This document shows, one piece after another, positions 1 to 64,000 of a stretch of DNA of 64,000 nucleotides (positions are counted from its first letter, which is position 1; each line of letters begins with the position of its first letter). A program made the position numbers and the translations under genes. Source of the stretch: Eledone cirrhosa (Eukaryota). The stretch is from positions 6,696,001-6,760,000 of the forward strand of contig OZ024754.1 of assembly GCA_964016885.1 (NCBI GenBank), given 5' to 3'. The notes under the pieces are model-generated. The model did not search any database, had not been told where the DNA came from, and worked only from the letters and a program-made list of their open reading frames with translations.

Positions 1-1462
1 CCGCTCTCTTCTGCTCTTTCTTACTTTCTCTTACACATTCAAACTTTCTTCTTTTTTTACATAAACACTCTCTCCCTCTCTCTTTCTTTCTTAAACAGCC
101 TTTTTCTCTTTTATTCTCTCTCCCTGTCCCTCTTCTCCTCTTCTGTTTCTCTCCCCACAAAGAAACCCAGACGACCGCTCACTTTACACTACACATCTGT
201 ATAACGTCTCTAGAATACACCACCGAGACCCAGAAAAGTGCATTTGTTTATTCATTGTTTTATTTTTATATTTTTGTTTCGCAGCGAAAAAAATTCCACA
301 GCATACAATGGTGAACTAATGAGGAAGGGGTGGTAACTCGACCTACTAGAAATAGCAGCCAATTCCACCTTATATATTTACTCGTTTAATTCCACAGCAA
401 ACAATAATTGTTTCTACTTTTGGCATATCATATATTGAACCATCTAAAAGAAGGACATGGTATATTAGATAATGTGGCATTAGATATACACTGTCAGTAA
501 AAAAAAAAAAAAAAAAAAATAGAAAGACTGGAATCATTTTGATCATATCTCCCTAGTAAGGGTTAGCCTGGGGCTAAACAACAACAACATTGACATTATA
601 ATCACGACGGAAATGATGTAAACAAAATCATTGTCTTCGTACATTTGGAAGAGTTTCTGCATTCTGGAAGTCGATTAAATCACAAGAAACTTTTGATGTT
701 TTTGCCCGGGATTCCTTTCTTGTAAAAGTGACAACGCCTTAGAAATAACTTCACAGCTTTACTAACAACTGTTTATATGATTCGTTTTTATTACTGTTGA
801 CCCCCCTCACCTTATTCCTCCATTTTTTAAATTTTATTTATTGAAGGAAAAGACAACCCTGTCACGGTTATTAAAACGTTTCTTGTTGATGCTGCTGCTG
901 TTGTTGAATAATTCTCTCGCTGATATTTTCTCTACCCCTTTAAAAGCAATATGGTTGACCATATTGTGTGTATCCGGTTTAAAATTGGGTCCATCGTGTC
1001 TCTTGGTCTCGTAACAGGTGATCAAAAGACATCCGGCCGTAAAACTTTACCTTATAAAGGACCCCATGATGAGTATGAATTCCATCATGGAGCCTGCAAA
1101 AGTATTTACTACTTTAGTAGGGAAAATGTTCTTTAAATGCCTGTTGGTATGGTGCACCAAACTGCAAAATGAGCCGGTAAGCAAGTCCTCTACGTAGTTA
1201 TATGTCATACTAAAAACAGCAATAGTATCTTCCTCAAATCATACCAGCTAAAACAATGACAGGGAACACATTAAAATCTTCATATCTGGCATCGGTGGGA
1301 TATTTACCAATCCTTCCTTCCGCAATCGTTTGTTAATAAATTCTTCAGAAACATCTTTAGAAACGATGAATCTTTTAAAACTTTGAAACTTTTCCCCGGT
1401 TTTAATCTTCTCCGTATTTGTTGATACCCATATAAGGTATTTCATGAAATCATAGCCGACAG

Positions 1463-1770
1463 GTTAAGAGGTTAACTTTGCAATCATATAGGTCCCGAGT
1501 TCCATCCCACTGTGTGACATTATGTAAGTGTCTTTTCCCATAGCCTCGGGTCTAACCAAGCCTTGCGTGTGAAAGTAGATAGATGGAAACTGTATGAAAG
1601 GCCGTCAGATGTAATTCAAAGAGCCGGCTTTGTCATACACTAAATCTCCCTTAGAAATACGTTAAGGGTGTATATTTCTGTTGAATGGTCAGCCACCTAC
1701 ATGTTAATCTCATGAGCAGGCTGTTCCGTTGATCGAACAACTGGAACACTCATCGTCGATATCGATTGAG
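1463..1770 (+). mobile_element. Degenerate tRNA-derived SINE (second family; related copy at ~27615-28080)
   Basis: B-box-like GAGTTCCATCCC head, then a body (ACGTTAAGGGT...CAGCCAC...GTTGATCG..AACTG) shared with 27615-28080. Confidence 0.55.
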
Positions 1771-2415
1771 GCCCCTTCCATTCCTTTCTATTCTATTCCA
1801 TTAAATATTTGATTTTGTTTATCAGTTTCGCTTGCGTTATTATTCCCTAACAGAACAAGAGAAGGAAATTTAATTTAAATGACACTCGGTCGCGATTCGC
1901 TTTAATTTTATGCACCGCTGACTCGGAATTATGTTGTATCTTGGTTACAAACCCTAAGGCTCTATTCATAATAAAAATACGTAATTGTTCATTAACATAT
2001 TCCCTATCATCTTAGTAGATTTAATTAGTACAACTAGTATTTAGTAACAGACAGTTTATATGTTGCATTCTCTAAGGAAAAACAGGAAAAGGCTATCGCT
2101 AAAAGCAAAGCATTTGATTAATGACATAAATATATAAGTATAATTAATGGTATGATAATTCTAATGATACAATGGTGTGATAATATGACTAATATAACAA
2201 TGCTAGGGTTGTAATGTTATATATTATTAATACATAACTCGTTATTTTATCTTGTCTCTTCACTAAATTGTAACAAAGGTGTTTGAAGTTCGTTTTTTTA
2301 TAGTTTTTTCCTATTGTTCTATCCTTTTTGCTAAGCTTCTGCGTACCACGTTTCTATATCTTCCTTCTAAGTTAAAAGCACATCGGTTTGGAAAATTATT
2401 TGTCTTTGTGTAATG

Positions 2416-2730
2416 CGCCAAAAGGACAACTTGGATGAAAGGCACACTAATTCGCCAAAAGGACAACTTGGATGAAAGGCAAACTAATTCTAACCTCCCT
2501 CTACTCTAAAGTGGTGGACTAACCTGCTTCTACTTTAGCTGTAGAGTGGGCTAGCCTGCCTCTCCTCTAGAGTGTTGGGGTAACCTGCCTCTACTTTAGC
2601 TGTAGAGTGGACTAGCCTGTCTACTCTACGGTGGTGGGCTAACCTGCCTCTACTCTACGGTGGTGGGTTAACCTGCCTCTACTTCAGCTGTAGAGTGGAC
2701 TAGCCTGTCTACTCTAGGGTGGTGAACTAG
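2416..2730. repeat. 37-bp direct duplication followed by degenerate ~30-bp minisatellite
   Basis: CGCCAAAAGGACAACTTGGATGAAAGGCA x2, then repeated AACCTGCCTCTACT...GTGG units. Confidence 0.75.
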
Positions 2731-3639
2731 GCTACTTGCATCAATTCTACAATGAACACTCAGAGTCGAGGTAATCACGGGGCGAACTGGCCTAGCTTCA
2801 CTGTCATCATTCAACTTGGGAAATGCATGAGCGCCACGCATCTTCATACCTTTGCCTATAAACGTGGGGATTTGTATCTATGAAAATAAATTAGTTCTTT
2901 GTAAGCCAAGGCTGTGACAGATTTTGTTCTGTGACCAATTTGAAGTTATTTTCTTTCGTTGCTGACACAAAATTATCCTCGGGAAAAGCATTTGTACCAG
3001 ATCAAGATTGAGATTTGGTTGATATATCTAGCAGGTCGAGTAACCACGAACCAGCAGCTCCATTATTGGCTCGAAAGAAAATATGAAAACTGTAGAACAA
3101 GACATAAACTCTCGGCCGCTTAAGATCACAATGTAATTTCAATCCCAAACTAAAATCATTTAATTTTCACTTGCACTATTTATACACTTGTGAATAAACG
3201 TAAATGTGATTTTTCTAATTTTCCCATCTCTGACATACAGAGTCTTTGTGTCTAGCTCTGCGTAAAACTAATATTTATTATGTTTCTTGGCGTTTAAGTC
3301 TTGTCTGCTTTGGATTATATAGAAAATATGAATCATTGAATAAAAATAGAGGAAAGTTTTGATTAAAGCTTTTAAATTATCTAGCAGCAGATGTTAATTT
3401 AGATAGAGTGAGAAGAAGGACCAAACGCTGGCAGGCTCTTCAGCAGTTGGCACCAAAGTGTTTATCGTAAAGAGCAGTTGTCAGCGGGAAGCGGAGAGGA
3501 CAACAAGCATGGGAAAATTGCATGGGAATGACGAACAAGGCTTCTTTTCAAAATTCTATAAGGTCTTCAATAATGGCTGCCTTTGTTATTTGATTGTAAT
3601 GGTGTGGAGTCTTCAGTGTCGGCGAGATGTTAATAACAG

Positions 3640-4170
3640 TGAGGTGTGAGTGGTAGTGAGGTGGTAGTGGTAGTGAGGTGGTAGTGGCAGTGAGAGGTTA
3701 GTGGCAAATAGTGAAACGTTTCTGATAGTTGGCCGTGATAGTGGTGGTGGTTTGGTGATGATGGTAGTGGTGGTGGTTTGGTGATGATGGTAGTGGTGGT
3801 GGTTTGGTGATGATGGTAGTGGTGGTGGTTTGGTGATGATGGTAGTGGTGGTGGTTTGGTGGTGATGATAGTAGTGGTGGTGATGGTGTTGATGGTAGTG
3901 TGGTAGTGGTGGTGGTGGTGGTTTGGTGGTGATTGTGGTGGTCTGGTGGTGATTATGGTAGTGGTGGCAGTGGTTTGGTGATGAGGGTGGTGATAGCGAT
4001 AGTTTGCTGCTGCTGCTGACGATGATGGTGGTGATGGTAGTGGTGATAGTGGTGGTGATGGCGCAAGTTTGCTGATGATGATGGCGGTGGTGGTGGATGT
4101 TTATGAGGTGAGGGTTGTGGTGATGATGATAGTTGTAGTGGTGGTGTTGGTGATAGTAATCGTGATGGTA
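3640..4170. repeat. (GGT/GAT)n low-complexity tract
   Basis: Visible trinucleotide repeats. Confidence 0.9.
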
Positions 4171-4452
4171 GTATTAGTGCTTTATATCCATGTAGGAGAA
4201 CCGCTACCGATGCACTGAACGAGTGTGACTTTTTAGTCCAGCCATCGGCATATATATACACACACATATATACACATATACATACATATATATACACATA
4301 TATATATATATATATATACACATATATATATATATACATATATATATATACACATATATATATATACATATATATAAATATATACATACATATATAAATA
4401 TATACATACATATACATACACATATATATACATATATATATACATATATATA

Positions 4453-5060
4453 TGGTGGCTGGCAACTCGTTTTCGAGTACGGCCACTACTTTATATCCAT
4501 GTAGGAGAACCCCTACCGATGCGCTGAACGAGTGTGACGTTTTAGTCCAGCCAGCGACTTGAAAACTCTGGTACAAACACTACATTTGTGACAATTATTG
4601 ACACATAGTGCTGTGCCCATGGTACCATGTGACGACAAGTGCAGAGAGATCTCCAGATATAAAGCAATGCCTGTGCCGTGAAGCTTTTATAGTGACCAAA
4701 GGCACTGCACAAAGCCAGTCCCATTCTCTTAACCAAGATGATATTTACCAAAAAGAAGAACAAGTCAACTTCATTGGATACCATCAGGGTTGCAGGTGTT
4801 ATATCAGAGTTTTCCTTCTCCTAAAAGTCTGCCTTGACAAAGGCTAAGGGTCATCTCTCCCGGTGATTTTGGATGGTCATTGACTCTTAAGAGCTTCTTT
4901 GCCCTTTGACAGGTTTTGTTTTTAGTCCTGCAAGATGTCAAAAGTCACCCTCCTCACCAAGAAACCTTGGTGGGGTTGCCAGTTTAGTCGCCAATGACCC
5001 GACCATGAGCCAGGTTGTACTGGGATACATGTTACCAGTAGCACCAACTGGTGACCTGAC
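4453..5060 (-). mobile_element. Non-autonomous RTE-derived retroelement (5'UTR-like part fused to RTE 3' end)
   Basis: Near-identical copies at 53183-53733, 49559-49973 and 16929-17130; 3' part encodes C-x2-C...GLKxHTRSAH typical of RTE ORF C-termini; flanked by (TA)n and (TACA)n. Confidence 0.75.
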
Positions 5061-5404
5061 ATATACATACATACACATACATACATACATACATACATAC
5101 ATACATACATACATACATACATACATACATACATAGATAGAGACACACATACAGACATGTGACGTATTATTATGCTTGACGACATCATGGAAGAATCAGC
5201 CTGTTCCTGTATGTGTGTGTGCCTGTATGTATACATATGTGTATACATGTGTGTGTGTGTGCATGTGTGTACCTGTGTGTATACATGTGTGTGTGTCTGT
5301 GCCTATATATGACGGTGTTTATACGTATATATAAATATGTGTGTATATAAACATATCAAAGAAAAGACAAAACAATTACAACAAAACCTAAATCATTATA
5401 TAAT

Positions 5405-5675
5405 TATCACATACACAGACACACACAGACACACAGACACACATACACACAGACACATACACAGACACACAGACACACAGAGACACAGACACACACAGAC
5501 ACACAGACACACATAGACACACACAGACACACAGACACACAACAGAGACACATACACAGACACACATACACAGACACACATACACAGACACACATACACA
5601 GATACACATACACAGACACACATACACAGACACACATACACAGAGACACACAGACACACACTCAGAGAGAGAGAC
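5405..5675. repeat. (CA/GA)n compound microsatellite
   Basis: ACACAGAC repeats. Confidence 0.9.
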
Positions 5676-5899
5676 AAAAAGACACGTGAATACTTATGTA
5701 GATTACGCACCATTTCCGGTTATATTGTGTCATGCGTAGAAGAAACAGTGGTTAAATAGATCAATCAGCTGACAGGTCAGTGTGTTACGTAAGGCGAAAC
5801 GTAATCGTGTTCGTTAATTGAACAATTGTAAGGATTAAAGTTCAGAGAAAGGTTATTTCACAACTGGTTACAAAACAACTGTTGTTGACTAAGACATTG

Positions 5900-7260
5900 C
5901 TGACTGTTGTTGTTGTTGTGGTGGTTGTTGTGGTGGTGGTGGTTGTTGATGTGGTTGTTGTGGTGGTGGTGGTTGTTGTGATTGTTGTGGTGGTGGTTGT
6001 TGTGGTTGTTGTGGTTGTTGTGGTGGTGGTTGTTGATGTGGTGGTGGTCGTTGTTGTGGTGGCTGTTGTGGTTGTGGTTGTGGTTGTTGTGGTGGTGGTT
6101 GTGGTGGTGGTGGTTGTTGTAGTGGTGGTTGTTGTTGATGTGGTTGTTGTGGTGGTGGTGGTTGTTGTGGTTGTTGTGGTGGTGGTGGTGGTTGTTGTGG
6201 TTGTTGTGGTGGTGGTTGTTGATGTGGTGGTGGTTGTTGATGTGGTTGTGGTGGTGGTTGTTGATGTGGTGGTGGCTGTTGTTGTGGTGGTTGATGTGGT
6301 TGTTGTGGTGGTGGTTGTTGATGTGGTTGTTGTGGTGGTGGTTGTTGATGTGGTGGTGGTTGTTGATGTGGTTGTTGTTGTTGTGGTGGTGGTTGTTGAT
6401 GTGGTGGTGGTTGTTGATGTGGTTGTGGTGGTGGTGGTTGTTGTGGTTGATGTTGTGGTTGAAGTTGTGGTTGATGTTGTGGTTGATGTTGTGGTTGATA
6501 TTGTTGTGGTTTATGTTGGTGGTTGATGTGGTTGATGTTGTTGTGGTGGTTGATGTTTTTGATGTTGATGTTGTGGTGGTTGATGTTTTTGTATCATTTG
6601 TTTTTTCTTCTATTATCTCTTCAGTTAAGATAGACGTTCTCAGAATGTAGTGGTGGTGATGGTGGTGTTGTTGTTGGTGGTGGTGGGCCGTGGTTTTGGT
6701 GGGGTCGTGGTTTTGGTGGTGGTGTGGTGGGGTCGTGGTTTTGGTGGTGGTGTGGTGGGGTCGTGGTTTTGGTGGTGGTGTGGTGGGGTCGTGGTTTTGG
6801 TGGGGTCGTGGTTTTGGTGGGGTCGTGGTTTTGGTGGGGTCGTGGTTTTGGTGGTGGTGGTGGGGTCGTGGTTTTGGTGGTGGTGGTGGGATCGACGTGA
6901 CGGTAGTGAAGCTGTCAAAGTGGGAGAGAACGAGGGTGAGAGAGAGAAGTAGTGAGGGTGGGAGTGAGAGAAGTAGTGAGGGTGGGAGTGAGAGAAGTAG
7001 TGAGGGTGGGAGTGAGAGAAGTAGTGAGGGTGGGAGTGATAGAAGTAGTGAGGGTGGGAGTGATAGAAGTAGTGAGGGTGGTAGAGAAGAAGGGTGGAGG
7101 GTGGGAGAGAAGTAGTGAGTGATAGAGAGAAGTAGTGAGTGAGAGAGAGAAGTAGTGGGGTGGTGGTAGAGGAGGGCGGGTGGTGGTAGTAGAGGAGGGC
7201 GGGTGGTGGTAGATGATGGCGGGTGGTGGTAGATGATGGCGGGTGGTGGTAGAGAAGTAG
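5900..7260. repeat. (GTT/GGT)n tract, GGGGTCGTGGTTTTGGT repeats and 24-bp AGAAGTAGTGAGGGTGGGAGTGAG tandem
   Basis: Visible periodicity. Confidence 0.9.
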
Positions 7261-7860
7261 GGAGGTGGAAGGTGGGTAGTATATAATATAGAAGGGAATA
7301 TTTTAAATAGCCAAGTGGAAGGTGACAAGTAGGATGGAGTGTTAAGTGTTTTAAAAGCGAAAGTTTTGATTACAGGAAACAGTTTGAAATAAGAAGCCAT
7401 TCTTTTATCCTTCATTTATTTATTCTATTGAAGTGAGAATAACATATTTTATAGTCTTTATTGTTATGTCACTATTGACATGTTGTTGTTGTTGTTACAG
7501 TTGTTTAGCTCGGCCTAGATGGAGCACACATAGGGACATTCCTACTGCGACCCTCTCCTCTTTTTCTATGTAGACATTGTAGACAGTTCTTTGTTTTATG
7601 TAAGAACATTGATATACGAGTCCATAAAGGGACTTAATGAATATGGAGCATGGATAACTAAAAATCCTTAGAAAAAAACATGGAACGAGCTACCAAGTCA
7701 TACTCGATTAAGTGTGACGTCAGTATTTAGTTTACATCGCAGAATATATTTTGCCGTTTTTTATGTGAACAGCCATAAAACAGCCCGTGGTAATATGATT
7801 GACTATATTCAGGGAAAATGGCCGTTTATAAATACCACGTAACGTCCACACATACTTGTT

Positions 7861-7915
<55 letters not shown>

Positions 7916-8318
7916 GTATTCCTGTCTGTTTGTTTGTTCACGAACTCCTCCTATGTTTTGGAGATAGACCCCCATAACCATATATATTCTGAAACTACAT
8001 TTCCCAGGGCACTTGGATAAGTATATTTCATTTTAATCAAAGGGTTCCCCGGGGGCACACACCCCCGCTGAAAATATTTTCCCTTCGATTTATATGATAT
8101 TTAAATCATAACCAGGTAAATGACTATAGGTAAATGACTAGATATGATGCCTATTCACAAAATGTCAGCAAATTTGAATAATATTAAGACACCCTAATGG
8201 AGGTTAAAACCTCTATTGTCAAAATGTTGGCCAATAAATGGAACAAGAACTCCTATTGTTTTGGAGATAGATCCCATAACCATATATATTCTGAAACTAC
8301 ATTGCCCAGGGTACTTGG

Positions 8319-8353
<35 letters not shown>

Positions 8354-9166
8354 CTGTATCGTTTCCGTGTTTATTCGTTTTCATTTCACATATATTCATA
8401 CATACATATACATACACACACACACACATGAATTCTACCCACCAATCCGTGCTTTCTCTCACATTTTAGAGGTCACGTGTCACGACAGCATTTAACAGCA
8501 AAATCTGGGAAGCCGGCGGCCTGTTGAGTTTGAGACCTGATGACGTGCAATAGCCCAGATTGCGGAATGTCTGCTGATATTAAGCAATTCCCTGCATGAA
8601 ATACTTAACAGTTATAAACAAAATGTTCCATGAAATAGATATTGAGATATCTTTGCCAAGACACTCCCACAGTACTAAATATTTGTGGACACTCCATTTC
8701 GTATTTTAAGATGCCGTTCCTCAACTGCAAGCTTATTATCTCATTGAGTGAGTGGGGCATGGCTGGATTCACTGAAATAAATTCGTTGACTGCCATATAG
8801 GTGTGTAAAATAACGTAGTACTAATAGAATTCAAACTGTGGCTGAACGAGCACACACAATATTATATATATGCAAAGATACATATGCACGTATGCATACA
8901 TACATACACACACATATGTATGCACACATATGTATATGTATTTATATATACATACATATATATACATACACACATATGTATGTGTATTTATATATATATA
9001 TATATATACATATACATACATACATACACGCATATGTCTGCACACATATGCATGTGTATTTATACATACATACATACATACATACATACATACATACATA
9101 CATACATACATACATACATACATACATACGTACGTACGTATGTATGTATGTATGTATGTATGTATG

Positions 9167-9378
9167 TTAGTAAAAGGAAAAGAAAATACTGACAAATTTT
9201 TCCCAGTGAAAAATAGTTTAATTAGGAATAAGTATAAATTAGTAATAAGTATTGGTTTTAAGTTTTTACCGGTTGCGCATTTCTAATGCTTTTCAATTTA
9301 GACTAATTTATACTTATTCCTAATTAAACTATTTTTCACTGGGAAAAATTTATCAGCATTTTCTTTTCCTTTTACTAA
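9167..9378. repeat. ~77-bp inverted repeat with 58-bp spacer containing a degenerate hammerhead
   Basis: Arms 9167-9243 and 9302-9378 are near reverse complements; spacer minus strand reads TTGAAAA-GCAT-TAGAA-ATGC-GCAA-CCGG-TA. Confidence 0.75.
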
Positions 9379-9621
9379 TATATCACAACTCGTGTGTTAC
9401 ACCTCTATTTTTTTAAATATATATATATATATATATATAATGGAAAAATTTGAACAGGAACAAAACAGAGAGGCAGTACAACGAATGTTTATATATATAT
9501 ACACATATTAGCTATTTTGGGGAATATATATATACATGCAAAGACACATATGCACGTATGCATACATACACATACATACATACACACATATATATGCAAA
9601 GATACATATGCACATATGCAT

Positions 9622-9670
<49 letters not shown>

Positions 9671-10181
9671 TGTATATATATATTATATATATTAGATATT
9701 TTTGGGAATATATATATATATATATATATACTTATATATACATATTAGATATTTGGGGAAATATATATATATATATAAATGCATACACACACACACACAA
9801 AAGTACACGAGTATTATTTTTCTTAAATCCGACAAAATTATATCGGATTAAAGAAAAGAGAAGCTTTAGATAAACGTCTCTGGTTTTCTTATTTTACTTT
9901 CTTTTGTAACTTTTGTAACATTTTTCATATATACAAACATATCTATACACACACATATACGTATTTATACATACACACTTATGTGTGTGTGAGTGTGTGT
10001 GTACAGTAAATTGATGATGATATATATTAGTTTAACTCTTGATATAGTTGGTAAATAGTCTTAATGTTTCGGATGTTAGTCCTACATCAGAAGATAGAAT
10101 GAAAATAGAAAGATAGAAGCTAGAAAGAAGAAGAAACAGAAAAAAAGGGAAAGCAGGTGTGTGCTTTAGTCAACTATTTTG

Positions 10182-10219
<38 letters not shown>

Positions 10220-10221
<2 letters not shown>

Positions 10222-10413
10222 AATTTATCCCGGGGTCAATCGGGGATAACCACAGTAAGTAAGGTACTCAATACATAGCAAAGTATACATATTTAATATA
10301 AAAATGGCTTCTACAGGACTAGAACTGTTTCATTCGGGAGAAATCATCAGGAAGGTCTGATGATTTCTCCCGAATGAAACAGTTCTAGTCCTGTAGAAGC
10401 TATTTCTATATTT
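10220..10413. mobile_element. Family A hammerhead mini-element in (TA)n, head-to-head palindrome
   Basis: Same element at 29949-30144, 31756-31950, 34381-34532, 50000-50193, 50225-50551 and 63550-63697. Confidence 0.8.
10308..10354 (-). ncRNA. Type I hammerhead ribozyme, family A
   Basis: Minus: CUUC-CUGAUGA-U-UUC-UCCC-GAA-U-GAAA-CAG-UUCUAGUC-CUG-UA-GAAG. Confidence 0.8.
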
Positions 10414-10422
10414 AAAAAAAAA

Positions 10423-10455
<33 letters not shown>

Positions 10456-10585
10456 TACATATACACATATGTATATAGATATACATATATATATATATAT
10501 GTATGTACATTTTTATACATATGCACACTCACCCCTACACATTATATATATATGTGTAAAAGGTAAACAGAAATAACACAATCGG

Positions 10586-10629
<44 letters not shown>

Positions 10630-10630
10630 A

Positions 10631-10663
<33 letters not shown>

Positions 10664-10759
10664 AAGAGAGGGAGAGAGAGAAAACGAGAGAGAGAGAGAG
10701 AGAAAACGAGAGAGAGAAAACGAGAGAGAGAGAGAGAGAAAGAGAGAGAAAGAAAGAGA

Positions 10760-10823
<64 letters not shown>

Positions 10824-10884
10824 ACGAGAGAGAGAGAGAAAACGAGAGAGAGAGAGAGAAAACGAGAGAGAGAGAGAGAGAGAA

Positions 10885-10919
<35 letters not shown>

Positions 10920-10949
10920 AAACGAGAGAAAGAGAGAGAGAGAGAGAAC

Positions 10950-10994
<45 letters not shown>

Positions 10995-11038
10995 CGAGAG
11001 AGAGAGAAAACGAGAGAGAGAGAAAACGAGAGAGAGAG
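10630..11038. repeat. (GA)n compound microsatellite
   Basis: Visible. Confidence 0.95.
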
Positions 11039-11336
11039 TTGGTGGAACAGATTGCAAAAGACACTTAAGAAACAATAACAATTTCAAACAAAATCAAACA
11101 GTTACCTTTGCAGATTATCCCAAGAAAATTACTGGTATCAGCATGGTATTAGGTCATAATTATAAAATCTCCAGATATTTGACGTTATTGGTATAGTATG
11201 AGATTTATAATAAACACCGAAGAAGTTACACGTGTTAGCATAGTATTAATTCCATTATGAATTTTTACCCCAGTAAATCACTGGTATTGGCATGACAATC
11301 GAACTATTATGAATCCTCAGAATATCGCCCCCAAGA

Positions 11337-11383
<47 letters not shown>

Positions 11384-11394
11384 GTATATATATA

Positions 11395-11529
11395 GTAATA
11401 ATAATAAATATGAAGACTAAAATCCAAACAGGGCTCGATAAGGAGAAATATATATCAAATATATAAAAACCCTAGAAGATCCCGTTAAGGGTGAAAGCAG
11501 CGATTCTTTGCTTAAACTTTAATCTGTTA

Positions 11530-11533
<4 letters not shown>
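11395..11533. mobile_element. Family J mini-element (partial, rearranged) in (TA)n
   Basis: Matches 36000-36255 and 58562-59148; contains AGAAGATCCCGTTAAGGGTGAAAGCAGCGATTCTTTGCTTAAAC. Confidence 0.7.
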
Positions 11534-11626
<93 letters not shown>

Positions 11627-11737
11627 CAAATGCAATAGAAATATAAAAGACAGCGAGAAGCGAAAACCAACCAAACAGTGAGTGTGTTCTGTTATTAATT
11701 CTGGCAATATTACACAAATATGACCCTCCCCAAGTAT

Positions 11738-11796
<59 letters not shown>

Positions 11797-11837
11797 CGAA
11801 ATATGAGTCAATTGCATGAACTCATAATCCTTTATTT

Positions 11838-11893
11838 ACTGCTATATATATTTCGATGATAGCCATTGAATGGCTATGACCTCATCAGGCAGT
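11838..11893 (-). ncRNA. Minimal type I hammerhead ribozyme, family E, in (TA)n-flanked island 11793-11907
   Basis: Minus: ACUGC-CUGAUGA-GGU-C-AUAGCCAU-UCA-AUGGCUAU-C-AUC-GAAA-UAUAUA-UA-GCAGU. Confidence 0.85.
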
Positions 11894-11985
11894 TAGTCAG
11901 TTCTTAGATATATATATATATATACAGGTTTCAAAAATGCAATATAAATATATATATATATATACACACAGGTTTCAAAAATGCA

Positions 11986-12031
<46 letters not shown>

Positions 12032-12089
12032 ATAATAATAAATTTGAAGACTAAAATCCAAAGAGGGCTCGATAAGGATAAATATATAT

Positions 12090-12126
<37 letters not shown>

Positions 12127-12603
12127 GGTTCAAAAATGCAATATAAATATATATATATAAATATATATATATAAATATATACACATATATATATATATAC
12201 ACACACAGGTTTCAAAAATGCAAATGTAAATAAACTTGGCTGGGCTTCATGTTACCAGAATATTCCTAGAATATATATATAATCATAAATGAAGTTTTTA
12301 TATTTGGCGCTTGTATTTAATGTAGCTTGTTACTGGTGCTGTTGTTGTTAATGATGATGATGGTGGTGGTGGTGGTGGTGGTGGTGGTGGTGGTGGTGGT
12401 GGTGGTGGTGGTGGTGGTGGTAATTATGGTGGTAAATCATGTTGTCGTCACTGATGCAGTTTAACCTCTTTGATACTAAAAAAAAACCACATGTAAAAGC
12501 CTCTGCTTCTATGACAATATTTTATTTTCAAGTGTTTGTTTGTTTGTTTGTGTGTGTGGTCTGTGTGGTGTGTGGTCTCTGTGTGTGTGTGTGTGTGTGT
12601 GTA

Positions 12604-12635
<32 letters not shown>

Positions 12636-13038
12636 GTGTGTGTGGTGTGTGTGTGTGTGTATATATATATATATTATAGATATATTGTATGTATATATAT
12701 ATATATTATAGATATATTGTGTATATATATACATATATATATTATAGATATATTGTGTGTATATTATATATATATATATATATTATAGATATAGTATATA
12801 TATATATACATATATATATTATAGATATAGTGTATATATATATATACATATATATATTATAGATATATTGTGTGTGTATATATATATATATATTATAGAT
12901 ATATATATATTATAGATATATTGTATATATATATATATATTATAGATATATTGTGTATATATATATATATTATAGATATATTGTGTATATATATATATAT
13001 TATAGATATATTGTGTATATATATATATATATATATAT

Positions 13039-13109
<71 letters not shown>

Positions 13110-13113
13110 ATAG

Positions 13114-13156
<43 letters not shown>

Positions 13157-13160
13157 ATAG

Positions 13161-13192
<32 letters not shown>

Positions 13193-13199
13193 GTAATAG

Positions 13200-13251
<52 letters not shown>

Positions 13252-13592
13252 GATATGTGTATATATATATAAACACCTTCCGTTATAATTATCCAGAAGA
13301 AAACTGGTCGTCAAGTTCCAAACACCAACTCAATAATTAGAACATTATTTTACAAATTATTGATTATTTCCAAAATGATTTGGAACTGTCTTTGATCAAC
13401 TCTATGGTAACGAGATGGTGAACACCCTTAATCCAATGTGATGAGGTCAACCTACGGTCAAAGGTAACATTCCAGCCGTGGCCACCCCGTTTTTTAATAC
13501 TAAGAAGTCTAAGTATTTTACCTATATCGGACAACAGTGAATTGTGTAAAGGAAATTTAACTGTTATTTCTAGATAGTCAAGTGACCATGTA

Positions 13593-13634
<42 letters not shown>

Positions 13635-13679
13635 GACTCGTAGTAATGACTGGTATTGATGTTACAGCTGGTAATATTT

Positions 13680-16420
13680 ATGTTGCTGCTGTTGGTGGTG
13701 GTGGTGGTGTTGGTGGTGGTGTTGGTGGTGGTGTTGGTGGTGGTGGTGTTGGTGTTGGTGTTGGTGGTGGTGTTGGTGGTGTTGCTGCTGTTGTTGTTGG
13801 TGGTGGTGTTGCTGCTGTTGCTGCTGTTGTTGATGGTGGTGGTGTTGCTGCTGTTGCTGCTGTTGTTGGTGGTGGTGGTGTTGCTGCTGTTGCTGCTGTT
13901 GTTGGTGGTGGTGGTGTTGCTGCTGTTGCTGCTGTTGTTGTTGGTGGTGGTGTTGCTGCTGGTGGTGTTGGCGGTGGTGGTGTTGCTGCTGTTGGTGGTG
14001 TTGCTGTTGGTGGTGGTGTTGCTGCTGTTGCTGGTGCTGCTGTTGGTGGTGCTGCTGTTGGTGGTGGTGTTGCTGTTGGTGGTGGTGTTGCTGCTGGTGG
14101 TGCTACTGTTGGTGGTGGTGTTGCTGCTGTTGGTGGTGTTGCTGTTGGTGGTGTTGCTGCTGTTGCTGGTGTTGCTGTTGTTGCTGGTGTTGCTGTTGGT
14201 GGTGCTGCTGTTGGTGGTGGTGTTGCTGTTGGTGGTGGTGTTGCTGCTGGTGGTGTTGGCGGTGGTGGTGTTGCTGCTGTTGGTGGTGTTGCTGTTGGTG
14301 GTGGTGTTGCTGCTGTTGGTGTGTTGCTGTTGGTGGTGGTGTTGCTGCTGTTGGTGGTGGTGTTGCTGCTGTTGCTGGTGCTGCTGTTGGTGGTGGTGTT
14401 GCTGTTGGTGGTGGTGTTGCTGCTGTTGGTGGTGGTGTTGTTGCTGTTGCTGGTGCTGCTGTTGGTGGTGGTGTTGCTGCTGTTGCTGGTGCTGCTGTTG
14501 GTGGTGTTGCTGTTGTTGTTGCTGCTGTTGTTGCTGTTGCTGATGTTACTGATATTGTGGTTGTTATTGTTGTTGATGTTGCTGTTAGTGTTTCTATTGC
14601 TGTTGTTGTTGCTGCTGCAGTAGTTGCTGCTGCAGTAGTTGCTGTTGTTGCTGTTGTTGTTGCTGTTGTTGCTGCTGCAGTAGTTGCTGTTGTTGCTGCA
14701 GCAGTTGTATTGTCTTTGATGTTGCTGCTGCTGCTGCTGCTGCTATAGCTTCTGTTGTTGTTGTTGTTGTTACTGATATTACTGTTTTGACATTTACTTC
14801 CGTGTTGTCATTGTTGCTGCTTCTGCTGATGGTGGTGGAGAGGGTGGTGGTGGTGGTGGAGAGGGTGGTGGTGGGAGATGGTGGTGGTGGTGGTGGTGGT
14901 GGCGGTGGAGAGGGTGGTGGTGGGAGATGGTGGTGGTGGCGGTGGAGAGGGTGACGGTGGTGGTGGTGGTGATGATGATGATGATGATGATGGTGTGGTG
15001 GTTGTGATGGTGGTGGTGGTGGTGGTGGTGGTGGTGGGGAGATGGTGGTGGTGGTGGTGGTGGTGGTGGTGGGGAGATGGTGGTGGTGGTGGTGGTGGTG
15101 GTGGTGGTGGTGGGGAGATGGGGGGGTGATGGTGGTAGTGACGGTGGTGGCTGTGGAGAGGGTGATGGTGGTGGTGGATGTGTTGGCGGTGGTGGTAGGG
15201 TTGGGGTGGCGGTAGGGGTGGGTGTGTGGGTGGGTGGGGGGTATTGATGGTGGTGGTATGATAGTGTTAGTGGCGGTGATGATGATTATGACGATGAAAA
15301 TGATAATGGTGATGATGATGGTGAAGTCGAGGCTATTTATATTGGCTTGGCTCTAAGTGGCGTTTGTCGAGTGTCCAGTCCAACCCAGTCTATTAACATA
15401 TGGGGCATGGTGTGGGGGGGGGGGCATGGTGTGGTGTGGCGTTGTGTGGAGTGGTTTGGAGTGGTGTGATAGGGAGTGGTGTGGTGGAGAGTGGTGTAGT
15501 GTGGTGGGTAGTGGTGTGGTAGATAGTGATGTGGTGGGGAGTGGAATGGTGGGAGTGGTGTGGTGGGGGGTGGGGGAGGGGGCGGTAGAGATGGTTGGGG
15601 GGGGGGGTAGGGAGGGGGGGGGTGTTGTGTGGTTGGGAGGGGGGATGGGGGCATGGTGTGATGTCGCGTTGTGTGGAGTGGTTTGGAGTGGTGTGGTGTA
15701 GTATGGTAGTGTTTGGTGGGTGGAGATGTGGTGGGGTGTAGTGTTGTGTGGTGGGGTGGGGTTTTTGAGGGGTGAGGGGTGGTGTGGAGGTGAGGGGGGT
15801 GTGTGGTGTGCAGGTGTGGTGTGTGGGTGGCGTGGAGGTGTGGTGTGTGGGTGTGGGATGCAGGTGGTGTGGAGGTGTGGGGTGTGGGGTGTGGGTGATG
15901 TGGAGGTGTGGGGTGTGGGGTATGGGTGATGTGGAGGTGTGGGGTATGGGTGGTGTGGAGGTGCGGGGTGTGTGGGGGTGATGTGGGGTGTGGGGGTGAT
16001 GTGGGGTGGTAATGAGATGTTGCCTGCTGGCCTTAATGGTGATAGCGAAGTTATTGGGTGGCGAGCGACGGCAATGGTGTTAGTGATGGTGGGGTGTGGT
16101 GGTGGTGGTGGTGGTGGTAGTACTGAAGAGTCATTGAACACTTATGGACAATAGTGTGGTGTGGGGTGGTTTGGTGTGATGGTAGTGGTAGGTGTAGTGG
16201 TAGGTGTGGTGGTAGGTGTGGTGGTAGGTGTGGTGGTAGGTGTGGTGGTAGGTGTGGGGGTAGTGGTAGGTGTGGGGGTAGTAGTAGGTGTGGTGGTAGT
16301 AGTAGTGGTAGGTGTGGTGGTAGTGGTAGGTGTGGTGGTAGTAGGAGTGGTAGTAGTAGTGGTAGGTGTGGGGGTAGGTATGGGGGTAGGTATGGTGGTA
16401 GGTGTGGTGGTAGTAGTGAT
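13680..16420. repeat. Long (GGT/GCT/GTT)n and G-rich low-complexity tract
   Basis: Visible; source of the poly-Gly/Val ORFs. Confidence 0.9.
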
Positions 16421-16672
16421 ATTCATTTCGAAAGAGTGAGAAAGGACATCCGTTCTTTAATGTTGGTGTTGAGTGTTAATGGGGAATATGGAGATGTGTC
16501 ACAGTCATATATATATATGCACAATTGTCAGACATATAAAAGGTTATGTGTGTGTGTGTGTGTGTGCACGAGAAGATATAAGAGTGTGAATTCATTTATA
16601 TCTATTTTCACACAAATATACAAAGATGTCTCACCACCATCTCCATCGTTTTATGCACACACATATATAAAT

Positions 16673-16705
<33 letters not shown>

Positions 16706-16928
16706 CACACACACACATACGGTATATAGACACACACATACACACACAAGGGATATAAAAGGTAGATCAATGCTAACTCTTGTATTTGAATGAAACATGT
16801 AAATCAAATATATAATGCATTAAAGTATTGAACCTTCGTTATTTATGTGTATGTATGTATGTATGTATGTATGTATGTATGTATGTATGTATGTATGTAT
16901 GTATGTATGTATGTATGTATGTATGTAT

Positions 16929-17640
16929 GGAGATCTCTCTGCACTTGTCGTCACATGGTACCATGGGCCCAGCACTATGTGTCAATAATTGTCACAAGTG
17001 TAGTCTTTGTACCAGAGTTTTCAAGTCGCTGGCTGGACTAAAATGTCACACTCGTTCAGCGCATCGGTAGGGGTTCTCCTACATGGATATAAAGTAGTGG
17101 CCGTACTCGAAAACGAGTTGGCAGCCACCATGTATGTTTGTATGTAACATGTAACACAGTACAAGCCGTCTCATGATCGGGTCGTCGGCGACTAAACCGG
17201 CAACCCCATCAAGCTAGCTTGCTGAGGAATGTGATATTTGGACACCCTGCGGAATGAAATACAAGACCCGGCAAAGGGAGGAGGAACTCAGCAGAGTCAA
17301 CGGCCATCCAAATAGTAGTTTGTTTTTTTTCACCTGAGAGTGAAAGGCCCTCAGTTGTTATCACAACACCTTTCTAAGAGAGGGAAACTCTGAAAAAAAA
17401 AAAAAGCGACTTCGGAAGCATCCGATGATGTTGACCAGCTCTCCTTTTCGGGTAGTGTTTTCGATGCTCAGAGAGTGGGATTGGTCGAGTGCAAGGCCTT
17501 TCCCCACTTAAAAAAAACCATCAATTGCTTGTTCAAGATATGTTACAGGTTCGTGTGGCTGGCCGTAGCCTAAAAGAGCACCAAACTCTATAATCTGACA
17601 AGCGATTGCAATACTTTTAGCAGAGTTTGCAGCCATCATG
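16929..17640 (+). mobile_element. RTE-derived non-autonomous element pieces (3' end 16929-17130; related 5' part ~17143-17510)
   Basis: Encodes [23 protein letters not shown]; GGCGACTAAACCGGCAACCCC shared with the 4453-5060 family. Confidence 0.7.
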
Positions 17641-17681
<41 letters not shown>

Positions 17682-17871
17682 GGCCATCCAATAAAGTTTT
17701 TCTTTTTTATTGGAGGAAGATTTGAGTATTACTTCTCGCCGGTTGAACAGTAGTGTGTGTGTGTGTGTGGGGGGGGGGACTCCTTGTTCGTTCATAACGT
17801 TTAGGTATGACTATGGTTTCTCTAGTGTCAACCAGATGAGAAGCATATACGTCTTTGGACAAGATGCTGAT

Positions 17872-18272
17872 CCATCATCTCATCTCATCTGTCCCTTAGT
17901 CTGGCTGACCGTTCGGGCACCACAGCTGACCTGGCAACCAACTCCTTCCATTTCTCTCGCCTCTTCGCCGCCCTCATGGTTGCACCCAGCCTCATGCCTG
18001 TCCCCTCATCTCTTTCCTGTCCGCCTCCCTCCTCCTTGTATTGTTCCCTGAAGGACAGTCCCGGCAAGCCCTGAAGATCTTGTCACATGCGAGTAACATC
18101 TCAATTTGCGTTATTTTACAATGGACAGTAGATCTTTGTAGGACCTGATGGCTTGTCAAATTCTGTTTCGCAGCTCCTCATTGGAGATCCGGTCTGTATG
18201 TGATACCAAGGAGCTTTCTGAATCATCTCATCTCCATAGCCTGTTTCATTCTTTCCAGATCTGCTGTTATTG
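17872..18272 (-). mobile_element. RTE-clade LINE 3' fragment (degenerate)
   Basis: Minus translation AMEMR.FRKLLGI...SNEELRNRI...RKLR.YSHVTRSSGLAGTVLQGTIQGG...REKWKELVARSAVVPERSARLRDR*; (GATGA)n tail. Confidence 0.8.
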
Positions 18273-18682
18273 ACCAAGACTCTTTTATACGTGGTCTATC
18301 TATCATAGATACATTTATATGCGAGTCAGGGTTGAACGGATTTCACTTAACAAATGAATTGATCTCCCAATACTCAACACTATTTGTCAAAGCTATTTGT
18401 CCACTCCGGTTATCTATTTAACTCACTCTGTATACTTAGCATAGATTGTGGCGAGTAAAATAAGAAATTGGAATATTGCTGTTTGATTGAACATGAAATA
18501 TTTGAATTTTTTTTTTATTGATTTTAGATGTAAGTGAATGTTTGATGTGAAATATCTCTTACATCTAATACCGCTCCTTCACATTTGTATCTACATTTGT
18601 ATATATATGTGTATGTATATATGTGTATGTATATATGTGTGCGTGTATGTATACATTTGAGTATATATTCACACACACACAC

Positions 18683-18716
<34 letters not shown>

Positions 18717-18771
18717 CATACTTTGTGTCTGCATCGTTGTGTCTGCGTGTGTAAACATTTGAGTATATATT

Positions 18772-18817
<46 letters not shown>

Positions 18818-18856
18818 CATACGTTGTGTCTGTGTGTGTAAACATTTGAGTATATA

Positions 18857-18904
<48 letters not shown>

Positions 18905-19016
18905 TCCAGTTCCTCAGAGAAATAACAACACAACCAGGATCTAGACATATCGATGTATTGACAGAGTAAAACACACTTCAACAACATGTGTACCTGTCTT
19001 TCCCACAGCAATTCGG

Positions 19017-19081
19017 ACTGCCTGAAGAGGTCACAGCCATCATGATATCATGATGGCTGTCACCGAAATATATATAGTAGT
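19017..19081 (+). ncRNA. Minimal type I hammerhead ribozyme, family E-related
   Basis: ACUGC-CUGAAGA-GGU-C-ACAGCCAUCAUGA-UA-UCAUGAUGGCUGU-C-ACC-GAAA-UAUAUA-UA-GUAGU. Confidence 0.85.
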
Positions 19082-19137
19082 ATATCTATAATTTATAATA
19101 AACGAAGCCAAATTTTACATATTTGACTTAATTATTT

Positions 19138-19232
<95 letters not shown>

Positions 19233-19278
19233 GTGTACTTTATGTCTGCTTCGGTGTGCGTGTATTTGTGTCTACATC

Positions 19279-19405
<127 letters not shown>

Positions 19406-19534
19406 TATATCTGCTTCGGTGTGTGTGTATTTGTGTCTACATTATTGTGTGTGTGTGTATGTGTGTATATTTAAGTCTCCATCGCTGTATTCAAATATAA
19501 GTAATCGACGGATGTCTAACATACATACATAAAG

Positions 19535-19742
19535 GTTTCTGCTTTAGCCACAAGGCCAGCAATTTGGGGGGAAGGGAAAGTCGATTAAATCAACCCTCCA
19601 GTACATTACTGGTACTTTATATTATCGACCCCGTAAGGATGAAAGGCAAAGCTAACCTCGGCGAGATTTGAACTCAGAACGTAAAGAGCCATAACTATGC
19701 TGCAAAGCATATTGTCTGACGCTCTACCGATCCTGCCAATCT
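19535..19742 (-). mobile_element. tRNA-derived SINE (main family)
   Basis: Reverse complement of the 19771-19960 family. Confidence 0.85.
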
Positions 19743-19770
19743 TCCTTATTTATTATCTTAACCCTTTTCA

Positions 19771-19960
19771 GGGCGGTGGATTGGCAGTATCGGTAGAGGG
19801 TCGGACGCCATGCTTTCCAGCATAGTCACGCCCCTTTACTATCTGAGTTCAAATCCCGCCGAGGTTGACTTTGCCTTTCATCCTTACGGGGTCGATAAAA
19901 TAAAGTACCAGTAATGCACTGGTGAATTGCTGGCCTTGCGCCAAAAAGTAGAAACAATTA
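19771..19960 (+). mobile_element. tRNA-derived SINE (main family) with TSD ATTATCTTAACCCTTTTCA
   Basis: A box TGGCAGTATCGG, B box GAGTTCAAATCC, core GCCTTTCATCCTTACGGGGTCGATAAAATAAAGTACCAG; 19-bp direct repeat flanks. Confidence 0.9.
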
Positions 19961-19962
19961 TC

Positions 19963-20238
19963 TTAACCCTTTTCATGCCAAACCCCTTGAAACCACCGCT
20001 GTTTCTATGATACAAAACTGTTTCTTTGAAGGTGTTTATATATAGCTAAAAATCTTTCATCACTGTTTTCTAAGAATCTTATTTCAAGTAATATTCCAAA
20101 CACCAGTTTAATAATTAGAAATTTAATTGTATTATTAAATCCCTCCAAATTCTTGATAATTTAAAAAAAATATTCGAACATCAAATCGTTTATAATATTT
20201 TTAATGAAATCATTAAAATATGGTAATGAAGGGGTTAA
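19963..20238. mobile_element. piggyBac-type MITE
   Basis: TTAA-CCCTTTTCATGCCA...TGGTAATGAAGGGG-TTAA termini. Confidence 0.55.
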
Positions 20239-20683
20239 CTTTGATTCACAAAAACTGGTGATTTCCTCTTCCATCGACAAATGATCGGTTAGGCGTGATT
20301 CTCCATCTTCACACGGATTGCAGTATTAGGAGGGTTCTCTAGCTTTAATTTTAGGAGGCGGCTGGTCTCTACATTTCTTGCTACAAGTCATTATCCCTTA
20401 CCATCCTCCGAGGAAACGCCTTCTCCATTCTGTCCGCCGGGGCTGTGGGGAGGCCAGCACGTGGGACCCCACTTGCTCACCATACAGAGAGATGAGGGGA
20501 GGGCGAGAGAAATGGAGGCGATGTCAGTGTGAGTTCGGCTCTTCCACGTTCGGACCATATCCTTGTGGTTATATACTCCAACTCAAATGTATATAACAGA
20601 AAATGGAGGTCCCATCCCATCCCATTCTTATCATATGCATAGCTGACACCTTTTTATTTTTTTTAACTATGTATTATAAAATC

Positions 20684-20742
<59 letters not shown>

Positions 20743-20946
20743 AGGAGGTAAGTTTTATTGTAGTACAATAAAGCAATGCAGATATCGGATAAGAAGCACT
20801 CTACAGTTTGTAGGACTGGAGTATACATAATATATAAGAACAAAAGATGGTTAAAGGAGTTCCATGTATTTCATTATGCGCATATATGTTGATTTAAAAC
20901 TGAACTATCCACAAGTGTTTTTTAGCCTTCATATCATGTCCTCCTG

Positions 20947-21013
20947 TTTTATCTGATGAAAACACAAATATTATTGCATGATGATATTTGTTTTTGAAAT
21001 GCGCATAATAAAA
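20947..21013 (+). ncRNA. Minimal type I hammerhead ribozyme, family B (element 20738-21050 in (TA)n)
   Basis: UUUUAU-CUGAUGA-long stem II (ACAAAUAU.../...AUAUUUGU)-GAAA-UGCGCA-UA-AUAAAA. Confidence 0.8.
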
Positions 21014-21149
21014 TACATGGAACTCCTTTAACCATCTTTTGTTCTTATATATATATATATATATATATATAAACATATATATAAATCCTGTTAAACCGAG
21101 CAACCAAGACAATATTGACTGTACAACAAAGTCACTACCTCACTACTCA

Positions 21150-21290
21150 CCACCATAGGCGTTGAGCTGGCCAGCCGTAGGTGTGAGCCTCGCAAGCTGG
21201 AATGGTTTTTCCAGCGCACCTCCCTTGCCGTCCTCCGGGGAAACGCCTTCTCCATTGTCCGTCGGGGGTGTGGGGAGGCCACCAACATGA
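21150..21290 (+). mobile_element. CRE-clade-like LINE 3' fragment (related piece at 20380-20460)
   Basis: Encodes EPRKLEWFFQRTSLAVLRGNAFSI, matching the FQRxSxAxxRGNA terminal motif of CRE ORFs. Confidence 0.65.
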
Positions 21291-22312
21291 TTGACTGTCT
21301 TGTCATTTTATCAGTCAGCTGTTTTTAGACATCACCCAGTTAAATATGATTCAAGCTGTACATTATAGTCACACAGTTAACTCTTATCAAGTCACTAATT
21401 GTATTATAGTATAGAACTAAAAGTGTCTGTATATTCCCTCCACCACTTTATCCAGCTAATCCTACCAATATTTTCACTAACCCCACCTCTATACACCGAC
21501 CTTCAACACCTGCCTCTCGCTCACTGACCAGTTAAAATTCTATGATTATATCTACTACATGACATAAACTACAGACAGAACATGGTCATAAGAGTTCAAA
21601 TCCCGCCAAGGTCGATAAAATAAAGTCCCAGTCAAGAACTGGTGTGGTTATAATCGACTAACCTCTCGCACCAAATTTCTATCTTTGTGTCTAAATTAGA
21701 AAAATATATAATTAAAAACAGTTAAGCTTGAAACGATTATGCCTGGCAAGGACAACAAAATGAGAAGATCCGACTTCCATGGATTAGATAAAGAGTTTTC
21801 TGCCTTGACCGCTAGCCACGTGATAGTTTTTAGCCATTTTGAATTCATTTCTGGCGGTGATCATGGTAGAAGAAACTTAGTCCAGTCTGGGGTATCTCCT
21901 GATGAGTTGCAAGCCTCGTGGATTTATCCAAGACCGGGTATGTCCAAAAAGTGGAATGAAACCACCGGTTGGTAGAGACTAAGAGAATTTTGGTAAAATG
22001 TATGTGCATTTTTTTCTTCAAACTTCTATTTTGTACCTAATTCCATGCAGTTAACTATTTGTCTAATCAATTTCTACAGGCTAAAAGAAATAATTAGATA
22101 AGTGTCATATAGCTGTACATCGCAGAAAATAATCTGTATCATTTGTCTATTATTTCTTCATAAGTACATTTTAAACTTATAGCCTCGTTTAAATGATTTT
22201 TTATATGGTTGATTTATACTGATTATATCTAATGGTTCTTTGGACTTATATATATATATATAGTATAAGAATAAAATAACAAAGAATCAGTGTTGCATCA
22301 TAACATTTAATA

Positions 22313-22402
22313 ACATATTACATATGTTTCACTGTCGATCAGCTTGAGGAACGATCAATTATTGATCAAACCTGACTGGAATCGAAAGATCCTCAGATAT
22401 GC
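22313..22402 (-). ncRNA. Minimal type I hammerhead ribozyme, family G (island 22263-22437 in (TA)n)
   Basis: Minus: GCAUAU-CUGAGGA-U-extended stem II (UGAUCAA-UAA-UUGAUCG apex)-U-GAAA-CAUAUG-UA-AUAUGU. Confidence 0.8.
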
Positions 22403-22431
22403 CTCATTACGTAAGCTCGTCTCTGATTTTG

Positions 22432-22479
<48 letters not shown>

Positions 22480-23000
22480 AATGTGTGTATGTGTGAGTGT
22501 ATGTATGTGTGTGTATGTGTGAGTGTAAATGACAAATAAAACGAAAGAACAGGCGACTGACCAAAGTAAACAAAAGTAAAAGAAATAAGTAGTTCCAGTG
22601 TGTATAGAAATTGTGTCCGACAAAGCAAATGAGATGTGTACAATAAAAATATTTACGCTGAATAGACAAAAAAAGCAAAGCATCTGACGTTTCGGGTTAA
22701 GCACTTTATTAACGGTGAGTAAGAGAAGAAAAGAGTAAACATGAAATAAGAAAAGTTTTAGAACGATACCAAGTTTAAGAACAGGTGTGGTTCTAATGGC
22801 TATATGTATATGGTTATATATATATATATATACACCCACGTGTGTGCTGTCATATATATATATATATATATATATACATCCAAGCATATATACACACACG
22901 TCCACATACTTATGTATTTAAATTCCGCTTTGAGGATTAGTTGTTCATTTGTTCGGCTGCCGTTTATGCCAAACTTGAAATGACAACTCTCTCCACCCAC

Positions 23001-23037
<37 letters not shown>

Positions 23038-23287
23038 ATACAGTATTCTCTATGGAAAGATATGATAAACATGGGTGATTTCCTCTGGTGTTAGGTTAGT
23101 CAATATCTAAGTCAACAAAATGACATATCTGGCTATATTTTTCAATGCAACTTCACGTTATAATCACCTGAAAATGACAGCACTGTATGTATTCCCTCTC
23201 TACCTACTTACCTACCTCCCAACCTACCTATTTATCTAACTATCTATCTACCTACCTATAACTACCTATCTACCTACCTATTTATTT

Positions 23288-23472
23288 CGGTGGATTGGCA
23301 GTATCGGTAGAGGGTCAGACGCCATGCTTTCCAGCATAGTTACGTCCCTTTACGATCTGAGTTCAAATCCCGCCGAGGTTGACTTTGCCTTTCATCCTTA
23401 CGGGGTCGATAAAATAAAGTACCAGTAATGCACTGGGTAACTGCTGGCCTTGTGCCTAAAGTAGAAACAATT
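23288..23472 (+). mobile_element. tRNA-derived SINE (main family)
   Basis: Full match to family consensus. Confidence 0.9.
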
Positions 23473-23607
23473 ACAATAAAGAAATTTATCTATTTATCTA
23501 TTTATTTATCTAACTATCTATCTATCTACCTACCTATGTGTGTGTGTCTACCTACCTATCTATTTATTTATCTAACTATCTACCTACATATCTATTTATC
23601 TATCTAT

Positions 23608-23925
23608 CAGGTGTTATACCCCAGCAAATTTTATAAAAGGGGGTGAATGTGGCAAAGATGGTCCGGGTGGTTGGGCCTTCTCTCTATATAAGCCTGTAGG
23701 TTGAGGAAAAAGAGGAAGAGAGAACTCACTCTTGGTGCTCCTGGAGAAGAGGGTTGTACATTTGTTCGGGGTGTGTACAACCCCTGCGTAACGCCTCCCC
23801 CCTATTGGGGATATCAATTGTTATTTGTTATTTTATTAATAGTTTTATTTTCATATACCTGTATGTAAACTCCCCATTTGTATTTGTCCCCTTCTTTTGT
23901 GCTCTTGTGGCTAATAAAGAAATTT
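23608..23925 (+). mobile_element. L1/Tx1-like LINE 3' end within (TATC)n
   Basis: QVLYPSKFYKR/VNVAKMVRVVGPSLYISL* (with a frameshift), then T-rich UTR and AATAAAGAAAT; embedded in TATC microsatellite. Confidence 0.5.
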
Positions 23926-24236
23926 ATCTATCTATCTATCTACCAACTTACCTACCTACCTATTTATATATCTACCTACCTACCTATATATCTGCCTATG
24001 TGTCGGTCTATCTACCTACCTACCTATTTATATATCTACCTACCTACCTATATATCTGCCTATATGTCGGTCTATGTACCCACCTACCTATTTATTTAGC
24101 TATTTTCCTTCCTTCCTCTCACGTATACTCTCTGTATGTATTATATCTATATTGTATGTGTGCTCGTGTCCGAAGAAAGAGAAAGTGAGATTGAAGGCCA
24201 TATAAACATGCGCCCACACGTATGTATGTATGTAAA

Positions 24237-24655
24237 CTTGGTGGGGTTGCCGGTTTAGTCGCCGACGATCCGACCATGCGACAGGTTGTACCGGGTTACA
24301 TGTTACCAATAGCACTCAAGAGGGACCCGACATGTACCGCTCGGTTAAACCACTGGGTGTGAAGGACTCCTAGCCTTTGTCAGGGTATTCTTCTAGGAGA
24401 AGGTATCTCAAGAAACTGGGATAACTCCGATATAAAACCTGCGGCTCAGTAGTTAACAATGATGTTGATCTTTTCTTCTTTTCGGGTTATAGCTACTGTC
24501 GCTCAGAGAGTGGGATTGGCTCAGTGCACAGTCTTTCCTCACTTTAAAAAATATCTTCACGCACAGGCATTGCACGATAGAATTAATTAATAATTATTAA
24601 TAATGGTATATCGTGCAATGGCCATACTCGATAACGAGGGGGCAGCCATCATCAT
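24237..24655. mobile_element. Rearranged RTE-derived non-autonomous element
   Basis: CTTGGTGGGGTTGCCGGTTTAGTCGCC segment inverted relative to the TAGCCTTTGTCA...TGGCCATACTCGATAACGAG...CAGCCATCATCA segment; (TATG)n tail. Confidence 0.6.
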
Positions 24656-24974
24656 GTATGTATGTATGTATGTATGTATGTATGTATGTATGTATGTATG
24701 TATGTATGTATGTATGTATGTATGTATGTATGAATGTGTGTGTGTATATATGTGTGTGTGTGTGTGCGCGTCACGTTAAGAAGGCGCTTACATTGCAAAA
24801 CGCTCTTCAGATAAATTTTGACGACATATATAACACTGACACATACATATACTGACATACACACATATATATATATAAATATATACTTATATACACACAC
24901 ACACATACATATACTGACACACACACATATATATATATAAATATATATACTTATATACACACATATGCTTACAA

Positions 24975-25012
<38 letters not shown>

Positions 25013-26011
25013 TTAGACACACACACCCATGTATACACACACACACACATATACTTACACACATACACACATATATATATACACACACACACGCATATAT
25101 ACACACAAAAGTAAATGTATAGCCACTTAATTCCTACAGAACCAACCATGCTAAGACATACCTACATTTATATAAATATAGAAAAGCACTATTACATATC
25201 TATAGACCCCCCCCTCTCTCTATATATATACACATCCTACCCCCCCCCCTCTCTCTCTATATATATATACTCTCTCTCTCTCTCTCTCTGTAAACCATTG
25301 CTGTATTCTGAGTGTTCGTGAATAGTTTTGGCTTCCTCTCCACCAAACTTGTCAGATTTACTGTCAAATATAATATTTATTAATTCTTAGGAATCGAAGA
25401 CTTAATCGTCAGATTCCGACACACACATACACACACTCTCTCTCACACACACACGAACACACAAGCACCCATACACACACAAACACACACGCACACATAC
25501 ACACACTCTCTCTCTCTCTCTCTCACAAACAAACACACACGCACAACACAAACAAACAACACAAACTTACACACACATTTACTACACAAGCAAGTACACG
25601 CAAACACACACAGAACACATACACACACACAGAAAAACACACGCAATCACACACACAGAAAAACACACGCAATCACACACACAGAAAAACACACGCAATC
25701 ACACACAACTGTGTATATGTGTATGTGTGTGTGTGTGGAGAGGAGATGGTGGACTTCCATCGAGATCGAAGACTTAATCGTCAGATTCCGAGACACACAC
25801 ACACACACACACACAACGCACCTACAGAAACACAAGCAATCACACAGACACAGACATACACTTACCACACACATACACACACACTTACCACACCTACAGA
25901 AACACAAGCAAGCACACACGAATGTGTGTATATGTGTGTGTGTATATATATATACAATTACAATTATATTTACTGTATATATATATATATTATATATATA
26001 TATATATATAT

Positions 26012-26049
<38 letters not shown>

Positions 26050-26283
26050 TAAATCATGTCCTTAGAATCACTAGATAAAATATATACCATTTCCTCTCCC
26101 AATTAGCATAATTAACCATATAAAAAATCAATCAGACCAAGCTATAAGAATAAAGGCTCCTATGAAGACATTTTCGACAAATAACCGAAAGCGGCCTCTT
26201 CGCGGTGGCCCCGATAGAGTATTTATCCAACATTTCAATACCATGTAGAAACTGACCAAATATACCGTCAACCATACACAATT

Positions 26284-26374
26284 AGGTGTAAATTCAAACT
26301 TAGAAGAAATGTGTACACACCGTAATTATCTCTTACGGTATGTACACATTTCTTCTAAGTTTGAATTTACACCT
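26284..26374. repeat. ~42-bp inverted repeat with 7-nt loop
   Basis: AGGTGTAAATTCAAACTTAGAAGAAATGTGTACA.ACCGTAA / TTACGGT.TGTACACATTTCTTCTAAGTTTGAATTTACACCT. Confidence 0.85.
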
Positions 26375-26706
26375 TTCTCTCCTTTATTTAATTTCTCTTC
26401 CCCTACCCAACCAAATACCACCCCATTTCCTGAACAAGTTGGTTATAATGCTTATCCAGGTTTACTTTCTAATGACAAAAACTTCCCTTAGACCATCCAA
26501 GTGAAATTAAACATTTCGTAATCCACCTCTTGCTCACAATGAAACACGCCTAGGCAAACATATAAGGGTACATGACATACAAATAGAAAAATAAAATAAA
26601 CACCTTTCCATCCTCACTAATATACAGACACAAAAAACAGCCACAACGTACACACGTTTCATCTCTCTCAGTCAAACTCATTCCATAACGGTTCTATACC
26701 ATAGAC

Positions 26707-26997
26707 CAGGCATAGGCAACTTTTTTCGAGAATCGGGCCGCATGTTATATGGATCATCATCAGGCGGGCCGCAAGCGCTAATTTACATTCGTCCCCACAT
26801 TAAAAAAAATGGGAGGAAACTCAAGTTGTTTTGATTTGTTTCTTCAAAATTCGTACACGTTGTTTTTCTCGATCGTAAAAATGATAGAAAGATAAATTAC
26901 GACTGAAAAGTTGGAGTAAAGAATCAGAAAGATTTCACTTAGGTGACTTAGGCGAGCATTTCAGAAAACTTCGCGGGCCGCAGGTTGTTCATGACTG
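26707..26997. mobile_element. hAT (Charlie-type) MITE with degenerate TIRs
   Basis: CAGGCATAGGCAAC...GTTGTTCATGACTG; internal GCGGGCCGC repeats. Confidence 0.65.
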
Positions 26998-27219
26998 CCT
27001 TAGATCATCCAAGCAAAATTAAACATTTAGTAATCCACCTGCTCACAATGAAACGCGCCTAGACAAACATATAAGGGTACATGACATGCAAATAAAAAAA
27101 ATAATAAACACCCTTTCATCCTCACTAATATACAGACAAAAAAAAGAAAACAGCTACAACGTAAACACGTTTCATCCCTCTCAGCCAAACTCATACCCTA
27201 ACAGTTCTATACCATAGAC

Positions 27220-27427
27220 CAGGCATGTCAAACTAAGGGTTCCCCGAGGGCCACATGGGTCACATATGTGTTGTCTGAGGGTCACACATGACAATTAATT
27301 GTGCACATTACAACTAATATTTTTTTATTTTATAATACGCTCGCGCTGTAAAAACCTTTGTGCGGGCCGCAGGTGTGCTCGGGAAAGGACCACATTCAGC
27401 CCGCGGGCCGTATGTTTGACATGCCTG
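27220..27427. mobile_element. hAT MITE
   Basis: Perfect 14-bp TIR CAGGCATGTCAAAC/GTTTGACATGCCTG; 8-bp TSD CCATAGAC on both sides. Confidence 0.9.
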
Positions 27428-28189
27428 CCATAGACACTTAACTGCTGAGTAAACCGTACGGACGCTGTCGTTACATTTGGCGTGTCTCGGACATATTAGA
27501 CCTGGTAGAGAACGTCCCTTTCCATATCGGAACACAGCTAATTTACAAATTATAAGACTTTCCTCTCACCGTTGTACATGATACATGGAACGACCAGTCC
27601 CTTTAATTCATAGCTGATACGGTTAAGAAGTTCCCCTCACAATCATGAGGTCCAGGGTTCGATCCCACTGCCTGGTGTCTTGGGCAAGTATTTTTACTAC
27701 AGTCTCGGATCTAGCTAAATCTTGTGGGTGTAATTAAGTAGAGAGAAACTATGTAGAAACTAGTCGGATGGTTCGTAACTATAATACACTAGTCAGTATT
27801 TGTTGCATATGGTGTCTCGCTAATTCTACCTGAGAATTACGTTAAGGATACACGTGCTTATGGAATACTCAGCCACTGATGATACTATAATACAAGATGT
27901 ACCTGTAATTTTAAGGTCCAGCCTTGTCACTCATTGTGTCTCAGTGTTTCAACATAAGTATTACGTTAGGAGTACTCGTGTCTGTGCAATACATAAATAA
28001 TTACATTTTAATTCACAACTTCAACGTTTAGTTGATCGGAAAACTGAATGCTCATCATCGAAATCGACGAAGTATCACCCCTCAGATGACTGCAGATTGT
28101 GACGTCCTTGTCTGGGTCAAGAGATTCGGTCAGAAGCTAGGACACAAGTATTTATTTTCACATATTTTACCACTTATTCTACTACATAT

Positions 28190-28712
28190 ACACACACCCT
28201 TGCACACACCTAACTATACACACACACCTAACTACACACACACACACACTACTCACTCACATATACACGCATCTAACTATATACACAGACATACACACTT
28301 AACTATACAGACACACACACACTCACTCATACACACACATCTAACTATATACACTTAACTATACACACACCCTTGCACACACCTAACTATACACACACAC
28401 TATCCATTCACATATACACACATCTAACTATATACACAGACACACACACTTAACTAAACAGACACACACACTCACTCATACACACACACATCTAACTATA
28501 TACACTTAACTATACACACACACTCACTCATACACACATATCTAACTATATACACACACACACACACTCACTCACACATCTAACTATATATATACAGACA
28601 TACACACTTAACTATACACACACACTCACTCATACACACCTAACTATACACACACCTAACTATACACACACTCACTCACATACACACACATCTAACTATA
28701 TACACACACACA
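28190..28712. repeat. CTAACTATACACAC compound minisatellite
   Basis: Visible repeats. Confidence 0.85.
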
Positions 28713-29401
28713 ATAGTTCTTATACATGGTATAGCATGATTGAGACATGCATCAGTCTTCATCATATAAGTACATGTGTATGCCTATGACGTAATAATTG
28801 CCTCTCACCAACCCTTTGCCAAGTGGCCTAGCACCACGGGAGAAGGGGGGGGAATGATAATGAGGAGAAGGAACAGGAGGCGGTGAAACAAAGGCAAGAC
28901 TAACTCAATGTTCTATTCTTGAAACCCTATTGTGTCTACTCGACAATTTCTTAAGATGGGAGCAGAAATTATAACTATTAACTTGCTTTTATAAGTCAGA
29001 ACCCTTCACTGACAGAGGAGAAGACATTGCTGGGAGAATGAGACAGCACTGACCATTGACGTAAGGTCAGTGAACTTTAAACAGTGGATACGTTGACCAT
29101 AGACTGAATGACATGTGTGTGTGTGTGTGTGAGAGAGAGTGTGAGTGTGTTTGAGTGAGTGTGAGTGTGTGAGTGTTTTTGAGTGTGAGTGTGTTTTTGA
29201 GTGAGTGAGTGTGTGTGTGTATGTGAGTGTGTGTGAGTGTGTGTGTGTAATGGACCTAACTTGTCCCATGGACTGAGTGCTCTACACACTAGGACTCGAA
29301 TGAAATGGTCAATCTAATTTGCATAACAATACATACGTTGACAATGCTGTGTGTAATTAAATTAAGTAGTGTTTAACAGACGAAGGCATACACACACACA
29401 C

Positions 29402-29448
<47 letters not shown>

Positions 29449-29516
29449 GTAGAACACTGGAAGGTAATATCCGTAGTGGTAGAGCACTCAGTCCATGGGA
29501 CAAGTTAGGTCCATTA

Positions 29517-29554
29517 CGAGCTGAGGATCCGCTAAGGTGAAACAATTGTTCTCG
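29517..29554 (+). ncRNA. Minimal type I hammerhead ribozyme, family H (island 29446-29589)
   Basis: CGAG-CUGAGGA-U-CC-GCUAA-GG-U-GAAA-CAAUUG-UU-CUCG. Confidence 0.7.
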
Positions 29555-29632
29555 GTATGGTGAACTAACTGTTGCGTAACCACTTCTCTATATATATATA
29601 TATATATATATATACAAAATACGGCGATAGCT

Positions 29633-29668
<36 letters not shown>

Positions 29669-29759
29669 AGCTATCGCCGTATTTTGACTAAAGAAATTAA
29701 AGAAATTATTTAGCCTGATAGTGGGGTTAAGAACCCTCGGAGAAATGGAAAAAGATGAG

Positions 29760-29930
29760 TATTGGCAGTATCAGTAGAGGGTCAGACGCCATGCTTTCTA
29801 GCATAGTTATGTCCCGTTATGATCTGAGTTCAAATCCCGCCGAGATTAACTTTGCCTTTCATCCTTACGGGGTCGATAAATAAAGTACCAGTAATGTACT
29901 GGCCTTGTGCCTAAAATAGAAACAATTATT
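29760..29930 (+). mobile_element. tRNA-derived SINE (main family)
   Basis: Consensus match. Confidence 0.85.
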
Positions 29931-29964
29931 ACTTGACATATATATATAGTTTTAATATAGATGA

Positions 29965-30013
29965 GATTCTACAGGACTAGAACTGTTTCATTCTTTAGAA
30001 ATCATCAGGAATC
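29965..30013 (-). ncRNA. Type I hammerhead ribozyme, family A
   Basis: Minus: GAUUC-CUGAUGA-U-UUC-UAAA-GAA-U-GAAA-CAG-UUCUAGUC-CUG-UA-GAAUC. Confidence 0.85.
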
Positions 30014-30140
30014 CTGATGATTTCTAAAGAATGAAACAGTTCTAGTCCTGTAGAATCTCATCTATATTAAAACTTGTATACTCTGCAATGTATTGAGTAC
30101 CTTACTTACTGTGGTTACCTCCGATTCAACCCGGAATAAC

Positions 30141-30207
<67 letters not shown>

Positions 30208-30209
<2 letters not shown>

Positions 30210-30393
30210 CGAAGGAAATGTGGTAAGGAACCAGGTGGACCATAACGCACCAAAGTACTCAATACTTGAGGTAGTAGAGTGGGTAATAGGAACCAGTAAG
30301 ACCCCGACAGCTGAGCTCAAGCCGTTTCGACGGCTAATTCTCAGAATTAGCCGTCGAAACGGCTTGAGCTCAGCCGTCGGGGTCTTACTGGTT

Positions 30394-30398
<5 letters not shown>
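30208..30398. mobile_element. Family I mini-element with palindrome 30286-30398 carrying a half hammerhead
   Basis: GAAA-CGGC-UUGAGCUCA-GCCG-UC in the arms; family also at 31107-31230, 53740-53808 and 58260-58490. Confidence 0.65.
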
Positions 30399-30432
<34 letters not shown>

Positions 30433-30837
30433 TGTCTATTTCAACGAATAATTAGCTTCTAGTGTAATTATTATTTTTAGCACAATAGGATTTTGTATAC
30501 CTTTTTGGAAAATTATTTCAAAGAGATATGATACATAGCCTTTTGTATTGCTTATTACAATAAATTACTCTATTTTTTTAGCTGTGTTTAACTTCTCCAA
30601 AACGATATCTATTTCATATATACACAACATGAATGGACCTGTTATTTTTATCTAAAGACATTTTTTTTCCAATTCCACCCCGCCCGTCCCTTCAATCTAT
30701 CTTATTTCTCATTAATTCTTCTGATGAAGGATTAGCGTCCGAAATGTTAATACCCTCTTCCTGCTATATCAAGCGTTAACCTAATATATTCCTTCCATAT
30801 ACTGTACCGTTTGTGTTGTTATTTCTATTTACCTTTT

Positions 30838-30894
<57 letters not shown>

Positions 30895-30981
30895 GGAGGT
30901 GAGTTTTATTGTAGTACAATATGTTGATTTAAAACTGCACTATCCACAAGTGTTTTTTAGCCTTCATATCATGTTCTCCTG

Positions 30982-31048
30982 TTTTATCTGATGAAAACAC
31001 AAATATTATTGCATGATGATGTTTGTTTTTGAAATGCGCATAATAAAA
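30982..31048 (+). ncRNA. Minimal hammerhead ribozyme, family B
   Basis: Same fold as 20947-21013. Confidence 0.8.
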
Positions 31049-31320
31049 TACATGGAACTCCTTTAACCATCTTTTGATCTTATATTATATATATATATAT
31101 ATATATAACGAAGGAAGTGTGGTAAGGAACCAGGTGGACAATAACGCACCAGAGTACTCAATACTTTGGGTAGTACAGTGGGTAATAGGAAAATGTTCAA
31201 GACCCCGACGGCAGAGCTGAACGTTTTCATATATATGAACCCTCCTCAACTAACTCTGTGGGTGAACCTAATATGACTATATTTTTTGCATCCGTGTGTT
31301 TGTTTTGTTTCATCTATCAA

Positions 31321-31360
<40 letters not shown>

Positions 31361-31698
31361 CCGTCTGCATTTCTGACACGAGATGAATGTCTGACACATC
31401 AAAATTATCCCGTTGTTGAAATTATTCAACAGATAAGATATTTTTTTTCTTTTTAATTAACTTTCAGAGAAATCCACACAGGCCCACACATATACATATT
31501 TATATTTCTCATTATAAATGACAATATTTGCAATTTTCTCAATAATTTAAAATTTTCCCAACTTGCAGAAGATAGCAGAAAAAAAAAAATGGCCATATCT
31601 GGCAGACAATGAAGAAAACATAGAAATTCTGGAATAAAATATTTTATGAAGAATATTAAAAATTGAATTACAGTATCGTTACATTTTCATCAAATGAA

Positions 31699-31756
<58 letters not shown>

Positions 31757-31842
31757 GTAGGTCCCGGGTTGAGTCGGGGATAACCACAGTAAGTAAGGTA
31801 CTCAATACATGGCAGAGTAAAATTTTTTTATTTCATAGAAGG

Positions 31843-31893
31843 AGCTTCTACAGGACTAGTACTGTTTCATTCAGATGAAATCTTCAGGAAGCT
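31843..31893 (-). ncRNA. Type I hammerhead ribozyme, family A (mirror copy)
   Basis: Reverse complement of 31890-31940 within a palindrome centred on GAAGCTTC. Confidence 0.85.
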
Positions 31894-31940
31894 TCCTGAA
31901 GATTTCATCTGAATGAAACAGTACTAGTCCTGTAGAAGCT
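31890..31940 (+). ncRNA. Type I hammerhead ribozyme, family A
   Basis: AGCUUC-CUGAAGA-U-UUC-AUCU-GAA-U-GAAA-CAG-UACUAGUC-CUG-UA-GAAGCU. Confidence 0.85.
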
Positions 31941-31951
31941 CCTTCTATAAA

Positions 31952-31982
<31 letters not shown>

Positions 31983-32197
31983 ATTAGAAAGTGAACAACA
32001 CAAAATATAACTATTCCATTACCAAAGGTTTCTGGTTCCCAGACGATAATAATATACGTCTGGATCGGTTGTCAGATGTTATAACATATCTGTCTGACAA
32101 AAACGATCCAGATGTATTATTATCGTATTATTATCGTTTGTGATCCAGAAACCTTTGGTAATGGAGTAGTTATATTTTGTGTTGTTCACTTTCTAAT
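31983..32197. mobile_element. Inverted-repeat mini-element with degenerate hammerhead (family M)
   Basis: Minus 32017-32078: CAU-CUGACAA-..UCCAGACG/CGUCUGGG..-GAAA-CC-UUU-GG-UA-AUG; core G8 lost. Confidence 0.55.
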
Positions 32198-32260
32198 GAA
32201 ATAGCTCTGTTCTATACATAGAGCACTCTTTTTCCTTTGCTTTTCCTTTGCAATTACCTA

Positions 32261-32302
<42 letters not shown>

Positions 32303-32346
32303 TTACGATATTAATAAAAGGAAACTATATTTATAAAACCATATTT

Positions 32347-32409
32347 ATTTCATTATACATATTTCAGGGATACCAAATTAAATTATGGTATGCCTTCATC
32401 AGACAAAAT
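32347..32409 (-). ncRNA. Minimal hammerhead ribozyme, family C (left arm of IR 32307-32633)
   Basis: Reverse complement of 32531-32593. Confidence 0.8.
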
Positions 32410-32530
32410 ACAATATATAACAGTTTTACACATAAGCTTTGACGTACCCTTTTAAAATGCAACCATTATTTTTGGAAGCCATCAGCTTATGTGTAAAACA
32501 AAGCTTATGTGTAAAACTGTTATATATTGT

Positions 32531-32593
32531 ATTTTGTCTGATGAAGGCATACCATAATTTAATTTGGTATCCCTGAAATATGTATAATGAAAT
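32531..32593 (+). ncRNA. Minimal hammerhead ribozyme, family C
   Basis: AUUUUGU-CUGAUGA-AGG-C-AUACCA-UAAUUUAAUU-UGGUAU-C-CCU-GAAA-UAUGUA-UA-AUGAAAU. Confidence 0.8.
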
Positions 32594-32820
32594 AAATATG
32601 GTTTTATAAATATAGTTTCCATTTATTAATATCGTATATCTACTCCAAATACTTGTCGAGTGCTTTATATCAGTTATAAAAATATTTACTTGTTGTATCC
32701 CAACAATTTTAAATAGAACTTTTGCATATATATATTTATATATATAAAACCAAAGATTAATATGGTTCAATACTAGAAATGAACAATCAAAACCGTAGCG
32801 ATATGTCGCATATCAAATCT

Positions 32821-32890
32821 TATATTTTGCCTGATGAGAATGTACATAAACACCATTGTACCTCTGAAATATGTATGATAAAATATATAT
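32821..32890 (+). ncRNA. Degenerate family C-like hammerhead
   Basis: UAUAUUUUGC-CUGAUGA-..GUACA/UGUAC..-GAAA-UAUGUA-UG-AUAAAAUAUA; cleavage triplet is AUG, so probably inactive. Confidence 0.55.
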
Positions 32891-32928
32891 TTTGCTTATG
32901 AGAATATTTTTCATTTATTAATATTTTG

Positions 32929-32973
<45 letters not shown>

Positions 32974-33155
32974 TGTTAAAAGATAGTTATTTTGGATCAT
33001 CTCTATATATTTTATTATACGTATTTCAAAGATGCAAGGCTTATGTATAACATGTTCTCGTGAGATAAAATGGATATATATATATATATATATATATACA
33101 TACACACATATATATGCATGTATATATATATGCATGTAGGTGTATATATATGCAT

Positions 33156-33207
<52 letters not shown>

Positions 33208-34109
33208 TTATATATATATATATATACATTTATATATATATGCATGTATATATATATATATATATATGCATGTATATATATATATACATTTATATATATA
33301 TATACACATGTATATATATATATACATTTATATATATATATACACATTTATAGATATACATTTATATATGTATATACATTTATATATATATGCATGTATA
33401 TACATTTATATATTTATATATATATATAAATATATTTATATATATATATATTTATATATATATAATTAAGTTAAAGCGAAACGAAATTTAATTTCGTTTC
33501 GTTATTTGTTTTTATATATATATATATATATATAAATATATATATCTAATTAGTGTTATCGTTGCTCTGGTATACATATTGTGTGTTAGATTTTGCCTAC
33601 CACAATGTTCGATTAATCAAGCTTTTTAAACGTAAGTTATTACTCTAAGGACCTACCCTGTCGAGTGATTTGCTAACTCATCATTTCATATAAGTAGGCC
33701 GAATTCACTTGCAAACCGCCAGAGATTCGATTATACTGATTTCCAGAGGGGGAAGGAGGGGGAGGGAGAGATGGAGATGGGGAGGGAGAGGGAGAGAAGG
33801 AGAGGGAGAGCGGCGGAGAGAAGGAGAGGGAGAGCGGGGGAGAGAGGGAGAGAGAGATGAATACACACTTATATATACATTATATATACACACATTTATA
33901 TAAATTTAAATATATATTCATGTATGTGTGTGAGTATGTATATATGTGTATGTATGTAAATATACGTATATGTATAAAAACAATGAAATAAAAACAAAGA
34001 ACAAGTTCCTTATAATAAAAAAAATTCATCATTTTACGATCGTTTCTGGGATGTATATGTGTGTTGGTATGTATATCATGTTTAAGATCTATGTAAAAAT
34101 ATTACAAAT

Positions 34110-34153
<44 letters not shown>

Positions 34154-34183
34154 ATCAAAGGATGGTTAAAAGAGTTCCATGTA

Positions 34184-34250
34184 TTTTATTATGCGCATTT
34201 CAAAAACAAATATCATCATGCAATAACATTTGCGTTTTCGTCAGATAAAA
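34184..34250 (-). ncRNA. Minimal hammerhead ribozyme, family B
   Basis: Same fold with core CUGACGA (change at the free N7 position). Confidence 0.8.
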
Positions 34251-34331
34251 TAGGGAGACATGATATGAAGGTTAAAACACACTTATCCGATATCTGCATT
34301 GCTTTATTGTACTACAATAAAACTCACCTCC

Positions 34332-34382
<51 letters not shown>

Positions 34383-34395
34383 CAGAGTATAAAGG

Positions 34396-34444
34396 GATTC
34401 CTGATGATTTCTGAAGAATGAAACAGTTCTAGTCCTGTAGAATC
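34396..34444 (+). ncRNA. Type I hammerhead ribozyme, family A
   Basis: GAUUC-CUGAUGA-U-UUC-UGAA-GAA-U-GAAA-CAG-UUCUAGUC-CUG-UA-GAAUC. Confidence 0.85.
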
Positions 34445-34984
34445 TCATCTATATTAAAACCTTTATACTCTGCTATGTCTTGAGTACCTTACTTACTGTG
34501 GTTACCTCCGATTCAACCCGGAATAACGTACCATATATATATATATATGTATATATGCCAAAGTAGTGAAGATATCTTATAAAAATATGATCTGCAATAA
34601 CAGAGAAATTGTGTCTTTTTTTCTGTCAACAATGCATTGTATATAGAGACTAACTCTACATCTACCTATTACATACAGCTATTCTGTCTAGCGTATTGTA
34701 TATAGAGACTAGCTCTACATCTACCTATTACATACAGCTATTCTGTCTAGCGTACAAAAGTAGTTTATGCAAATTACTATATACTTACTTATTTTTCCGT
34801 CGGCTCGAAATGCACTTAATAGAGCGTATATATATGAGAGAGAGAGTGAGTGAGTGAGTGAGTGAGTGAGTGAGTGAGTGAGAGTGTGTGTTTGCACTCA
34901 GACATACATGAATTAAGATAAAAGTGACTTTTACAGAACAGTTTCATTCGTTTGAAATCGCCATTATATATGTGTGTATATATG

Positions 34985-35017
<33 letters not shown>

Positions 35018-35933
35018 GTATGTATCTATATATGTATATATATCTATGTATATATATATATATCTATATATATAATTATGTGTGTATGTATATATTATGT
35101 ATATACATACACATATATATATATACATACGTACCATGTATATATACATACATATACACACACACACATATATATATATATAAATGAAACAAACAAAACA
35201 CATGAGACAATTTTTCCATAGTTATATTAGGTTCACACACACACACAAATATATATATAAACAATATGTATATAATGTATATATATATATATGGCGTGTG
35301 TTTTGTAAATACGGGACAAATCATCTTTTCTTTTTTAAACATGACTATAAAAACGCTATGATTACATTTGGTGGTCTTTTTCTGATGGGTTTTTCATAAG
35401 ACTTTATTAGTTCTTTATGTTAGGTTTCTAACTATATTGTCCTTCAATCCAGTAGTCTTAAGTTTTCTAGACTTCCAAAGTCTCATCTTCTGCAGAAGAA
35501 TATTTGTATTAATGTGGTGCCGTTGGCGAGCTTTGCTAAAGATTGCCAACTGTCATAGAAATACGGGGGAAATTACTATAGATATTAAAGTACAAAGTAA
35601 ATAATTGTTTCTACTTTTGGCACAAGGCCAGCAATTACCCAATGCATTACTGGTACTTTATTCTATTGACCCCGGAAGGACGAAAGGCAAAGTTAAGTAA
35701 ATAATAAAGTACAAAGTAAAAAATCAATACTTGACTAGAGTACATATGAAATTTAGTGAAACTACTCCCAGTTCTGTCTCTCTGGAGCTACATCTGTGTA
35801 CTCACAGAATCATCAGACATTGCACAAGGCCAGCAACTACCCAGTACATTACTGGTACTTTATCCTTATGGGGTCGATAAAATAAAGTACCAGTAATGTA
35901 CTGGCTGATTGCTAGCCTTGTACCAAAAGTAGA

Positions 35934-36002
<69 letters not shown>

Positions 36003-36200
36003 ATAATAGTAATAATAATAAATTTGAAGACTAAAATCCAAAGAGGGCTCGACAAGGATAAATATATATCAAATATATAAGAATCGTAGAGCAAAACTTT
36101 ATTAAAATAACAGATTCAAGTTTAAGCAAAGAATCGCTGCTTTCACCGGTTGCAACGTTTTTTGAAATATTCACTTCTGCGTTCACAGATTGACTTTGTT

Positions 36201-36251
36201 AGTTTCAGAAGATCCCGTTAAGGGTGAAAGCAGTGATTCTTTGCTTAAACT
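36201..36251 (+). ncRNA. Hammerhead-like fold with variant core CAGAAGA, family J
   Basis: AGUUU-CAGAAGA-U-CCC-GUUAA-GGG-U-GAAA-GCA-GUGAUUCUU-UGC-UU-AAACU. Confidence 0.6.
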
Positions 36252-37310
36252 TTATTTATATATATATATATATATATATGTAATAAAGAATGGGGAACGA
36301 ATAGCCTGGGTTTTTTCCCCCCGTCTTACATGACCCACATAAATATGAAGACATTAAGTACTTGTGAAAATCTTATCCTTTATCTTTAGACAAGAGCTAT
36401 GAGCTTATTTTTATTTTTTGCTTTCTCTCAGCAGTACACTCGTTCGTTTCCGCTCTCTCTCGAAAGAGAGATGTTTCACAACACTAAATGTATGACCTAA
36501 AAGTATTATAACTCCTGTTGTAATTTGAACTAAGTGCCTTGTTGGGTGCAGCGTCGAGTTTTATTTCACATGTACGTAGCTATAATTAGATCAGTGTTCT
36601 ATATTTGAATAATATTTAAACCTCATCTAATTTGGCCCTGCCAATTGAAACTGCTTGATGGCTCTGACCTTGTGATAATATTCAAGTCATTAGCTGGTTT
36701 ACTTACTAGGATTTTTTTCAACACGCTGTTGCGTACGTGTATATGTGTGTGCGTGTGCGTGTGCGTGTGCGTGTGCGTGTGTGTGTGTATGGATACGCAT
36801 ACATTTATATGTATGAGTATATAAATATAAACGCGTAAACACAAACACAAAATACACACAAATTCACATACATTTACACAAACACACACAGCGTAGCAAA
36901 TGTAACGCCAGCCATTGTTTTGCTGTAGTTTTTTCACCATACCCTTCCTTCCTTTTACACACACATACAATCACACAAACACACACACATTTTGTGACGG
37001 ACGGAAGTCGCTCACATTTATATATAGATTCTACTTTTGAGAAGTGGAAGAAATAATTCGTTGATCTGATTTTGTTACCAGAAATAAAGTCAATTGGTAT
37101 TTCGTTAAATTTGATTCAGATTTAATCTATTTCGAAAGAAACGCTTTTAATTAAAACGTATATTAAATAGGATTAATTGGTTTATGTTAGATAAAGTTGA
37201 TAAGAATATGTGAAAGAAATTGTTTTCTTTTTACAAGAAATGTCAACAAGATGGTGCTCTAGCATGGTCACAGACTCACCACATTCATTTTTATTATTGC
37301 AGAGCTTGAA

Positions 37311-37525
37311 GGGCGGTGGATTGGCAGTATCGGTAGAGAGTCGGACACTATGATTTGCAGCATAGAGTTACGGTCCTTTACGGTCTGAGTTCAAATCTCG
37401 CCGAGGTTAACTTTGCCTTTCATCCTTACGGGGTCGATAAAATATAGTACCTCGCACTGAGGTCGATTTAATCGACTTTCCGCTCCCCTAAATTATTGGC
37501 CTTGTGCCTTTACTAGAAACCATTA
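37311..37525 (+). mobile_element. tRNA-derived SINE (main family)
   Basis: Consensus match; flanking ATTATTGCAG(A/T)GCTTG duplication. Confidence 0.85.
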
Positions 37526-37824
37526 TTGCAGTGCTTGTATAATGGGATATCACCAGTCAACTCCGCCATGTGTTATCTCTGTAGAGTTTTCATCTCACGA
37601 GATACATGATAGTTGTCCTAAATTTAGCACGAAGTTGTTTCTGATTCAAGAGATGACTCGTGAAGCTTCCAGCCGTGGCTATCCCGTCTTTATTTAATAT
37701 GTCATCCTTTTCTTTTTTTTTTAAACCGCAGGGTTTAAGCTGGGGAAAAATATCAACACACAGAATTATAAACTGGGCAACACTGACCACACCATGTCTC
37801 TTTCACCTTTTATTTCTTTCGACT

Positions 37825-38168
37825 ACTGCTGCTTCGCCCAATTATTCCTGGGAGAGACGTGGTGCAGAGCCCTCAAATACGCCCTCTAGCGGGTCCTGTC
37901 AGGAGCAACCGTCTCCAACTTATCTGGCTGGATCCCCAAGCGAGACTAGCCAAGCTCATGGATGTTATTCAACCATCTTGCTCAGGGTCTACCCCTGGGT
38001 CTCTTGCCGCTTGGTTTTGCCCGTAAAATCCGTCCAGCGATTCTTTCCTGAGATATTCTAACTACATGTCCATAGTATCGGAACTGTGATCTCTAAATTC
38101 GGAGAAGTAGCGGTTTTTCCTGGAGTAACTCATTTCTGAGCTACAAATCTGTCCAACGATTCTTTCCT
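37825..38168 (-). mobile_element. RTE-clade LINE 3' fragment
   Basis: Minus: RSQFRYYGHVVRISQERIAGRILRAKPSGKRPRGRP.ARWLNNIHELG.SRLGIQPDKLETVAPDR; homologous to 47365-47655. Confidence 0.8.
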
Positions 38169-40040
38169 GAGACATTCTAACCACATGTCCATAGTATCAG
38201 AGCTGTGATCTCTCACTTCGGAGACATTCTAGCCACATGTCCATAGTATCAGAGCTGTGATCTCTCAATTCGGAGACATTCTAACCACATGTCCATAGTA
38301 TCAGAGCTGTGATCTCTCACTTCGGAGACATTCTAACCACATGTCCATAGTATCAGAGCTGTGATCTCTCAATTCGGAGACATTCTAACCACATGTCCAT
38401 AGTATCAGAGCTGTGATCTCTCACTTCGGAGACATTCTAGCCACATGTCCATAGTATCAGAGCTGTGATCTCTCACTTCGGAGACATTCTAACCACATGT
38501 CCATAGTATCAGAGCTGTGATCTCTCAATTCGGAGACATTCTAACCACATGTCCATAGTATCAGAGCTGTGATCTCTCAATTCGGAGACATTCTAACCAC
38601 ATGTCCATCGTATCAGAGCTGTGATCTCTCAATTCGGAGACATTCTAACCACATGTCCATAGTATCAGAGCTGTGATCTCTCAATTCGGAGACATTCTAG
38701 CCACATGTCCATAGTATCAGAGCTGTGATCTCTCACTTCGGAGACATTCTAACCACATGTCCATAGTATCAGAGCTGTGATCTCTCACTTCGGAGACATT
38801 CTAACCACATGTCCATAGTATCAGAGCTGTGATCTCTAAATTCGAAGACATTCTAACCACATGTCCATAGTATCAGAGCTGTGATCTCTCAATTCGGAGA
38901 CATTCTAACCACATGTCCATAGTATCAGAGCTGTGATCTCTCAATTCAGAGACATTCTAACCACATGTCCATAGTATCAGAGCTGTGATCTCTCAATTCG
39001 GAGACATTCTAACCACATGTCCATAGTATCAGAGCTGTGATCTCTCAATTCGGAGACATTCTAACCACATGTCCATAGTATCAGAGCTGTGATCTCTCAA
39101 TTCGGAGACATTCTAACCACATGTCCATAGTATCAGAGCTGTGATCTCTCAATTCGGAGACATTCTAACCACATGTCCATAGTATCAGAGCTGTGATCTC
39201 TCAATTCGGAGACATTCTAACCACATGTCGATAGTATCAGAGCTGTGATCTCTCAATTCGGAGACATTCTAACCACATGTCCATAGTATCAGAGCTGTGA
39301 TCTCTCAATTCGGAGACATTCTAACCACATGTCCATAGTATCAGAGCTGTGATCTCTCAATTCGGAGACATTCTAACCACATGTCGATAGTATCAGAGCT
39401 GTGATCTCTCAATTCGGAGACATTCTAACCACATGTCCATAGTATCAGAGCTGTGATCTCTCAATTCGGAGACATTCTAACCACATGTCCATAGTATCAG
39501 AGCTGTGATCTCTCACTTCGGAGACATTCTAACCACATGTCCATAGTATCAGAGCTGTGATCTCTCAATTCGGAGACATTCTAGCCACATGTCCATAGTA
39601 TCAGAGCTGTGATCTCTCAATTCGGAGACATTCTAACCACATGTCCATAGTATCAGAGCTGTGATCTCTCAATTCGGAGACATTCTAGCCACATGTCCAT
39701 AGTATCAGAGCTGTGATCTCTCAATTCGGAGACATTCTAGCCACATGTCCATAGTATCAGAGCTGTGATCTCTCACTTCGGAGACATTCTAACCACATGT
39801 CCATAGTATCAGAGCTGTGATCTCTCAATTCGGAGACATTCTAGCCACATGTCCATAGTATCAGAGCTGTGATCTCTCAATTCGGAGACGTTCTAACCAC
39901 ATGTCCATAGTATCAGAGCTGTGATCTCTCAATTCGGAGACGTTCTAACCACATGTCCATAGTATCAGAGCTGTGATCTCTCAATTCGGAGACGTTCTAA
40001 CCACATGTCCATAGTATCAGAGCTGTGATCTCTCAATTCG
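38169..40040. repeat. 52-bp tandem array, 36 copies
   Basis: Unit GAGACATTCTAACCACATGTCCATAGTATCAGAGCTGTGATCTCTCAATTCG; 1872 bp = 36 x 52. Confidence 0.95.
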
Positions 40041-40329
40041 GAGAAGTAGCGGCTCTACCTGGAGTGACTCACTCAGGTATGCACTCTATCGAGTAACGTT
40101 ACTCCAACGTAATTATTAATAGAACAAACTGATGTTAAAACAGATGTTAAAAGTGACACTGACAAATTGATTCTGCCCCAATAAGAGGTTATAATCTCAT
40201 TGATTATAGCAGATATCTGGACCTTACAAGTCATTTATATTATTTATAGCTGACCACTGAAGCCTTACCGGATGTAGTCATTGATTATGCTTGCATATCG
40301 CCATTACAACTCTACGAGACCCCCCGCGC

Positions 40330-40387
<58 letters not shown>

Positions 40388-40511
40388 AAATACACACACA
40401 CCACATTGAGTCAAACAAACAAACACGTACGCAAAGGTGTTGAAACAAATATACGCATACGTATGCACTGACATACACATATGCAAGAATGAAACACTAT
40501 TCAAGTATAAT

Positions 40512-40562
<51 letters not shown>

Positions 40563-40682
40563 GGTCTCCCTAAAAAATCTATTTCTATTTGGTCAACTAC
40601 CAACATCTAAAGAATATGTGAATTGAACGTAATCCTCTAAAACTCGTCTCTCCAGATAATATAGACACAGGCTACGTATGTA

Positions 40683-41579
40683 GGAGGTGGGTCAGAAAAG
40701 CTCCAGGACTGATGTCACAAAAGATTTATTTCAAACCCAAACTTCACACTAAGAGTTTTCTCCTTCAAAGTAATCCCCCTGGAGTCTAATACACTTTTCC
40801 ATCCTTTTCTGCCACGCTTGCATGCACTCCTGGAATGATTCTTCCGGGATCCTCCGCAGTTCCGTCATCACGGCCTTTTTTATGTCGTCCACGTCTTCAA
40901 AACGGGTCCCCTCCGGGTCGTATTCGAAAATCCATGACTCACCACCGGTGATGACTGTCCCTAGCAAGTCTGGTTCGGTTCACAAGACGCTCGAGGATGT
41001 CCTGGCACACTTGCATGCGTCGACCCTTCTGGTCATCGTTCAGCAGTTTTGGCACCATCTTCGTGCAGACTTCCCGCATGTCCAAATCTTCAATGAGAAT
41101 CTTCCAGACGCTGTCCCCATTCATGCCCAGCTCATTTACCATCAGTCGAACAGTCAGCCGACAATCGCTACGCACCATATGCCTGACGCGCTCAACGTTG
41201 ACCTCAGTCCTGGCTGTTGAGGGGCTTCCGCTCCTGGGGCCATCTTCCACGTCCTCGCGTCCTTCTTTAAACCTCTTGCACCACTCAAAAACACGTGAGC
41301 GTGACATCGTCTCATCTCCATACACTTGCTGCAGCAATCCCAGTGCTTCTGACGGAGTTTTCAAGTTTGTTCGTTGCTCTATGCTCATTGCTTGACGACC
41401 TGAAACAGAGGACATGTATATAAAATTATGAAGAAAAAAGTTTGATCGCTGCAGAGAGCTAATATTACAGTTGCATACTCCAGGGGGATAACTTTGAAGG
41501 AGAAAACTCTTAGTGTGAAGTTTGGGTTTGAAATAAATCTTTTGTGACATCAGTCCTGGAACTTTTCTGACACACCTCG
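40683..41579 (-). mobile_element. Internally deleted Tc1/mariner transposon
   Basis: ~103-bp TIRs (40683-40785 / 41477-41579) with TA flanks; transposase remnants YGDETMSRSRVFEWCKRFKEGREDVED.PRSG.P, KMVPKLL, VITG.ESWIFEYDPE, GTRFEDVDDIK...W.KR.EKCI..QGDYFE. Confidence 0.92.
40749..41387 (-). pseudogene. Mariner transposase pseudogene (frameshift, catalytic core deleted)
   Basis: Pieces in ORFs 40939..41724 and 40749..40967; region between YDPE and GTRF, holding the 2nd and 3rd catalytic Asp, is missing. Confidence 0.85.
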
Positions 41580-41819
41580 TATGTATGTATGTATGTATGT
41601 ATGTATGTATGTATGTATGTATGTATGTATGTATGTATGTATGTATGTATGTATGTATGTATGTCCCCATAACTCCATAAGAGTCGTAGGGGCGCCGTAT
41701 TGATATACAGCAATTCTTGGGCATTTTTAAAGCCTAGTGGAGCCCATCTCTCTCTAGGCCTGAGTACAGCAGATTTCTTCCAGAGACGGAGAGGGGGTCT
41801 GGGAAAGATATATAGAGGC

Positions 41820-43010
41820 AGAATCGACCCCAGTACTAGACTGGTACTTTTTTTATCGACCTCGAAAGGATGAAAAGCAAAGTTGACCTCAGCGGGATTT
41901 GAACTCCGAGAGTAGCGAGCTGGAACGAATACCATAAAGCCTTTTATCCGATGTTCTAACATCTCTGCCAATTCGCAGAAAGGAGAATATTCTCAAACTG
42001 AAATTCTGGTCCAAATTCTTGCAACAGAGTGGACTTAGTTAAAAGCACTGAAGGGCCATGGTGGTGTTGTTAAACTGAGCAATGGATTATGACCACCACT
42101 CAGAATACAAAGAGCTGAAACAAATACCACAAGACGGACACTCTCTAACAATTCTGTCAATCTACCTCCCTAGACTTGTACATTATTTTTTAGTTCAAAT
42201 CCCGCCAAGGTTAACTTTGCCTTTCATCCTTACGGGGGTCGATATAATAAAGTACCAGTAATACACTGGGTAATTGCTGGCCTTGTGCCAAAAGTAGAAA
42301 CAATTATTTTGTGGCCACTGAAAAGATAAAAAGCAACGCAAAGTAAAGCTCAACTTGGTGGCATTTGAACTCGGATCGGAGAGCAGAGAACGGCAACAAA
42401 TACCATAAAATATTCTATCAGTCGTTCTAACGGCCCTTCCAATTCGCCGTCTCTAGATATTTATTTCTACTTTTGGCACAAGGCCAGCAATTATCCCAAT
42501 GCATTACTGGTACTTTATTTTATCGACCCCGTAAGGATGAAAGGCAAAGTTAACCTCGGCGGGATTTGAACTCAGACAATAAAGGGCCGTAACTCTATGC
42601 TGCAAAGCATGGCATCCGACCCTCTACCGATACTGCCAATCCACCAGAGACAGACAATCGAAGTATAAATCTATTAACTTTAGCGATATCAATCATTGGT
42701 GGGCTGTGTACACATGTGCACAAACGCCTGTAATTGACTATAATAAATGAGTCAACAGCAACATTTCCTTCTCTTAATTTACCAAGCTGCACACTGTTGT
42801 TGCACACTGTTGCTGCACATTCGGTGGATTGGCAGTATCGGTAGAGGGTCGGATGCCATGCTTTGACGTATAGAGTTACGGCCCTTGCCATTCTGAGTTC
42901 AAATCCCGCCGAGGTTAACTTTGCCTTTCATCCTTACGGGGTCGATAAAATAAAGTACCAGTAATGCATTGGGATAATTGCTGGCCTTGTGCCAAAAGTA
43001 GAAACAATTA
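41820..43010. mobile_element. Cluster of main-family SINEs (41820-41975 -, 42192-42305 +, 42463-42645 -, 42823-43010 +)
   Basis: Each contains the TTTCATCCTT..GGGTCGATA core or its reverse complement. Confidence 0.85.
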
Positions 43011-43185
43011 TTTAAGTGCACAGAGAAAATGGTAAATAACTCTTGTAGGTCTGTATACGTCATAGGTCTGATGTAATTGTTAGAACAATTCCTTTTAACA
43101 ATAATATATTTGTTCCAAATAAATATTTGTATATATATGTCTGTGTGTGTATGTATATATATATATATATATATATAAATATGCA

Positions 43186-43246
<61 letters not shown>

Positions 43247-43307
43247 ATGCATGTGTGTCTGTATGTATGTGTGTGAGTGTATATACATGTGTATATATGT
43301 ATATGTA

Positions 43308-43362
<55 letters not shown>

Positions 43363-43388
43363 TTGTGAGTGTGTATTATGTATATGTA

Positions 43389-43437
<49 letters not shown>

Positions 43438-43539
43438 ATGTGTGTGTGAAATACCACCAACGTCAAACATCAACACAAAAATTTAACAATATTTTGAATA
43501 TGTTCTATTGTTCTCTACAAGAGTATCAGCCAATGCTTT

Positions 43540-44080
43540 ATGATGATGGTGGTGGTGATGGTGCTGGTGGTGGTGGTGGTGGTGATGGTGCTGGTGATGG
43601 TGGTGTTGGTGGTGATGGTGCTGGTGGTGATGGTGATGGTGGTGATGGTGGTGTTTGTGGTGATGATGGTGGTGGTGGTGGTGGTGTTGGTGGTGGTGGT
43701 GTTGGTCGTGGTGATGGTCGTGGTGGTGGTGGTGGTGATGGTGGTGGTGGTGATAGTGGTGGTGATGGTGGTGGTGATGATGGTGGTGTTGGTGGTGATG
43801 ATGGTGGTGGTGGTGGTGGTGTTGGTGGTGGTGGTGGTGGTGTTGGTGGTGATGATGGTGGTGGTGGTGTTGGTGGTGTTGGTGGTGGTGGTGGTGATGG
43901 TGGTGGTGGTGATGGTCGTGGTGGTGGTGATGATGATGATGATGGTAGTGATGGTGATGGTAGTGATGGTAATGGTGGTGATGGTGATTGTGGTGGTGAT
44001 CGTGGTGGTGATGGTGATCGTGGTGATGGTGATCGTGGTGGTGGTGATGATGATGACGACGACGACGACGATGATGGTGG
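43540..44080. repeat. (GGT/GAT)n tract
   Basis: Visible. Confidence 0.95.
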
Positions 44081-44335
44081 TATATGTTCGATCTCTCAAT
44101 AAAAATTTTAAAAAAATCTTCCGCCCAGTTAAGGAAATGTCGTTTACTGATCAATTGTTGCTTGACTCGTCTATTTTAGAATTACTAAAGCTACTTTCGT
44201 GTCACGGTGGATGGAGTGAAGGGAAATGAAATTGTAGCTTGGTGCCGAACAGAAACACATTTGAAAGACAACAACAACAATAACAACAACAACGCAACAC
44301 TGAAGGAGATCCTCTTCAAATACAGTCGCTACATC

Positions 44336-45750
44336 CTTGATTGTCGCCTCTGTGTGGGTCTGTATTGTCACAACAGACGCCACAACATCACCACCACCAG
44401 CTGAAATCAAAACTCTCCAGACGCAAACCCTTGATTGTCGCCCCTGTGTGGGTCTGTATTGTCACAACAGACGCCGCAACACCACCACCACCACCGCCAC
44501 CAGCTGAAATCAAAACTCTCCAGACGCAAGCCCTTGATTGTCGCCCCTGTGTGGGTCTGTATTGTCACAACAGACGCCGCAACACCACCACCACCACCGC
44601 CACCAGCTGAAATCAAAACTCTCCAGACGCAAGCCCTTGATTGTCGCCTCTGTGTGGGTCTGTATTGTCACAACAGACGCCGCAACATCACCACCACCAC
44701 CGCCACCAGCTGAAATCAAAACTCTCCAGACGTAAGCCCTTGATTGTCGCCCCTGTGTGGATCTGTATTGTCACAACAGACGCCGCAACATCACCACCAC
44801 CACCGCGACCAGCTGAAATCAAAACTCTCCAGACGCAAGCCCTTGATTGTCGCCCCTGTGTGGGTCTGTATTGTCACAACAGACGCCGCAACACCACCAC
44901 CACCACCGCCACCAGCTGAAATCAAAACTCTCCAGACGCAAGCCCTTGATTGTCGCCCCTGTGTGGGTCTGTATTGTCACAACAGACGCCGCAACACCAC
45001 CACCACCACCGCCACCAGCTGAAATCAAAACTCTCCAGACGCAAGCCCTTGATTGTCGCCTCTGTGTGGATCTGTATTGTCACACCAGACGCCGCAACAT
45101 CACCACCACCACCGCCACCAGCTGAAATCAAAACTCTCCAGACGCAAGCCCTTGATTGTCGCCCCTGTGTGGGTCTGTATTGTCACAACAGACGCCGCAA
45201 CATCACCACCACCACCGCCACCAGCTGAAATCAAAACTCTCCAGACGCAAGCCCTTGATTGTCGCTTCTGTGTGGATCTGTATTGTCACAACAGACGCCG
45301 CAACATCACCACCACCACCGCCACCAGCTGAAATCAAAACTCTCCAGACGCAAGCCCTTGATTGTCGCTTCTGTGTGGATCTGTATTGTCACAACAGACG
45401 CCGCAACATCACCACCACCACCGCCACCAGCTGAAATCAAAACTCTCCAGACGCAAGCCCTTGATTGTCGCCTCTGTGTGGATCTGTATTGTCACAACAG
45501 ACGCCGCAACACCACCACCACCACCGCGACCAGCTGAAATCAAAACTCTCCAGACGCAAGCCCTTGATTGTCGCCTCTGTGTGGGTCTGTATTGTCACAA
45601 CAGACGCCGCAACATCACCACCACCACCGCCACCAGCTGAAATCAAAACTCTCCAGACGCAAGCCCTTGATTGTCGCCTCTGTGTGGATCTGTATTGTCA
45701 CAACAGATGCCGCAACATCACCACCACCAACTCAATCAAAACTCTCCAGG
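44336..45750. repeat. 103-bp tandem array, ~14 copies
   Basis: Unit CTTGATTGTCGCC..TGTGTGG.TCTGTATTGTCACAACAGACGCCGCAACA(CCA)n..GCTGAAATCAAAACTCTCCAGACGCAAGCC; ORF starts recur every 103 bp. Confidence 0.95.
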
Positions 45751-46132
45751 CACAAGTCTATGATCTCTCGAGACTGATGGATGCAACAAATTAAACTACT
45801 TTCATATTATGAGCAATATTGCTGACTGCAGATCTAATAGGGTTCCCGGATAGAGAGGTTTTTCATCTCTCTTACAAATTGAAATTTCACACTCTTGTTT
45901 AACAGTTCATTGCGTGGCTCATCGACAGAATTTAATGACGAAAACATCAATGACAGGTTAAACGATTTACTACTATTAGTTATCAAGACGGTGAACGAAC
46001 TAAAATCGATTTTCCGTCAACTGTGCCTTGATAATGATCATGAGTATACGATACGTTTGGTACTGTACTGAAGTATGTTGGTTATCAAAGCAACTGTGTT
46101 GTTTGTTTTGTCGAATAGTTTGATATAATCAT

Positions 46133-46169
<37 letters not shown>

Positions 46170-47364
46170 CACTCCCATCTCCTTTTTCTCTGATTGCTGT
46201 AAAACGTGATATCTTTTAATCTTTTAACTTATCGACACATTCATCAAACCTAATGATCATTGTACGTTCTTGCAAGGAAAGCAAACAATATGATAAAAAT
46301 AGAAACACTTACTCGACTGTGAAACATTCATTTCTGCCTTCGAACTATGATAATAAGGTTGTGCTATTTAAGATAAATATTTTTTTCCAGAGATGTCAGC
46401 TAATTTTAATGATTGGACAGCTTAATAAGAATATAATTACCTGCCGTGAATATCTTCTACAATCATTGCATGACAATATACTACACTGATTCCACTAAAT
46501 TACAGCATTGCCTGTTATTTTTTGCTATAGAAATACGTTTTAGGTCATAGAAGTCGAGTGCGAAAGCTATGTGTAAGAATTACTAGAGTTTCGAAATGAC
46601 AATTCCAGTCTGATATCGATTTCAAAGCAAACAAGGCTTGTGGTATCATTGAAATATATTAAATTCTCAACCCAATGTCCAATTTACGAAAGCACTTAAA
46701 GTTGATTTATCTTGCCTCCTCAACATTCTACTTAGTAGAAACCGGTTTCAACTGTGTCATTACCTTGCAAACTAGAATTAGAAACAGACTCGGATTAACC
46801 AAACGCCGTGTCTCTCAGTTAAAGTTGACTAATTTCTAATCGAATATGTCAGCACTACTTGTGTCACACGAGCCACATAGATCGCAATGATGACATCTGA
46901 AGATGCTAAGCAAGGCAGTGAATTGGAAGAATCATTAGAACGTCAGATAGAATGCTTTGTAGTATTCTTTCTAGTTGTCTGCACTGAGTTTATAACCGAC
47001 CGAGTGCAACAATATATATGCGTGTGTGTTTAAGGCCTTGCGGTATTCGTTCTACCTCTTTGCGCGCTGAGACCAAAACCTGTCTATGTCAATTTTTCCT
47101 ATTCATCCTTTCGAGGGAGATAAAAAAAAAAAAAAAGATCAGTTTATATATCCTAACCGTGTTTATGAAGTAAATATCTATATTTTACACAAAAAAAATT
47201 GTTTGAAGTTACAGAGCCCAAATCTATACACGACCTCCCTAATTGGACGACAGGTCAGCAACGGGGATTTATGTTATACTCCATGAGAGCATTGAAGGGT
47301 TCTAGTGGTCGCTAAATTCGATTGTATTCAGACACTGATTTAGAGTAATATGCAAACGTAACTA

Positions 47365-47655
47365 CTTCCCCGAATTAAAAGATCACAACTCGAATATTAC
47401 AGACATGTGGTTAGAATGTCTCAGGAAAAAAAATCGCTGGACAGATTTTACGGGCAAAAACCAACCGGCAGGAGACCCAGGGGGAGACACCGAGCAAGAT
47501 TGTTGGATAACATCCATGATCTTGGCTGGTCTTGCTTGGGGACCCAGCCAAATCGATTGGAGACAGTTGCTTCTGACAAGACCAGCTGGAAGGAGTGTTT
47601 GGAGACTCTTCCTCCACAACCCTCTCAGGAATAAGTGGGCGAAGAAGAAGATGTA
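47365..47655 (+). mobile_element. RTE-clade LINE 3' fragment
   Basis: KRSQLEYYRHVVRMSQE...KPTGRRPRGRHRARLLDNIHDLGWSCLG.QPNRLETVASDKTSW...LPPQPSQE*; short (GAA)n tail. Confidence 0.8.
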
Positions 47656-48784
47656 AAAGTACTTTGGTAAGTAAGAATGTTTGGCAGAACATTTCCAAGA
47701 TGTGAGAATGTGGCAGAAGAAACGTCAATAGACACTAATAGGAATTTACTATTAACCTCGTCAATACAACAAATAAAGCTAAAGTTCATTAAATACATTT
47801 GACTTCCGCCTTTGCCAATTACTTGAGGGTTTCATTTAATCGACTTTTCTCTTTGGAAAATCTAGAGCCATTATTCCTTAGAAGTTACTATTCTTGCCCT
47901 TTCTCTCCTTTCTTTCTTTTCCACTGCACCCCCTCTCTCCCCCCTCTGTCTCTCTCATATGTAATGTTCTGCTTTGAGGGTGGTAAGAGGAGATGGTTGA
48001 CTAACGCTTAAGGAAGTCGACAAGCGGACATAGATTTATAACAGTGAATTAGACGAGATTGCTTCAATATTTCATTAACATGTCGCTTGCAGATTAACAA
48101 AGCAAGCTTTTTAAACATTCATAGAGGGTTGGACACTATTGTTATTGTTATTATATGCCAACGTCTATCATAGAAATACATAATTTTAATGGTCTAATTA
48201 ATAGATCTGTCATCAACTATTTTGAACGATTAATTTTTATGTCGTTATAGTTTCAGTGTCTGTGACAACTGTGCCATAAATGATTAACATTAAATATAAA
48301 CTATACCTCACCTCACCTTATATATCTTAATAGCCATTAGGTTGCCTCGTCACAAATATATTAATATAAATCAAATACACGTGGAGATTTATTCGTTTTT
48401 CGGACAGGCCGATACATCTAGATGCAGAATAAAAAGATTTGAAAATTTATGATATCTCTTAGGAAAATAACCTTTAATATAGATTTATGCGAAGAAAATT
48501 TATCGAATGAATTTTTGATTCAATCGATGGCTGGTAGGATTTAGAAGGTATTGCCATCTATCGGCGAAAAATGTGATTGCGGTGGGGGTGGAGGGATGGA
48601 AGGGATGGAAGGGATGGGGGTGATTATAGTTAATGATGATGAAATCCGGAATTTGAATTAAATAGCTGTGATTATAGGATTAGCGGAAAATAAAAACTTT
48701 AACAACAAAATTGTAAAAGTGAATATATTTAACCCATTTTTTTAATACTCAGTCAAATGGGAGAAATGGCAGTGCACGTGACAT

Positions 48785-49200
48785 TTGTTAGGGTCTCCTC
48801 TGTACCGGGTGGGATGAAGAGAGGAAAATTAGGATTTCCTCAGTGTCAGAGGAAGGGGTGAAGGAAGGAAGACAAGGATCTTCTCTGTGGCAGATAAGAG
48901 GAAGTTTAGGATCTCCTCTGTGACTGGTAGTAAAGGAGGGAAGAAGGGTCTCCTCAGTGACTGTTGGAAAGAAAGGAACAGGTTTAAGGTCTTCTCGGTG
49001 ACTGGGGGAAATAAGGGAGCAGGTTTAGGGTCTTCTCGATGACTGGGGGAAAGAAAGGAGCAGGTTTAAAGTCTCCTCAGTGACTAGGGAAATAAGGGAC
49101 AGGTTTAGGGTCTCCTTAGTGACTGAAGGAAATAAGGTACAGGTTTAGGGTCTCCCCTGTGATTGGTGGAAAGAAGAGAGGAATATTCTCCTCTGTAAAT
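48785..49200. repeat. Degenerate ~40-bp minisatellite
   Basis: Recurring AGGTTTAGGGTCTCCTCAGTGACTGG..GAAA. Confidence 0.7.
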
Positions 49201-49558
49201 GGTGGGAGCAAAGGCAATCTCCAGCCAGAAAGTTAGTTCGAATGTTTATAACAAAGTGGAGAACTTCTCTAAAGACACTCTAGGGTCAGTTGATGGGTTA
49301 AACCGTATAAAAGGTTAAACAAACCTAAAATAAAATTGGTCAATTCAGGAATCAGACTTCTCTCAGACGATTTCTTTTGTTATGGATTTTTGGTTTTAAA
49401 TTTTCGATAAATCGTTTCAGAAATTCAATTCTACACCTACTTAGAGACTCCCAGAATAACACTGGCTTTCGTTTAACCTCAAATATTCCTCCAAGTAAGA
49501 AATTAATCAAACTCGGTACAACTTTCACTATATACATACATATACATACATATATATA

Positions 49559-49973
49559 TGGTGGCTGCCAACTCGTTTTCGAGTACGGCCACTACTTTAT
49601 ATCCATGTAGGAGAACCCCTACCGATGCGCTGAACGAGTGTGACTTTTTAGTCAGAGCCAGCGACTTGAAAACTCTGGTACAAATACTACACTTGTGACA
49701 ATTATTGACACATAGTGCTGGGCCCATGGTACCATGTGACAAGTGCTGAGAGATCTCCAGATATAAAGCAATGCCTGTGCCGTGAAGCTTTTATAGTGAG
49801 CAAAGGCACTGCACAAAGCCAGTCCCACTCTCTTAACCAAGATGATATTTACCAAAAAGAAGAACAAGTCAACATCATTGGATACCATTGGGAGAGATGA
49901 CCCCTTAGCCTTTGTCAAGGCAGAATTCTAACAGAAGGAAAACTCTGATATAACACCTGCAACCCTGATGGTA
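49559..49973 (-). mobile_element. RTE-derived non-autonomous element with 5' inversion
   Basis: Matches the 4453-5060 family; 49889-49973 is inverted. Confidence 0.8.
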
Positions 49974-49999
49974 TATACATACATACATACATACATACA

Positions 50000-50193
50000 T
50001 AGAAATGGCTTCTACAGGACTAAAACTGTTTCATTCTGGAGAAATCATCAGAAGCACTGATGATTTCTGATGATTTCTTCCGAATGAAACAGTTCTAGTC
50101 CTCTGGAAGCTATTTCTATATTAAATATTTATACACTGCTATGTATTGAGTACCTTACTTACTGTGGTTACTCCGATTGAACCCGGGTTAAAC

Positions 50194-50226
<33 letters not shown>

Positions 50227-50549
50227 TGAGATTCCACAGGACTAGAACTGTTTCATTCTTTCGAAATCATCATTCTTTAGAAATGATGATTTCCTGATGA
50301 TTTCTAAAGAATGAAACAGTTCTAGTCCTGTGGAATCTCATCTATATTAAAACGGAATAAGGTATAGATGAAATTCTACAGGACTAGAACTGTTTCATTC
50401 TTTAGAAATCATCAGGAGATTCCTGATGATTTCTAAAGAATGAAACTGTTCTAGTCCTGTAGAATCTCATCTATATTAAAACGTTTATACTCTGCATTGT
50501 ATTGAGTACATTACTTACTGTGGTTACCTCCGATTCAACCCGGAATAAC

Positions 50550-50551
<2 letters not shown>
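50000..50551. mobile_element. Three adjacent family A palindromic insertions
   Basis: Repeated ACAGGACTA.AACTGTTTCATTC and GAATGAAAC.GTTCTAGTCCT arms; near-complete plus-strand hammerhead at 50416-50468 with 7-bp stem I GAGAUUC/GAAUCUC. Confidence 0.8.
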
Positions 50552-50592
<41 letters not shown>

Positions 50593-50722
50593 TTGTACGC
50601 ACACCGTAGACAACGAAGGCTATCTATTGTCGCTCTCCAACAAAACGTTTTCCCCTCGGAAAACGTTTTGTACTTTTAAACTACCATCTTCCTCGTTAAC
50701 TAATAATATTGCATTGTACATT

Positions 50723-50910
50723 GCGGTGGATTGGCAGTATCGGTAGAGGGTCGGACGCCATGCTTTGACACATAGAGTTACGGCCCTTGACATTCTGAGT
50801 TCAAATCCCGCCGAGGTTGACTTTGCCTTTCATCCTTACGGGGTCGATAAAATAAAGTACCAGTAATGTACTGGGTAATTGCTGGCCTTGTGCCTAAAGT
50901 AGAAACAAAT
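50723..50910 (+). mobile_element. tRNA-derived SINE with TSD AATATTGCATTGTACAT
   Basis: Consensus match plus 17-bp direct repeats. Confidence 0.9.
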
Positions 50911-50988
50911 ATTGCATTGTACATCATATGTCACTGGTTTTATAGTCGACTTACTGTTCATTAAATATATACATCCATATATATATAC

Positions 50989-51039
<51 letters not shown>

Positions 51040-51044
51040 CACGC

Positions 51045-51109
<65 letters not shown>

Positions 51110-51569
51110 CGCATACCTATATTCGTAACTATATACATACCTACATTAGTACATACATATATATATGTATACGTACATACATATACATACATACACATGC
51201 ATACATATATATATGCATACATATATATATATGCATACACATATATATATGCACACATATGCACACATATATGCATATATATATGCACACATATGCACAC
51301 ATATATGCATATATATATGCACACATATATGCACACACATATATACATTTGCCCACATACATATATATATATATACATTTGCCCACATATATATATATAC
51401 ATACATATGCCCACATATATATATATATATACATACATATGCCCACATATATATATATACATACATATGCCCACATATATATATATATATACATACATAT
51501 GCCCACATACATATATATATACATACATATGCCCACATATATACATACATATGCAACACACACACACAC

Positions 51570-51628
<59 letters not shown>

Positions 51629-52707
51629 CATATACATAATACACACGTTTTTAGATATTTTCTGATAAAATATTAAAATCTCTTAAGAGTTTGTCTCGAA
51701 TATTTTCGATGGTATATTGACAGATTAGTAGTTAGAAGGTCAAATAGAAGGATTTATGACGTTAATTCCAGATAGCTGCGCCCTCTATGTTCAAATTCTG
51801 TCGTGATCAACTTGGCCGTTCGTCGTTCTGAGTTCGATAAATATAGTACCGGCCTCATATTCTCTCTCTCTCCCTCTCTCTAAGAAGAAGAAGAAGAAGA
51901 GGAGGAAATCAACTCTATTTAGGCCTGACGAGGAGACGTGCTCCACCATTGCTCTCGACACACCGTATTCCACAACTGAGATCCCATTAAGAGTTATTGC
52001 TCCATACATGCGTGCGTGCGTGCGTGCGTGCGTGTAAAACTCAAGGGCCTCCGCGGAGCAGGACAAGCTCTGTATGAATTTTATGAAAATGTAATTGTTA
52101 AGGCTCTATCGCCACACATTCTGTGGCCTTGTCAATAACATTTTTGTCTCCTTGACGTTTCGGCTTTGCTCTAGTTATTTCAACTTTTCCTCTCCTTCTT
52201 CGACAATTAAATAACCATTTGGTTGATAAAGCAACGGGTTTTATGAATATTTATGTATAAATACGACCATAAAAGGTGGCGATTATGTGGAAACACATTG
52301 ATACCCCCAACACACACACAAACAGTCATATATTCATCCTAAAACACACACACACACACACATTTAGGAAGCGAAGAGATACGATAAAAAAGTTCTTATC
52401 AAAGCTATGTAATATTAGAATTACAAAGACTATTTTTGGCCTTCAAATACATGATTAACCGAATTAAAATTCCTCTTTGAAATAAAAAAAAAAAAAAAGT
52501 CCCCAAAACATTACCGTAAACCGAAATTTACCCCCCCCCCATCTCATTTAATCTTCTACGTCCCTCCTTTGTTCTCTCTACGTATCTTCTATCTCTCTTT
52601 TTACCACCATCATCACACTTCCTAGTACCCTCATCCCACTGATTTCCTCGCTCTCAGCTTATCTCATGTCTCACCTTTACACCCGTCACATCAAAATCAT
52701 TTCATTC

Positions 52708-52745
<38 letters not shown>

Positions 52746-53101
52746 TGTGTGTGTGTGGCCGTGTCCCAGCATTCAATTAGCATTTTTAAAAGAAACGCAT
52801 ACAATATATATATATATATAGAGAGGGAGAGAGAGAGAGAGGGGGGGAGAGAGAGAGAGAGAGAGAGAAAGAGGAAGAGAGAGAAAGAGGAAGAGAGAGA
52901 GAGAAAGAGGAAGAGAGAGAGAGAAAGAGGAAGAGAAAGAGAGGCATATAGTGTGTATATGTGTATGAAAGCAAGTGGCTTACTGGTTAGGGTGTATGGT
53001 TCATGAACATAAGGTCGCAAGTTCCATTCCCGGCGTCACGTTGTGTCTGAGCAACACAGGCTGTTCCTTTGATCACAACTAGAACATGTGAAAGCCGACG
53101 G

Positions 53102-53176
<75 letters not shown>

Positions 53177-53182
53177 CATATA

Positions 53183-53733
53183 TGGTGGCTGCCAACTCGT
53201 TTTCGAGTACGGCCACTACTTTATATCCATGTAGGAGAACCCCTACCGATGCGCTGAACGAGTGTGACTTTTTAGTCCAGCCAGCGACTTGAAAACTCTG
53301 GTACAAACACTACACTTGTGACAATTATTGACACATAGTGCTGGGCCAATGGTACCATGTGACGACAAGTGCAGAGAGATCTCCAGATATAAAGCAATGC
53401 CTGTGCCGTGAAGCTTTTATAGTGAGCAAAGGCACTGCACAAAGCCAGTCCCACTCTCTTAACCAAGATGATATTTACCAAAAAGAAGAACAAGTCAACA
53501 TCATTGGATACCATCAGGGTTGCAGGTGTTATATCAGAGTTTTCCTTCTCCTAGAATTCTGCCTTGACAAAGGCTAAGGGGTCATCCCTCCCGGTGATTT
53601 TGGATGGCCATTGACTCTTAAGAGCTCCTTTGCCCTTTGACAGGTTTTGTTTTTAGTCCTGCAGGATGTCCAAAGTCACCCTCCTCACCAAGAAACCTTG
53701 GTGGGGTTGCCAGTTTAGTCGCCAACGACCCGA
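53183..53733 (-). mobile_element. RTE-derived non-autonomous element
   Basis: Near-identical to 4453-5005. Confidence 0.8.
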
Positions 53734-54016
53734 CATGACGGCTGAAGTGCGTCAGGGTCCTAAATATTTTTGTATTACCCACTCTATTACCCCAAGTATC
53801 GAGTACTATATATATATAAGAAAATGAGGGGTTTTTTAAATGAAAAAAAACGAGATGTCCTACGCGAGTGAAAGTATAAGGAAAATATATCGAAAATGCA
53901 ACTAAAGTCTTTTTAAGAATATTTATTTATTTCCTTTACCGGTTTCACAGTTCTTATGCTTTTCAAAAGTAGAATTGAGATGGAAGGTTTGTGGTTTCTC
54001 TCGCATCTCAATTCTA

Positions 54017-54052
54017 CTTTTGAAAAGCATAAGAACTGTGAAACCGGTAAAG
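54017..54052 (+). ncRNA. Minimal hammerhead-like fold with U3-A8 core (family L); mirror copy 53934-53969 (-)
   Basis: CUU-UUGAAAA-GCA-UAAGAAC-UGU-GAAA-CCGG-UA-AAG inside a (TA)n-flanked inverted repeat ~53875-54107. Confidence 0.55.
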
Positions 54053-54551
54053 GAAACAAATATTCTTAAAAAGACTCCAGTTGCATTTTCGGTTTCTTTT
54101 CCTTATATATATATATATATCCAAAACAAGGAGTACACATTTGAATTCAGAGACCCGGAACGAATATCCGAAACCAGTAATCCAACGTTCTAACAAGTTG
54201 CCGAGCTGGTGAAATACCACAGTATATTGCATTATCTGCCAACCATTCCTTGTAAGTATTAGTTTTTAACTGTGGAAGGATAAAGATTCTAATATTGGTA
54301 TTTTTTTTATAATGTGAGAAGAATCGATATAGCTAAAGAAGAATGTAAGAATTTCCTTTAATTCCTGAAGAGAAAATATTGAACAAAGATAAGCACAAAT
54401 ATAGATTATGAACATTTTATTACATCGGAATATTTTAAATCTGCAAATGAAAGTAAACTATAAATTTGAAAGAAATGTCCTACCTTAGTTCCATGGTCGA
54501 TTCCTCGGTAAATAGACGACCGAATTTCATTGGTCAGTTGTATTCATCTAT

Positions 54552-55251
54552 AATTAGTCCGATTCATTTCTAGATAACTTCTAGAAAATTAGTCCGATTC
54601 ATTTCTAGATAACTTCTAGAAAATTAGTCCGATTCATTTCTAGATAACTTCTAGAAAATTAGTCCGATTGGTTTCTAGATAACTTCTAGAAAATTAGTTC
54701 GATTGGTTTCTAGATAACTTCTAGAAAATTAGTCCGATTCATTTCTAGATAACTTCTAGAAAATTAGTCCGATTCATTTCTAGATAACTTCTAGAAAATT
54801 AGTCCGATTGGTTTCTAGATAACTTCTAGAAAATTAGTCCGATTGGTTTCTAGATAACTTCTAGAAAATTAGTCCGATTCATTTCTAGATAACTTCTAGA
54901 AAATTAGTCCGATTGGTTTCTAGATAACTTCTAGAAAATTAGTCCGATTGGTTTCTAGATAACTTCTAGAAAATTAGTCCGATTGGTTTCTAGATAACTT
55001 CTAGAAAATTAGTCCGATTGGTTTCTAGATAACTTCTAGAAAATTAGTCCGATTGGTTTCTAGATAACTTCTAGAAAATTAGTCCGATTGGTTTCTAGAT
55101 AACTTCTAGAAAATTAGTCCGATTGGTTTCTAGATAACTTCTAGAAAATTAGTCCGATTGGTTTCTAGATAACTTCTAGAAAATTAGTCCGATTGGTTTC
55201 TAGATAACTTCTAGAAAATTAGTCCGATTGGTTTCTAGATAACTTCTAGAA
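54552..55251. repeat. 35-bp tandem array, 20 copies
   Basis: Unit AATTAGTCCGATT(GG/CA)TTTCTAGATAACTTCTAGAA. Confidence 0.95.
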
Positions 55252-55354
55252 GAATCCGAGTTCATTTTTGGTCTCAATTTCATGAAGAATTGAACCAAGC
55301 ACTGCAAGATAAGAAACAATACAACTTTGTGTTTTTTAATATATATATAATGTT

Positions 55355-55404
<50 letters not shown>

Positions 55405-55782
55405 GACATAAGTATGTTTTTAAATGTATATATATATATTTAGGTTTGTTGGTTCACCACTGGATAGAACTGGTCATTCCGTATGGTCAACCTCGATGTA
55501 ATATGGAGAGCACTCAAGGTAATGCAACTCACCCGTCTTCGTTTGTGTAGTTGGTGGTGCGAGTACGGAGTTAATTATTATAAAATAACAGGAGGCTGGA
55601 CTGGTGTAAATCTTTGAAAGGTTTATTATACTATGATCACTTCAATGACCGGGTTCAGTATGAATCCGGTGACATCATCAGGTATTCAAAATATAACAAA
55701 GGAATATAACAGATAAAATCCTCTTGTCTCTGATTTTCAGCCCCATGGATTTTATCTGTTATATTCCTTTGTTATATTTTGA

Positions 55783-55840
55783 ATACCTGATGATGTCACC
55801 GGATTCATACTGAACCCGGTCATTGAAATGATCATAGTAT
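55783..55840 (+). ncRNA. Minimal hammerhead ribozyme, family D (IR 55578-55889)
   Basis: AUAC-CUGAUGA-UGUC-ACCGG-A-UUCA-UAC-UGAA-C-CCGGU-CAUU-GAAA-UGAUCA-UA-GUAU; mirror copy 55628-55685 has GAAG. Confidence 0.8.
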
Positions 55841-55880
55841 AATAAACCTTTCAAAGATTTACACCAGTCCAGCCTCCTGT

Positions 55881-55970
<90 letters not shown>

Positions 55971-56554
55971 CTGCCATGCTAGCAAAGCAGTTGAGAGCGA
56001 AGGTTTACTTGTCAGACGAGCAATCTTAATTCTTTCTTTTGTTTTATTCTTAAATGTTTCTTTTCTTTGCCTTGAAGCGATTCATAATCTTTTGACTTCC
56101 GAGTTATTCTAATTACATGTGTAACCACATCTGACATTATATCTGTAGACTGATCCATTTGACATTTCGTGTTTCAATGACTTAAAAGAAAAAAAAACTA
56201 TTACAACCTTCGTTCATTGCTGTCCGGCTGTTAATATAGCCCAAGATCCCTGGGTTAGGCTAACTTTTACTTTCATTGAAATCACCCGATTAGAAATAGA
56301 AAATTTGCATTTTCTCTTTTAAAAATATCTTGGTATTTATTATAATTTATATTTATTCAATATTTTTTTCTTACTATTTAAAATCTCAAGAAACGGAAAG
56401 TACATACATACATACATACATCCTACGCATGCATGGATGCAGACATACATACATATCTACCTAGTTGATGTGTAAATTCCAATGAGAGAGTCTTGTAACT
56501 ATGTTAGAAACCAACTCTCTCTCTATTGACACAAATTTGTGAAATTATAAAACC

Positions 56555-56985
56555 AGAAGACCATACATACATAAGCAGCTGTCCAAAGATGTCATCACAG
56601 TACTATCTACATATGAGGCATGATGTAGTGGCCAAAACACTGTATAATGCAATACGTTGAAAAGATAATCCCGATAATAAAGACATTAAAAGCTACAGCA
56701 ATGTGGAAGACATACATATACATAATATGAAAGAATACTGGTGGAATGTTCCAGTAAAAACCCCAATAAAATGCAGGAATAACAGACCAGATATAATGAT
56801 ATGGGACAGGGAAAAGAAAGCATGTACAGTAGTGGAAGTTAACTGCCCAGCAGATGTCAATATAATATCAAAGATTAGCGAAAAGGAGAATATTTATGCA
56901 GAACTAATGAAAAATATGCAGATACTCCACCCTGATTACACCTTTAGATTTATGCCTGTGATTATTGGGGCACTGGGGTATGTTA
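56555..56985 (+). mobile_element. R4/Dong/NeSL-type LINE fragment with restriction-like endonuclease domain
   Basis: ISSCPKMSSQYYLHMRHDVVAK...EYWWNVPVKT..KCRNNRPDIMIWDREKK.CTVVEVNCPAD......KENIY.....F.F.PVIIGALG; one in-frame stop. Confidence 0.85.
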
Positions 56986-56989
56986 GTAG

Positions 56990-57612
56990 AAGAAAGTCGA
57001 TTAAATCTACACCATTGTATTACTGGTACTTTATCGACCCTGTAAGGATGAAAGGTAAAGTTAACCTCGGTGGGATTTGAAATCAGAATGTAAAAGGCCG
57101 TAATTCTATGTCGCAAACCATTTGGTCCGATGCTCTACCGATTCTGCCAATCCACCACCTTGGTCTTTCACACAAATTAAAAACCATTAAAGTCGCTACT
57201 CATCACCATCACCACCACCACCACCACCACTATAGTGAATGTTCCATCTACACCTTTCGTAATGTACTCTTGATAAGAACAGATAATCTCAGCGATCAAA
57301 CTTAAATGCTTCAATGGATATCGACAGAAATTCAAGCGAAGATTATTTCACAGATAAAAGGAAATCCTCTGAAGCAATCTAATTTGAGACAGATATTATA
57401 TAGTAATATTATTGAGGTTGTTTGTCGGTGGATTGGCAGTATCGGTAGAGAGTCGGACGCCATGCTTTCCAGCATAGTTACGTCCCTTTACGATCTGAGT
57501 TCAAATCCCGCCGAGGTTGACTTTGCCTTTCATCCTTACGGGGTCGATAAAATAAAGTACCAGTAATGCACTGGGTAATTGCTGGCCTTGTGCCTAAAGT
57601 AGAAACAATTAT
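56990..57612. mobile_element. Main-family SINEs 56990-57158 (-) and 57426-57612 (+, TSD ATTATTGAGGTTGTTTGT)
   Basis: Consensus match. Confidence 0.85.
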
Positions 57613-58214
57613 TGAGGTTGTTTGTGTTGAAAAGAATTTTGCATATGTAAGGATTTCTTGGTTGTAATATCAACCTACGCACGCAGAAAATTTAAGATGA
57701 AAAGATCATTAGCTATGCTTCTTGCATCGTCTGTAGCTCTAGCTGTCTGTGTGTCTCTCTCTCTCTCTCACCCACTCTGTCGTTCTCTTTGCCTCTCTCT
57801 CTCTGTATTTCTCTGACTCTCCCTTTCCGTCTGTCTCTCTCACCCACTCTGTCGTTCTCTTTGTTTGTCTCTCTCTCTCTCTCTGTCTATGTGTATACAT
57901 TACATATATATACACACATACACACATGGAATGGACTTACGCCGAATGACGATGAGGGTTCCAGTTTATAGAAACGGCTATGTATTGAGTACCTTACTGT
58001 AGTTACCCCCGATTGAAGCTGGGAGAAACCGCGCGCGTGCGTGCGTGCGTGTGATGGTAGCTGTGGTGGTAGCTGTGATGCTTCCATAGGGGGTATTCCG
58101 GTTGAGTACTATGTTCTTACAGAGCAGAGTATGCTATAATATAAAACGAAAAATCAGTGATGCATCTGAATTCAACTTATTGTGTGCTACAATTGTTTCG
58201 CCGGCAGACAGACA

Positions 58215-58260
<46 letters not shown>

Positions 58261-58484
58261 AAAAGAGTCAGGTCCGACGACTGAGCTCCAGCCGTTTCGA
58301 CAGCTAGATCCGGACGCATTATAGACCAGGAACCCATAACAGACCAGGAAATTGAAATCAAAATCCACGCTAGAAAGACCGTTCTGCTCTTTCAAAACTC
58401 TTCTTTTCATATTACCCACTCTACTACCCTAAGTATCGAGTACTCTGGTGCGTTATGGTCCATCTGGTTTCTTACCACACTTTC

Positions 58485-58561
<77 letters not shown>

Positions 58562-58566
<5 letters not shown>

Positions 58567-58885
58567 TAAAATAACAGATTAAAGTTTAAGCAAAGAATTG
58601 CTGCTTTCAACCTTAACGGGGGGGATCTTCTGAAACTAATAAGGGGCTGTATTGGAGATCGAGTGACGCAACTTCAAGAGATTAGCGAACTCTAGACTCA
58701 CCTCATTGGTTAGTTTCAGAAGATCCCGTTAAGGGTGAAAGCAGCGATTCTTTGCTTAAACTTTAATCTGTTATTTTAATAAATATTTGCTCTACAGTTC
58801 TTATATATTTGATATATATTTATCCTTATCGAGCCCTCTTTGGATTTTAGTCTTCGAATTTATTATTTTTACTATATATATATAT

Positions 58886-58936
<51 letters not shown>

Positions 58937-59143
58937 AAGAATGAAGAGTAACATGGTTGGCTGTACAATAAGGGGCTTTATTTAAAGTACTGACAATTGT
59001 TTCGTTGATCAGGTGAGTCTAGAGTTCGCTAATCTCTTGAAGTTGCGTCACTCGATCTCCAATACAGCCCCTTATTAGTTTCAGAAGATCCCGTTAAAGT
59101 TGAAAGCAGCGATTCTTTGCTTAAACTTTAATCTGTTATTTTA

Positions 59144-59148
<5 letters not shown>
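58562..59148. mobile_element. Family J mini-elements with hammerhead-like folds at 58583-58637 (-), 58712-58762 (+) and 59077-59127 (+)
   Basis: All carry the CAGAAGA core, stem II, and GAAA-GCA...UGC-UU; inverted arrangement between (TA)n tracts. Confidence 0.7.
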
Positions 59149-59194
<46 letters not shown>

Positions 59195-59197
<3 letters not shown>

Positions 59198-59360
59198 TTC
59201 ACATTGCTCCAGTATACTCAGCTGGAAATGAATACCAGCAATAGCTGGAGGTTTAACCCTGCGATGGACTGGCGTCCTGTCCAGGGGGAAGTCTTGTACT
59301 CTCAGTCGCTTCACGCCATTAAACCAGGATAAGCACAGGCCTAACAAACCTTCTGGCTTA
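59195..59360 (+). mobile_element. V-SINE-like fragment
   Basis: AACCCTGCGATGGACTGGCGTCCTGTCCAGGGG resembles the V-domain core. Confidence 0.55.
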
Positions 59361-61079
59361 TGGACTTGGATTTGTCCAACGCTCTACCAATTCTGCCAAT
59401 CCACCGCTCCAACAGCGGAAATAATGAAATTAAGCTATTTTATTGCCTAAACTGGAATAGCAACTGTATTTCCAGCGATGTACACTATAGAATGTTTTCT
59501 TAAAATCAATGAATATTTTAACAGTTTTTCTGTTGTTGAGTTGGATACCCTCAATTATTCTTCTAAGTGCCAAAATATGTTCCTCTATCGATTTTCCATG
59601 TCGGAACCCATTTTGGTTTCTTCCATGTACGAGGATAAATTATGAGAGATACAATTTACTATCATCTAATTACCTTGGCCACGACAGAAGAGAGACCCCC
59701 CCACCCACCCTCATACACACACACCTCCCTGTAGTCTCCCGTGTCACTAAGATCACCTGGTTTAGATATAGGAATTAGATTAATCTCTAACCAATACTCA
59801 AGTTTCAATGATCAGTCAATGACGAGTTTGTTAGCAAATTATCGGATGTTATAATCAAACCACACACGTCATAAAAAGATATGATTTCAGTCATATACAA
59901 ATACTAGCAATTCAAAGTCACTACGTATCAATGAAATAAGTAAAGAATTACAGACAATATTTTTGTTGGCTACCAATAATAATCTTTTCAAATGCTAAAC
60001 CACCACCATACTTATAATTCCTTGCCCCATCTTCAATCTAATTATTTGAAGTAACTATCAAATTATTTTTTCTCGGATATACCCTTCATTCACTGTAAAT
60101 TTTCCTTTTTTATTTTTGTTGTTTGTTCTTTGACTGAACCCAAATAGTTAAAGCATACACAAGAAGAGAGGAAAACTATTAAATTACTGATGAAAAACTG
60201 CCAGAGAAAGTGAATACGGTACGTTATTCTCAAGCATTACCTAAAATAAAATATCTTGTATCGTTTTCATGTTGAAATATAATTATAAGGACGCTCTTTT
60301 TCATAATTTCTTAAAACGAACGAATTATGATTATCACCAAAATTGATCATAAAATGAATTTCTGCCTATTATGTATCAAGTTTAATGAATATATATTTTT
60401 AGCTCATCCGAATTTGTTTTCTTTTACTTTTCTCAGTGAGAAATATTCTCATCACGCTAAACGGCAGAGAATCCATTGGTGTCAGACGTTCTTTTTCCTA
60501 TTCAATTGTCTGTCCTTTCTTCTTTCTTTCAAGTTTGTCCGTTAGTTTTCATGCTAACTGCACGAGTTTAGTTGCGTGTTGCTCCTTTAGCATCGTTTAT
60601 TTACTCAAAAATCATTTTCTAATTCTATTTTCTCGTTCACATTATCAAAGGAAGAAAAAAAAAAGTCGATATTGTATGATGTGACTTGTCTTTTCTCACT
60701 TCAATGAATGGCGTTTTAAATATTCTTATAAGATTTAGATGTGAATGGATTAAGAACGGGAGGTATTTATTGCGCCATAATGCTTCCGTTTATTTACTTC
60801 TTGTAAAGAAGACTTATCAAACAACAACAAAAAATACGTAATTTTTCTTGTTATGGTAGTCAACGAAATTTCTCGTCAACATCAACAAAACATTATATTA
60901 AAGATTTGTTTTAATTTTGTGTTGCTTGAGTTATGTTTGACGCTTAACGATATCATATTTTACCATAATTCTTCTGTTAAAATCTCCGTGTTTTACATGT
61001 GTTGTTGTCATTGTTTAAACCCCAGGCTACCTCAGATAGACTATGATCAGTTGAGTCCTCGACACGATCATCTTTTTTG

Positions 61080-61290
61080 TTCTATTTTATATTCCACGGT
61101 ATGGTGGCTTTGTCATTCCTTGATATATTTCCTGATGTATAACCACACCACCTCTTTTCCGTTGGTATTTCATGACGGCATAACTTCCAGTGTACGTAAA
61201 TATCCACTGTCATGTCAGTGGATATATTGTTTTATGGTTAAGATTGCGGCCAGAGACAATAGTTTTCTCCCCAATCTCCAGCTATTCTGT
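61080..61290 (-). mobile_element. Degenerate R4/Dong-like LINE fragment
   Basis: Minus: KQYIH.HDS..YVHWKLCRHEIPTEKRW...NDKATIPW. Confidence 0.55.
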
Positions 61291-61354
61291 AGTTACTGTG
61301 TACTTTTGATGGCAAGACTAACTTTGTGCTGTACTTAGAAATCTTTCAGTCACA

Positions 61355-61745
61355 CGGATTGGCAGTATCGGTAGAGGGTCGAACGCCATGCTTTGACGCA
61401 TAGAGTTACGGCCCTTTATGGTCTGAGTTCAAATCCCGCCGAGGTTAACTTTGCCTTTCATCCTTACGGGGTCGATAAAATAAAGTACCAGTAATACACT
61501 GGGTAATTGCTGGCCTTGTGCCAAAAGTAGAAACAATTATTATCATTACTATTTAAGGCGGTTGATTGGCCGTATCGTGAGAGCGTCGGATATGCTTTGG
61601 GGCATATAGTTACATCCCTTTACGTTCCGAGTTTAAATCCCGCCGACGTTAACTTTGCCTTTCATCCTTACGGGGTCGATAAAATAAAGTACCAGTAATG
61701 AACTGGGATAATTGCTGGCCTTGTGCCAAAAGTAGAAACAATTAT
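61355..61745 (+). mobile_element. Two tandem main-family SINEs
   Basis: Consensus match at 61355-61540 and 61556-61745. Confidence 0.85.
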
Positions 61746-62499
61746 TATTATTATTATGGTGGTAGTTGTCGTGGTAGTGGTGGTGCGTTGGATTGGCAGT
61801 AGTAGTAGTAGTATTATTAATAGTAGTAGTAGTAGTAGTGGTAGTAGTAGTAGTAGTGGTAGTGGTAATGGTAGTGGTAGTGGCAGTAGTAGTGGTAGTA
61901 GTAGTAGTAGTGGTAGTGGTAGTAGTAGTGGTAGTGGTAGTGGTCGTAGTAGTGGTCGTAGTAGTGGTCGTAGAGGTGGTGATGTTGATGGGGGTGATGG
62001 TGTTGATGGTAGTAGTAGTGGGGGTGGGGTGCGTTGGATTGGCAAAACAGATAGAGCATCGGACAATATACTTTGTGCCTAAATGAAAAACCTTTTTTTA
62101 TTATTGATATTATTTTCCTTTTTATCACAGATTGCTACAAGTCCGGGTTACATACGAAAATAAAACAGTGTCACTTGAATAAAACACTAGAGAGAAAACC
62201 AACACTTGTTTGTGCTTAAAAATCTCTCTAAAAACAAGAGTTGCAAAACTTACACGATGTCTTCGCAAATTACCCAAAAGATAAATATTGATAAGTATGA
62301 AAATAATGACACAACAACGTCCTTTGTTGATAACATTCGAAAGAATAATACCATCTCAATCAACGGGACATTTTCATCAGCAGCCTCAAACTCAGGTTTT
62401 CAACAAAAACATTTAAAAAAATTTTTTCGTTTCATATCAGTTTTTGCTATCAGTGACGTTAACTTTTACCATTACTGCCCTCTCCTGGGAGATTTTAAG

Positions 62500-62690
62500 T
62501 TAGTTAAGGCCTCCTTCGGTCAAAGCTGACCATGGATAGTATCTTGTTGTCAGCTCTGCTGGAGCAGCGTCTCCAGTGGCTAAACAGACCTATACGTGAG
62601 TGACAGTCTCTGTCAACATCAAACACATCTGGAGCTGGTCTCTGGTCTGTTGGATTTATTGCGCCCCTTTCGCCGGACTCTCCCGTCCAC
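62500..62690 (-). mobile_element. RTE (BovB-like) LINE 3' end
   Basis: DRDCHSRIGLFSHWRRCSS, then CCATGGTCAGCTTTGACCGAAGGAGGCC and a TAACT tail. Confidence 0.75.
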
Positions 62691-62749
62691 AGCTGCAATC
62701 ATCAAACTCTCCTCCACTGATTTGAGGTGTTGATTCTGGGCGATATATT

Positions 62750-63145
62750 AACAGTAATCGGTAGAGCGTCAGACACCATGCTTTGCGACATAGAGTTACG
62801 GCCCTTTGCGTCCTAAGTTTAAATCCCGACGAGGTTAACTTTGCCATTCATCTTTACGGGTTCGATAAATAAAGTACTAGTCACGAACTGGGGTCGAGTT
62901 AATTGACTATCCCCTCCACCAAAATTGTTGACCTTGTACCTATAGTAGAAATCACTATTACAACCGTCTCCTGGGCAGTAGATAGGTAGTAACCGGTAGA
63001 GCGACGGACAACATATTTTGTGGCATATATTTATGGTCCTTTACGTTCTGAGCTCAAATCTCGACGGGGTTAGCTTTGCCATTCAACCTTACGAGGTCGA
63101 TAAAATAAAGTACCAGTAATGAACTGAGGTCGAGATAATCTACGA
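62750..63145 (+). mobile_element. Two diverged main-family SINEs
   Basis: Core TTTGCCATTCA....ACG.G.TCGATAAA. Confidence 0.75.
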
Positions 63146-63262
63146 CCCTTTCAGGAATAAGTAAATGAAGAACAACAACAAGAACGACAACAACAACAGA
63201 ACTGTTGGTCCATTCTGGATCACAATGTCTATCAAGATAGTTAAACATTGTCCTGAAGTACC

Positions 63263-63464
63263 TTAACACTTTAGCATTTACATTACTCTATATATACTAT
63301 TGTATTTTACATATCTTACATAATATCGAATCTACGAAATTTTGATATTTATTTTGAGAACAATACCTTAACATCAGTATAAGTGGCGAGTTACGGCTGG
63401 TTTGAACAGAAAGAGGTGAGAGAATTCTGGCCGGATATGGCTGGTTTAAGTGCTAAATGGTTAA
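63263..63464. mobile_element. piggyBac-type MITE
   Basis: TTAA-CACTTTAGCATTTA...TAAGTGCTAAATGG-TTAA. Confidence 0.55.
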
Positions 63465-63549
63465 AAGACAATGAACGAGACGACAACTCATTACTGAACG
63501 TAGACGGGAACGATACAGGAAACAGAACTAGAACTAACCTGAATATATA

Positions 63550-63628
63550 TTTTAATATAGAAGAGCTTCTACAGGACTAGAACTGTTTCATTCGTGAGAA
63601 ATCATCAGGAAGCTCTTCTATATTAAAA
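63550..63628 (-). ncRNA. Type I hammerhead ribozyme, family A, with 20-bp stem I
   Basis: Minus: UUUUAAUAUAGAAGAGCUUC-CUGAUGA-U-UUC-UCAC-GAA-U-GAAA-CAG...CUG-UA-GAAGCUCUUCUAUAUUAAAA. Confidence 0.85.
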
Positions 63629-63839
63629 CTGTTATACTCTGCTAAGTATTGAGTACCTTACTTACTGTGGTTACCTCCAATTCAACCCGGAATAACTTAT
63701 CTATCTATATATATATATATATATATACGAGTATATATATATATATAAAGGAACGATCGACTTTAGTCAAATCGGACCGAGGAAACAATGTTTCCATCGG
63801 TCTTTCAAATTGCTAATACTATCTATCGGTCGCAACTCC

Positions 63840-63965
63840 AGGTAGAAGAAGCAACGTGAAATAAAATGTCTTGCTCAAGGACATAACGCATCACCCGGTC
63901 CGAGAATCGAACTTATAGCCTCACGATTGTGAACCCAATTCTCTAACCACTCAGACACACACCTT
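63840..63965 (-). mobile_element. tRNA-like SINE head
   Basis: Minus: GAGTGGTTAGA (A box) and GTTCGATTCTC (B box), then TGTCCTTGAGCAAGACA. Confidence 0.65.
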
Positions 63966-64000
63966 CATACACAGACACATACATATATATATATATTACA

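What the first reader, a model, noticed from the sequence alone, without database searches (positions are those of the whole stretch)
29949..31950. Inversion breakpoints of family A coincide with the 5' edge of the ribozyme
In every full family A copy the element stops and flips within a few nt 5' of CUGANGA (centres near 10355, 30011, 31891, 34395, 50055, 50290, 50416 and 63609). This precision is unlike random 5' truncation. It suggests that the template RNA ends there, or that reverse transcriptase stalls and folds back on stem I microhomology. Either would be a ribozyme-defined integration mechanism (inference).
Basis: partly seen in the sequence, partly recalled or inferred. Interest (0 to 1): 0.72.

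Follow-up and report, generated by a model that had tools for sequence, protein, structure and literature searches.

The report
Penelope stubs end at transcription start
These mirror-image repeats are short stubs of a known kind of jumping gene, and thousands of them stop at the same few letters in front of a self-cutting RNA motif, most likely because the element's RNA begins there rather than because the motif cuts there.

Summary
The pile-up is real, but the copies are stubs, not full elements. Family A is the hammerhead-bearing pseudo-LTR of a Hydra-type Penelope-like retroelement whose ORF starts 176 nt after the core. Of 105 arms in a sample not chosen by junction, 53 end at -7..+4 of CUGAUGA, none at -8..-11, 3 at -12..-59, 27 run far upstream and 22 end inside the ribozyme. 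The sharp edge (-6; -7 in an older subfamily) lies 30 nt behind a conserved TATA box and is often preceded by a non-native G, as at a capped RNA start. The cleavage site (+39/+40) shows no pile-up, and other hammerhead families here flip elsewhere (1 of 31 pairs near the core, against 44 of 64). Best reading: reverse transcription starts at two internal sites, runs off the RNA's 5' end, and the two cDNAs join head to head by microhomology. 'The RNA ends there' is supported; 'ribozyme-defined' is not, though the edge is also the base of stem I. The inverted layout is published; the scan reached the same RNA-start idea for another family in this genome. No RNA data were available.

The parts
29948..30013 (-). 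Short inverted arm of a family A stub (-5 to +61), ending in (TA)n
   Evidence: end at +61 is the commonest short-arm end
30009..30013 (.). Head-to-head junction, the interrupted palindrome GA(A/T)TC shared by both arms; stem I 5' strand
   Evidence: 880 strand matches to this junction genome-wide
30009..30144 (+). Long arm of the stub (-5 to about +131) with the 70-nt one-sided tail, ending in (TA)n
30014..30058 (+). Type I hammerhead: CTGATGA 30014-30020, stem II 30021-30032, GAAA 30033-30036, stem III to 30051, predicted cut between 30052 and 30053 (GUA), stem I 3' strand 30053-30058
   Evidence: sequence; fold of the native start-to-+49 stretch of L108 gives the three stems
31764..31949 (-). 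Older-subfamily stub: long arm on minus (31895-31764), short arm on plus (31888-31949), 8-nt perfect palindrome at the junction
10225..10416 (-). Older-subfamily stub, long arm on minus, 6 nt between cores
34376..34531 (+). One-core stub: arm from -5, partner arm is an inverted piece starting near +60
50002..50196 (+). Older-subfamily stub, 5 nt between cores plus a 10-nt duplication
50224..50353 (+). Tail-less stub with duplicated pieces at the junction
50363..50552 (+). Stub with 7 nt between cores; long arm starts at -6 preceded by G
63550..63700 (+). One-core hairpin: short arm on minus from -6, long arm on plus from +40, joined through stem I; the form expected from fold-back or from a cleaved RNA

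Best explanation
The palindromes are head-to-head stubs of the hammerhead-bearing pseudo-LTR of a Hydra-type Penelope-like retroelement, and they likely stop just 5' of the ribozyme core because the element's RNA likely starts there, 30 nt behind a TATA box. Inferred steps: the endonuclease cuts both strands of a (TA)n site; each DNA end primes reverse transcription at one of two internal sites in the 5' UTR (about +131 and +54..+61); both cDNAs run off the capped 5' end at -6, often adding a C; the two 3' ends are trimmed and joined through 1-7 nt of microhomology. Priming at the same sites in the downstream pseudo-LTR gives the long copies, which break at scattered places. Shown: anatomy, end distributions, link to the ORF. 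Inferred: transcription start, cap copying, order of events.
For: (1) Long copies continue upstream through CCAAT, CACCC and TATAAATA motifs and downstream into an ORF at +176 with RT and GIY-YIG motifs (L131, L086). (2) One-sided cliff: 53 of 105 arms at -7..+4, 0 at -8..-11, 3 at -12..-59; all five -7 ends are explained by the partner arm, so the edge is -6; genome counts agree. (3) The edge base is 30 nt after the first T of TATAAATA in the young subfamily (A at -6) and in an older one (G at -7; L333, L339, L349); a TATA match lay at -30..-40 in 19 of 30 long copies of a third variant. (4) Non-native G before the edge: 79 of the first 100 of 2,141 non-native -7 letters; 48 of 100 in A/T-rich joints against 21 native C (by eye); 19 of 25 non-native loci in the older subfamily, where stem I snap-back would give T, seen once. 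Untemplated G marks cap copying in L1/SVA (PMC3287187, passages). (5) The GA(A/T)TC junction reads GAATC in 17 and GATTC in 16 of 33 loci on the tailed strand, as for a mismatch between two annealed ends repaired either way. (6) Other hammerhead families flip elsewhere. (7) A PLE protein cuts and extends both strands, starts internally at two sites and does not need hammerhead cleavage in vitro (PMC11167929, parts 1-2 of 4 read).
Against: No RNA data: the start site is predicted from motifs in AT-rich DNA. The edge is also the exact base of stem I in both subfamilies. Much of the G excess can be read as the partner arm's own base at a microhomology (by my reading about 12 of 19 and about half of 21) or, in the young subfamily, as a 1-nt snap-back on stem I. 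In the third variant the TATA-to-A distance ranges from about 24 to 34 nt. The 17:16 split also fits fold-back from either arm at random. Concordance of the subfamily marker in both arms (0 of 35 A/T-discordant) fits one RNA but also subfamilies active at different times. The tested D. virilis Penelope promoter is TATA-less and starts well upstream of its hammerhead (PMC2377424 passages; PMC4209133 parts 1-2). The sample comes from the first 44 Mb of one contig plus the window. The control families have few pairs (1-10 each) and I did not show that their breaks sit at their own start sites.
Confidence: 0.65

Rival explanations
1. The ribozyme fold sets the break: reverse transcriptase pauses or is released once it has copied stem I, and the cDNA snaps back or switches template on stem I microhomology.
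For: The edge equals the base of stem I at -6 and -7 in two subfamilies. One-core hairpins joined through stem I exist (63609, L111). Some junction inserts read as a few letters of the stem I 3' strand (L253).
Against: Most inverted copies carry the core twice; 27 of 105 arms read through the site; other hammerhead families do not break at their stem I (1 of 31); the three-stem fold is weak (z +1.0) and is not the best fold of the longer RNA; the extra letter in the older subfamily is G, not the T that snap-back predicts.
Confidence: 0.17
2. Self-cleavage or a circular RNA defines the ends: the template is a hammerhead-processed RNA.
For: A few arms start at +36..+40 (4 of 105; window 63609). 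Stem I covaries between subfamilies (A-U to C-G at -4/+43), so the ribozyme was under selection. Processing roles are proposed in PMC4209133.
Against: Cleavage makes a 5' end at +40, not -6; stubs span the cut site; a circle would regenerate native upstream sequence and give long or tandem copies; the +40 starts are also explained by microhomology.
Confidence: 0.05
3. The stub is a palindromic non-autonomous element that arose a few times and is amplified as a unit.
For: 40 best BLAST hits share one junction (query included it); 880 strand matches to it; both arms always share the subfamily marker.
Against: That junction made up 4 of 58 young tailed copies (by eye); junctions are otherwise diverse; the same junction occurs in both subfamilies and in both polarities (17:16); stubs lack the promoter motifs.
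Confidence: 0.07
4. The CAG just 5' of the core is a 3' splice site and the edge reflects a spliced or trans-spliced RNA.
For: A pyrimidine-rich run and CAG precede -4; in D. virilis Penelope the intron ends at the 5' end of helix I (PMC4209133).
Against: 0 of 144 arms joined -4 to an upstream part of the element; the edge is at -6, and the older subfamily has no AG there.
Confidence: 0.04

Closest known systems
Hydra clade of C-terminal EN+ Penelope-like elements, e.g. Hydra-1_Obim (PMC8557442; section 11, passages and supplement look-ups read)
   Same: DKT, CxCX5C linker, CxxC and CxH around E and N, no CCHH, hammerhead in the pseudo-LTR, (TA)n targets; protein visibly alike to Hydra-1_Obim by eye
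   Different: RWR for RWK; a different hammerhead and family; no tree was built; the paper passages I read do not map 5' ends of short copies
Inverted 5'-truncated pLTR with one-sided tail and junction palindromes in EN+ PLEs (PMC3846280, passages; PMC8557442)
   Same: Head-to-head inversion, palindrome at the junction, tail on one arm, TATA and Inr-like motifs in the pLTR
   Different: That paper reads the palindromes as self-priming on an antisense template; here the ends pile at one predicted sense start site, the tail is about 70 nt instead of 30-40, and stubs number in the thousands
Internal initiation in Poseidon of Anolis (PMC11167929, parts 1-2 of 4)
   Same: Two internal start sites bounding the tail, both target strands extended, hammerhead cleavage dispensable
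   Different: There shown in vitro and the start sites lie inside the ORF; here read from genomic ends, in the 5' UTR
Hammerheads of metazoan PLEs (PMC4209133, parts 1-2 of 4)
   Same: Type I motif in pLTRs, mostly in truncated copies, pairs on opposite strands 100-700 bp apart
   Different: Here a full stem III and pairs only 5-8 nt apart; U-U instead of G10.1-C11.1
Full-length L1/SVA insertions with untemplated 5' G (PMC3287187, passages); twin priming of L1 (recalled, not read)
   Same: Extra G at an RNA start; inversion by priming from both DNA ends
   Different: L1 twin priming gives non-overlapping arms; here both arms usually copy the same 60 nt

Membership tests
EN+ Penelope-like element | Single ORF with RT and C-terminal GIY-YIG | tested here: met
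   L131 530-aa open RT part with YRDD; L086 broken ORF runs on into a GIY-YIG part, Pfam PF01541 E=2e-4, 21.9 bits, just under the 22.6 cut-off; no Pfam RT match
EN+ Penelope-like element | Pseudo-LTR: same segment before the ORF and after the 3' UTR | tested here: met
   Hammerhead segment 176 nt before the ATG (L131, L086) and after the ORF end and 3' UTR (L081)
EN+ Penelope-like element | Inverted 5'-truncated copy and one-sided tail | tested here: met
   tail +62..+131
EN+ Penelope-like element | RT groups with PLE RTs in a tree | not tested
   no reference set was on hand; homologues found are unnamed, 13 of 18 carry PF26215 (query was the related L084 ORF, 40% identical)
Hydra clade | DKT, CxCX5C linker, CxxC and CxH in EN, no CCHH | tested here: met
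   read by eye in L086 and L131 translations against section 11
Hydra clade | RWK motif | tested here: inconclusive
   RWR at that place
Hydra clade | Insertion into (TA)n | tested here: met
Hydra clade | Length under 3 kb; monophyly with Hydra families | not tested
   3' UTR holds long microsatellites; no tree
Type I hammerhead ribozyme | CUGANGA, GAAA, UH site, three stems, covariation | tested here: met
   compensatory change at -4/+43; U-U at the base of stem II, as reported for one axolotl family (PMC7229834 passage)
Type I hammerhead ribozyme | Match to an Rfam hammerhead model | tested here: inconclusive
   none among the 150 of 292 matches listed
Type I hammerhead ribozyme | Self-cleavage | not testable with these tools
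   needs an assay
Non-LTR retrozyme | Tandem hammerhead units that begin at the cleavage site | tested here: not met
   stubs are single and inverted; 4 of 105 arms begin at +36..+40
MITE or palindromic element amplified as a unit | Fixed inverted ends and a fixed centre | tested here: not met
   unequal arms, diverse junctions

The most novel reading that the evidence does not exclude
This Penelope-like element starts its mRNA on the first base of its hammerhead, so self-cleavage would strip the cap; its reverse transcriptase primes from both ends of a DNA break at two sites only 61 and 131 nt into one uncut RNA, runs off and copies the cap, and the two strong-stop-like cDNAs are joined head to head. 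Thousands of stubs would then be a fossil map of PLE start sites and of two-ended priming, usable in any genome without RNA data.
Probability: 0.35. Interest if true: 0.65.

Novelty: new member of a known kind. Interest (0 to 1): 0.42.

Why it matters
How Penelope-like elements, the closest relatives of telomerase, make their inverted insertions is an open question. A base-exact 5' edge, two fixed 3' ends and a 50:50 junction mismatch over thousands of copies give sharp predictions for an in vitro system that now exists. It also corrects the tempting reading that the ribozyme cuts out the element: here it sits at the RNA start and is copied uncut. The element type and the inverted layout are known, which caps the score.

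Tried and rejected
Rfam scan: only low-complexity microRNA matches among the 150 listed. The repeat finder was swamped by microsatellites. Twenty random 10-kb stretches held one family A locus, so I sampled by tail and core motifs. The first BLAST query included the junction and made it look fixed; dropped as biased and left out together with L191-L290. Local alignment over-extended 5' ends; replaced by the stricter walk. Sequencing runs: no RNA holder listed; run X20 laid nothing; reads laid on the window junction did not isolate reads of that exact junction. Splicing at CAG: no spliced joints. Cap G: not clean because of partner microhomology; the contexts of L291-L320 were not inspected, so how many of those 48 G are explained by a partner arm is open. 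Paper searches listed nothing that ties short PLE copies to the transcription start or to cap copying; most subscription papers are not in the library, and only one supplement (PMC8557442) was searched. No structure or complex prediction was needed.

Full report
Setting. The window is G000:C14:6696001-6760000 of a 3.0-Gb AT-rich animal genome. Positions are counted from the C of CTGATGA (+1).

Observation. The eight centres are present. Five are two-core palindromes with 5-8 nt between cores, one is complex, two have a single core. Each copy has a long arm ending near +131 and usually a short arm ending at +54..+63, both against (TA)n. The motif is a type I hammerhead: stem I is AGAUUC (-6..-1) with GAAUCU (+40..+45), the predicted cut follows GUA at +39; stem I covaries between subfamilies.

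What the element is. A 23-mer of the core has 31,535 exact matches and a tail 27-mer 12,895. Many copies continue upstream through CCAAT, CACCC and TATAAATA motifs, and some continue downstream into an ORF that starts at +176 (L131, L086). The protein has YRDD, DKT, a CxCX5C linker and a GIY-YIG part with CxxC and CxH and no CCHH, the features given for the Hydra clade (PMC8557442 section 11); Pfam gives only a sub-threshold GIY-YIG match. L081 is a 6.5-kb inverted pair with its centre inside the ORF. So the window copies are stubs of a pseudo-LTR, not full elements.

Where they break. I took 94 of the first 100 listed tail matches and then all 105 distinct young-subfamily arms in the window and L031-L190. 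After moving 8 arms with variant upstream sequence to the long class by eye: 27 long, 3 at -12..-59, 0 at -8..-11, 53 at -7..+4, 22 at +5..+40, of which 4 at +36..+40. The five -7 ends are explained by the partner arm. Genome counts show the same cliff: 15,804 at +1, 11,881 at -5, 6,249 at -9, 4,917 at -12; reverse strand 6,417, 4,658, 1,921, 1,518. Raw reads of two runs show a roughly tenfold depth step there, with the caveat that divergent upstream variants lower the upstream depth.

Is it the ribozyme? The cut site is 45 nt downstream of the edge and shows no pile-up; the stubs cross it. In the same fetched DNA, seven other hammerhead families gave 31 head-to-head pairs, 1 of them centred within -8..+4, most 20-110 nt upstream; family A gave 44 of 64. 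Fold-back on stem I gives a one-core hairpin, seen at 63609 and in L111 but rare. Against my reading, the edge is also the exact base of stem I in both subfamilies examined.

Is it the RNA start? The edge base lies 30 nt after the first T of the TATA box in the young subfamily and in an older one with different sequence and an edge at -7. A non-native G precedes the edge in 79 of 100 listed non-native cases, 48 of 100 A/T-rich joints (by eye) and 19 of 25 non-native loci of the older subfamily, where snap-back would give T (1 of 25; 51 of 78 in the listing, by eye). Seven junctions with G on both arms were inspected. An untemplated G is attributed to cap copying in L1/SVA (PMC3287187, passages). 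About half or more of these G can also be read as the partner's base at a microhomology, so this is suggestive only. No spliced joints were found in 144 arms. No RNA data could be laid.

How the inversion forms. For the window's own junction, 35 junctions in 34 fetched regions were read (of about 470 loci): GAATC 17, GATTC 16, 2 unscored, on the tailed strand; the subfamily marker was never A/T-discordant between arms. This fits two cDNA ends that anneal with a central mismatch, made from one RNA or one source locus; fold-back from either arm and time-separated subfamilies are not excluded. In vitro, a PLE protein cuts and extends both strands and starts at two internal sites, with hammerhead cleavage dispensable (PMC11167929). 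Priming in the 5' UTR copy would give run-off stubs, priming in the downstream copy the long, scattered truncations, which matches the two classes seen.

What is known. Inverted truncated pLTRs, one-sided tails, junction palindromes and TATA/Inr motifs in pLTRs are described (PMC3846280 passages; PMC8557442); hammerhead pairs on opposite strands too (PMC4209133); the Penelope promoter lies in the pLTR (PMC2377424 passages). I read passages of PMC7229834 and part 1 of 5 of bioRxiv 10.64898/2026.07.22.740005. My nine paper searches listed no work that places short PLE copies at the transcription start. Earlier notes of this scan describe PLE stubs in this genome and one reaches the RNA-start reading for another family; I had written that reading before looking, and the Hydra lead came from those notes and was then checked.

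Verdict. Real and genome-wide; a new Hydra-type PLE family in a known layout. The likely cause of the edge is the RNA start (0.65), not ribozyme action. Interest 0.42.

Noticed in passing
window 32402(-)/32538(+), 32831, 55681(-)/55787(+), 30721, 10090(-), 11888(-), 19022, 29521, 20953, 30988, 34244(-): At least seven other hammerhead-bearing, (TA)n-associated families; their inversion centres lie mostly 20-110 nt upstream of the core.
   Followed up: partly
families at window 32538 and 32831; e.g. L026, L121, L133, L164: A conserved 5'-splice-site-like AG/GTATGT about 45-50 nt upstream of the core, possibly a retained PLE intron.
   Followed up: no
G000:C1:83679797-83691719: Tandem array of about 1.08-kb units each holding the family A promoter edge and core (listing); forward-strand excess in counts suggests larger arrays elsewhere.
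   Followed up: no
L084:2128-4590: Open 821-codon frame of a related Hydra-type element, 40% identical to the family A protein over 511 aa.
   Followed up: partly
window 30080-30105 (tail, about +66..+87): A small hairpin is predicted a few bases behind the +61 end, like the start-site hairpins in earlier notes of this scan.
   Followed up: no
L031, L035, L036, L037, L043, L052, L095, L098, L162: An old family A fragment amplified with identical flanks inside a larger subtelomeric repeat.
   Followed up: no
window 38065-39900: 52-bp tandem satellite, about 36 copies at 97-98% identity.
   Followed up: no
window 30280-30398, 29612-29688, 31987-32195, 53924-54062: Further (TA)n-flanked or near-perfect hairpins of other repeat families.
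   Followed up: no
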